Origin: Octopus sinensis
Lineage: Eukaryota
DNA: 64,000 bases
Assembly: GCF_006345805.1 (NCBI RefSeq)
Contig: NC_042997.1
Location: 183,830,001-183,894,000 of the forward strand
Direction of reading: 5' to 3'
In this document: piece by piece, positions 1 to 64,000 of the stretch
Numbering within the stretch: position 1 is the first letter of the stretch
Layout of the letters: each line of letters begins with the position of its first letter
Notes under the pieces: generated by a model
Seen by the model: the letters and a program-made list of their open reading frames with translations, nothing else
Databases searched by the model: none
Told to the model about the DNA's origin: nothing
Made by a program: the position numbers and the translations under genes

Positions 1-256
1 CATAACAAATGGGAAATGAGAGATAATCTGTGGATATTTAAGCGGTCTGAAATTACTTGTTTTCCAGCATATTTAAAAAAAGATCCATAAAGATCTAAGT
101 TAATTGAGAGTGCAATGATAAACTTCTGCATAATATAAAATACTTTGCCAATAATTATTAGGAAACCTCAGTCAACATCAGGCTTTTGAAAGCAAACCAA
201 AGCCCTTTCTGTTTATTAATTCATAACAATAAATGTAAAAATTTCATAATACATAC

Positions 257-335
257 TTGCTTTGTTCCAAAAATATTAGCGATATTTTCTTTAACTGAAC
301 ACTTTCCAATTGATGATACAATTAATGATCTTGAT
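257..335 (-). CDS. PMS2: PMS2 exon 6 (gene continues left of window)
   Basis: Pyrimidine tract + ctcag, gtatgt donor, phase 2-0; [26 protein letters not shown] aligns to human SIKENIGSVFGQKQ. Missed by the ORF track. Confidence 0.92.
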
Positions 336-1548
336 CTGAGGAATACCAAGAAAAGAAATTTTGAAAAGTGAGAAAGGAAATTCTTATCTTTCAAAATTAA
401 AATCTACAAATTCATTAATGGTTATAATAAACAAGTTTGGTATCAACATAATTTTTATGGCTAAATCTAAAACCTACAAAAATCCCCACAAAAATATATA
501 CAATTCAGTAGCAGGAAAAGAACTATATACAAATCGGTGTCAGAAAAAAATAATAAAATACTATTTTAACTACTAGTCACACAAGTCAACACACTACAAG
601 TACTAGCCTCAAGATGTCCCAACTCCAACTTTTATCTCTTCTGTTACAATAGTAGATTTTGCTCCTCTGAGCTAGAAAACAGTGTACTAACTAATACAAT
701 TACCTCCCACCCTCACATCAGCCATACTTTGCCTTAACCCACAAATAATTTTCCCTTTTTCAACAAGAGCTTGTTCCTTACTCATCTTATCATTGCAAAC
801 ATAAACCTACAAATGTTCCAACTGAACATCTACATCAAACTCATCAGTTGCCTTCACTTTCCAAACTTCAGAACATATCTCAATTCAGAAAGCCGTTGGG
901 AATATTACGTTCTTGTGATGGCCTTTTAGCAAGAAGAAACTTTTATCCCATCCACTCAATACCAAGAAACTGCAGATGAGCAACAATCTTTATGAACCTT
1001 TTGCGATTTGAGAGGCAATGATTTTAATTATCACTCATTCCTTAACTGAAAAGTAAGACTGGAATTTTACTGTGAAGCAAATATAAAAAAGTAGGCTCAT
1101 TTTCTACTGCATTGCACAGTCTATTTAAAAATAATTTTAGTTTAAATATGTAAAATAATAATAAATGCGCTCTTTTAAAGCTTAGCCAGGCTCATAGGCC
1201 CAGTTTCCCGGTTTCAATGGCGTATGTGTTCCTCAGCTGGACGAGACGCCAGTCCATTGCAGTGTTACTCATTTTTGCCAGCTGAGTGGACTGGAGCAAT
1301 GTGAAATGAAGTGTTTTGCTCAAGAACACAATGCGTTGCCCGGTCCAGGAATCGAAACCACAATCTTACGGTCATGATGCTGACACCCTAAACCACTTAA
1401 CCACGTGCCTCCACAGTTTAGATATGTGCTGTCACCTTTTTATTTATAAACAGAATTGATCACTAAGTTTAATGATTCTTCTTCCTTCCCAAAGATGCAA
1501 TTTTATTTACTTAAATTCCTTTAAAATGACTCTAAAAACATTACTTAC

Positions 1549-1718
1549 CCTTTTCCAACCTGGTTATAACATGAAATCCTCACACCGACGTTAATAAGGC
1601 AGTAGGAATTCAAAATTTGAACCATTTTAAAGAATTCTTTTTTCAAGTTCCTTAAAAATTCTTTATGCCTAACAGGTAGTGTTGAAAACAAATTCTCCAA
1701 TATGACAGTGCATCCTGG
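1549..1718 (-). CDS. PMS2: PMS2 exon 5
   Basis: ctgcag...gtaagt; [29 protein letters not shown]...YNQVGKG (PMS2-type [12 protein letters not shown]). Confidence 0.97.
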
Positions 1719-2511
1719 CTGCAGATGAAAATACATTTAAGTTAAATGCACATTCAAAGAAATTACATAAGGTTGAAGAAAGAAATGAAAATATTTTGAC
1801 TCTGAAACAATCATTTTACTAACATTTGAATTGTGTTTATTACAATCTCTAAAAGTCTACGTTTCTGAAATTATTTTTATTTATTATATCAATTAGTCAA
1901 AGAGCAGTAACTCTAGCTCTTAGAAAACCCATCAAGTTGACATGGTTGACATTGTAGATTAATGTTTGTAAGGAAAACATGGGAAAAGAAGGAGCTTCAG
2001 GGGTTTTAACAAAATTATCATCAATGGCCTAACAAGTATCTGTTATATGTGGGTTGAGAAAGAGATGACCACAGTATTGGCACAAACCAAAGAAGAGTTC
2101 ATCATTGAAACAAATGCCTTTCTTATAGATGATGCCTGATATGCCATTAATTAAAGATTGTGGACTATACCAATTACATAGAACATCATCATCGTTTAAC
2201 ATCCGCTTTCCATGCTAGTATGGGTTGGACGATTTGACTGAGGTCTGGTGAAACAGATGGCTGCACCAGACTCCAATCTGTTCTAGCAGAGTTTCTACAG
2301 CTGGATGCCCTTCCTAGTGCCAACCACTCCGAGAGTGTAGTGGGTGCTTTTACGTGCCACCAGCATGAGGGCCAGTTAGGTGGTACTGGCAACGGCCATG
2401 CTCAAATGGTGCTTTTTATGTGCCACCTGCACAGGAACCAGTCCAGCGGTACTGGCAATACAATAAATGTGAAAATAATTTTCTTTCTCTAAATGTTTTT
2501 ATAATACATAC

Positions 2512-2598
2512 TTGCTTTGTTCCAAAAATATTGGCGATATTTTCTTTAACTGAACACTTTCCAATTGATGATACAATTAATGATCTTGATCCTTGATT
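2512..2598 (-). pseudogene. Duplicate of PMS2 exon 6 inside intron 4 (pseudo-exon or candidate cassette exon)
   Basis: 2501-2591 matches 246-336 at 90/91 nt and keeps the gtatgt donor; candidate acceptor tacag at 2599-2603. Confidence 0.8.
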
Positions 2599-2714
2599 CT
2601 GTATTTGGTTTGCAATATTCTTGATGTAAACTCATCCATTGAAGCGACCTTCCCGAGATACAATGAAATAAGACACAAAAAGTAAGGAAATATAAAGAAA
2701 TGAATGCATCTTAC

Positions 2715-2920
2715 TTGTCTTGCACAAGGTGTGCGTGAATTAATCTTTCCATGATGATCAAATTGGAGTTTTGTACCAACTGAAGCATTTATATGTCTGG
2801 TGATAACTGTTAGTTTACTGAGGGCACACAATGAACTCAATGCTTCTCCACGAAACCCAAATGTTTCTACTAAGGTGAGGTCAGAAATATCCTTCAGTTT
2901 GGAGGTATAATGTTTCAAAG
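2715..2920 (-). CDS. PMS2: PMS2 exon 4
   Basis: ctcag...gtaaga; TLKHYTSKL...[16 protein letters not shown]...[21 protein letters not shown]. Confidence 0.97.
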
Positions 2921-3047
2921 CTGAGAAAATCCCAAAACAAAGAAAATTAATTTTAAACTTTTAAAATTTGGCATATAAGTATATTTTAAAGTTTTGTTTA
3001 TTTTCATTTATTTATCAGTTTTAAACACACACACAGTTCTATGGTAA

Positions 3048-3300
3048 TCATAATCATTGTTCGACCGTGGTCGAGACAATGGAATACCGTGCCACGCCAG
3101 ACCTCACAGTTCATCATAGCATTACGGAGGTCCTGTTGCTGGATGGCTGTATCCCTAGAGATTACATCAGGGTAAGAGAGTGTGCGCCCTTTGGTGTCGC
3201 GAGCAGATGGCTTCCAGAGGAGAAGAGTAGAAATTACCTCGTTTTCAGCTCTACAACAATACCCAGGAAACTGGACTCTTCTACCTTTCACAAGAGATGA
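3048..3300 (-). mobile_element. RTE-clade LINE 3' end
   Basis: RRVQF.G.CCRAENE..TLLLWKP...YPDVISRDT..DLRNAMM; matches 15594-15845. Confidence 0.85.
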
Positions 3301-4323
3301 TAAAGTGTATGAGGTGGTTTTACTACACTTGTATCTGAATTATTAATACTTCCCCTGAAGTATTAATACTGAGAAGAATTTGATTTGTTGTTAACTAAGA
3401 AAACTGAAGTGACAATGGTTGCATACATACAAAATAAAATAGCAACAGCAAAATTTGAATGAGACCCTGGAATTAGTAGTTCAACACATTACAGCCCTTT
3501 TTTTACGTCGATAATGACTCTACTTCAGATTTTGGATATTTAGTGAATTGCTGAAGTGGTATTCATTTTTTTTCCCCCTCTCTCATTTAAGTGGGGTAGT
3601 TTTCTGCAGGATAATCATTCAATTACAAGGTGAAAAAGTAATTTTCAGCGAAGTGAGACTAAGTTAAGAGTAACTTATCAAGGGACGCAACTCCTTGTCA
3701 TTGCTGAGATACATCTGTAAATTAGATTTTTTAACCTTACAGCCACTACACATCTCTTACCTTGGGTTCAAGATTTTTAAATATAACTAGCAGAGATACT
3801 CGGCCTTGCTCAGAATTAAAACTGCATAGATTTTTATTGCTTTACTTATTTCAGTCATGTGACTGCAGCCAAGCTGGAGCACCACCGTTGGTCGAAGAAA
3901 TCAATCACAAGATTTATTCATTGTAAGCCTAGTACTCATTCTGTCAGTGTCTTTTACCAAACTGCTAAGTTACAGGAATGTAAACACAGCAACATCAGTG
4001 GTCAAGCAATGGTGGGGGTACAAATACAAGACACACACACAAATATACACATATACACAACAGTCTTCTTTCAGTTTCCAAGTACGAAATCCACCCACAA
4101 AGTTTTGGTCGGTGCGAATGGCTTTATTATACGGTGCCATATTTTACAATTCTGTATATAATAATAATAATAATAATGGTATTTTTATATAAGCTTAAAG
4201 CTTATGCCGTTCACCGTGCAATGACTAAGGAAAATAGTCTAATAATATAAGCCCTCGACAGAAAAAAAAAAAAGACTTTCCCTGGCATTTGGAAAGAATT
4301 TAATGCAGTAACAATACACTTAC

Positions 4324-4410
4324 TTAAACCTTCAAAATTTTCTTCTGCGACGCCACAACCATTATCAATAACTTCAATCAACTCAGAACCATATTCTTTT
4401 AATTTAATTT
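4324..4410 (-). CDS. PMS2: PMS2 exon 3
   Basis: ttgcag...gtaagt; [29 protein letters not shown] (DNGxG motif); 87 nt, phase 1-1. Confidence 0.97.
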
Positions 4411-5546
4411 CTGCAAATCAAATTGACATTGATAAAAACACATAGATTAGATTAAATATTAGATAAGTTGTCATAGGAACTGCGAACTATTTACAATAAT
4501 TTGAAGTTGTTAATCCAATCCATCTGTGATAATAATAGCTATGATCAACTTTTACTACTTTACTAAACTCAAACTAGAAATACATTTCCATAGATAAAAT
4601 ATTTCCCATTGAGCAGATTTCCTCATGCTAGTAACTAAAATATGAAGCAGAAGCAGTACTTATTTTCAGGTACTGACAAAGTTGGAACCTCAGCTAATTA
4701 TAATTGTTAAGATGCAAAGTTTCTAAATATTTTTTGTCTCTTCCTTCTCGAGCCATGCCTGGCTCATAAGGGCCGGTTTCCCAGTTTCCTTGGTGTATAG
4801 GTTCCCCACCTGGATGGGATGATGGTCCGTCGCAGGTGAGCTGCAAGATGCAGGAAGAAAGAATGAGAGAAAGTTGTGGCGAAAGAGTCAGAAGTTCGCC
4901 ATTACCTTCTGTCAGAGTCACGTGGAGCTTAGGTGTTTCGCTCATAAACACACACATCGCCCAATCTGAGATTCAAACCCATGATCTAATCACTAGGCCA
5001 TGTGCCTCCAAATAATATAATAAACAGCTTTGTAAAAAACATTAAAAAAAGTGAAGTTAAATCATGCTACAGCGTTACTAAAATACCCATTTCATTTGAT
5101 GCAAAAAAAAAAGACAGAAAACATATGCTCACAAAAATAGCTTTATTAACAAAATATACTTATATTAAAGGATGGTTTGTATGCAGCAATAATAAAAAAA
5201 GGGCCTATTTCACTTTCTTATATTGTTATCAACACAAAACACTTTGAATGGAAACAAAACTAGGTACAGCACAATCTGGCTGTGACACCTTTCTACTACC
5301 CCAAATGAAAAGCTGTTTGATGACTCAGTTCAGAATGAGGTATGGCATAATCAAGATGGATCATTTCCGTACTTTACATTACTAATATTTACTTCTATAG
5401 CAATAGTCTACTCAAACAATGTTGGTAAGGCTTTCACAAAAACAACTAAGCATAAAATGATATTAACAAAATGTAGAAAGGCAGGTCCTTCAAAACTATT
5501 TCAATAAAAATGAAAAAATTTCTAAAACAATGATGTTGATACATAC

Positions 5547-5734
5547 CGACAGTTGTGGCTCCAGCATCTATACTGTTCTCAACAAGTTCTTTAACGCCTG
5601 TTGCTAGATTAACAATGACCTGACCAGAGCATATGTGATGAATTGATTTACGATCAATTGCCTGGATAGTATCTTTCTGAAATGTTCGATTCTTCAGAAA
5701 TTCTTCACTGTCATTTTGGCTGGAACTCGTAGCA
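5547..5734 (-). CDS. PMS2: PMS2 exon 2
   Basis: ctacag acceptor, gtatgt donor; encodes [40 protein letters not shown] (MutL GHKL motif I). Confidence 0.97.
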
Positions 5735-5811
5735 CTGTAGATATTAAAAATTACATGTCATTTAATATTTATTAGAAATAACTAAAACACTACCAAGTCA
5801 CTTATAAATAA

Positions 5812-6210
5812 CTAGCAGTATCACCCGGCGTTGCTCGGGTTTGTAAGGGAAATAACTATATAAGCATTTTTAGAGATGTAAAGTATAATAGCCATCTCAA
5901 TATGGCTAACCACAAAGGTGGGGGGGGGGTATTGTAGCTTTTTACGTTCTGAGATTTAATAATAAATTTTTAGAGAGTTACTTCCCTTATATATGCCAAA
6001 AATGCATTAAAAATGGGAAAAATAGATGGTAAATTTTTTTTTAAATCGTAGACTTATCGTAGACGCGCGCTAATACCCAGAAGGGCTCGATATGAATCAC
6101 GACTATAAGATACCCGGTTTTGGTTAAACTGCACCGCAAAATGTGGGAGTAGTTAGGAATCTAAATCGTAGGAGACAGACAGCACACAACCTCACTTTTA
6201 TATATAAAGA
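5812..6210 (-). mobile_element. Non-autonomous Helitron copy 1
   Basis: On - strand A|TC...hairpin CCCG/CGGG...CTAG|T. Confidence 0.8.
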
Positions 6211-6706
6211 TGATGATGATGGTGTGAGTGAGAGTTTATAACAAGGAGAGTATTCCATACAGAAGTAGGGTGTAATTATTTATTAATGTGCTGAAATTAC
6301 TCTCTATTTTATTCTTACATTTTTAGAGTTTTATAAGTGTTGTCCTTCATGCTACTGATTTTCAAAGAGCAAAACTTTATTTACAACAAAGATATGTGTG
6401 AGTAGGCACCCATATGGACTCCATCCCATTTCACAGCCTGTATCTACTGAAATCTCACCAATAACCCACTAGAAGAATCCCATCTCTCTAAGTCTATAAA
6501 ACTATCTTCATACTGATTGCATCACTAAATATTTCACAAGCATAACAGCTAGTGATTTCAAGGGAAGATTTATGCAACTTATGCATGCCGTCAGAGGTAG
6601 GAACAAGGAAAAGTGAAAAAAAGACATTCCTATAGATGTGTAACCACTGACTTTGTTGCTTCATAACTTCCAGGAAAATGGATGCTTTTTAACGAAATTT
6701 TCAACA

Positions 6707-7285
6707 AATAATAATAATAATACATTGTGTACAGTGCTCAGGTGCACAACAACTCATCTAAAGTGTATGTATAGTACATAGGGTAATGTACAAGCGTCAG
6801 GAAAAGAACAGTGCATGAGTCATGACATACACATATGTGTATGAGTATGGAAGGGGGACAATCAGGTGTAGTTTCGGTGGATTTCGGAAAGCATGAGGGC
6901 CTTAAAGGATGCAGTGTCATGGCAGTCAACAACTGACGCAGGCAGTTTGTTCCATGCTTCAGCAACTCTGAGCGTGAAAAAATGTTTCTGAAAGTCATGG
7001 GAGCTGTGCTGTTTTCTGACTTTGTAGGCATGTCCACGTGTGTTGGACACATGGAGATCAAAAAGGTGTTCAGTGGTGTTGTTGGTGAGGTGGTTGATAA
7101 CTTTGTGGGTGTTTACCAAGTCCATCGCCAGACGCCGGAGCTTCAGTGAATCCATGCCCAGGGAAACAAGGCGCTCAGAGTATGGTAGGTGTCTGATGGA
7201 GGGTATGTGTTTGGTTGCATGTCTCTGAGCAGATTTCAGGAGGTCAATGTTCTGAGCAAGATAGGGGTTCCAAACTGATGATGCA
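6707..7285 (-). mobile_element. CR1/L2-group LINE 3' end
   Basis: NTRGHAYKVRK..FFTLRVAEAWNKLPASVV; (TTA)n tail. Confidence 0.88.
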
Positions 7286-7289
7286 AATT

Positions 7290-8191
7290 AGATTAAGAGT
7301 ATATAGGGATTAATCCTAGCAATGACCTTTTCAGGCTTTTCAATATTTTAAAATTATAAATAGAATGGGGTGTAGGGTTGAAAAAAATCATAAATTTCCA
7401 AAATTTTTTTTATAGTATAAATGTGTTAATGGGGAGAAAAACCTCATGATAAAGAAATGAGGAGGGTGTTTTAAGGATATGCTAGAAACAACAGCCTAAT
7501 CTCCCTTAGATCACACACTTTTCCCTCTGAAAATATTTACAAATATTTTTTTTTTTTTATCGTAAAGCTGTTCCCATTTTTTTTTTAAAGTGCGCAGGGC
7601 CAAAAAATTGACCAAAATTGGTTTGGAGTCGGGGATTGAGATGGGTAAGGCGAAAAAAATATTATAAATTTTCAAAACTATTTTTTCATAAAAAGATAAC
7701 CCCAACATCATTTCGAAGGCCGTGATGAAAAAAAAAAACAAAAAGAGAAAATCCCAGTCAAAACGGAGAAATTCCAACTTATGTGGGCTTCTTGATCCGA
7801 AAATCCTCACCTAATTCCCTCGGAAAAAAAAATTCATAACAAATTCTTTTATAATCGTAATCTATGCTGTTTGAAAGGTATTTGTATAAAATTTCATTAA
7901 AAGATACCCATTTTCCCGAAAACTGAGGCAAAAAAGTCGGGCCGTGTGAATTTTCCGAAACTCCTCCCCCCCCACACCTTCGGAAAAATTCTTTCCAACA
8001 GATCACTATATACTCTAAATCTACAACATCTAAGTAGTATTTGTTGAAGGCTTCGGTAAAAAGTATCCATTTTCCTGGATGTTATGAGGCAACAAAATCG
8101 GGGGTTGGGTACACATCTGCAGGAATGCAAAAAAAAAAGAAGGGGGGAGAATCCAACATATGCGAGCGTCCTTATCCGAAAACGGGGCTAG
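7290..8191 (+). mobile_element. Helitron-like composite
   Basis: Ends CCG-aaaa-CGG-GG-CTAG|T; 5' boundary uncertain. Confidence 0.4.
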
Positions 8192-8243
8192 TACAGAATC
8201 GCACCTTTCTTTGAAAAAGGCAATTTTGGAAAAAATGTTATCG

Positions 8244-8786
8244 GATTCCTAATTTTTAGATGTCAGAGATTATGAATATGCAAAAAAAAAAATTAATTTC
8301 ATCCCTAAATTTTAAATTTTGATCTTGTTTATTAAAAAGGTTGCAAGACGCAACGCAAATTTTTGAAAAGAAAATAAGTAAATGAGTAGAAATTTTGGTA
8401 AAATTTTACTGGTGAGTGTGTTAAATTATAAGGCACAACAGAATATGCTTCAATACACGAACTCACATAAAGAATCTTGCAAACCAAACATTAATATGTT
8501 TAATAATTAATGTTATAAAGTTTAAGACGGGGCTCAAATTTCACCCTTCCCCCAATTTTAAATTTTGAACTTTTTCATCCATTTATTTATTTGCCTGTCT
8601 ATTTATCCCTGTCTGTTTATTCATGAAATATATTTGCCAACTAAATGTGGATGGTGTTGTTGTTTTTAGCCCCAGGAAGACATTCATATCTATCTATACA
8701 CATACCTATATGCTTATTGAATTAAAAATTTTGAAAACGTGCTTTCTTGCATATTCATAATCTCCGACATCTAAAACGTAGGAATC
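8244..8786. mobile_element. MITE-like element with ~40-bp inverted repeats
   Basis: 8244-8283 GATTCCTAATTTTTAGATGTCAGAGATTATGAATATGCAA vs reverse complement of 8747-8786. Confidence 0.6.
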
Positions 8787-8895
8787 TGGCGAAACTGCAT
8801 TAGCTCTTCCGAAACTCCACCCATGCATTTATATGTCAGATAAATGCTTATATCGCTAACAATAGCAAGGTGTATATATTCAATTCGCTTGGTTT

Positions 8896-8980
8896 GGCGA
8901 AGGTAAAGAACACGCACACCCTGTGTTTAGGGATAGGGTTATGCCGAAAATGGGTGGTGTGCGTATTCTTTACTTTCGCC
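8896..8980. repeat. Small hairpin, 25-bp arms
   Basis: GGCGAAGGTAAAGAACACGCACACC / GGTGTGCGTATTCTTTACTTTCGCC, 2 mismatches. Confidence 0.85.
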
Positions 8981-9334
8981 GAATTCTGGTTTAAGCACCC
9001 CGTATAAACTCTCTTACTGTAAATATACAGTTACGAAAATGCAGTATTAAACATGTTAAGCTACTATAACATCTTAAGAACCTTGTATTTGATATTACAA
9101 AGAAAAAGCGCACAAAACGAGTCAGTGTCACAGCTCTCATAAAACTCTCATAATGGTGATGTTGGTGTTGACGCTTTAACCATGCAATAACAAGTGTCCT
9201 TAGTAAGCCCTTCCTGCAAAAGACCGTGGATAGGGAAAGAAGGGCAGACCGGAAAATGGACGGGAAACCTCAGTAAATGGACAAGTAAATAAAAGTGGAC
9301 CAAGTTCTGGTACACAGCAGTGACAAGTCATTAT

Positions 9335-9707
9335 CTGCCGTAACTCTGAGCACCTTTTCAAACTCCACCTGTCTAACACCCGTGGATACGTTTACAAAGT
9401 CAGAAAACAGCACAGCTCCCATGACTTTCGGAAACATTTTTTCACGCTAAGAGTTGCTGAAGCATGGAACAGACTGCCAGCATCAGTTGTTAGTTGTCGG
9501 AGCACTGCATCCTTCAAAACTTCCATGCTTCCTAAGATTCGCCAACACTGCACCTGATTTTCTCCCCTCCATACACGCAAGCATGTAGCTGACTCGAACA
9601 CTGTTCGCTTTCCAGACATTAGTACATTACTGCATATGCTTTATACGCACTTTTGACAAGTTGTGGTGCACCTGAACACTGTATACAATAATTTCATTAT
9701 TATTATT
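9335..9707 (+). mobile_element. CR1/L2-group LINE 3' end
   Basis: Same family as 6707-7285. Confidence 0.88.
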
Positions 9708-10153
9708 ATCACGACGGAGCACCGACAACAACATTACAAACTGAGGGCTCGAGCAAGCGAAATTTATGGATAAATTAGAGAAGGGAAGCCTTCATCTACT
9801 TGAAAAGAAAATATCTATTACACACAATACCGAGTAATAAAGAGGCGAGCCTGAAATCTATAGGCGAAGTGTCCTGAAAATGACACTATTTAATCGCGAG
9901 CATTATAGAGTTTAAGGCCGAAAATTATCAAACTGAGAAAAACATTATTAACGTCACCACGTCCCAACTCTATTTCCCAAACAATCAGTTTTTAACACTT
10001 ATGTAAGCAAACAACGGTGACAAGCACAAACCAGGTGTTCATACCATATAACAGAATTTCCCTTTCCTTTATATTTTTCCTAAGGGAAGATGATTAAATA
10101 GGTGTCATAAGACTGAGAAAATAATATTAAAACATATTAGTTGTTGCACATAC

Positions 10154-10176
10154 CTGTCACTGTTATTTTCTTCCAT
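10154..10176 (-). CDS. PMS2: PMS2 coding exon 1 (MEENNSD-S; alternative in-frame ATG at 10182)
   Basis: ATG GAA GAA AAT AAC AGT GAC AG|gtatgt; phase 2 matches the next exon. 23 nt, the same length I recall for human PMS2 exon 1. Confidence 0.75.
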
Positions 10177-11351
10177 CTTCATCTATCGTCACGACGCGGG
10201 AGTTTTAATACATTCATATCATTTAACAGTTTCCCAACAAACTCATTAACGAGCGCTTTGTATATTCTTAATTTCTTTACTTTTCTTTTTCGTTTTATCA
10301 ACGAGGAATTCTTGCCAATATATAAAATAATATAAAATAGTAATTAATTTATATCGAACAAAAAGTTTTAATTTACTGTAAACAATTTATAATTGTTGAT
10401 GCTATGAAGAAAGATAAATACTGAACATCCTTCGAAGCGGTGTAGTTATTGTAAATTTCATTAAAAACTTACAAACTATTTTAAGACTTTTACTCAGTAT
10501 ATAATTATTCTGCGTTGATTGTTATATATAGTAAATAGTAAATAAAGATTTTAATTCACTAAAAAAGCGCAAAACAAATCCATTAATATGTTTTTATAAT
10601 TAATTATACCGAGTTCCTTACAGAGATAGTTCCGAGCTGTTGGTATACGAATAAAGTTCAATTGATAAACAAGAGAATTATTCTTTTTTCGCTAAGATAA
10701 AAACTAAATTACATTCTAATAAAACTGTATTTTACATATTTAGTTTCAAAAGAGTTTCGTTTTGATCATGCTAACTGTGGTTCAGCTAATTTAAATTTGT
10801 GCGCGCGTGGTGTTTCTGCGAGCGTCAAAAGAGCATAGGACGCACTTTTGTGTGTGAAAAATTTCTAATTGACCGAAATTTATGGGACCGCTCGAAATGA
10901 TTATTAATTACAATTTAGAAGTGAGAGTATAAGTTGATAGCGAATTGGATCAGAAGAGTCTTCTTTCTCGGGTTATCATCTATATAATGTATACATTAAA
11001 AAAAAAAAAAGAATCAATGGAAATAATTATTCAAAGACGACATCACTTGAAAAACAATAGTTAGTTTTAAATTATTGAATGTAGTGAAGATTAATATTCA
11101 TAAGAATTACGCGGTGAAAAAAACAACAACATTAGCTCAATATTATTTTTAGACATTTCAGTAAGCACGGGAGATAACACCAGATATGCTTTAGTGTTAT
11201 TAGACCTCTTCAGTTATGTATAGATTTCACTGTAACTGCAGAAGTAGTGACGAGATAACCACTAAGTAGATGTAAAATATTGTGTACGAGTAGACATGAA
11301 AAATCAGCTAATTTAAATATTTACTTATTCCCATCTTTATTTCGGCAAGTA

Positions 11352-11865
11352 CGAGGGGCTTTCAGTAAGTAATGCTCCTGACCCACTTCCCATAGCAGTA
11401 AAGCAACGAAACTTGGCACAGTTATTAGTCTTTTCTACATAGGAACCACCCAGAGTTACGCATTTCTCCCATCGTTTGGTGCAGCTCTGGAGACCGTTTT
11501 TGTAGAAGACCCCAGCTTGGTCCTCCAACCACGACGTGACTTCAGAAATTAAGGCTGCATCATCTGGGAAACGCTTTCCTTTCAAAAACAACTTCATGGC
11601 TGGGAAGAGGTGAAAATCAGAGGGTGCAAGGTCAGGAGAGTAGGGGTTATGGGGGAGGAGTTCATAGCCGCACGCCCGTGCTTCTGATATGGCGACACGC
11701 GAGTTGTGAACCGGAGCGTTGTCCTGCAGGAGGAGGATGCCTTTGCTGATCTTGCCCCGCCTCTTGATTTTGATAGCTTCTCGTTAATTTCCTCAAAAGT
11801 GAAGCATAATAGGCTCCTATAATTGTGGTACCCTTTGCCAGGAAAACTGTCATCACTACTCCGTT
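11352..11865 (-). mobile_element. Mariner transposase relic (3' half)
   Basis: Across frameshifts: YYASLLRKL..LLLQDNAPVH..HPPYSPDLAPSDFHLF..KRWEKCV..G.YVEK (DD34D); TA|CGAGGGG TIR. Confidence 0.92.
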
Positions 11866-12160
11866 TTAGGGTTAGTGTTAGTGAATAAAGTCAAAATTGA
11901 AGAAGTTGGAGGGAAAGGGGAGGGGAATTTCACAATGCCGATTTTTGGCAATTTTCCGGAACCTCCGTATCCGAAAACGGGGATTTTTTGAAAAAAAAAA
12001 AAATTACAAAAATAAACAAATTTGGGAGAAAATGGGGGGGGGGGTCTTTCCAAGTGAAATAATTTAAAATACAGATAAGAGAGAAATAAGCGAAAAAATA
12101 TTTTATTGTGAAAGCATTTGAATATTATTATTTAATACAGGCAATCATAGGTAATTAAAA

Positions 12161-12575
12161 GGGATCTTTTCTGTTTGAACGGCAGTTTTTAACATAATTT
12201 CTAGGTAACTAAAAAATTTTAAACTTCATATACTAGTAGAATGTGTTTATAAAACATCTTTTTCTCTTGGCTTTATTGAGAAAATTCTATAGTTTGTAAG
12301 ATATTTGTTGTTTTTTTCCTTCAGTTTCTGCAATTTCAACCAATCAATGACGTCTATTGGAGGTGAAAACATTATGTGCCGTATGAATATGTCCCTCGTT
12401 TAAGAAACAGATTGGGTTTATTTACATTTGTGAAGAAAAAAAAAGATACCATTCCCCCCACCCCTAACCCTAAAACAGATTGAAAGGCAATGGATCGATA
12501 CTAGGGTCATAATTATGGGTGACAATTTCATATGACACCACTAGAAAAAACTGTCGTTCAAACCGAAAAGATCCA
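12161..12575 (+). mobile_element. GGGATC-TIR MITE copy 1
   Basis: ~30-bp TIR GGGATCTTTTCGGTTTGAACGGCAGTTTTT; TSD not retained. Confidence 0.9.
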
Positions 12576-13763
12576 CCTTCTTTTCTACTGTTGTTCGACA
12601 ACTGTTTACTGCAATGCCTATCCATTTTTTGTCAAAGAAGACATTCCACCTAAACTCATGTAAATCATTAACTTGAGAAACCGCCATATCGAATCAATTA
12701 ATGTCCCCTTTATGGCATTCATCTATCAAAACCCCTACCAGTTTTCAGGTTTTTTTAGCCGTCAGTTTTGATTAATGTCAGTAGTTTTTTTTTTTTAAGG
12801 CATGACCTTCACACAAGCACACTCCATTTATATTTCTACACTTGCGCTTTATGTAGACGCTTGATTCAATCCATTCTTCAAATATTCGTAATTACTGTGG
12901 GACAATCGAGCAGATCAAATCAAAGGTCCTCAAGTCGTGAACATCCCTTTTTTAAAGGGTATTTATAAAATGTGTTCTTTTACAAGATAGTAGGGGGTAA
13001 TTTGAGGAAGGTAGGGCTGTTATTTCTAACAGGTCGAGCGGTCGCATAGAAGCCGGAGTTTATTTATCTATTTTTTAAAATTAAAAGTATGCAAGCCACA
13101 TGCAGTTTTTAAATGGAAATTAAGAAGTAAATTTCCAGGTCGATTTCAGTCGTTTCCCGACTCCCTAATCTCTTCACGTAGAAAAAAAAAAAAGGTGGGA
13201 GGACTTATTCAAAAGAAACTAAATATTTAAGTTGTCATTGCAAGTTCCCTAATAAACTATAATTTTAAGATTTAGTAATTTCTTTTTGGAAAAGGGGATT
13301 CAAAGAAAACAATACGAAGTGGTAACCTTTTTAAAACAGTAATCGATATATTTCGAAATAATTCTTATATATTTGTGAACCAATATAAATCGGTTTTTAA
13401 GAATACGAAACCAATATTTACATAAAATAAATTTGGATAATTCCAATAAAGATATTTAGAAATTCTTAGACAAATCGAATTTATATTAATTGATGAAGTT
13501 TGAGCTGCAAATAAGTTGAAGCTTTCAACGAAAACAGTTTTCTGAGTGATCTGTGATATTGGAAATCGAACCTGACTGTTTTCAAATTTCCTTAGTTTCG
13601 AACATTGTCACATCTTACGAAAATGCCCAACGATTCATCAAAGAAAATTAATTTTATTTTATCTCTTTAATTGGAAACGTAACTTAACATGACATCATTA
13701 TAAACTTCATTTGTTTTCATAATAAATATTGCACGGCTCTATATTACATATAATATAAGTGCA

Positions 13764-13831
13764 ATGGCGGACATGCAATCCGCTCTCTTAGAGATTGAGA
13801 CTTTAAATCAAGAACACCAAGCAAGCAAAAA
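13764..13831 (+). CDS. PRPF4B: PRP4 kinase exon 1 (MADMQSALLEIETLNQEHQASK)
   Basis: gcaATGG Kozak-like context, AA|gtaagc donor; phase 2 fits exon 2. Confidence 0.75.
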
Positions 13832-15593
13832 GTAAGCAAATTCTATGTCTTTAATTGGTTATATAAAATTGCTGGATAATTCTGTTCTATAAAAAGCACA
13901 GAGAAAAGTTTCAATTTATTGATTTTATTGCTCTTTTGACCCTGCGTGTGTTACTTGGGCGACAAGAGAGTTCGTGTTTTCTTTCTTATTTCCTTCACGA
14001 AATCAACTAAACGCTGGAGTGTTAATGTTATTTTAACTAATTACGGTGTATATTATATTTTACCCAATATTACAAGTGGTTATAAATGACTCCTCTTCTC
14101 AGACATTTGTTTTCCCGAAGGGTTCTTTTGTTAGATTATCAGATACCGTGGCTTTTAATCTGAGACAAAAATTCCAGTATGACTTTCTGCGTATTCTTGT
14201 TACAAAATGAACGAAAGGGAAAATGATTGAGTGTTTTCATTTGCTTCATGGCATCTGTGTATTGATTCGAAATCTGTAGATCATTTGCACATAAAAATTA
14301 AGATTGAAATAAAAATAAATCCATAAATCTCCAATCATTGTCAATGACCGGTTACTGTTTGTTTATATTCCCATATCGTTTTACGAAATGCTTCCTTGAA
14401 TAAATACTGTTGTTAAAAGCCAGTGCTTCGAAATTATGAATACTATTTTGTTTCATATTGAGAAGCATGTGTATTTTCTTAGAGACATTTTATTATATCT
14501 CGTGGCTTTAATTAACCCTTTGCTTTGTCGCCAACTAATAAAGTTGCACGCAGTCTGTAGGTGTTGTTTATTTCTTAAGTTTCTGATTTCGAAAACTGGT
14601 GTAGATTTCAGACATTGAATATAACATCGTATTGTTGGAGGGTTGAATATAATCTGTGTATGTTCGATAGATTATTCAATTCCTGTTACGTTAATATCAT
14701 TACACGACCCAACAGCATGCTGGCTAGTTGAATGTTGCTCCCTTCGTATTGACTATATCTCATTAATCACACCCACGAATTAGCCCCTCTTTATCTCTCA
14801 AAGACTAATTAATCAACTGTCAGAATCTACTAATATTTTCGACTATATCTAGACAAAATAAGTTCCAATATCGAAAGGATGGTGAATTAGCAAAATCGTT
14901 AGATATACGGTATTTAATATAATCCTTTAACGTTCTGAGTTCAAATCTAACCGTGGTTTTACCTTTCATTTTCTGGAGGTCGATAAACTAAAGAAATACA
15001 AGTCCAACATAGTCAACTATACCTATCCTTCATATCTATCTGAAATTAATATCCATTGGGAGCTCAATATTTATTTCCTGTCACGTTTCTATCAATATAT
15101 TTACTCTCTATCAATCTAACCACTCTAAGTTGTTGCTTTTTTTTTCTTCTTATTGGTTTGGTCTGGGGAAAGGGACTGTTCCCATTAAAGACATCAACGG
15201 GGTTGGTATTTTTCTTGAACAACTGCAAGTTGAAGTTGTAAGAAAAACATTTGCTTAGAGGGAATTCTACAGGGTGGCCCTGGCTTGGGTGACTGGGCAT
15301 AGTGATGCAAATGGCTAGGTACATGTGAGTCTGGGTAGGCCTGAATTAAGGTGGCATAGGAGGATAGATGCTTCTGAAGTAACAGTATAATAGAAAGAGT
15401 GAAGAGAAGGTACATCTGTGGACTAAAGATATATGTCTTCATGCTAATCAGCCAGGTGGCCCATTGTTTTGGTTGGGAGGAAGATCCTGTGCCCATGCTC
15501 TTTACTGGCCCTCCAAGACTGGTGAGATTTCTGCAGTTGATATTTCTCTTGAATAGTTACTAGTTGATAGCTGCAGGAAGGGAATTAAGAGAT

Positions 15594-15845
15594 CATCATT
15601 GTTCGACCGTGGTCGAGACAATGGAATTTACCATGCTGCGCCAGACTTCACGGTCCATCATAGCATTATGGAGGTCCTGTTGCTGGATGCCTGTATCCCT
15701 GGAGATTACATCAGGGTAGGAGAGTGTGCGCCCTCTGGTATTGCGAGTAGATCGCTTCCAGAGGAGAAGAGTAGAAATTGCCTCGTTTTCAGCTCTACAA
15801 CAATGTCCAGCAAACTGGACTCTCCTACCTTTCACAAGAGATGAC
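15594..15845 (-). mobile_element. RTE-clade LINE 3' end
   Basis: RRVQFAGHCCRAENE...MMDREVWRSMV; (GAT)n tail. Confidence 0.88.
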
Positions 15846-16659
15846 ACTGGTGGTAGTTTCCCATATATTTGCATTTTGGTTGGATGACGCTTCCACAAGA
15901 GATTTAAAAGATAGTTTACAGTCTAGGGAGAGAAAATTCAGTGTAAGAGTTGGTCAAGGAGCAGTAGCTACTATAGTAGCAGTAGAGAAGACAGCACATT
16001 TGTGAACTAGAGACTTTGGTGGGTTTGTGATTAACATCATTTGAGTGGCTTTCTTTGGATGTGGTCTTAGCTGTTTGTGTGTGGATCAGTAGCACTTGGT
16101 GAGCAATTTTGCATTTTGGATCTCACTTAGGTTTTAAAGACAATTAGTAGTTATGGAGGAGGACTAATGCATTTTCTGGTCTTCTGAAGAGAAAAGTCAG
16201 TATTTGTGATGCTGTTTTGAATATAATTGAAGATGTATGCTTTGCCAAGAGAGATCCTCAGTAATGATGAGGCCTAGTGTTTGTAGTAACTGTGAGTTCT
16301 AGTTGCATGCTAATCATGATGGGGAGTTGGGTATACTCTTTCTCTCTTTTACTTGTTTCAGTCATGTGACTGTGACCATGCTGTAGCACTGCCTTTAGTC
16401 AAACAAATCGACCCCAGGACTTATTCTTTGTAAGCCTAGTACTTATTCTATTGGTCTCTTTTGCTGAACTGCTAAGTTACAGGAACACACCAGCATCGGT
16501 TGTCGAGTGATATTGGGGGGACCAACACAGACACACAAACATTTACACACACATACATATATACGACGGGCTTCTTTCAGTTTGCGTCTACCAAATTCAC
16601 TCACAAGGCTTTGGTTAGCCCAAGGCTATAGTAGAAGACACTTGCCCAAGATGCCACAC

Positions 16660-17015
16660 AGTGGGCCGACAGATGTGAAGTTTTCGAGGAATGAAGGGTA
16701 GTGTCATCTGTGTAGGATTGGGCTTTGTTGGAGGTGACAACAAGATGTTTAAAAAGAAAAGTGTAGGTAGACAAAATGAACCCTGCGGTGCATGAGTTGA
16801 TAGAGTGTAGTGGGGTTCAGAGAGAACTTCATTTGTGCATATTTCAGATGTGTGATCTAACAGACAACCACTAATTCAAGAGACAGGAGACAGAGGGGAC
16901 CGTTAGGTAGACATTTCCATCTCTGCCAGATTTGTTTGTCTGATACAGATACAGTTGAAAACTTTACTGATATCAAGAGCAACAACAGTTTTCATTATAT
17001 TTCTTAAAGAGTGAG
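16660..17015 (-). pseudogene. Ancient LINE reverse transcriptase fragment
   Basis: Degenerate ALDISKVF..., PQGS-like region, SYTDDTTLH (YADD motif) with frameshifts. Confidence 0.55.
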
Positions 17016-17151
17016 ATCTCACTAACAGTAATTAAGGTGGGAGAGTGAGAAATTCAAGGTGAAGGAGATGGTTGTTGTCAATGGGTGTGTTTCATTGTCC
17101 TTGAATTGTTAGGAGTGAGTATGATAGGGCAATAAGTGGCAGTGATGTAAT

Positions 17152-17280
17152 CCTGATGTAATCTCCAGGGATACAGGCATCCAGCAACAGGACCTCCGTA
17201 ATGCTATGATGGACCGTGAAGTCTGGCGTAGCATAGTAAATTCCATTGTCTCGACCACGGTCGAACAATGATGATGATGA
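17152..17280 (+). mobile_element. RTE-clade LINE 3' end (inverted to 15594 copy)
   Basis: 122 bp nearly identical to reverse complement of 15594-15715. Confidence 0.88.
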
Positions 17281-17667
17281 GTGGCAGTGAGAAGAATTAG
17301 CTCTTCTTGGGAATAGGACACACTACAGATTGTTTACCAAATTTCTAAGCTATCTGTATATGTGATAGCAGTGCCATCCCAGATGTTAGAGAAATATTTT
17401 ATTGTGAGTATCATTTGAACAAAAAATGTGTCTCAAGACTATAATTTCAATTTATTTCAGTTAGAATTTCAGTATGTATTTTTCCCGTCTTTTTTTAAAG
17501 GTAATTTTATTAATTTTGCGACACAATTAGCTTCACCTTGCATATGTACACAGCTTGGGAACCACTTTGTCAATTTATTCTGCTGTGACTTTTGTTACTG
17601 TATATATTTTTGCTTCTTTGTGTTTCTGGTTACTTTTAATTTTGTCATTTTTTTTTCTCTGTTACAG

Positions 17668-18771
17668 GGGTGAAAGTTCATGCAGTGAAGATGGAATGGA
17701 GAAGGAGGTACATAGTCGAAGAGACAAGAAGAAACACAAGCACAAACATAAACATAAGCACAAACATAGCAACGATCGAAAACGGCACAAACATAAGCGT
17801 AAAAAGCACAGGTCAGAGAAATACCAAGCTTCAAAGGATGACAGTGACCAGAAAGGGCGATTAGAAGACAATGACCTAGCTAAGCTGGAAGCGGCCAGAG
17901 ATGCTATCCGTGCCCATTTAAATGGGGAGAAAAATGCACAGATAATGAATGCTATGGCACTTATAGCTCAGGGTTATGGGTCAGATTCTGAGGAAGAAGC
18001 TGAAGAAGGTGAGATTGAAAATCAGAAAGTGAAGCTATCTCCCGAGCAGTCTGATCCCCATTCAAAAGAAGATGACTACCATCCTCCCCATCATCATCAT
18101 CATCATCACCACCATCACCACCACCATTCCCATAGTCATGGTAGTGAAAGTAATTCTCAAAAGACTGAATCTGTTTATAAAAAAAATGACAGTTCTTACT
18201 ATAGAGAAGGCTCTTATTACAACAAAAATAATCAAGCAGAAGATTCACATCAGAGGGAGAGAGAACCTTCTGATAATAGCAACTATGCGAGAAACTATGA
18301 TTATGAATATTACTCTCCTCCAATGCATGCATCCGCACATGAGTTAGATGTAACAACACAGCGAGAATGCGACACCAGAATTGTCATTGACCACAGTGAA
18401 GATAATGCTACTTATTTTGCAAACAGAAAGAGCACGGGGCAGACATCACAGTCGTCATCTCATAAATCTAAAGGGGATAAATTAGCTTCTTCAGTAAGTA
18501 CACCGATGCGAGAAGACTCGGTGGAGAGATACTTAGAACAGTTTTTACAGCAGAGTCGGAGATCAACAAGTCATTCTCCACATATGGCATTTCCTAAGTC
18601 GAAAGAGAAACAGTCGTCTGAAAAAAACTCTGAAAGGGAATCTTTGCGCCATGAGAGGAGTAGTAAAAAGTATTCTGATGGAGATCGAAATGTGGTCTGG
18701 ATTGATTCAGAAACAAATAACTCTCATTATCGATCAGAACATGACCAACACAAGCATTCCTCTCCTCCAAG
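17668..18771 (+). CDS. PRPF4B: PRPF4B exon 2 (KH-rich, poly-His, Ser/Arg-rich)
   Basis: ttacag acceptor, AG|gtaagt; 1104 nt open; KKHKHKHKHKH tract as in the PRP4K N-terminus. Confidence 0.93.
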
Positions 18772-19057
18772 GTAAGTATTTTTATTATTTTGTTGGTTTT
18801 ATTTATTTCTTTTTATTAACTTTTTTTTGTCATTCAAAAATATAACTTGAATATCTTTTGTTATTCTCTACTTTCAAAATAATCTGAGTTTTCAGCTAAC
18901 AGTTTTTTTCAAGCTGAAATACCCGCTTTATGTACATCATCGTCACACCTACTTTTCCATGCTTGCATGGATCAAACAGAACTTGTTGAGGCAGATTTTT
19001 CTATGGCTGGGTACCCCTCCTGTTGCCAACCCTCACCTGTTTCCAAACTAAATAATA

Positions 19058-19622
19058 TTGGGTTGTCCAGAAAGTTTGTGCCAATTTTTAAAGGAAAGAA
19101 AAAGGTCAATAAATACTTGCCATTACATTTTTAATCAACCAAATATGAAACATTTTATTGCTCAATGCATCTCCATCTTTCCTTTAACTTGAAAATACTC
19201 TCTTCCCAGAATTGAAGGGTTTCATGGCAAATAATTCATTAAGGTATCTTTTTACATCATCCAAGGAATTGAAATTTTTACCATTAAGACTATTCTGCAG
19301 AGACCTGAATAAGTGGAAATCTGAAGGAGCAATATCTGGTGAATATGGAGGGTGATGTAACACATACCAGCCAAGCTGCAGCAATTTTTGTCTGGTTCCC
19401 AAAGCATCAAGTGCCGAAAATGAACTTTCTTATCTTCCATTTTAAAGGGTTACAGAATTAACACAGGTTATAGGAACATAAACCTTCTTCCACGTAAAGA
19501 TAGCTTAAACTGTGCTCTAAATGGAGGTGTAGTCAAATCCTATTTTATGGACTCAACCATGTTCTAAAATAAGTCGAAAGGTAAGCTACTATAAATTGGC
19601 ACGAACTTTCCGGACAACCCAA
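19058..19622 (-). mobile_element. Internally deleted mariner with both TIRs
   Basis: TA|TTGGGTTGTCCAGAAAGTTTGTGCCAATTT ... AAATTGGCACGAACTTTCCGGACAACCCAA|TA; HPPYSPDIAPSDFHLFRSL. Confidence 0.95.
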
Positions 19623-21790
19623 TATTTCCCATGGTCAGACATGGAAGACTGGAAACAAGCAACATTACTTGTATGACAGTGATTTACTTGTTTACATCTA
19701 TCATATGATGTGAAGACAAAGGTACGCACAAACCACGTCTGTGCCTACCATGTTCTATTAATTCCTTTATTTCTCTTACTGTTAAAAATACAATGAACCT
19801 ATGATGCCTTTCTTCACTGATTACTATATAAAATGTAAAAAGTAAAACTAATTCTCTACACCTCACTGAATAGTGAGTTTCACTTTCTCAATATGTATGA
19901 AACAGCATAATTATTTTCCTTCTATCATGATGAAATTTAATAAAAAATATAATGAAATAAATGATATTTGGCAAGTGTCTTCTACTATAGCCTCGGGCCG
20001 ACCAAAGCCTTGTGAGTGGATTTGGTAGACGGAAACTGAAAGAAGCCTGTCGTATATATGTATATATATATATATATATTTAAAAAAGATGTGGAACATG
20101 AGTTGTGATATATAAAAAAAGGAAATGAAGAAAATGCTGACAAAATAATTTAAGTAAGTGAGAGTGTATTTAATTAGGTGAAAGTTCTTTTTACCGGTTG
20201 CGCATTTCTTATGCTTATCAAAAGATATTTTTTTAAGAGAGATAGAGTTCCTTTCTGATAGATTTTTTTCTCTTATCTGACTTTATGTTGGGTTTGCTGT
20301 CTCTTATTTGTGAAAAAAGAGGCTCCAGAGTTGTTTAAGATTTGCTTGGTTTCGCGCCTAAAATTTCTTGTGGACAATGGTCAATACAATTTTGATTGGT
20401 CATTATAAAGGGGTCACGTGAATGTTTGAATGGAAGTTGGTGTTGGGGTAAGAAAATAGGCTCCAGAGATGTTAAAATTTGGCTAGTGTCGCGCCTAAAA
20501 TTTCTTATTGGTCATAATAAAGAGGTCACTTGGATGTGGTCATAATAGAGAGGTCATGTGAATGTTTAGAATGAATGTTGGTGTGGGTGGTGTATGGAGT
20601 TTTGGAAAATAGCATTGTTGAAAATTCTTATTGTTCAGGCTGGTCAGTAGACGTCATGTGGATATTTTAAATAGCTTTTTAGGGCGTAGTTAAGGAGTGT
20701 ATTTTCCGCTTGACTGAATTTGAGCTGGATAAGTAAGTTCATTTAGGACAGGCAGAGCTATATGTATGTATGTGTGCGTGTGTGTGTGTGTTTATATGTA
20801 TGTTAGGGCGCGCGCGCATGTATATATGTGTGCGTACAATTTTCAATATTTATAGTTCTGCTGGCCTTGTGCCTGTATCGGGAAGCAACGTGTTTGTGTG
20901 AAGTCAATATTTACAGTCATTTCCAAAAAATAGTGTTGAATGTTTTGCACCCGTATCAAATTATGTGTATGTGTGGAACCATATATTTGCGTGTGTCATG
21001 GTGTTAATATCTGGGTAAAAGTGTGTGTAGGGTGTGTGCAGGTGTAAGTGTGTTTGTTGTGGGTTCGTGTTAGGGGGATGTGTTTAGAAGTGGTCTGTAT
21101 TTATTAATAAAGTGGGATTCCATGGTTATTCGCTGGGTATGAGTGGCATTGTCTTTAAATTTGTAGAGGGGAAAGATTCTAAAATTGGGATGAAGTTGTA
21201 CGGCACAGGTATCAATATGTGCACTAAGTGCTATTTTTCTGTTCTTCTTCTCCTTTTTTATTTATATATATATATATATGCGTGTGTGTGTTTGTCCCCC
21301 TAGCATTGTTTGACAACCAATGCTGGTGTGTTTATGTCCCCGTTACTTAGCGGTTCGGCAAAAGAGACCTATAGAATAAGTACTGGGCTTACAAAAGAAT
21401 AAGTCCCGGGGTCGAGTTGCTCGATTAAAGGCGTTGCTCCAGCATTGCCGCAGTTAAATGACTGAAACAAGTAAAAGAGAGAAAGAGAGTATTGAATGAG
21501 ATTTTTTTGTGATTTGCTGTGCTTGAGAAGACACGTCAAACCAAGTGAAACCATAGTTGTGGCCTGTGCTGGTGACATGTAAAGGTGATCCACTACACTC
21601 TTGGAATGGGTGGCATTAGAAAGGGCATCGAGCTGTAGAAATCCAACCAAATCAGACTGAAGCCTGGTACAACTCTCCAGTTTACCTGTCCCAGTCAAAC
21701 TGTCTAACCCACGCCAGCTTGGAAAACAGACACTAAATTAAGTAAAATTCGTTTAAATGATGATGAACTTTGATATATATGTATGCATAC

Positions 21791-21823
<33 letters not shown>

Positions 21824-21824
<1 letters not shown>

Positions 21825-21963
21825 CGGGAAGCTTTATGAAAATAAACAAAAGACGAAGGCAGGTGGAATATAAACAAACAATTGTATTAGTATGGCGCTC
21901 AGGAATATAAATAAAACAAGTCTTTTACATTTCGAGCCTACGCTCTTCAACAGAAAGATACAC
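21824..21963 (-). mobile_element. Penelope-like pLTR fragment inserted in (TA)n
   Basis: Hammerhead-like motif; flanked on both sides by TA microsatellite. Confidence 0.5.
21921..21958 (-). ncRNA. Minimal hammerhead-like motif (A6U variant)
   Basis: TCTTT-CTGTTGA-A-GAGC-gtag-GCTC-GAAAT-GTA-AAAGA; 5-bp stem I, 4-bp stem II. Confidence 0.55.
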
Positions 21964-21994
21964 ATATATATATATATATATGTATGTATGTATG

Positions 21995-22032
<38 letters not shown>
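21964..22032. repeat. (TA)n/(TATG)n microsatellite
   Basis: Direct reading; many similar TA/TG/CA tracts elsewhere (e.g. 31810-32030, 33330-33530, 33753-33790). Confidence 0.95.
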
Positions 22033-22035
<3 letters not shown>

Positions 22036-22654
22036 TCATCATCATTGTTTAACGTCTGCTTTCCATGCTAGCATGGGTTGGAAAATTTGACTGAGGACTG
22101 GCGAACCAGATGGCTGCACCAGGATCCAATCTTGATCTGGCAGAGTTTCTACAGCTGGATGCCCTTCCTAAAGCCAACCACTCTGAGAGTGTAGTGGGTG
22201 CTTTTACGTGTCACCAGCACGAGGGCCAGTCAGGCTGTACTGGCAACGGCCATGCTCAAATGGTGTTTTTTATGTGCCACCTGCACAGAAGTCAGTCCAG
22301 CGGCACTGGCAATGACCTTGCTCAAATGTTTTTTCACATGCCACCGGGACAAGTGCCAGTAAGGCGACGCTGGTAACGATCATGCTTGAATGGTGCTTTT
22401 TACATGCCACCGACACGGAAGCTAGTTAGCTGCTCTGGCAACGATCACACTCAGATGATGCTCTTAGCGCTCAACTAGCACGGATGCCAGTCATCGAATT
22501 TGATTTCAATTTCGATTCCGATTTCACTTGCCTCAACAGGTCTTCGCGAGCAGAGTTTAGTGTCCAATGAAGGAAAGGTATGCATAAGTGGGCTGGTTAC
22601 ACCCCTGGCATAGGCCACGAGGTAATGGTCTCACTTGGCTTGCCAGGTCTTCTC
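22033..22654 (-). mobile_element. (GAT)n-tailed repeat family B, longest copy
   Basis: Conserved GGAAGGGCATCCAGCTGTAGAAAC and ...GGACGTTAAACGATGATG end. Other copies ~2184-2458(-), 21515-21765(+), 25140-25570(-), 26600-27622(+), 32030-32290(-), 34183-34445(-), 34495-34667(+), 43262-43632(+), 45350-45937(+), 50043-50400(-), 51296-51733(+), 57083-57320(-), 57836-57975(-), 58213-58497(+). Confidence 0.9.
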
Positions 22655-23467
22655 AACTAAATGATGATGATAATGTGAACACTTCAAACCATAAACACAA
22701 GTGGCAGTTGAATTCAGTACTGCAAGCAAATTAAGTGATCACCAATTTTACAGTCATTTCAACATCACTCTTAAAGTAGTGAACTCTACACACCACATTA
22801 TAGTAGTACCTACTCTTACTAGGCCACTAGAAGTTAAGTGTGTCGATCATGGATATAGTGGTCTTATTGATTATATTATTTGAACAACTAATCCTTCAGT
22901 AATTGATTTGACCAGCTTTGACTCTTTTCTATAGATGTATTTCCAAAATTATTTTAGTTTCATTGAAGTATCATTTTTAATACAGCAAACTGCTGTTGTT
23001 TATCTCAAGGTCAGCCCTGATTGAGTAGTCCTATGATAAAAGATATTCCAACCATAACTATCCTATCTTTTATTCAGGCATAATATAGCTAGGAATGCAT
23101 TATCTAACATGATAATGTTATTAAAATGCTAGGGTATAATTTAAAGAAGATTTTGCTGTTACTTCTAGCAAGTCAAATGACCACATATAAGCTCTCTTGT
23201 TGACATATGATATAGCAGAACTGGCATGCTGAAACAGTGAAGGTTGTGGGAGGTCTTTATCGTCATATGTTCATTTTTCTGTGTTGGTATGGGCTGGACA
23301 GGTCATTATAGTCAGTTATTAAAGTTACTGCCTTCCTAGAGGGGTCAAGGCCCTCTTCTCATTCGTACATTTCATTTTTGGTATTGTTTCTATTACTAAC
23401 CACTTTACTGAATGTAATAGATGCACCAGCACTAGAGAGGTTGTCTTGCCTCCAGCAAAACTGAAGA

Positions 23468-24021
23468 GTAACCCCTTATGTTTGTCTCTGTTTTTATTCA
23501 TTCATCATTCTTCCTTGCTTTGCCTCTGTTCATTCATTCATTCCTTTCTTTCCCACCCTAAAGGATAGGAAGAGAGCTACAGCTAAAGGGGTATAGTGTG
23601 TTAAAAGGGAGAGTGAGTGATAGGCAGTTGTATGATAGTTGATAGTAAGGAAATTGAATAGAAGCAACATAACCAAGCAGTTGATAAAAGAGAGAAATGG
23701 AAGTTAGAGAACCAGAGCAAGAGAGTGATAGAGAGGAGAGGGTAATAGAAAGCTGAGACCCCCTTCGGTCACGACACAGACCATGGGATTGCACCTAGAA
23801 AGTTACCATCCCAGGCACAAGTCTGGGCAAGGTTGTTTATGGAAGACCAGCAGTCGCCCATGCATACCTGCCTCCTCTCTCCACGCCACCAGTGTTATCC
23901 AAGGGAAAGGCAAGGGCCAATACAGCTTGGTACCTGTGACGTTGCAACTTATTTCTACAGCTGAGTAAACTCGAGCAATGTGAAATAAACTGCCTTGCTC
24001 AAGAACACAACATGCAGCCCG
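23468..24021 (+). repeat. Donor copy of 555-bp local duplication
   Basis: Matches 26803-27358 except for 2 homopolymer indels and 1 substitution. Confidence 0.95.
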
Positions 24022-24092
24022 GTCCGGGATTCGAGCTCACAACCTCTCAATCGTAAGCTTGTTGCTCTAACCACTGAGCCATGCGCCTTCAC
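23752..24092 (-). mobile_element. tRNA-derived SINE family D
   Basis: Reverse-complement head GTGAAGGCGCATGGCTCAGTGGTTAGAGC..CTCGAATCCC. Related copies 1165-1414(-), 4740-5010(-), 55519-55712(+). Confidence 0.85.
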
Positions 24093-26802
24093 ACAATAGA
24101 AAAAAGAAGGTGATAAACTGTTATGTTGTTGTTGATATAGTTGTTGCTAATTGTAAATTATATCAGAAGTATAAGTTTAGTATATTCATCTGCACTTAGA
24201 TTTACTCTGCTGATGTATTCTCACATTTGCTACATTGCATTCAGTTCATCTGTAAATATCCCCTCATTAATAGTTCAGTAGCTTGGTTTTTCTTTCTCCT
24301 GTCTCTTAATATATTAGCTGATCTTTGCATAGATATAGTGCATATTCTTTCATACCTAGGAACCTTCTCCCTTTCTAGATTTTTGTATTTTCATTAGATC
24401 TCCTATTTTAGTTATCTATCTCCTACATATTCTTGTCATTGTTATATCTACTTTTCAATGTTGGCAAAACTATCAGTATCACCTGTCATTGCTTGGGTTT
24501 GTTTCGACCCTTTAGGATTGGAATCTTTGAAAAGTAAAATTTTGCATTATGTAGCTTGTTATTCTCTTCAAGTGAAAATTTTTCTGGTTGAAATACACCA
24601 AAAAATGGCGACACAGCAGTCAAAAAATCGTAAAAAAATAGGGATTTTCGTAGAAAAAAAGCACCTTTTTGATGTAAATAATTTTTGGTGTTAACATGGT
24701 CTGATTTGAAATTTTCTTCTATGGAAGGAAGAGCAAGCCTTCTCCTATCATACTCTCAATTTTGGTCAACTTGCGCCACAGGGTCTCGGAGGAGATAGTG
24801 TTAGTTGAAGGCTACCAAACCTGCCATACACAGACAACTTCAGCTTATATATATAGAGAGATTAGACCTTACTGCTTCTCAAGAGTTTTATCTTTCTCTG
24901 AGACAAGTTCCTTCCACACAGCACTTTTTCACTTACCTGCACACAATCAACTAATGCCTTAATGTCTAACTACCTTCTCATTTCACATGTACTCTATTTT
25001 TCATGCAAGTTAACATTGTGCATCTAATAAGATAACTCATTTCTCACCAGCTTTTTGAAGATCTTCAACATTTAGTGCTTAGTCTTTGCTGCTATGCAAC
25101 ATTATACTTCTTAGGCATGAATAGAAAAACCTTTGGTATTCATCATCATCATCATCATCATTTAATGTCCACTTTCCATGCTAGCATGGGTTGGACTATT
25201 TGACTGAGGACTGGTGAACCAGATGGCTGCGCCAGGCTCCATCTGATCTGTTTTCACAGCTGGATGCCCTTCCTAACGCCAACAACTCCAAGAGTGTAGT
25301 GGCTGCTTTTATGTGCCACTGGCATGAGGGCCAGTCTAGCGGTACTGGCAACGGCCACGCTCTAAATGGTGTTTTTTACATGCCACCTGCACAGGAGTCA
25401 GTCCAGCGGCACTGGCAACAACCTCGCTTGAATGTTTTGTTCACGTGCCACCTGCACAAGTGCCAGTAAGGCGACGCTGGTAACGATCATGCTCAAATTG
25501 TACTTTTTACGTGCCCACCGGCATGGAAGCCAGACAGCTGCTCTGGCAGTAATCCTGATCAGATGGAGGTGCTTCTAACCCTCCAACTATATACTCATCA
25601 CAGCTACTTCCATCACTAATCTTTGTCATATTATTAGAATTATTGCATAACTGAAGACTGGAATCTTTTGATTTTCTTGTATTACATGTGTAGTAAATGC
25701 ACTCTGTTCATTTCCTTCAAACCTCCTTAATTTCAGTTGAGGGCTTGTACAATAGAATAGGGATTTCTTTCTGCTAGAATATGGTGACCTTTTAAATGAG
25801 ACGTGTCTCTTATCTCTCATAGAAAATATGTAATCTAGATAAAAAATTATATATTTCTTCTAGCCAGCCATCTGAATTGTTCATTGAATTCATTTCATAA
25901 GAAGGCGGTGAGCTGGCAGAAACGTTAGCATGCTGGGCGAAATGCTTAGCGGTATTTCATCTGCAATTACATTTTGAGTTCAAATTCCACCAAGGTCGAC
26001 TTTGCCTTTCGTCCTTTCAGGGTTGATAAATTAAGTACCAGTTACACACTGGGGTCGATGTAATCAACTTAATCCCTTTGTCTGTCCTTGTTTGTCCCCT
26101 CTATGTTTAACCCCTTGTGGGCAATAAAGAAATAAGAATTCATTTCATGAGATCTTCTATTATCTACTCTTGCATAACTAAGCTCCTCTGCACTTTTCTA
26201 TATCCATTTGCTTGCTTTCAGTACAAGGAACTAAATTCTACCAAATCTCTTTACATATTAAACTGCTATGGTTTTGAAGTCTTTATTTACTAAATACATT
26301 TCTCTTTGACCTAATGCCAGTTGTACTTCACTGTCCACCAAGTCAAGAGTAAAGACTAATCAGTTTCTGGGCATGTTCTTCCCACTTTGAAATTCGCAAA
26401 ATCCCTCTCTTTCAGATTTTGTTTTGTGCTTTGGGAATGATTTACAAAATATCTCTAACTTTGCCATGTTTAATTCCAACATTAAGCATATATTTACTAA
26501 TATTGAAGTTAAACTAATCCTCATGTATGAATATAAACTGAGTGTCCCTGCTTGTATTTGGTTTGGGAAATAAGCTATTGAGAACAATCAATTTCAAAGA
26601 ACAAGTGTGATCGCTGACAGAGTGGCTAACCGGCTTCTGTGCCAGTGGCACATAAAAAGGTCACCATTCGAGTATGATCATTACCAGCGTCGCCTTACTG
26701 GCACTTGTGCATGTGCTAATAGGGCACCATCCAAGCATGATCGTTGCCAGAGCAGCCAACTGGCTTCCGTACCCGTGGCACATAAAAGGGCACCATTCGA
26801 GC

Positions 26803-27358
26803 GTAACCCCTTATGTTTGTCTCTGTTTTTATTCATTCATCATTCTTCCTTGCTTTGCCTCTGTTCATTCATTCATTCCTTTCTTTCCCACCCTAAAGGA
26901 TAGGAAGAGAGCTACAGCTAAAGGGGTATAGTGTGTTAAAAGGGAGAGTGAGTGATAGGCAGTTGTATGATAGTTGATAGTAAGGAAATTGAATAGAAGC
27001 AACATAACCAAGCAGTTGATAAAAGAGAGAAATGGAAGTTAGAGAACCAGAGCAAGAGAGTGATAGAGAGGAGAGGGTAATAGAAAAGCTGAGACCCCCC
27101 TTCGGTCACGACACAGACCATGGGATTGCACCTAGAAAGTTACCATCCCAGGCACAAGTCTGGGCAAGGTTGTTTATGGAAGACCAGCAGTCGCCCATGC
27201 ATACCTGCCTCCTCTCTCCACGCCACCAGTGTTATCCAAGGGAAAGGCAAGGGCCGATACAGCTTGGTACCTGTGACGTTGCAACTTATTTCTACAGCTG
27301 AGTAAACTCGAGCAATGTGAAATAAACTGCCTTGCTCAAGAACACAACATGCAGCCCG
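26803..27358 (+). repeat. Inserted copy of 555-bp local duplication
   Basis: Interrupts a GAT-tailed repeat (26600-26802 + 27359-27622). Confidence 0.95.
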
Positions 27359-29110
27359 CTTCACTGGAACCTGTGCCAGTGGCACGTGTAAAAAGATTTG
27401 AGCGAGGTCATTGCCAGTACTGCCTGACTGGCCCCCATGCCGGTGGAATGTAAAAAGCACCCACTACACTCTCGGAGTGGTTGGCGTTAGGAAGGGCATC
27501 CAGCTGTAGAAACTCTGCCAGATCAAGATTGGAGGCTGGTGCAGCCATCTGGTTTGCCAGCCCTCAGGCAAAATCGTCCAACCCATGCTAACATGGAAAG
27601 CGGACGTTAAACGATGATGATGAAATCCAGCTTAAATCAATATGAGATACCAAAAAGATTACATTTTAGTTTAATGTTTTTCAAGTGTATCTTTGGAAAA
27701 CGATTGTTTCTGTTGAAATTATTTAGTTAACAACAGCTGTCAGTTTTCTTTTCTTTGTCCTTTTGAAACTTAATATATATTTCATGAACTCAATGTATGT
27801 GTGAAAGTTCAGTTTTTCATAATTTCTATCAAAGCCTCAAGAGATCTACTTTCTCTTTCAGTCCTTCGATGTCATAAACTATTGAAGTTAAATCTCTCTC
27901 TCTCTCTCTCCCCACACACATATATCATACATACATACATACATACTTATGTATACATATATGTATGCATCTAAGTATTTTATCAGCTGGATTTAAATAC
28001 TATATGGACTGAGATCTCTGTTGACTGGTCACTAGTATGTGCATTATGGACTTAAGCCTACTAATTTAGGCAGTCAAAGGCTATGATATTGCTTTGGTTT
28101 AGCAGTTAGTTCAGTTAAGTGGTTTATAGCAAATGTGGTGTTTGAATCCTGCATGTGATGTTACAACTTTTATCTATTTTCTGTATGGAATGAGATGTGT
28201 CTGTGTATGTATGTATGTATGTGTGTGTAAACGATGTGAAATTGTAATATCCGTAAGTTGATGAACGAAATGAATTTGTTTCTCCATTTTCTCATTTGTA
28301 TTATGAATTTACGGGAAAAATATTTTTTACCTTCACCCATTTAATACAATAAATGAATTAATTGCATTGCAATTAAAAGCATTTATGTATTAAGAATTTG
28401 GGTACTTTACCAGCAGTATATTGGATAATTGATATCCCATAGTGGGTTACATTCATAACCCCTATCTTACTTTGTATGTGTATATATATATATTATAATA
28501 ATAATATATAAATATATGCATATATACATATATGTACATACCTACATCTATATGTATATATACATGCATATATGGCTACAGGACAAAAAAAAAACGTTGA
28601 ACACAATGAGAAATGAAAACATAAAAACAAAAACATAGAAACAAACTTTTTTTGAACAACGAAAACAAACAAACAGAGAAACAAGGCATACAACATAAAG
28701 AATATTCTCCTACTTCAGTTGTCCCTGTTTTATCTACTCCATGTTTCGAAGGGGAGATAATCCGTCCTAATTAACGTTTTTATATGTTAGCTCGATATCT
28801 GAGCTAAATCTCAATATCTGAGTGTTTCCTCACGTCCACAAAGTTTAATAATTTTTGTTTCTTTGTATGTAGTCTGACAAACTATCTACAAGGCTTTCAT
28901 GGATACAAAACCTTTGGTAGCTCTATGACCAGAATTTAACTTCTTGTTTTACTAACTACTGATTTTTTAAATTTAGAATGTGGTTCTTTTCTTATGTTTT
29001 ATTGACTATGTATATATAAATATGTGTGTGTGTGTATGTATCTTTCAGCTATTCAAGAAAAATTTAATGACTTCAATTTCTTATATGTTGCATTTTCAAT
29101 CTGCTTATAG

Positions 29111-29413
29111 GAGACGGACATCGGTTGAACGCTCACCTCCTCACAAACGCTCTCGAAGCTCTCCAAAGCGCATATCACATGACTCAAAATCTAAGCATCG
29201 TTCTAATTCACCTTTACATCGGTCCAAGAGAGACAGTAGCCCAATATCTCGTCAGCGCTTTGACATTGGACGAAAGCAACACAAAACTTCTCAGCTGTCC
29301 TCTACTAACAACAACGATGATGATGATGTTCTCATTGTGAGTGAAAGTAGAGGATACAGTAAAAGAGCTGATAAGTACCGTTTCCGTAGGTCAAGGAGTA
29401 GATCCCCAAATCG
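29111..29413 (+). CDS. PRPF4B: PRPF4B exon 3 (RS domain)
   Basis: ttatag...CG|gtaagt; RRRTSVERSPPHKRSRSSP...RSRSRSPNR; phase 2-2. Confidence 0.9.
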
Positions 29414-29684
29414 GTAAGTGCATTTATTTTTTATCTAATATCTTCACAGTTATGTTGTTCTGGTTTCACTCACACTCTATGGGATACGAAATATTTTGGT
29501 GCTGCTTATTTAGCACTGCTTAATTTGACACTGACTTATTTTGACATCAGATGTTTTAATGTTTTACTCATTCTCTCTCCCTGTTTATGTGCAAGCGAAT
29601 CTCTCTTTATGTGTATGAAGAGAAAGAAAGTATTTATATCAGATGTATTCAATTAATAGGCGTAAGTGTGGCTGTGTGGTAAGT

Positions 29685-31108
29685 AGCTTGCTTCCGGTTA
29701 CCCATACTGCATTTGGTTTGTCGATTGTGTCCGAGTCGGACGTCGGTTTTGTTGCTGCGGTGAGACAATGTAGTCGGACCTTACCGGGTCTGAGCTGTCT
29801 TCAGAGGAGGAGCTCGTGAGGGCGGTCATAGCAATGGACAGTATGCTAGAAAAGACCAGGAGTTTTGCAGAGGTCACGGAGAAGAAACGAAAGGAGCTGG
29901 ACTTGGCTGGTCTGAAAAACCATGGCAAGATGCTACAGAAGGTGGGAGGGGACGTAAGACTGTCGCCTCCCAAAGGAATTATGGAGAAGATAGAAAGGAA
30001 GACTATCACCTATAAGGTGTTCTCTTTAAAAGGAAAAAGGGCTGAACAGGTGGAAGCGGATACAGAAAGAGTGCTAAGAGAGAGGTCAAAAGAAATCACA
30101 TACATCACAAAAGGAAAAAGATACGGAACAATGGTCGTCCAATTTAGGACAGCTGAAGAGGCAATGAGGCTGGCAAGTGTGGTGGTGAAAACGGAGGAGG
30201 TAGTGCTTCTGCCCAAATACCTGGGAAAAAAAACTTCTAAAGTGAGGGTAGAAGCAATTCCGCCGGATGTTGAAGAGGCTTGGGTAGTGGCAGCTGTCCT
30301 TGTTGGAAGCGAGGAAAAGGTGGCTGTCCTCCAAGCCACAGAAACAGAAGACGGAGGGTGCAAAGGAAGGACGCTCGAATTAATCATTCAGACGGAGGAG
30401 GAACAACTTGAGAACTTGGCAGAGACTGTGACGCTGGGGGAAATCATGCTGAGGGTGTGGGTAGAGGGCAGAGTACCACGTTACTTTAAATGTGGCCAAA
30501 AGGGCCACATTAGAGCATACTGCCCTCTACGAAAGACTACGGCCGAGGATGTGGTTGCGGAGACAGAAGAGAAAAGAGAGGAAAGAAAAAAAAGACGCAA
30601 GGAGCGATGAAAAGGAGGAATGGAAAGTTGCAGAGCGCACAAGAAGAAAGAGAAAAAAAAGAAAAGACACTGAGTATGATGTGGCACCCCAGTCCAACCC
30701 TATCCCACCCAAGACCATTCAGACCCACCCACTCCATTTCCCCTCAAGAAAAAAAGAAAAAAAAAGAACAGACACCACAAAATTTAGAAGACCCCCCTCC
30801 CGGCAAAAAAGGTTATGAATGCATGATGGAGAGAAGGTTACCATCAAGTGACAGGATTGAACGAAAAGAGAAAAAGGACTCAGGACCCAGAGACAGCGAG
30901 TTGTGTTATTCAGTGTGGGGTGAGTAGCACACTCTTCATAATATCATTTTCAGATATCATTCATATTATCATATTTTAATTTGTTCTTCATGTGCATTTT
31001 CATGTTCATTCATTATATCATATTTTATTTTTTAATTGTTATATGTTCCCACATGTGTTGTAGTGTCCCATCTGTGTACTGCCTTTATGGCAAATTTAAT
31101 AAAATAAA
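29685..31108 (+). mobile_element. ORF1-only Tx1/L1-like non-LTR element
   Basis: CTTCCGGTT 5' end; 264-aa ORF 29816-30610 with knuckle (Y)FKCGQKGHIRAYC; frameshifted basic tail; AT-rich 3' UTR ending AATAAAATAAA; no RT/endonuclease. Confidence 0.7.
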
Positions 31109-31122
31109 GTAGCTCGCTAACC

Positions 31123-31325
31123 AGCTTGCTTCCGGTTGCCCATACTGCATTTGGTTTGTCGATTGTGTCCGAGTCGGACGTCGGTTTTGTTGCTGCGGTG
31201 AGACAATGTACTCGAACCTTACCGGGTCTGAGCTGTCTTCAGAGGAGGAGCTCGTGAGGGCGGTCATAGCAATGGACAGTATGCTAGAAAAGACCAGGAG
31301 TTTTGCAGAGGTCACGGAGAAGAAA
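31123..31325 (+). repeat. Second head-to-tail copy of the element's first 203 bp
   Basis: Matches 29685-29887 with 3 mismatches. Confidence 0.95.
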
Positions 31326-31474
31326 TGTGTGTAGTGGCTAACGATCTATCATGGTGACTGATATATATATATATAATAATGATAATAATAATAAATGACA
31401 ACAAAAAAATGAGACCTTGATATTAAGTAAATAGAGGAATTTATATATGTATATTTTAGGGCAATCAGTAAGTT

Positions 31475-31545
31475 GTCATAATAGGACTCAGAGTTTCAAA
31501 TGCCAGTGCTAAGAGCTACGATGCATTCTCATCGGCTATTATGAC
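31475..31545 (-). ncRNA. Type I hammerhead ribozyme motif (U4C variant)
   Basis: GTCATAATAG-CCGATGA-GAATGC..GCATTT-GAAAC-TCTGA-GTC-CTATTATGAC: 10-bp stem I, 6-bp stem II, palindromic stem III, GUC triplet. Confidence 0.8.
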
Positions 31546-32589
31546 AATAGATGCTATAAAAAAAAACATTAAATAAAAGGGAAGTTACTCTAATAGGTAG
31601 GATAAAATATAAAAGATAAAAAATACACACAACCATATTCTTACAATACATAGACATAAAACCTCCTGTTATGGTTTTGTCCCCCCCCCCACCGGATCAC
31701 GGATAGAATCTGCATTTTTACTTTGTTCCTGTACAAGCTTTCCATATGTCTTAACATGTTTTATTGTTTCATATATTTTTTTCATTTTTCCTTTTTAATG
31801 GTGTGACTGTACATGTGTGAGTATATGTATGTATATATTAAATGTGTATGTGTGCATGTGTATATATGTGTACGCGTGTATGTATGTATACGAGTGCAGG
31901 ACTGTGTCCAGTACATAGGGATATATATATATATAAATATATCTGTGTACATATGTACATTCATATATGTGGTTAGTGTGAATGTATGCCTGTATGAGTA
32001 TGTATATGTATGTATATATATATATATATCATCATCATCATCATCATCATCATCGTTTAACGTCCGCTTTCCGCGCTAGCACGGGTTGGACGGTTCGACC
32101 GGGTCTGGGAAGCCAGGGGCCGCTCCAGGCTCCAGTCTGAATCTGGCAGGTTTTCTACGGCTGGATGCCCTTCCTAACGCCAACCACTCCGAGAGTGGAT
32201 TGGGTGCTTTTTACGTGCCACCTGCACAGGGGCCGGAGGGGTCCGGCATCGTCACGATCGGTTCGAGCATTTTAACGTGTCAGCGGCACGGGGGCAACGA
32301 GGTCCGGGGTACTTTGGGGATCCGGGGTACTTAGAATGGGTAGGGGGTATGTGGAATTGCTGCAGAAAGCAGCCCGGGTCTTTAGGATATTACGAGGCAG
32401 GGAGGGTACTAAAAGGGGATGGTCGGATTGAGGCGGTGTCAGGAGGAAGCAAAGATCGGTGGGCAGTTGATGAGCTATGGCGCTAGCAGCTTGTCTTTTC
32501 ACAGTGAAAGCATATGAGGATAAGGGGTAGTGGGGGGCGGAGGAGGGAGTAGGGCGTATCCGGTGTAGATGGTGAGAACAGGGTATACT

Positions 32590-32820
32590 GGTATTGGTGG
32601 TAGGGGTGAGAGCAGTGTTCAACCGGTATTGGTGGGGGGGTGAGAACAGTGTTCACCGGTATTGGTGGTGGCGGTGAGAGCAGTGTTCACCGGTATTGGT
32701 GGTGGCAGTGAGAGCAGTGTTCATCGGTATTGGTGGTGGGGGTGAGAACAGTGTTCACCGGTATTGGTGGTGGGGGGGAGTGAGAACAGTGTTCATCGGT
32801 ATTGGTGGTGGGGGTGGGGG
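32590..32820 (+). repeat. G-rich minisatellite, ~34-bp unit x6.5
   Basis: GGTATTGGTGGTGGCGGTGAGAGCAGTGTTCACC and variants. Confidence 0.95.
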
Positions 32821-33658
32821 GGCGGGGCGCACCGCCAATGGCGGAAAGATGGGAAAAGATAGGATTACGGCTTGAGGTAGCCTAAGGTTAAATTGTAGAG
32901 AGAGAGAGAGAGAGAGATAGGAAAGATAAATCAAGTTATGGCGAAGGCTTGAAAGTAGCCTAAAAGGTTAATTTTCGTAGCGAATGAGATGGGTAATACG
33001 AATCAAGTTATCAATGTATGAATAAACGTAGTAACAACGAATAAAAAATAGTAAGATAAATTTTAAAGAGGAACTTGCTGCGGCATCGACCGGGGGTTGA
33101 AATATATAACACAGACGGGACATTCGAAGCCTTCAATCTTCAGTAATGAACCGGAACATCCTCACAATTTTGGCTGATTAATCTTGAGATTGCTCCAATC
33201 TGGCCAGCCCAAGGAAAAACTAAGCTAAGTGCATTAGATTCCTTGGTAAAAAGCTTCGAATATATATGAAACAAGGACGGAAAATGGACGATGTTACACG
33301 AATATGAATACAAAAATAGGGACGGAATGCGTATGTTTATATGTATAATTGTCTAAATATATATGTAGACATATACCTATGCATATATGAAGATGAAGTT
33401 GCATGCATATATGTGTGTATGTGCGTGGATATGTGTATGACTATGTAAATGCACATATATGTTTGTGTGTGTGTATGGGCATGTACATATACATGTTTGT
33501 GTGAGTGTGTACGTATGTAGATGTTTATGAACGCAGGAGGTTTTTATGTCTATGTATTGTGAGAATATGGTTGCGTGTATTTTTTAACTTTTATATTTTT
33601 TCCTACTCTATTAGAATAACTTTTCTTTTATTCAACGTTTTTTTTTATAGCATCTATT

Positions 33659-33730
33659 GTCATAATAGTCATTGAGAATGCATCGTAGCTCTTAGCTCTG
33701 GCATTAGAAACTCTGAGTTCCTATTATGAC
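33659..33730 (+). ncRNA. Degenerate hammerhead motif, inverted copy of 31475-31545
   Basis: Same stems; core mutated to TCATTGA and an extra T at the cleavage triplet (GTTC). Confidence 0.65.
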
Positions 33731-33754
33731 AACTTACTGATTGCCCTAAACTAT

Positions 33755-33790
<36 letters not shown>

Positions 33791-33854
33791 GTTATACTAT
33801 TTATATTTCTTACTTTTTGTAGTTTTTATATATATATTTATATTACTTTTCTAG

Positions 33855-34055
33855 TATGAAGCATCGTGGAAGAGATAGAAGCTACTCTCCTAGGAGATAT
33901 GGACGAAGCAGGTCACCTCGTGATAGGAAACAAAGAACTACTGAAGATCGTCGTGCTAAGCGCCATGCTGAAGAGTTTAAAGGACCTGTAGATAAATTCA
34001 AAGACAGTTTGTCTGAGGGTTTGTTTTTGCAAGTTGAAATATCTTCTGAAGAAGA
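33855..34055 (+). CDS. PRPF4B: PRPF4B exon 4
   Basis: ttctag...GA|gtaagt; RSYSPRRYGRSRSPR...DKFKDSLSEGL. Confidence 0.93.
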
Positions 34056-36427
34056 GTAAGTACTTCTGTCCTTTTTTATTTTTTAGTGGCATTTGAGTGT
34101 AGTATTTTTTCAGTATTCTTAAACTGTTCTTCTCAATCTTATCAACCTTCCTCATTATTACTCCTTCCCTCAGTTGAGGGGTCATCATCATCATTATCAT
34201 CATTGTTTAATGTCCGTTTTCCATGCTAGCATGGGTTGGACAGTTCGACTGGGGTCTGGGAGGCCGGGAGGCTGCACCAGGCTCCAGTCTGATCTCGCAG
34301 TGTTTCTTCAGCTGGATGCTCTTCCTAACACCAACCACTCCGTGAGTGTAGTGGGTGCTTTTTACGTGCCACCGTCACGGGCCAGGGGAGGCTGGCAACG
34401 GCCACGATCAGTTGGTGCTTTTTATGTGCCACTGGCATGGAAGCGTCTTGTAAATTATTTGGTGACATCATTGCTGCTGGCACCACATGACAAGCACCCA
34501 GTCCACACTGTAAAATGGTTGGCATTAGGAAGGGCATCCAGCTATAAAAACCATACCAAAGCAGACAATAGAGCATGGCACAAGTCTTCTGACTTGCCCG
34601 GTCCTGTCAAACCATCCAACCCATGCCAGCATGGAAAGTAGACATCAAATGATGATGGTGATGATGATTGGTTGTCAGATTAGATTGAGTTTCAGTTAAG
34701 TCTAGTAAAGAGTTGGATTCAGTAAATTTGTTGGAATATTTTTGTTTAATAAGCTGACATTCTGAAAACAACTGTAAATTATTCTGAAATCTTTTTGCTT
34801 TAGATCGAACCAGCTATTGTAATAATTGATAGATTTTAGTTAATTGCAATGTCCGTCATTTTGGTGACATGCAATCACATGACTTGTGATTAATCTATTT
34901 GTGTCGATATCGAGAGGTTTTATCTTTCTCTGTTATAGTTACTTTTTGTCAACAGTGCTAATTACTGTTTTGAATGTAAATTATATTGATAAGGAGTTTT
35001 ATTTATACATTGCTTTATAAATAGCTTTCTACCCTGCCATTTTTCTAGTGTAAGTGGTGGTGGTGGTGGTGGTGGTTGCAGCTGAGGAGGTGAGACTTTT
35101 GTTTTGAGGTCCATCCTCTACTTGTGTCCATTTGCAAGTATTGCACCAACTGATAAGGATACCAAGTTTCAAACCAAGAACATTATGCTTCCTGGCTGAA
35201 TACTCTACTCACAGACTGATTATTTGGTATGAAGCTAAGTTTTTATTAATAAGAAAATGTTGATGATAATTAGTAATAATGGTAACATATAGTGAATACA
35301 CAAATAAAATATAATGAGTTATTAAGTAGTATCTGATATGATAAATATTTGTCAGTGCTATAATTACGATGTGTATGTCAAGCAAGTAAGATATTGGCTA
35401 TGTCTCCAAATGTATCTGCAGTTACTTTTGACATCTAATTACCAGAAAGTCCAATAATTAATGTAGAAGAAAATTATTGTGATATTAATCAGCTTCAATT
35501 AAGTGAACATGTCTTTTCCATTTTTGTTGCTCTTTATCTTTTCTAAGTTGTTTTTTTAATTGAATTTTTGTTTATTTTTTATGCCAAGTACAATGTTCTT
35601 TGAAAAATTACTTTTTAATAGGCGTAGAAGAGATTGTGTGGTAAGTAGCTTGGTTCTGGGTTCAGTCCCACTGTGTGGCACCTTAGGCAAGTGTCTTCTA
35701 CTATAGCCTCAGGCCGACCAAAGCCTTGTGAGTAGATTTGGTAGACGGAAACTGAAAGAAGCCCATCGTATATATGTATATATATGTTTGTGTTTGTGTG
35801 TCTGTGTTTGTCCCCCAACATTGCTTGACAACCGATGCTGGTGTGTTTACATCCCCATAACTTAGCAGTTTGGCAAAAGAGACCGATAGAATAAGTACTA
35901 GGCTTACAAAGATTAAGTCCTGGGGTCGATTTGCTTGACTAAAGGCGGTGCTCCAGCATGGCCGCAGTCAAATGACTGAAACCAGTAAAAGAGTAATATT
36001 ATTTTTTTATTTTCAAAATGTCTCATAACTTTTTTTATGGCTCTCTTAATGCTAATCCTTCCACTGCCAAGTGTCGGTTGTACATAATTTTATTGTCAAG
36101 TTCATGCAAATGTCTCAGCTTACAAAAATCTTCCCACTTGTTCTATAATTAAGAAATAGATCTAAAGTCTAGAAAAAAATATCACAATTTTATCCATTTC
36201 ATTCTATGTTGTTGATGACTTTTAGAAAAACAAAAGTATCTCAGCTAATGATTTTCATCCAATGTCTTAGGTTTGAAACAACAACAAGTAAACTATTATA
36301 ATCAGCAGCTTTTTCTTCATTTAATACCAAAATTAGTTACTAGTAGATATATTCACATAGTTAAAATGCTATTAATATTGTGTGTAATTATTAAAAGAGT
36401 CAAGTTTTTTTTCACTTTTCCATCCTA

Positions 36428-36741
36428 ATGAGACGTCATGCCCTCCGTCGTCAACCAGGAGAATTCATCTACAAAGCAATTGCCCCAGCTCCCCTTCAGG
36501 GTTGGCGAAAGCAATGTGGTGGACAACGAAAAACCTGGCTGACGACGGTCAAGGCTGATCTGGAACCTAACCTAGGCCCCCATATCTATGGCATTCGCCG
36601 CTGGAATAAGGAGTGGTTGGAGATCACGCGGTCATTAGCCTCAAATCGCCAGGCCTGGTCAGCGTTTGTGAGAGATGCAGCATTGAGGATGAATGAAGCC
36701 AGCTCAACCCACCCCGGTTGAATGCTGTAAGAAGAAGAAGA
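36428..36741 (+). mobile_element. RTE-type LINE 3' end, second family
   Basis: GWRKQCGGQRKTWLTTVKADLE...LASNRQAWSAFVRDA; (GAA)n tail. Confidence 0.85.
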
Positions 36742-37409
36742 CAACTTTTCCATATAGGTTTACTGGCATTTTAAGATAGATAGAAAATTTGATAATTTAC
36801 ACATCTTATTTTTTACTATTTACTCTTTGAGTTTTCTATAATTTATTTAAACTCAACAAGGCTAGTGTTAAATAATGTCGCTACTGATGTTTTTTGTTAA
36901 AAAAGCAAAATAACTTTGCCTGAACATGCCTTAAGCCTGAAGATAGCTTATCAAAAAAAGCATTCAGTAGGCATTAACGACTCTGGCTATCCCATCCTTA
37001 ATGTAGGTCAGTTTTTATAAGAACTTACAAAGCATTTCATACATGCTTTTGTAAGTTTTAACACTAGCTTTTAAACTGGTGATATCCAGCTAAATATTCC
37101 ACCAATTTTATATTCAAACTGGTCAGATCTAGCCTCTTACACCTACCCCCTACTATGTCATTCTAACGATAAAAAAGCTCTTCATAGAAATTTTGAAGCT
37201 ACAAGATAATGCGTGATAAATTTTTAAAGATGTGAATAACTAAGCATTACATTTGACAGAGTAACCTGAATGCAAATGGATTAAAGCTGAAAGAATGTTT
37301 AGTGAGAGATTTTGCTGCTGCACATAGTAAGTCAATCATTTGCATAGAAATACTGTCATTGATTCATGATGTGAAGTATATCATGTGACATTTCCAATAA
37401 TAATAATTT

Positions 37410-38010
37410 TCTAAGCATAGGAGTGGCTGTGTGGTAAGTAGCTTGCTTACGAACTGCATGGTTCCAGGTTCAGTCCCACTGCGTGGCACCTTGGGCAAGT
37501 GTCTTCTACTATAGCCTCGGACCGACCAAAGTCTTGCGAGTGAATTTGGTAGACGGAAACTGAAAGAAGCCCGTCGTATATATGTATATATATATGTGTG
37601 TGTGTTTGTGTGTCTGTGTTTGTCCCCCCAACATCGATTGACAGCCGATGCTGGTGTGTTTACGTCCCCGTAACTTAGCGGTTCGGCAAAAGAGACTGAT
37701 AGAATAAGTACTAGGCTTACAAAGAATAAGTCCTGGGGTTGATTTGCTCGACTAAAGAGACCGATAGAATAAGTACAAGGCTTACAAAGAATAAGTCCTG
37801 GGGTTGATTTGCTCGACTAAAGAGACCGATAGAATAAGTACAAGGCTTACAAAGAATAAATCCTGGGGTTGATTTGCTCGACTAAAGAGACCGATAGAAT
37901 AAGTACTAGGCTTACAAAGAATAAGTCCTGGGGTCGATTTGCTCGACTAAAGGCGGTGCTCCAGCATGGCGACAGTCAAATGACTGAAACAAATAAAAGA
38001 GTAAAAGAGT
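37410..38010 (+). mobile_element. tRNA-derived SINE family A with 4x65-bp tandem expansion
   Basis: Head GGAGTGGCTGTGTGG..GGTTCAGTCCC..CCTTGGGCAAG, central (TA/TG)n. Other copies ~3840-4100(-), 16345-16660(-), 19965-20080, 21262-21490, 35618-35995, 40930-41322(-), 42025-42432(-), 50675-51045, 52375-52760, 56030-56408. Confidence 0.9.
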
Positions 38011-38074
38011 ATTAATATTTTTAAAGTTTTTAATATTTTACTATAATGCTTATTAGTTAATGTTTCTATTTCAG

Positions 38075-38162
38075 AGGTGATTTAGATTTTTCTGAAAAGG
38101 AAGATGATGATGTGGATGCAATTATTGAAAAACGTAGGAAAGAAAGAGAAGCATTGTTAGAG
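38075..38162 (+). CDS. PRPF4B: PRPF4B exon 5
   Basis: tttcag...GAG|gtaata; EDDDVDAIIEKRRKEREALLE (human EEALIEQRR region); phase 2-0. Confidence 0.9.
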
Positions 38163-38328
38163 GTAATATATTTGGTTACTATCAACAGAGTTAAACTGAA
38201 TTCTAACAAACGTGTATTTCTTGTGGTATTTTTTTGTCTTTCCAAATTTATTAACAATTTCTTAATTTTGTTTTCATGGTTCTAGGTAATTGTTTGAGAT
38301 AGTTCTATAAGAAATTTGTACCCAATTT

Positions 38329-38705
38329 GGGATCTTTTCGGTTTGAACGGCAGTTTTTAATGTGTTTATAAAACATCTTTTTCTCTTGGCTTTATTGAGA
38401 AAATTCTATAGTTTGTAAGATATTTGTTGTTTTTTTTTTCTTAAATTTCTGCAATTTCAACCAATCAATGACCGTCTATTGAGGTGAAAACATTCTGTGC
38501 CGTATGAATATGTCCCTCGTTTAAGAAACAGATTGGGTTTATTTACATTTCTGAAGAAAAAAAGATACCCTCCCCCCACCCCTAACCCTAACCCTAACCC
38601 TAAAATAGATTGAAATGCAATAGATTGATACTAGGGTCATAATTATGGGTGACAATTTCACATGACACCGCTAGAAAAAACTGCCATTCAAACCGAAAAG
38701 ATCCC
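38329..38705 (+). mobile_element. GGGATC-TIR MITE copy 2
   Basis: TIRs; 6-bp TSD CAATTT/CAATTT. Confidence 0.92.
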
Positions 38706-40290
38706 CCAATTTGTTAGTAGTTTGAAAAAAAAGATTAACCCTCATAAATGTTAATATAATCTCAACTCAAAGAATCTCTGATTTTACTTAATTTTTTTCT
38801 CATTGATTTACATAGTAAAGCATTAGAACAATTGACCAGGTACCTTTTATAGTATCTAGTTTAAATATTCTGCGTTTCTACATTCAGAAATACTACAGAA
38901 TTGAGTTAAGTGTTTAACAGTCATCATCATTTCATGTCCATTTTCCATGCTGACCAGCTGAAAGGCTGTTCAGGTTCCATGTCTGTTTTTGGTACAGTTT
39001 CTATGTTTGGATGCCCTTCCTAATGCCAACAACTTTACAGAAGTACTTTTACATAGCACCGGCATGGGTGCTTTTTCTGTGGCACCAGCACTTATAAATC
39101 CATAAGATTAGGGATGCTCAGCTGGAGAGGGTTGCAGGGGACAAGCCTGTATGCAAGGGCTACCATGCTTTTACTTAGCTTGATGTGTTTTTTCAAGCAC
39201 AGCAAACTGCCAGGAGTTTCAGTCCCCTGTCATCTGCTCTGTGAGTCCCAACATCTATAGATCTTTTCTCACCACTTCATCCCATATCTTCCTGGGTCTA
39301 CTCCTTCCACATTTTCCCTCTACAATTAGAGATCAGCACCTCTTGATGCAACTGCTCTCATTCATATGCATTCTGAGTTCATGTTCTTCCTGGGTAAATC
39401 TTTGCCCTTCATCCCTCCACTTCTATAAAACAGCTATCAGACAGGCATTGAGTTGCATTCAATTAATTGTACCCTTCCTTCAAGTATGGCTGCATAGTTA
39501 AGAGGTGTACTTTGTAGCCTTGTGGTTTCAGGTTCTGTCCCGCTGCACAGCACCTTGGGGAAGAATCTTCTGTTATACCCCTGGGCTGACCAGTACCTTG
39601 TGAGTAAATTTGATAGACAGAAACTATGGAAGTTCATTGCATATGTTTGTGCAATGTGCATGAACGTTGGTATTCCACAGTTTTGCTTGTCACTGCTTTT
39701 GCAAAAAAGTTTGCGTTCATTGTTTACATTATGGCTTGTTGCTCTGCACTTTCAAAGGTGCATGGAATAAAATTAACAATTACCTGTTGAAAAACAGGTA
39801 ACTGTTCATTATAGAAAGTGCATCCTGCTCTAAGATCCTGCTTTAGCTAAGCCCCCACTCAACCTGTAATCTGCATGGGAAAATGGGACTGAATGAATAC
39901 TATTACCTCTCAGAATGGGATTAATTGGCTGCAGCTGTTTGGGTTCTGGCTATTTGGCATAGCTGTTTGGGCATTAAATCTGATTTGACAATGGCTTTTT
40001 TAGTGATAGACTATTTAGCACAGAACGCAAACATACACACATACTCACACAGAAAGTGAGGGAGAGAGAGAGATAGACAGACATTGAACTGTTATACATA
40101 AAGAACGGAGAAAAAGCGATTGCACCTGATACACTGCATCTTGATGAGAGGGTTTGGTGGTGTTACAATGACCTAACAACATCCATTCTTTATTATTGTA
40201 TACACATATCTTTATGTTTGCACATGAACACTTCAGTTAATATTTTTATTGATTGCAACTATAATTTTGAGGGTTTTTTTTTTTCCCTAG

Positions 40291-40684
40291 ACTTTGAAAA
40301 CCAGCAAAGATGATGCTGAAACACCAGCTTCTGTGGAGGAGGATACTGAGAAAAATGAAAATGTCGATGAGGTGGAGCCTTTTGAAGAGGCACCTGAGGT
40401 AGCTGACGAAAAAGAGGATGAAGAAGAAATAGAAAATAAAGAAGCATATGAAGATGAAGATGAAAATGCTATAGATGTAGACGATGATTCTGATAATAGT
40501 TCTTCAACATCATCATCGTCAGCCTCATCATCATCATCGTCGTCGTCATCTACAGAAAGCAGTGATGATGAGTCAGAAGATTCAAAACTCAAGAACTCTA
40601 ATGATGTTCCGATGGATGTAGATTTGGATGATTTCGAGAACATAATTAAACAAAAGCTGGAAACATTGGAAAGTTTAGATAATG
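40291..40684 (+). CDS. PRPF4B: PRPF4B exon 6 (acidic/Ser-rich)
   Basis: ccctag acceptor, G|gtaaat donor; 394 nt, phase 0-1 links exons 5 and 7 in frame. Confidence 0.85.
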
Positions 40685-41548
40685 GTAAATATTCTCTTTT
40701 CATAACGAGTGAAATAAAGTTCGAGTGGGACGTGTTTCTGTGATACAGCCAACATTTGCATTAATGTATTTGTGTAAACGGTGGTGCCCCAGCCTGGCTG
40801 CAGTCCTCAGACTGAAACTTAATACATTACAGTGTGTTATTATAAAATGTTACTTAATCATTAAATTCCAGTAATGCAGGTATTGTGAAAGTCCTCATTG
40901 ATATAGGAAGTGTATGTCACTGACATCAACTCTTTTACTTGTTTCAGTCATTTGACTGCGGCCATGCTGGAGCACCACCTTTAGTCGAGCAAATCGACCC
41001 CAGGACTTATTTTTTGTAAGCCTAGTACTTATTCTATCGGTCTCCTTTGCTGAACTGCTAAGTTACGGGGACGTAAACACGCCAGGATTGGTTGTCAAGC
41101 GATGTTGGGGGGACAAACACAGACACACAAACACACACATACATATACATATATACGATGGGCTTCTTTCAGTTTCCATCTACCAAATCCACTCACAAGG
41201 CTTTGGTCGGCCCGAAGCTATAGTAGAAGACACTTGCCCAAGGTGCCACGCAGTGGGACTGAACCCGGAAACATGTGGTTAGTAAGCACGCTACTTACCA
41301 CACAGGCACTCCTGCGCCTGTCTGTATTGACTGAGAAGTAAAATCAATGCATTAAGTATGCAAGTATGGAGGAGAGTGATTGGGCCAAGAGAGAGAGAAA
41401 GAGATCCATTGATAAGTATAGACGTGTGTTGGTGAAAGTTGTTAACAATGAAAATGAGTATAGTTCTGGCAATCGATTGAATAAGAGATAGTGTGGAAGA
41501 GAAGTATCGGAGTGTAGGAAACTGGCAGATGTATGTTAGAGTATTTAA

Positions 41549-41834
41549 CCCTTTCAATACCAACCTGGATGAAACCGCCTCTAGCTCTGTAGTACAAATA
41601 TCTTGTTTTTATAAGGTTTAAATTAAAATCTTCCACCAAACCTTAGTCACAGTTTATGTTCCTAACACTAGCTTAATGATAACTAAGTTATTTTACTAAA
41701 TTCTTTCTTATATTTCAAGTAATTGAAAGAAACACAAAGCATCTCAAAAAGTTATTTTACTAAATTCTTTGTTATCTTCAAAATTAATTGGAAGAAACAC
41801 AGAGCATCTCAAAAGAAATATGGTAATGAAAGGG
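41549..41834. mobile_element. piggyBac-type MITE
   Basis: TTAA|CCCTTTC ... GAAAGGG|TTAA. Confidence 0.85.
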
Positions 41835-41987
41835 TTAAAGCTTCAATAAATTTATGTTAAAATAACTAGTCTACATTCATTGGATGCTTGATACTGTCAG
41901 GGAAGACAGTCTTCAGGAAGTTTCATTGTAAGTTAGTTTAAAATTATTTCTGCTTAATTTATGTCTCTTGATTTATTTCTTATTTAA

Positions 41988-42607
41988 CCCTTTAGCATTC
42001 AGATTACTTTGTCGACAGTGATATTTATTTACTCTTTTACTTGTTTCAGTCATTTGACAGCGGCCATGCTGGAGCACCGTCTTTTAGTCGAGCAAGGCAA
42101 CCCCAGGACTTATTCTTTGTAAGCCTAGTACTTATTCTATCGGTGTCTATTGCCGAACCGCTAAGTTACGGGGACATAAACACACCAGCATTGGTTGTCG
42201 AGAGATGTTGGGGTGGACAAACACAGACACACCAACATATACACACACACACACACACACACATATAGACAACGGGCTTCTTTCAGTTTCCGTCTACCAA
42301 ATCCACTCACAAGGCTTTGGTCGGCCCAAGGCTATAGTAGAAGACACTTGTCCAAGGTGCCATGCTGTGGGAATGAACCCCGGAACCATGTGGTTGGTAA
42401 GCAAGCTACTTACCACACAGCCACTCCTGCATTTATTCACATTTTTAAAAATTAACCATGTATTATCTTGTAGCTTTAAGATTTTGATGATGTGATAATA
42501 TATTTTTAGATTAACATTGTAGGGTAGGTGTGAGAGGCTGGATTTGGCCAGCTTCAACGTAAAACGGAATATTTTGGCTGGATGTGACTGGTTTAAGTGC
42601 TAAAGGG
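41988..42607. mobile_element. piggyBac-type MITE interrupted by a SINE
   Basis: TTAA|CCCTTTAGCA ... TGCTAAAGGG|TTAA; SINE at ~42025-42432. Confidence 0.85.
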
Positions 42608-43181
42608 TTAATCAGATCTTAATGGATTATGTAAAAGGATTAACGAACTTGCTAAGTGTGTCCATTTGTTTCTTTTAATAGTAGAACATATAAATCATTC
42701 TTTTTGTCATATGCTATCAACTTGTCTTGTTATATGGTATGGCTAATATAAATATAACAAATGTGCTCTCCAGAGCATTAATTAAATGGTTTCTTTCGCA
42801 GCAGTATCAACCTTTACTAAGGATTATTGTTAATCATTTTATCGCATTTGTCTTATGTCCTTCCTGCTTCTGATCTCCTTAAAGATTCATCAGACAAATA
42901 AGGCATTCACAATTCTAATTACTTTTAGTTTTCACTCATAATTTTCCATGCCTTTTTCAGCAGCTCATTGTCTCTCGTGTATTCCATTTCCAATCAGACT
43001 GCACATTATGTGTATTGAGGCGCTGGGATGACTTGTGTAATTCCTAGTAAGTTGGTTCTGTGTTTGCTAAATTTGTATTCTTCTCTTGGTAGATCAAATA
43101 TTTGTGAGTTTTTCTGCTAATTTAAAAAAAAAAAAATCATAGAAGGTTGGCTCAGATCTTTCTTCTCAGTAAATTCATCTA

Positions 43182-43262
43182 CGAGGGGGTGCTGAAAAGT
43201 TCTTGACTTTGGGTAAAAGATAATACAAGAGGATCAGTTAATTATGATTTTATCCAACATAT
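43182..43262 (+). mobile_element. Mariner-type MITE terminus
   Basis: TA|CGAGGGGGTGCTGAAAAGTTC, cut by a downstream repeat. Confidence 0.5.
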
Positions 43263-44133
43263 CCAGCCTCGCCTGGCCCCCGTGCCGGTGACACGTAAAA
43301 GCACCATCCGTTTCGTGGCCGTTTGCCAGCTCTGTCTGGCCCCCGTGTTGGTGGCACGTAAAAGCACCATCCATTCGTGTCCGTTGCCAGCCTCGCCTGG
43401 CCCCCGTGCCGGTGACACGTAAAAGCACCATCCGTTCGTGGCCGTTTGCCAGCTCTGTCTGGCACCTGTGTGGGTGGCACGTAAAAAGCACCCACTACAC
43501 TCACGGAGTGGTTGGCGTTAGGAAGGGCATCCAGCCGTAGAAACACTGCCAGATCTGACTGGGCCTGATGAAGCCTTCCAGCTTCACAGACCCCAGTTGA
43601 ACCGTCCAACCCATGCTAGCATGGAAAACGGACGCTAAATGATGATGATGATTCCCCTTGTCCCCTCTATGTTTAGCCCCTTGTGGGCAATAAAGAAATA
43701 AGAAACTGAAAGAAGCCTGTCATGTGTCTGTGTATCTGTGTTTGTCCCCCTCCCCACTGCTTGACAACTGGTGTTGGTGTGTTTATGTCCCTGTATGTTT
43801 AGCTAAATCCCTTCAAGGCGGTGCCCCAGCATGGCCGTTGTCGGATGACTGGTGCAAGTAAAAGATAATGTTTTAAGAACAGCAAAAGACATTTGCAACT
43901 TTGGAAGTCAGACAAATAAAGGATCCATTACACCAAATTTTATATATAATTCAGGTTTTAGTTTGTATGCTTTTTTTTACTTTTTGTATTCCAAAGAGTA
44001 GATACCAATAACTACTACAAGGAACTTAAATATTAATGATACCAAGTTTGGTAGAAAATCATAATATTTAAATGGTTTGAAACTGTTGCCTTCATCCTTT
44101 CATTTAATATCAAATAAATGCATTTATGTATTC

Positions 44134-44439
44134 CTAGCAGTATTGCCCGGCGTTGCTCGGGTTTGTAAGGGAAATAACTATATAAGCATTTTTAGAGAGT
44201 TACTTCCCTTATATAACCCGAGAAAAAATCATTAAAAATGCGGAAAAATTATGGTAAATTTTTTTTTAAATCGTAGACTCATCGTAGACGCGCGCTAATA
44301 CCCAGAAGGGCTTGATATGAATGACGACTATAAGATACCCGCTTTGGTTAAACTGCACTGCAAAATGTGGGAGTAGTTAGGAATCTAAATCGGAGGAGAC
44401 AGCGTCTCACACACACAACTTCAATTTTATATATAAAGA
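44134..44439 (-). mobile_element. Non-autonomous Helitron copy 2
   Basis: Same termini and body as 5812-6210, shorter interior. Confidence 0.8.
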
Positions 44440-44566
44440 TATTATTCTAAATATTAGCTTGCCTTTTCTTTAAATGCTAACTTTTTTTTTCTAATTTTCA
44501 GTTCTCCATCACTGTTTGTTAATATATAATGGTATATTTGATTGTTTTCCTTTGTTTTTCCTAAAG

Positions 44567-44682
44567 ATTCTGAACCCTTGTTACAACCTTCACTCAATGA
44601 CTCATTATCTAACAAGAAGGCTGTGCCGGTGAGGTCAGGAATTGACATGTTTGCAGAAAATGAAACTCTAGATGAATACCAT
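44567..44682 (+). CDS. PRPF4B: PRPF4B exon 7
   Basis: ctaaag...CAT|gtaaga; contains GIDMFAE (human DMF motif); phase 1-0. Confidence 0.88.
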
Positions 44683-44799
44683 GTAAGAATAACTCGTGTA
44701 TTCTGTTCATAAACATATCTATGTGCTTATATATGCGTATTCAATTATGAGTATTTTCATGTAGCTGTATGCATGGTAGCAATGGTATAAGTATCTTTA

Positions 44800-45031
44800 A
44801 GGCGGCGAGCTGGCAGAATTGTTAGCACGTCGGGCGAAATGCTTAGCAGTATTTCTTCTGCCGCTACGTTCTGAGTTCAAATTCCGCCGAGGTTGACTTT
44901 GCCTTTCATCCTTTCGGGGTCGATTAAATAAGTACCAGTTACGCACTGGGGTCGGTATAATCAACTTAATCCGTTTGTCTGTCCTTGTTTGACCTCTCTG
45001 TGTTTAGCCCCTTGTGGGTAGTAAAGAAATA
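44800..45031 (+). mobile_element. tRNA-derived SINE family C with 16-bp TSD
   Basis: Head GGCGGCGAGCTGGCAGAA..GAGTTCAAATTCC; TSD GGTATAAGTATCTTTA. Other copies 25899-26135 (TSD GAATTCATTTCAT), 48783-48990. Confidence 0.9.
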
Positions 45032-46046
45032 GGTATAAGTATCTTTATGAAGTTGTATGTGTGGTGGTAGTTTTTACAATTCTATAGTAAGTCTTGTAAC
45101 CACTCAACTGTGAAATGGGTCTTTTTATAGATGAAGCAGACTGTAACAAAGATATGGATCCTGCTCATTGACAGAACACAATGTTCATACCCAACTATGA
45201 AACCGAACACGCTCAAGTAAAATAGATTTTGTTACAGGTCAGGCTGACTGTAACAAGAAGCGTTGTCAGCTTTCAGGTTTCAACTTATGTGGGTTAGTAG
45301 ACCAGCATCTGAACCCCACAGCAGTTGTACTACTTTTGAAAATGTTTATTGTTTTATCTGGCTGCTTGCGAAGACCTGTTGAGGCAAGTGAAATCAAAAT
45401 CAAATTTGATGACTGACATTCGTGCTAGCAGGGTGCAAAGAGCACCATATGAGCGTGATCGTTGACAGAGTGGCTAACCGGCTTCCATGCCAGTGGCACA
45501 TAAAAGGCACCATTTGAGTGTGATCATTATCAGCGTCGTCTTATTGGCACTTGAGCCCCGTGCTAATAGGGTGTTAAGAGCACCATCCGAGCATGATCGT
45601 TGCCAGAGCGGTTATCTGGCCTCCGTGCTGGTGGCACGTAAAAGGCACCATTCGAGCGTGATCGTTACCAGCATTGCCTTACTTGCACCTGTGCCAGTGG
45701 CATGTGTAAAAGATTCGAGCAAGGTCATTGCCAGTACAGCCTGACTGGCCCCGTGCTGGTGGCACGTAAAAAGCACCCACTACACTCTCAGAGTGGTTGG
45801 CATTAGGAAGGGCATCCAGCTGTAGAAACTCTGCCAGATCAAGATTGAAGCATGGTGCAGCCATCTGGTTCACCAGCCCTCAGCCAAATCGTCCAACCCA
45901 TGCTAGCAGGGAAAGCGAACGTTAAACGATGATGATGCCCATTTATTTTTAAAATGAGCATTAACAGTATTAAATAAATGATTGCTTTAATTAGAAATTC
46001 AAGACTAACAGTCTACTAATCTGTTGGGACCTGTTTTGTATTTCAG

Positions 46047-46131
46047 GATGTTTGTGTGGCAAACTATACTGGTGCTGTTCATGAAAACCCAAGTCTGACA
46101 GATAACTGGGATGATGCTGAAGGATACTACA
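46047..46131 (+). CDS. PRPF4B: PRPF4B exon 8
   Basis: tttcag...A|gtaagt; ENPSLTDNWDDAEGYY, PRP4 signature. Confidence 0.97.
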
Positions 46132-47634
46132 GTAAGTTGACATTATATTCTTTAATTAGTGTCTTTCCAAAAGAGGTTGTTAATTGACATCACTTGAACA
46201 AAAGAGATGCAGTATATTGTATTGACATAATTATTTGGTCCCTACACTCAGAAGAAAGCAAAGTTCATCTCAAAAGTAGATATGGTCATACATTTAGTTT
46301 AGGCTTAGTTAAGGTCATTTCCTATACTTTTACATTTTGTAAGTTAATACCTCCAAAATCATGGGAATCAAATGTTAAATCTATGATAAGAATTTATATA
46401 ACTCAATGTAATTAGTCATGTTTTTGTTAAATTTTTTGTATTTAATTATTTCTCAACCCCTTTTCAATCTTTCTCAACCCCCTTTCATAGCCCACTATCA
46501 ATACCCCCTCCACCTTTGTCATCCTACTTACTATGGCCACAGTCATCTATTTCTGGTCCCCATCTCTGCCATAATTCATCATCCTCCCACCAACTTCATT
46601 GTCAGATTGCTACTCCCCACAATTGTGCTTTCCACAATTTCTCCTTCCGGATCCACTTCTGTCATTCTCACCCCTGCCTCCAAACTGATATTTACAATCA
46701 ACCACATCTTCACCCGTTTTCATCACTCTCTACATCCACGTTTACTCCAATTTCTACCCCTCTGTCACTCTCTTCCCACATTCTCATGAAATTACTTATC
46801 CTTTCTTTCCCTCCCGATCCACAATTTAGACTTTCCCTTATACTTGCCTTGTACCTTGTGAGTTACACTCTAACCTCCCGTTACCATCATCTTTATTTCC
46901 CTTTCACTCTCACATAATGCTGGGAAGTCATGTATCTCCTTTATAGTAAGACATCTGTGCTAATTTCTCTATCATAGTTTAGCCTTGAACACTTTGCTTA
47001 AAAGTAATTTCCATCTCTCTCTCAAATACTCCCACTTAGATGTGGTGTCTTTTTGTTTTTCCTTTCTTTACTATGTCTTACATGTTACTTTGGTGTAATG
47101 GAAAAAAGCACTCAGTAATGTGGTTGGTGTTAGGAAGAGCATCGAGCCATAGAAAGTATGCCAAAGTTGACATTAGGGCCTGATGCAGTGGCTCGTTGGA
47201 CCCTGTCAAACCATCCAACACATGTCATTTTGGCAAATGGATGTGAAATGATGATGGTGTTGACAATGATGGTAAAGGTGGTGGTGATGATGATTGTGTT
47301 AGAAATTTAACCTGTTTTTAAATATCCATTTGTTTTTTTTTCGTGCTTGCTTAGTGTGGGATTATTTCTTTTTCAAAACAATTGTTTTTAGGATTGAATG
47401 TCCCTCCTACTAATAATCACTCAGCTATGAAGAAAGAGTGAATTCCCATCCTTTCTTTTCTTTTTAAAGTTAGGGAAACTTGAGCATGCAAAGCTAGGGT
47501 AACGCCATAATCTCTGTAGTAAAACCTAAATAGTCAGTAGCCCAGCTTTGTGTCCTTGTCGGTCTAAATGATATTTCATTGCTACCTATGCACAACCAAG
47601 AGTAATGACAAGATGTAGTGACAGTAGTGACAAG

Positions 47635-48080
47635 CATTTGCCATATTTTGAATGCCTTACTTCCCTGGGCATGGATACATTGAAACTCCGACGTCTGGCA
47701 GCTGACTTGGCAGACATCCATAAAATTATTAACCATCTTACTAACAATAACTCTGAGCACCTTTTCAAACTCCATCTGTCTAACACCCGTGGACATGTTT
47801 ACAAAGTCAGAAAACAGCACAGTTCCCATGACTTTCGGAAACATTTTTTCACACTAAGAGTTGCTGAAGCATGGAACAGACTGCTGGCATCAGTTGTTAG
47901 TTGTCGGAGCACTGCATCCTTCAAAACTTCCATGCTTCCTGAGATTCGCCAACACTACACCTGATTTTCTCCCCTCCATACACATGCAAGCATGTATCTG
48001 ACTCCTACACTGTTCACTTTCCAGACATTTGTACATTACTGCATATGCTTTATACACACTTTTGACAAGTTGTGGTGCAC
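47635..48080 (+). mobile_element. CR1/L2-group LINE 3' end
   Basis: TLKLRRLAADL..NTRGHVYKVRKQ..RVAEAWNRL. Confidence 0.88.
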
Positions 48081-48317
48081 CACGCCAGCCCTCAGTCAAA
48101 ATCGTCCAACCCATGCTAGCATGGAAAGTGGACGTTAAACGATGATGATGATGATTATTATTATTATTATTAAGATCAGTTAAGCATCAAATGTCTCTTG
48201 GCATTTAGTTATGTCCCTTCACATTCTAAATTCAAATTCCACTGAGGTTGACTTACCTTTTATCCTTCCATAGTTGATAAAATAAAGTACTTTGTCAAGT
48301 ACTGGTGTCAATATTAA

Positions 48318-48551
<234 letters not shown>

Positions 48552-49538
48552 TAAGTTTCGTGTTTGTATTTAATAATTATCTTAATTTTGATCTATATAG
48601 AATTTATTATATAAAAAAACTTTTCCATGAATTTTCCTACATTACCTCTTTTTTTTTTAACTGTTTAGATTGCACTTTCTTCAATATGAGGAAATGGTGA
48701 TGTATACCTGAAAAAGGATTTAATACAATTTTTTCAACATTTTAAATTGTCATATAAAAATTATATTCTGTTTAAGCTTATTAGGTGGCGAGCTGGCAGA
48801 ATCATTAGCATGCTGGGAAAAATGCTTAGAGGCATTTTGTCCATCTTTATGTTCTGAGTTCAAATTCCACCGAGGTCGACTTTGCCTTTCATTCTTTTGT
48901 GGTTGATAAAATAAGTACCAATTAAGCACTGGGGTCGATTTAATCAACTTCTCACTCCTTACAAATTTCAGACCTTGTGCCTATAGTAGAAAGAATTATT
49001 TAAGCTCATTAAAATTCTATTAAGTGGATAAAGAACTTGAATTATCTCCTTTAAAATTGCTTCATGTCTTACATATAGAGAAAGAGATATGCTGGGTAGA
49101 TTTTATATTGTTAAGATTATTTTTGTAAGATTCAGTTTTTTTTTAAACAAAGTTTTACATAGTAAACTTTCTTTTTTAACTGAAAACATCAAAGGACAGA
49201 TCTCTTCAAGACATTTTCTTTTTTATATATCATTGTCTATGATGTTTTGTAGTATATCTGAACCTGGTGAGGTTAAGGTAAGAGACCTCACAGCTCATGG
49301 TTTACTGTAGTTGGAAGTGGCATATAAGATTTTGAGTTCTTCTCTCACAGAAGACCTGGTCTAAATACTTTCAACAGAGTGGATTCTACCAGCCAGGAAT
49401 GATGCTAGACTGAGTGATGGATCATAATATTTTAAAAGTGATTGATTCTTTTGTGTTTCTATTTAACAGCTACTTAAACCTGTAAAACTCTTACAACAAG
49501 AAGGAAATTAACTCTCTGGACTGAAATAAAAATAATCA

Positions 49539-49873
49539 TCTCTATATAAATGGCAAAATGTGTGTGTGTGTGTGTGTGTGTCCTTTATACAAATCCACAA
49601 TTTTTCAGTCTATAGTCATTCAAAACCGTCCAAGGGTGGTTGTGCACATCTTTACATTTCCCCAGTCACCCTGCAAAACCATTAAAAAATCAATAGAAGT
49701 GACTTTTTTGTGAATTTTCTATCCAAAACCCAATCAAAATGCTTGAAACTTGATACGCCAATTGAATGCCAGCTAGCTGTATGTGATTGGTCGGAGATTT
49801 GGACAGTACTCGTGTGTACGTGCGCATGCATGCACTAGCACTATGACCCGGTGTTGCCGGGTCATAGTGCTAA
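49539..49873 (+). mobile_element. Non-autonomous Helitron, second family
   Basis: A|TCTCTATATAAA ... perfect 16-bp hairpin 49836-49872 ending CTAA|T. Confidence 0.65.
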
Positions 49874-51703
49874 TAGCAATAGTATAATTATGTTATATAT
49901 TTCCCTTTTTCTATATGTAATAAGTCTAAAGGAGATGATTCATAAAATTCTTTGGTAATTGAGATTAAGATTTGTTTTTTATATAATTTCAAATAACAAC
50001 TCTTATTCTTTTTGTATCTTGTCAAAGTAGCTGTTTCTTCAATCATCATCATCATCATCGTTTAACGTCCGTTCTCCATGCTAGCATGGGTTGGACGGTT
50101 CGACCGGGGATCTGGGAAGCCAGAAGGCTGCACCAGGCTCCAGTCTTATCTGGCAATGTTTCTACAGCTGGATGCCCTTCCTAACGCCAACCACTCCGTG
50201 AGTGTAGTGGGTGCTTTTTACGTGCCACCTGCACAGGTGCCAGGCGAGGCTGGCAACGGCCATGGTCGGATTGGTGTATTTTATGTGCCACCAGCACGGA
50301 AGCCAGTCAAGGTGGCGCTGGCATCGGCCACGAGTCGGATAGTGCTTTTTACGTACTACCAGACCAGGGATCCTGGCTGGTTCAATTCGATTTCGGGAAA
50401 CTTTAATATGCTTCACTATGTAACTACATGAAGACGTTATGTAACTGATGGAAATTGAATATTTAGGAATGTAGTAAACCCTTGTAAGGGGTATAATTAT
50501 TTGAATGTGTAAATATAAATTTGAATTCTAGACAAAGATGAGAAGTATATTGAAAGATAGACTTGTGTTGCTGTAGGTATGCAATAAAAATAAATGATAC
50601 GCTATATTGAAAGTGAGTCAACATTTCTGATCTCCATGAAATTTCAAATTAATTTTATGTTCAAGGTTTTAAAAAGGCACAGGAGTGGCTGTGGTAAGTA
50701 GCTTGCTTACCAATCACATGGTTCCAGGTCCATTCCCATTATGTGGCACCTTGGGCAAGTGTCTTCTACTATTGCCTCAAGCCAACCAAAGCCTTGTGAG
50801 TGGATTTGGTAGACGGAAACTGAAAGAAGCCCATCGTATATATGTATATATATATGTGTGTGTGTTGTGTGTGTGTATATGTTTGTGTGTCTGTGTTTAT
50901 GTCCCTGTAACTTAGCGGTTCGGCAAAAGAGACCGACAGAATAAGTACTAGGCTTACAAAGAATAAGTCTTGGGGTCAATTTGCTCGACTAAAGGCAGTG
51001 CTCCAGCATGGCCGCAGTCAAATGACTGAAACAGGTAAAAAGAGTTGTTGTTCAGTGTTACATTTTAGGTACTTGCAAACTGAATTAAGTATGCTTGGTG
51101 CAATATTTGTCTTTGGCTTAACTCTTTAGCATTTAAGTTTGCCATATGTGGCTCAAATATTATGTTTAATGTTCAAATTGACCGGATTCAACCTCTCACA
51201 TCTACCTATAATATCATTCTAAAACTAAACAGTTACATTACTGAAATCTCAAAGCTACAAAATAATGCATAATTAATTCAAAACAATATGAATACCTTGG
51301 ATCGTAGGGTGACCTGCTGTGCTTGAGGAGACCTATTGAATTAAGTACATCAACATCAAAATAAATATCAAATGGAAATTGTAGTTGTGATACCTGTGCT
51401 GGTGGCACGTAAAAAGCACCATCCAAACGTGGCTGATGCCAGCGCCGCCTTGACTGGCTTCTGTGCCGGTGACACGTAAAAAGCACAAACCGATCGTGGC
51501 TGCTGCCAGCCTCGTCTGGCACCTGTGCTGGTGGCACGTAAAAAGCACCCACTACACTCACGGAGTGGTTGGCATTAGGAAAGACATCCAGCTGTAGAAA
51601 CACTGCCAGATTGGACTGGAGCCTGGTGCAACCTCCTGGCTTCCCAGACCTCAGTTGAACCGTCCAACCCGTGCTAGCATGGAAAACGGACGTTAAACGA
51701 TGG

Positions 51704-51734
<31 letters not shown>

Positions 51735-52011
51735 TAGCCAAGAATTACATTTGACAGTAATCTGAATTTAGCATTCAGATTCCTCTGTCAAATTGATCAT
51801 ACAATTTCAATTTTATGACTGCGATCTCAGTCAAAATAAGAAATAATTAAATTTCAGATGAAGCAAAGAAAGTTGAGAGATGTGTTGGATGTCTAGAAAG
51901 CATTTATGTGGAAAGTAAAAAAGGAAAACAAAATGGGGTTGTTAATGATATATATTTGATTTGTATGTAAATTGTTATTTTAATGCTCTACAGCCATCTT
52001 TAATTTGATAA

Positions 52012-52164
<153 letters not shown>

Positions 52165-52911
52165 TAAGTAGTAACTCCAGTTTTCAAATCTCTTATATTA
52201 TATGAAATGTGTAACTTATATGAGATTATACAGTGAATGGTTGTTGAAGAATGAGTTGGAAGAGGAATATGTTTCATTGAATGCTTTGTGTTAATTTATG
52301 AGAAAACTCTTAAGTTAGGACAGCTACTGTATACCGAAAGAAAAGATAACAGTATTGATAAACGCTAGATACATAGACGTGGGAGTGGCTGTGTGGTAAG
52401 TAGCTTGCTTACAAACCACATGGTTCCAGGTTCAGTCCCACTGCGTGGCACCTTGGGCAAGTGTCTTTTACTATAGCCTCAGGCCGACCAAAGCCTTGTG
52501 AGTGGATTTGGTAGACGGAAACTGAAACTAGCCCATCGTATATATGTATATATGTGTGTGTGTGTCTGTGTTTTTCCCCCCAACATTGCTTGACAACCGA
52601 TGCTGGTGTGTTTACATCCCCGTAACTTAGCAGTTCGGCAAAAGAGACCGATAGAATAAGTACTAGGCTTACAAAGAATAAGTCCTGGGGTTGATTTGCT
52701 CGACTAAAGGCGGTGCTCCAGCATGGCCACAGTCAAATGACTGAAATGAGTAAAAGATTATTATTACAAGAAAAGAAAGAAATATGCCATGTGAAGTTTT
52801 TCTATTAAGCTGATGAATTCTTTACACATTCTGTATGGATAGGTTTGCTGATATAGTTTATGCAACCTCAATTGTTATAATTTTTAATTTTCCATCCACA
52901 TTTATTATGTA

Positions 52912-53424
52912 CTAGCAGTATCGCCCGGCGTTGCTCGGGTTTGTAAGGGAAATAACTATATAAGCATTTTTAGAGAGTTACTTCCCTTATAGATGCCAAT
53001 TCGGGCTTTCTTAGCCATTTCTGTTTTGGTGTCTTCAAGCCATGAAGTCGTTGTTCTAAAAGAACGCTGGTCTCCTTGACAACGCATTACGACATTGATT
53101 TCCTTAAACTCCCTTCCCCACAGCTTCACGAGGGAGGGAAGAAGGGGGAGAAGCAAACAGGTGCAGGTGTGACCATGGACGCCAACTCCGCCGCCATCGA
53201 CACACGAAAAATTATGCATTAAAATGGAATAAAAAATGATGTTAAATTATTTTTAAAATCGTAGACTCCTCGTTGACGCGCGCTAATAGCCAGACGGGCT
53301 CGATATGAATCACGACTATAAGATACCCGAATTTGGTTAAACTGCACCGCAAAATGTGGGAGGAGTTAGGAATCTAAATTGAAGGGGACAGACACTCACA
53401 CAACTAGAGTTTTATATATATAGA
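52912..53424 (-). mobile_element. Non-autonomous Helitron copy 3 with ~215-bp extra interior
   Basis: Same termini; unique segment 52992-53206. Confidence 0.8.
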
Positions 53425-53506
53425 TTTTCTTATTAATAACATTTTTTTCTCATATAACTTACTTTATATATATTTGTTTTATCCCATTCAATATATATTT
53501 TAATAG

Positions 53507-53773
<267 letters not shown>

Positions 53774-53825
53774 TAATTTTCTCGGGGAAAAAAATCTCCA
53801 AAAAAACAAAAATTAAAACAAATTA

Positions 53826-54736
53826 CTGTATATACTAGCATACAGAAAAGAATTTGAACTTTAAAAAATATCACCCCAAAACTAGGGCTCGACTTATATA
53901 CCCTGTGTAAAATCGACACCTAAGTGACGTCACTACAGTAGTGTTTACACCAGCCAGGTATGTTTGATGTCTATTATAGTAGGTAATTTACAATATCTGG
54001 CCACTTTTTGAGAAGAACTGGATAAATTTTATGTAACCAAGACAGCAAAATTGGGATCTTTTCGGTTTGAACGGCAGTTTTTTCTAGCGGTGTCATATGA
54101 AATTGTCACCCATAATTATGACCCTAGTATCGATCTATTGCATTTCAATCTGTTTTAGGGTTAGGGTGGGGGGGAAGGGTATCTTTTTTCCTTCGCAAAT
54201 GTAAATAAACCCAATCTGTTTCTTAAACATGGGACATATTCATACGGCACAGAATGTTTTTTTACCTCTATAGACATCAGTGATTGGTTGAAATTGCAGA
54301 AATTGAAGAAAAAAAAACAACAAATATCTTACAAACTATAGAATTTTCTCAATAAAGCCAAGAGAAAAAGATGTTTTATAAACACATTCTACCAGTATAT
54401 GAAGTTTAAAATTTTTTAGTTACCTAGAAATTATGTTAAAAACTGCTGTTCAAACCGAAAAGATCCCAAAATTGTTGTATACAGAGTTTACTGATTGAAA
54501 CATAGTTAAGATGCTATTGAAACACAAGAAAAGCAGAGGCTTCAGGGGCCGCTGGGGCAGCTACAGCTCACCCAACCCCTTTATCTATGAAGTTTGTACC
54601 TTCGGCACTCAAGCTATTTTCTATGAAAACTTGGGGTAGTCTTATACAGCAAGTATAGCTCAAAACCTACTTTTTAAACTGGAATTCCTAGGGATCATCT
54701 TTTACATCTGATCGTTTTATATGCTGGTATATACAG
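53826..54736. mobile_element. pogo/Tc2-like MITE
   Basis: TA|CTGTATATAC ... GTATATACAG|TA. Confidence 0.65.
54053..54467 (-). mobile_element. GGGATC-TIR MITE copy 3 (nested in pogo-like MITE)
   Basis: TIRs; 6-bp TSD AAAATT/AAAATT. Confidence 0.92.
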
Positions 54737-54897
54737 TATATATTATTAAATTTTGTTCAGATCAATAGCAGAACCCTAGGTGATAAATGAATAAAAGGAA
54801 AGTACAATGAATTATAGTAACAATACCAATAATTATCCTGTAACCACATTAAAACATGTCCTACTAAATAAATATGGCCATGTAGCTCTTATGAATA

Positions 54898-55422
54898 CCA
54901 TAAATCCTCGAGTATAATCCGCATTTTTTTCCCTAAAATTTAAAGGTCAAAATCCCTAGTGCGTACTATATACGAGGTTAAAAATGAAAAATATTTTCTA
55001 AGCAATGTCCGAGTCTCTATTTGCTGTCCGGCAAGGTTTATTCAGACGCATTTTGTGATGTCGGGCGCAAAAATACCTTAAGCTAAGCCTGAAAGCAATG
55101 AAGTCATAAAAGAATCATCCATAACTTGCAGTAAGAAACATTATATTAAAATAAAAGTATTCAGAACACAGAATAACATGTAACAAAAACAATTTGCAAA
55201 CATATTTACATTCCCATATAACAGTTAAGAACATCATCATTATTGTATTACGCATGCATGGAAGTGTTTGTTCGACTAGGTGCTGCTGGCTTAATTACTC
55301 ATGACTCAAGTTAGAGAAGAGGTGTGTATTATACACAAGGCTTAGGTTTTTCAGAGGTACAACCCACTAAAAATCCCCTGCGTATTATACTCAAGGGTGG
55401 ACTATACTCGAAGATTTTACGG
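54898..55422. mobile_element. pogo/Tc2-like MITE
   Basis: TA|CCATAAATCCTCGAGTATAATCC ... GGACTATACTCGAAGATTTTACGG|TA. Confidence 0.75.
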
Positions 55423-55831
55423 TATTTGTATTTGGTGTTTTACTTGTATTCATCATACTGGATCTACTATCTTCATTGAACTCACATTAAAAGATTAAAC
55501 TTGTTGGAAATAAGCTTTATAGCAGTCCTTGCAGTGTCACTGGTGCTAAGCTGTATCAGCCTTTGCCTTTCCCCTTGGATAACAGTGGCATGGAGAGAGG
55601 AGGCTGGTATGCATGGGCAACTGTTGGTCTTCCATAAACAACCTTACCTGGACTTGTGCTTGGAGAAGAACTTTCTAGGTGTAATCCTATGGTCATTCAT
55701 GACCGAAGGGAGTTTTTACCTCCTTTTTTCTTTTTATCCCATTCATATTTATATGCAAAAAATAAACGTTTCAACAATAATGATAATGATGTATAATTTT
55801 GTTAATGAATTTATCTTTTTTTTCTCTCTAG

Positions 55832-55954
<123 letters not shown>

Positions 55955-58556
55955 TAAAAAGAGTAACTGATATTGGATTGTTTTATTTTTTTCATTTTCT
56001 GTTTATTTGTGATTAAACAGTTGACTAACTAGGCGTAGGAGTGGCTGTGTGGTAAGTAGCTTGCTTACCAACCACATGGTTCTGGGTTCAGTCCCACTGC
56101 ATGGCATCTTGAGCAAGTGTCTTCTACTATAGCCTTGGGCCGACCAAAGCCTTGTGAGTGGATTTGGTAGACGGAAACTGAAAGAAGCCCGTCGTATATA
56201 TGTATATGTGTGTGTGTGTCTGTTCCCCCAACATCGCTTGACAACTGATGCTAGTGTGTTTACGTCCCCCGTAACTTAGCGGTTCGGCAAAAGAGACCGA
56301 TAGAATGTACTTGGCTTACAAAGAATAAGTCCTGGGGTTGATTTGCTCAACTAAAAGCAGTGCTCCAGCATGGCCACAGTCAGATGACTGAAACAAGTAA
56401 AAGAGTAACTATGGCAACAGAGTGTTCCGAGTGAAAATGGAGAAACTGCCTGTTCATCAAACCATTTCTATTTCTTTACTTTATAATCTCTTGATAGTGA
56501 GAATATTGTAATCAGATGTAAAGCAGGCACAGGTGTAGCCATGCAGTTAAGAAGTTTGCCTCCTACCATTTATTCTCAGGTTCTGTCCTGCTGTGAGACA
56601 TCTTGAGCAAGTGTCTTCTACTATAGCCTCAGGCTGATCAAAGCCTTGTGATTGTGGTTGGATTTGGTAGATGGAAACTGGAAGAAGCTTATCGTGTGTG
56701 TTTGTGTGTACCCTTGTTTTGACATCACATGACGATTGCAAACAAGCACCACTTGCATATGGGTTAGGTTGTTCTTTTGTAGTCTTCCATGAAAAAAATC
56801 TATTGAGAAACACAGTGTAAAGTGTTGTGTATACACATAAACTTGATTATAGTGTTAAATTTTTCTGTCAGAAAATATATTGAAGTCTTTACAAATTCTC
56901 AACTATTACAAGCAGTTTTGAAATATTTATTACAAAATAAATAAATAATATATAAAATTCAATAATTCTGACTTATCTAATATCTACTTTCATGTCAATA
57001 ATATGAAAGCTTAAAATATGAAGATAATGAGGATGATTAAGAAACCTTTATAGTGTGCAGTTACTGTTTTCTTAAAGAGTATCATCATTATCGTTTAACG
57101 TCCACTTTCCATGCTAGCATGGGTTGGACGATTTGACTGAGGGCTGGCGAACCAGGCTCCAATCTTGATCTGACAGAGTTTCTACAGCTGGATGCCCTTC
57201 CTAACGCCAACCACTCCAAGAGTTTAGTGGGTGCATTTTACATGCCACCAGCATGCGGGCCAGTCAGGCGGTACTGGCAATGACCTCGCTTGAATCTTTT
57301 TACACATGCCACCGGCATATTTGCAATTATAGCACCTAGTTTTTTTCTTTCACATTCTGACAAAAATTTTGTTTTCAATTCATCCAGGTTCACTAAAATA
57401 CCCACCAAGCATGCTCAACCTCACTCTATAGAAATTGCCTTTGTACAAATGTGAGAAATTTTGAATGTCAGATTCAGTAGAGCAACAAACAAAATGCCTT
57501 GTAGAATTTAGTGATATTCTGAGTTCAAATCCATCAGGGAATGTTTTTTCATTGTTGCAAAGTTTGATAAATTAAATCACCAGTCAAGTACTGGTATCAG
57601 TTTGATTGACTCAACTCTCACCCTACAAAATGTGTAAGCCTTGTACCAGTAATAATAATTGCAGTATGATAAAGAACATGAAAAGTAACATAAAAATATA
57701 CCAAGGCCCCGACTTCACACACAGTCCAAAAATAAACTCTGCTTGCTCAGTAGATATTCTGCACAAGATAACTTCAATTCATTAGCACAGTATATCTTGG
57801 TTTGTCATTGTGTTTGTGCATATATATATATATTATCATCATCGTTTAACATCCACTTTCCATGCTGGCAGGGGTTGGACGGTTTGACTGAGGTCTGGCG
57901 AGCCAGAAGGCTGCACCAGGCTCCAGTCCGATCTGGCAATGTTTCTACAGCTGGATGCCCTTCCTAACACCAACTCATGCCGGCACCGCATAAAAACCAC
58001 TCAGGCCAGTGCCACTTCAAAGGCACTCATGCCAGTGCCATGTGTAAAGCACTGTTGCTGGCACCATGTTGAAGCATCTGTGCTGATGCCACATAAAAAG
58101 CACCCAAAGCATTCTGTAAAGAGGTTGGCATTAGGAAGGGCATCCAACCATACAAACCATGACAAAACTGTCCAAGCCATGCCAGCATGGAAAACAGACA
58201 TTTAATGATAATGTGCCGGTGGCATGTAAAAAGCACCATCCGATCGTAGCCGTTGCCAGCCCCGTCTGGCCTCCATGCCAGTGGCACGTAAAAAGCACCA
58301 TCCGATCATGGCCGTTGCCAGCCTCGTCTGGCACCTGTGCCGGTGGCACATAAAAAGCATCCACTACACTCACGGAGTGGTTGGCGTTAGGAAGGGCATC
58401 CAGCTGTAGAAACACTACCAGATCAGACTGGGCCTGGTACAGCCTTCTGGCTTCCCAGACCCCAGTTGAACCATCCAACCCATGATGATGATGATGATAT
58501 ATTATTTATATATTTATGTGTTTCTGATATATGTAAGTGTGTGTGTATATATTTAA

Positions 58557-58868
<312 letters not shown>

Positions 58869-58998
58869 TGAGCTTTTATTGAATATCTAACTAAAAATAT
58901 TCTTTGCAAATTATCATAAAATTGCAATCACCAAAATGTTAAATTTATGTACATTATTTACATTTGATGGATATTTGTCCTCATCTTGTTTGTTCTTA

Positions 58999-59042
58999 AC
59001 ACAATGTTTCGGCTGGTATACCCTCCAGTCTTCATCAGATGT
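58999..59042 (-). ncRNA. Minimal Penelope-type hammerhead motif
   Basis: ACAT-CTGATGA-A-GACTGG-agggtata-CCAGCC-GAAAC-ATT-GTGT. Confidence 0.7.
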
Positions 59043-59249
59043 CTTGGGGAAATTTCAAACCTGGATTCTCATTCCTAAGGTATTTTTTGATGTTGTTATT
59101 ATTATATGCCCACGGGAATATAGTGTAGTGGTTAAGAGTGCAGGCTACTAACTCCAAGATTCTGAATTCGATTCCAGGCAGTGACCTGAATAATAATAAC
59201 ATCAAAAAATACCTTAGGAATGAGAACCCAGGTTTGAAATTTCCCCAAG

Positions 59250-59285
59250 ACACCTGATGAAGGCTGGAGGATATATAAGCCGAAA
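59250..59285 (+). ncRNA. Truncated hammerhead motif (stem III and the stem I 3' strand deleted)
   Basis: ACAC-CTGATGA-A-GGCT..AGCC-GAAA followed by an ~18-nt deletion relative to the left arm. Confidence 0.6.
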
Positions 59286-59358
59286 ACAAGATGAGGACAA
59301 ATATCTGTCAAATAATGTAGATAATTCCTCATCTCTTAAATATAGAACTGTATGTTAA

Positions 59359-59631
<273 letters not shown>

Positions 59632-59734
59632 AGACAAGGGATTTCACTGATGGTTAACTCTTCACTGTTTCTCATTTTCTTTCCCTTTATCTTCATATTT
59701 AAAAATTCAAGACATTGTAAAAGAAAAATGCTAA

Positions 59735-59740
59735 AATAAA
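59735..59740 (+). terminator. Candidate polyadenylation signal of PRPF4B
   Basis: AATAAA about 100 nt after the stop codon. Confidence 0.5.
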
Positions 59741-59958
59741 AAAAGTTCTTTTCACTTGTATAAAAAAAAAAATTAAACCTCCAAGTAGTATTTGCTCTGA
59801 AAATAGTTGAACTGAATTGTTAATATTGAGCAATGCAAATGTTCATTAAATTGAGGTAAATATGCCAAACCCCATTTCACATTGTTGTTCTCTTTTTTTA
59901 CATTTCAAAAATCTTTTTGTCTCTTACTTTATCTCTCATAGAAATGTTTACAGTGAAA

Positions 59959-60376
59959 TAAGGCGGCAAGCTGGCAGAAATGTTACTGCGCCGGGTGAGA
60001 TGCTTAGCGGTATTTCGTCTGCCTTTACGTTCTGGGTTCAAATTCCACCAAGGTCGACTTTGCCTTTCATCCTTTCAGGGTCGATAAATTAAGTACCAGT
60101 TACGCACTAGGGTCGATATAATTGACTTAATCCATTTGTCTGTCCTTGTTTGTCCCCTCAGTGTTTAGCCCCTTGTGGGTAGTAAAGAAATAGGTATTTT
60201 GTCTGCCTTTACATTCTGAGTTCAAATTCTACCGAGGTCGACTTTGCCTTTCATCCTTTCAGGGTCGATAAATTAAGTACCAGTTACGCACTGGGGTCGA
60301 TGTAATCGACTTAATCCCTTTGTCTGTCCTTATTTGTCCCCTCTATGTTTAGCCCCTTGTGGGCAATAAAGAAATA
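59959..60376 (+). mobile_element. SINE family C with duplicated body, 19-bp TSD
   Basis: TSD AGAAATGTTTACAGTGAAA at 59940-59958 and 60377-60395. Confidence 0.92.
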
Positions 60377-61821
60377 AGAAATGTTTACAGTGAAACATAT
60401 ATACTAGCTGAACTATTCAGAAGTTCATATCTAGAAACTAAGACATCATATTTTATTCATGGTTTCTTTCTTTTGTTCTTATGTTCAATTTTTCCACACT
60501 GGCACAAAGTGAACAATAATTATTGAAACAATTTTCTATGAATGGATGCTCTTCTTGTTCTACAATTGTCTTTATTCCACTGGTGTTCTCATGTTGAAAC
60601 TATCAAGCAATGGGGGCATATTGCTTACAGAAGATGTAAACAGACGTCATAATTTTTGCTTCAAAAGTGATATGATGACATGGATACAAATGTGCATCTG
60701 CACACACAATGGGTTTCCATACAATTTTTGTCCATATTTCACTCAAAAGGCATTGGTCAACCCAAGGCTGTTGTAGAAGACACTTGCTCTCGGTGTCACA
60801 CACTGAACTCAAAACAAAATTTTGCACCCACACAGCCCATACCTATGTCTGTAATTATCATCATCCTTTTACATCCACTTCTATGCTGGCATACTGCTGC
60901 TTTCCTGGATAGGTCAAAGAACCATATTTGGTTGTAAGTTTTATTTTTTTGGTGGAGGATGTTGGTGCATTATATCATGGCACCAGCACTAAAGAGGACA
61001 GGGGTGAAAAAGTGATTTATAGCAAGAAGCCTGTTCTGTCCTGACCCTGTTTCTCTCTTTTAACTCCTCAGTCCATAGCATAACACAATTGTAGCTCCAC
61101 TCAATTGAAAAGGATTGTAGTCTTGCAGGCTACACAACAACTTCACTAGTGCTGGTTCAATGAAAAGAAAGCACTGAACACACACAATATAAAGTGGTTG
61201 GCATTAGGAAGGGCATCCAGCCATAGAAAGCATACAAAAGCAGATATTTCGGGCCCATCAGATTCTGTTAAATTGCCCAACCCATGCCAGCATAGAACCT
61301 GGAAGTTATAATGATAAAGAGATGGCTTTCTTAACATGAGCCATTTGACAGAAATATGTTTGACAAATAGCTGGCTTCCTAGTTAAATTAATTCATAAGT
61401 ACACTTGTTTGCTAATAAGAGTAGAGTAAAACCAATAAATTGATGCTAGCTTACTGCTGGTAATTATTTTATCAACTCTTGCAAGAATTAAATACAAAGT
61501 TAACGCTAAAACCATTTGATCTCACAAACAGGAGACACCAAACTAGATGTAAAAAATTTTCTCTAGTGATCTGTTCTATTTAGATTTATAATAAAGATTT
61601 CCTATATGAGAATTTTAAATGAGAAATGTTAAACTGAAATATACATACCTTTCCTAAGGCTTTAAGCAATGTGAAAGAAGTACACTTGATTTGAGTAATG
61701 TAATAAGTTTTTATCTTTTACTTGTTTTGGTCATTGGAGTACAACCATGCTGGGGTACTGCCTTGAAGGTATTTATTCACACAAATTGATCCCAATACTT
61801 ATCTAAGATGGTAACAAAATG

Positions 61822-62225
61822 TGGATCTTTTCGGTTTGAACGGCAGTTTTTAACATAATTTCTAGGTAACTAAAAAATTTTAAACTTCATATACTGGTAG
61901 AATGTGTTTATAAAACATCTTTTTCTCTTGAGAAAATTCTATAGTTTGTAAGATATTTGTTGTTTTTTTTCTTCAATTTCTGCAATTTCAACCAATCACT
62001 GATGTCTATAGAGGTAAAAAAACATTCTGTGCCGTATGAATATGTCACTCGTTTAAGAAACAGATTGGGTTTGTTTACATTTGCGAAGGAAAAAAGATAC
62101 CCTTCCCCCCACCCTAACCCTAAAACAGATTGAAATGCAATAGATCGATACTAGGGTCATAATTATGGGTGACAATTTCATATGACACCGCTAGAAAAAA
62201 CTGCCGTTTAAACCAAAAAGATCCC
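61822..62225 (+). mobile_element. GGGATC-TIR MITE copy 4
   Basis: TIRs; TSD AAAATG/AAAACG. Confidence 0.9.
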
Positions 62226-62346
62226 AAAACGTTTTAATATATTTGCTGATATGACTTGATGGTGTACAGTCTTGAACCAAGTTCTTAACAAATTTGAGGG
62301 AAAAAAGAGAAAATTTATGAATACATAAATATAATTTATTCAAACA

Positions 62347-62455
62347 CTATGAAAATTTTCTTGAATTAAATACTATATCAGCAGGGCGTTGAGGAGGTGG
62401 AGGTCGGCGAAACATACGGTACCACATCCATGCAGTTATAGCACTTAATGTGTAC
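62347..62455 (-). CDS. Probable terminal exon of an unidentified gene (YTLSAITAWMWYRMFRRPPPPQRPADIVFNSRKFS*)
   Basis: Branch-like TACTAAT, T-tract and CACAG acceptor; GC-richer than flanks; A/T-ending codons; AATAAA 6 nt after TAG. Confidence 0.5.
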
Positions 62456-63758
62456 CTGTGGGCAAAAAAAATAATATTAGTAAACAATTTTTAAATGCAA
62501 ACACTTAACATGTATTAAAATTATATCATCATCATTCTCATTTTATTTCATTTTTGTATGATAATATTCAGGAGGCTGTTGTCTTTAGGATTACATTCTC
62601 AGAAATAACTATAAACCCCTATGTGTTTTGTTTTGCTTTCCTTTTAATCTCCAATATTTTTCAATATCTAAGATATTGCATCAGAAGTTGCTTTTAGGAG
62701 ATACTCCATCCTAATTTTAATCTCTTTCTTAGCCAGCCAGTTATTAGAGTGTCTGTAGAGCTACTACAACTAGTTTAAATATATATGTGTGTGTGTATTT
62801 CAGTTGTGATTATATGGTTACGAGCAAAACGCCCCCCCCCCCGTCCAAAAATCCGGTGCTGAGTTGTCAAACATTTAAACCAAATTTTCTCTAAACAACT
62901 TGTCCAACTGTCACATAGGTCTCCCCTTTGAGAAACACTTATTTAACCTAAATTTGAGACACCATGCATTTTTCTTGCGTATGTATAGTATCGATTGCAA
63001 CAGCTGATGTACTTGCGCGAACAAATGCACGTTCCCACGGCTTAATTGATCCCATTCTCACCTGGAATCGATTTTTGTAATTTTTTTCAAGACTTATACA
63101 CGCCCTGATACCATCAGCATCTACATATCAAATTGAGCGCAATCGGATGGAGGATGTTTGAGATCCTAGAAGACACACACACAGACAGACAGAACAACTT
63201 AAATATAATAGATAATCCCAAGTCAGAAAACCTTATTTTTTTCAGCAGATCATTATTGCTATGTAAGAAATCATAAAGCATCACAGTTTGCACACAAGCA
63301 TTTTGTTTTTCTCTCTGACAGAAAGGTTTTGTTATCAACAGAAGTATTAGCTCCCTGAACTTTCTCCAGTTCCTTGTTATTCAAGCAATTATACTTTTAG
63401 GGCATCTCCCACTGCTAATTAGATTACCTAGGTAATGAAAGCTATTAACAATTCATAGGGGACCTTCCAGGAATTTGAATATCATAAGCTGGTTGGACAA
63501 GAGTGGCAATGCAGCTGGGGGACTTGTGCTTAATCCGGAAGACTTTTGTTTATAGTTCCATCAATGCACCGCAAGCATACAATATATGATGATGATGATG
63601 ACAACAAACCTTTCATACAGCCATCTTCATAACAACACAACCAGTGTTGTAAATTTCTAAACTTAATACCACAAACACACTAACTCGACATTAAATTTCC
63701 TTCTTTTTGTAATATAAACTATTCGAAAAATAACAAATTTACTGTCCCATATGTTTAA

Positions 63759-63979
63759 CCCTTTAGTGTTCAGATTACTCTGTTAAATCTAATACTTTTT
63801 CACTCAAATTGTTTTGAATTACTCATGCATTATCTTATAGTTTTGAGGTTTCAATGATGTGAATGTTTATTTTTAGAATGTCACTGTAGGTTAGGTGTGA
63901 GAGACTGGATATCGCCAGTTTGAATATAAAACATGTAGAATATATTGGGCCGGATGTGGCCGGTTTAAACACTAAAGGG
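63759..63979. mobile_element. piggyBac-type MITE
   Basis: TTAA|CCCTTTAGTG ... CACTAAAGGG|TTAA; same family as 41988. Confidence 0.88.
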
Positions 63980-64000
63980 TTAAAGGAAATTGATCATGTC

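Follow-up and report, generated by a model that had tools for sequence, protein, structure and literature searches.

The window analysed here, a 64-kb stretch of DNA from Octopus sinensis, is the locus of PMS2, and the gene lies on its minus strand. Reverse-complemented, the first 6 kb of the window are 100% identical to O. sinensis CM016859.1 (GCA_006345805.1), where the annotated gene is the mismatch repair endonuclease PMS2 (XP_029637835.1). Spliced onto the O. sinensis locus, this protein is divided among 22 coding exons, every intron being GT-AG, and exons 4 and 5 were also supported by tblastn of PMS2 homologues onto the window. The exon numbers and phases used in an earlier note on this DNA agree with the spliced mapping and are kept here (Table 1). 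Orthologous loci were reached through the annotated proteins, in O. vulgaris on OX597814.1 (L005; chromosome assembly GCA_951406725.2, independent of that of O. sinensis) and in O. bimaculoides on CM046601.1 (L006). A fourth octopod is represented by the short Logan contigs L001-L004 (runs SRR11869384/85/90/91), which were reached through a read-through ORF of exon 4 (P0038).

As the earlier note had reported, exon 6 occurs a second time within intron 4, upstream of exon 5 and 2.2 kb from its source in the same gene. The two copies form a direct repeat (242-336 and 2497-2591; 95 nt, 98% identical), and within the exon they agree at 78 of 79 positions (98.7%). The sole exonic difference, A278 in the native exon against G2533 in the copy on the plus strand, is a synonymous one that turns GCT into GCC when read in the frame of exon 6, and the donor CAA/GTATGT (here and below a slash marks a boundary) is intact, both as previously described. 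Homology to the native copy ends at the 5' boundary of exon 6; the native acceptor, whose absence had also been noticed, was not copied. Exon 6 alone has been treated in this way, the other 21 coding exons having no duplicate in the locus.

With the TACAG that the earlier note proposed as a substitute acceptor (2603-2599, minus strand), the copy would become an exon of 87 nt (2598-2512) running from phase 0 to phase 0 and encoding 29 residues. This arithmetic holds, and the neighbours are compatible in phase, given that exon 4 ends, and exons 5 and 7 both start, in phase 0. The hypothetical junction of exon 4 with the copy would read CCTTGTGCAAGACAA/AATCAAGGATCAAG, and those of the copy with exon 5 or exon 7 would read GGAACAAAGCAA/CCAGGATGCACTG and GGAACAAAGCAA/CTTCAA…, respectively. 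The 87-nt candidate is stop-free and in frame in both O. sinensis and O. vulgaris; with so few substitutions an open frame is expected anyway.

Table 1. Features of the PMS2 locus bearing on the exon 6 copy (positions in the window; the order follows the gene)
Feature	Position	Strand	Description	Basis
PMS2 exon 2	ends at 5548	-		spliced protein mapping
PMS2 exon 3	4411-4325	-		spliced protein mapping
PMS2 coding exon 4	2715-2920	-	206 nt; ends in phase 0, ...TPCARQ	spliced mapping and tblastn
Intron 4, pre-existing 5' part	2595-2714	-	in all four octopods; holds the proposed acceptor TACAG	
Junction AAGG	2591-2594	-		comparison of filled and empty sites
Exon 6 copy	2512-2590	-	79 nt; 78/79 identical	
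Copy of the first 56 nt of intron 6, with GTATGT donor	2460-2511	-	52 nt here	five-way alignment
5'-truncated SINE-like repeat, sense orientation	2184-2459	-	(GAT)n tail abuts the target, ...ATG/TTCTATG	
Intron 4, pre-existing 3' part	1719-2183	-	aligns with the empty-site species from TTCTATGTAATTGG onward	
PMS2 coding exon 5	1549-1718	-	170 nt; phase 0 to 2; ends …GGAAAAGG	
Native PMS2 exon 6	257-335	-	79 nt; source of the copy	
Start of native intron 6	215-256	-	25 nt lost in O. sinensis between 243 and 242	

A composite insertion in intron 4

The relatives proposed as a check on the copy proved informative. O. vulgaris OX597814.1 carries this copy at the orthologous position, with 98% identity across 207 nt, and in O. 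sinensis and O. vulgaris alike the copy is accompanied by an interspersed, SINE-like repeat; copy and repeat are both absent from O. bimaculoides and from the contigs L001-L004 of the fourth octopod. In these empty-site species intron 4 runs …CAAACCAAATACAAAATCGAAATTTTCTGTCTTATG/TTCTATGTAATTGG…, a site that can also be written …ACAAAATCGAAATTTTCTGTCTTATG/TTCTATG…. In the two carriers about 18 nt of it (GAAATTTTCTGTCTTATG) are replaced by about 411 nt (2594-2184), which in the sense of the gene consist of AAGG, exon 6 (79 nt), the first 56 nt of intron 6 and about 275 nt of the repeat. The intron 6 part now measures 52 nt owing to a 4-nt deletion common to the O. vulgaris copy. The abutting repeat, the structure of a single composite event and the AAGG at the 5' junction are features that the earlier note did not describe.

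The repeat belongs to a family with at least 11 copies in the 64-kb window and more in the three octopus loci, and is built of internal units of about 65 nt followed by a (GAT)n tail. Its conserved 3' end reads …GTTAAACGATGATGATG, and the tail abuts the target. Longer members of the family reach further 5', so that the repeat in the insert is 5'-truncated. Positions 1-6000 yielded no hit when scanned against Rfam or for tRNAs; we therefore use "SINE-like" as a description resting on copy number, size and tail, and not as a classification.

Three properties of the junctions bear on how the insert arose. (i) The PMS2 fragment is joined sense-to-sense to the 5' end of the repeat with no intervening sequence, the repeat beginning in the alignment exactly where the homology to intron 6 stops. 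At native exon 6 of O. sinensis, O. vulgaris and O. bimaculoides no such repeat adjoins, and thus the exon fragment and the repeat were not copied as a unit from DNA. (ii) Comparison of filled and empty sites shows a target deletion of about 18 nt and no target-site duplication, either around the whole insert or around the repeat alone; the last ATG of the repeat tail overlaps the …TTATG of the target. (iii) The AAGG at the 5' junction equals the last 4 nt of exon 5 and, among 21 exon 3' ends, matches that of exon 5 only. The empty site, which reads AATC/GAAATTTT…, lacks AAGG, and deriving it from the GAAA found there would need three substitutions. The same junction also reads ATCAAG-G-ATCAAG, a short direct repeat.

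From this structure and distribution, we infer that the composite was gained in one event, as a single insertion of about 411 nt. The insertion entered intron 4 in the ancestor that O. sinensis and O. vulgaris share, once the lineage of O. bimaculoides had branched off. Two other explanations of the locus were considered and set aside at this point. The stretch upstream of the copy might have been the diverged tail of an exon 5, but it is ordinary intron 4 and is also found in the empty-site species. A misassembly of the window, against which the earlier note had advised a check, is ruled out by the same insertion in the independent O. vulgaris assembly.

Age and divergence of the copy

By its distribution among the genomes compared, the copy is young and specific to the lineage of two sister species. 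The earlier note had set a clean exon against a decayed intron flank, as a possible sign of constraint. A flank indel is indeed present; the large one, however, is a 25-nt deletion in the native intron 6 of O. sinensis and not decay of the copy, since in a five-way alignment the bases lost there are kept in native O. vulgaris, in native O. bimaculoides and in both copies. Native exon 6 itself is identical in O. sinensis, O. vulgaris and O. bimaculoides.

Once the changes are assigned to their lineages, few are left. The O. sinensis copy has one private change in its exon part of 79 nt (GCT to GCC) and two in its intron part of about 54 nt; the O. vulgaris copy has one in its exon part (TCA to TCT) and none in its intron part; and the changes shared by both, which precede the species split, comprise none in the exon part and, in the intron part, one 4-nt deletion and at most two substitutions. 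These ambiguous shared substitutions fall where the native sequences, too, disagree among themselves. In total, the copy lineage has accumulated 2 substitutions in 79 exon nucleotides versus 2 to 4 in about 54 intron nucleotides, which do not differ by Fisher's test (P = 1.0, or 0.22 with the ambiguous shared changes counted). Around the locus, the introns of O. sinensis and O. vulgaris have diverged by 4.5% (337 of 7494 aligned nt mismatched), and at this rate 3.6 differences would be expected over the exon part of the copies of the two species, versus the 2 of 79 sites that differ (probability of 2 or fewer, 0.31).

The copy does not evolve more slowly than neutral sequence, because 2 differences are found against 3.6 expected and because its exon and intron parts behave alike. 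Both private exon substitutions are synonymous (2 of 2; P = 0.058 with n = 2, assuming that 24% of the possible changes are synonymous), and this is the sole hint of constraint, which with two changes does not amount to evidence. Its near-identity to exon 6 would reflect the youth of the copy together with the invariance of the native exon, and not selection on the copy, which as far as substitutions tell is apparently drifting neutrally. The earlier note had offered as its second reading a recent or converted dead copy, and the recent copy is what the two-species distribution and the neutral divergence support. Gene conversion, the other way of keeping the copy similar, is not needed: the copy of each species carries a private change, and the similarity fits the age.

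Splice sites and isoforms

Splice site strength was scored with position weight matrices built from the 21 acceptors and 21 donors of PMS2 itself, against a background of intron base composition and with leave-one-out scoring of the real acceptors. At 9.3 bits, the donor of the copy (CAA/GTATGTAT) ranks among the real donors, which span 0.4-12.4. The proposed acceptor (gaatattgcaaaccaaatacag/AAT) scores -2.9 bits, lower than all of the 21 real acceptors (-0.9 to 14.9) and at the 55th percentile among 1818 intronic AGs, and its pyrimidine fraction is 0.41 versus 0.53-0.94 in the real ones, which bears out the poor pyrimidine tract remarked on before. Two alternative AGs nearby are no better: one would give an 80-nt exon with a frameshift (-4.4 bits) and the other a 108-nt exon in frame (-1.7 bits). 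The G at 2599, which completes the CAG, is derived, an A-to-G change from ACAAAATC to ACAGAATC common to O. sinensis and O. vulgaris; this is a curiosity, for it leaves the site weak. The pseudo-exon would thus combine a strong inherited donor with no real acceptor.

None of the annotated PMS2 proteins of O. sinensis, O. vulgaris and O. bimaculoides has the insert. Octopus PMS2 falls in a cluster at 90% identity that comprises four proteins, two models of O. vulgaris and one protein each of O. bimaculoides and O. sinensis. A collection of 5.8 billion proteins was queried with exons 4-6, with a length-padded N-terminus and with the hypothetical isoform bearing 29 additional residues; these queries matched the annotated Octopus and Argonauta PMS2 proteins and one genomic read-through ORF (P0038), and no junction-bearing protein, in a collection that holds zero octopus PMS2 transcript fragments and hence has low power. 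Among candidates of about 200-640 residues, the query with the hypothetical isoform returned nothing above 57% identity. The top match to the padded N-terminus, a Pan troglodytes protein, was an artefact of the human C-terminal padding of that query.

The position of the insertion in the protein can be judged from structures, the N-terminal domain of octopus PMS2 aligning without gaps to those of human PMS2 (1H7S, 1EA6 and others; E about 1e-132). The 29 residues would be placed between …PCARQ and PGCTV…, 2-3 residues before a G-T that we take to be GHKL ATPase motif IV, and an insertion of this length there would probably disturb the ATPase fold. The first reading of the earlier note, a constrained alternative exon, is not supported by these results: the copy is young, diverges as introns do, has a weak acceptor and appears in no annotated isoform.

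Origin and present role

The duplicate is a young, lineage-specific pseudo-exon that was brought in with a mobile element and is apparently neutral, and not a constrained exon of PMS2. As the probable account of the locus as a whole, we favour a young composite insertion made by template switching of a reverse transcriptase, together with a pseudo-exon that is now neutral. A reverse transcriptase of the LINE type would have started at a break in intron 4, using the SINE tail for priming, and copied the RNA of the SINE before it switched template onto PMS2 pre-mRNA under synthesis at the same locus, from which intron 5 had been spliced out and in which intron 6 was retained. About 139 nt of this RNA would have been copied, synthesis stopping 4 nt into exon 5, and end-joining would have linked the end of the cDNA to the DNA end upstream, with a short stretch of the target lost and no duplication of the target site. 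The absent target-site duplication and the target deletion of about 18 nt are atypical for classical target-primed reverse transcription. That the template of the PMS2 fragment was RNA is a reading towards which we lean slightly. The AAGG at the 5' junction, in equalling the end of exon 5, hints at a spliced template; this signal of a spliced junction is only 4 nt long, with a chance of about 1/256, and a repeat produced by end-joining could mimic it.

The same single composite event could instead have drawn the PMS2 fragment from nearby DNA, an alternative that we consider possible but rather unlikely. Here a free 3' end, exposed during break repair or during resolution of the SINE insertion, would have invaded exon 6 and intron 6 and copied about 136 nt before the ends were closed by end-joining of the polymerase-theta type, which would also have made the ATCAAG repeat of the junction. 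That source and insertion lie only 2.2 kb apart in one gene, that a direct repeat such as ATCAAG-G-ATCAAG is typical of templated end-joining, and that the target has suffered a deletion and no duplication all suit this route. A DNA template, however, leaves unexplained why the 5' breakpoint falls 0-1 nt from an exon boundary, and on this route the exact match of AAGG to the end of exon 5 and the orientation of the fragment in the same sense as the SINE, which one continuous cDNA predicts, count against it; templated patches made by end-joining are, moreover, usually far shorter and drawn from nearer templates. Two independent events, a duplication of exon 6 at the DNA level followed by the chance arrival of a SINE at its 3' edge, or the reverse order, are highly improbable. 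With at least 11 copies of the repeat in 64 kb a neighbouring insertion by chance would not be absurd, but the SINE starts at the exact end of the intron 6 homology, has no target-site duplication of its own, shares the species distribution of the exon copy and replaces with it one single stretch of about 18 nt. As for an assembly artefact, in which a collapsed or mis-joined read put exon 6 into intron 4, its probability is negligible, and it was already refuted by the orthologous site of O. vulgaris, where the insertion has private substitutions of its own.

A different question is whether the copy, whatever its template, does anything now. In its favour as a functional, nascent cassette exon, included at a low level or in certain tissues and altering the ATPase of MutL-alpha either by 29 residues ahead of GHKL motif IV or by loss of exon 5, are the open frame of 87 nt in both carrier species, a donor that matches real donors in strength, the synonymous nature of both private substitutions (P = 0.058) and the derived G of the CAG acceptor common to both. 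We nevertheless hold such a function to be unlikely to a marked degree: the acceptor is weaker than all 21 real ones and no better than an average intronic AG, divergence follows the intron rate, the copy is limited to two sister species, neither the annotated proteins nor any protein of the 5.8-billion collection has the insert or its junction, and the added residues would interrupt, 2-3 positions ahead of the G-T of motif IV, a stretch that is gap-free from octopus to human. Its stricter form, in which the duplication was RNA-mediated and has given rise to a nascent alternative exon that adds 29 residues beside motif IV, at a low level or tissue-specifically, is very doubtful. Most likely, the copy has no present function, and we see no sign that the mismatch-repair protein of octopus is altered.

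Among systems already known, the insertion is a tidy example of its kind, for which an RNA-mediated origin is weakly supported, as a hint. (i) Intronic pseudo-exons can arise by exonisation of inserted sequence, as with Alu elements in primates. The octopus insert is likewise an intronic sequence with one good and one poor splice site, so that a few point changes could make a cassette exon of it, and a derived A-to-G change has already made an AG; it differs in that its donor and exon body were taken from a real PMS2 exon, and in that inclusion, of which no evidence was found, would repeat 26 PMS2 residues in frame. (ii) Tandem exon duplication can yield mutually exclusive or cassette exons, and here too an exon is doubled within its own gene in a compatible phase. 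The octopus copy, in contrast, breaks the exon order by preceding exon 5, came without an acceptor or any 5' intron flank, has a SINE at its 3' junction and occurs in two sister species only; it is thus neither adjacent to its source, nor in order, nor flanked by both introns as a duplication at the DNA level would be. (iii) The primate PMS2 pseudogenes PMS2CL and PMS2P lie at other loci and are large segmental duplications spanning many exons. Like the octopus copy, they contain part of PMS2 and can mislead read mapping and variant calling; the octopus copy, in contrast, is a single exon of 79 nt with 56 nt of intron, inside the gene. (iv) Endonuclease-independent or otherwise atypical insertions of retroelements at double-strand breaks, with deletion of the target site, have been described for human L1 in cultured cells. 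They share with the octopus insertion the absence of a target-site duplication, the short target deletion, the 5' truncation and the presence of filler at the 5' junction; in the octopus, in contrast, the host gene itself supplied the filler, a piece of 139 nt. (v) Chimeric retro-insertions made by template switching, in which sense-oriented cellular RNA at the 5' side is fused to a 5'-truncated retroelement, have been documented, examples being U6/L1 and mRNA/L1 chimeras and the tripartite chimeras of Magnaporthe (PMC2104539; bioRxiv 10.1101/2025.02.02.635956). The likeness extends to a 3' retroelement part with its tail fused directly to a 5' part derived from cellular RNA (in the octopus, 4 nt only point to RNA), to the single sense of the parts, to the 5' truncation of the retroelement and to the single insertion. 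In the octopus, however, a SINE-like element forms the 3' side instead of a LINE, the 5' partner would be the partly spliced pre-mRNA of the recipient gene, 2.2 kb from its source, and the site shows a small target deletion in place of a target-site duplication.

The locus offers a case, dated by presence and absence among species, of a mobile-element insertion that returned a piece of the host gene's transcript or DNA to that gene, and such insertions are one way in which exon duplicates with ready-made donors could arise. It is also a hazard for annotation and variant calling: a 79-nt copy that is 98.7% identical and 2.2 kb away from exon 6 can mis-map short reads. The copies are distinguished by the GCC/GCT site in O. 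sinensis and by the TCT/TCA site in O. vulgaris.

The substitution at 2599 and the deletion in native intron 6

Five nucleotides upstream of the insertion junction, an A-to-G substitution at 2599 supplies the minus-strand G of the CAG that was proposed as the acceptor for the exon 6 copy in PMS2 intron 4. Comparison of filled and empty sites revealed that this G is common to O. sinensis and O. vulgaris, and that it is present in neither of the two empty-site species, O. bimaculoides and another octopod. The change creates the sole in-frame CAG ahead of the copy; it could have occurred by chance, or it could be a mutation that arose in the repair event. The native intron 6 of O. sinensis carries a lineage-specific deletion of its own, 25 nt long, at window position 242-243, about 14 nt past the exon 6 donor. 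In the alignment, the missing 25 nt are kept in the native introns of O. vulgaris and O. bimaculoides, and also in the intron 4 copy.

The inserted repeat and its family

Within the insertion, O. sinensis and O. vulgaris are 98% identical across the PMS2-derived part versus 87% across the repeat. Relative to O. sinensis, about 27 nt are missing from within the intron 4 repeat of the O. vulgaris PMS2 locus (L005, from OX597814.1), at L005 about 9405-9410 (…CTCTCGG|GCATCCAGC…). Members of this SINE-like family are abundant in the window, in both orientations. The family is marked by internal units of about 65 nt (…GGTGGCACGTAAAAAGCACC…) that vary in number, by a 3' core that is conserved and by a (GAT)n tail, and several copies have in common the leader sequence …GTACATCAACATCAAAAATCAATGGAAATTGTAGTTGTGATA…. 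Rfam and tRNA scans of window positions 1-6000 returned no match for the repeat.

PMS2 coding exon 1 and members of the SINE-like repeat family in the window
Feature	Position	Strand	Basis
PMS2 coding exon 1 (ATGAAG…, 29 nt)	about 10154-10182	minus	coordinate transfer from L007
Repeat, member within insertion	2184-2459		
Repeat, further member	near 22037-22313		
Repeat, further member	near 25150-25418		
Repeat, further member	near 27356-27622		
Repeat, further member	near 34196-34432		
Repeat, further member	near 43397-43650		
Repeat, further member	near 45688-45937		
Repeat, further member	near 50050-50311		
Repeat, further member	near 51437-51708		
Repeat, further member	near 57083-57317		
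Repeat, further member	near 58281-58483		

The upstream region and the annotated O. vulgaris proteins

The other ~54 kb of the window lie upstream of PMS2, and are dense in interspersed repeats and microsatellites. As for the annotated proteins, the O. vulgaris PMS2 'isoform X1' encoded at L005 (CAI9716479.1, 845 aa) is without PQSLELTASNEIILLNSIEIFNRNGFS, a stretch of the C-terminal domain that is found in O. sinensis and O. bimaculoides. A second O. vulgaris PMS2 model, of 734 aa, ends at the very point where 'isoform X1' loses the stretch. The pattern suggests that one exon was wrongly annotated or assembled, and does not look biological.
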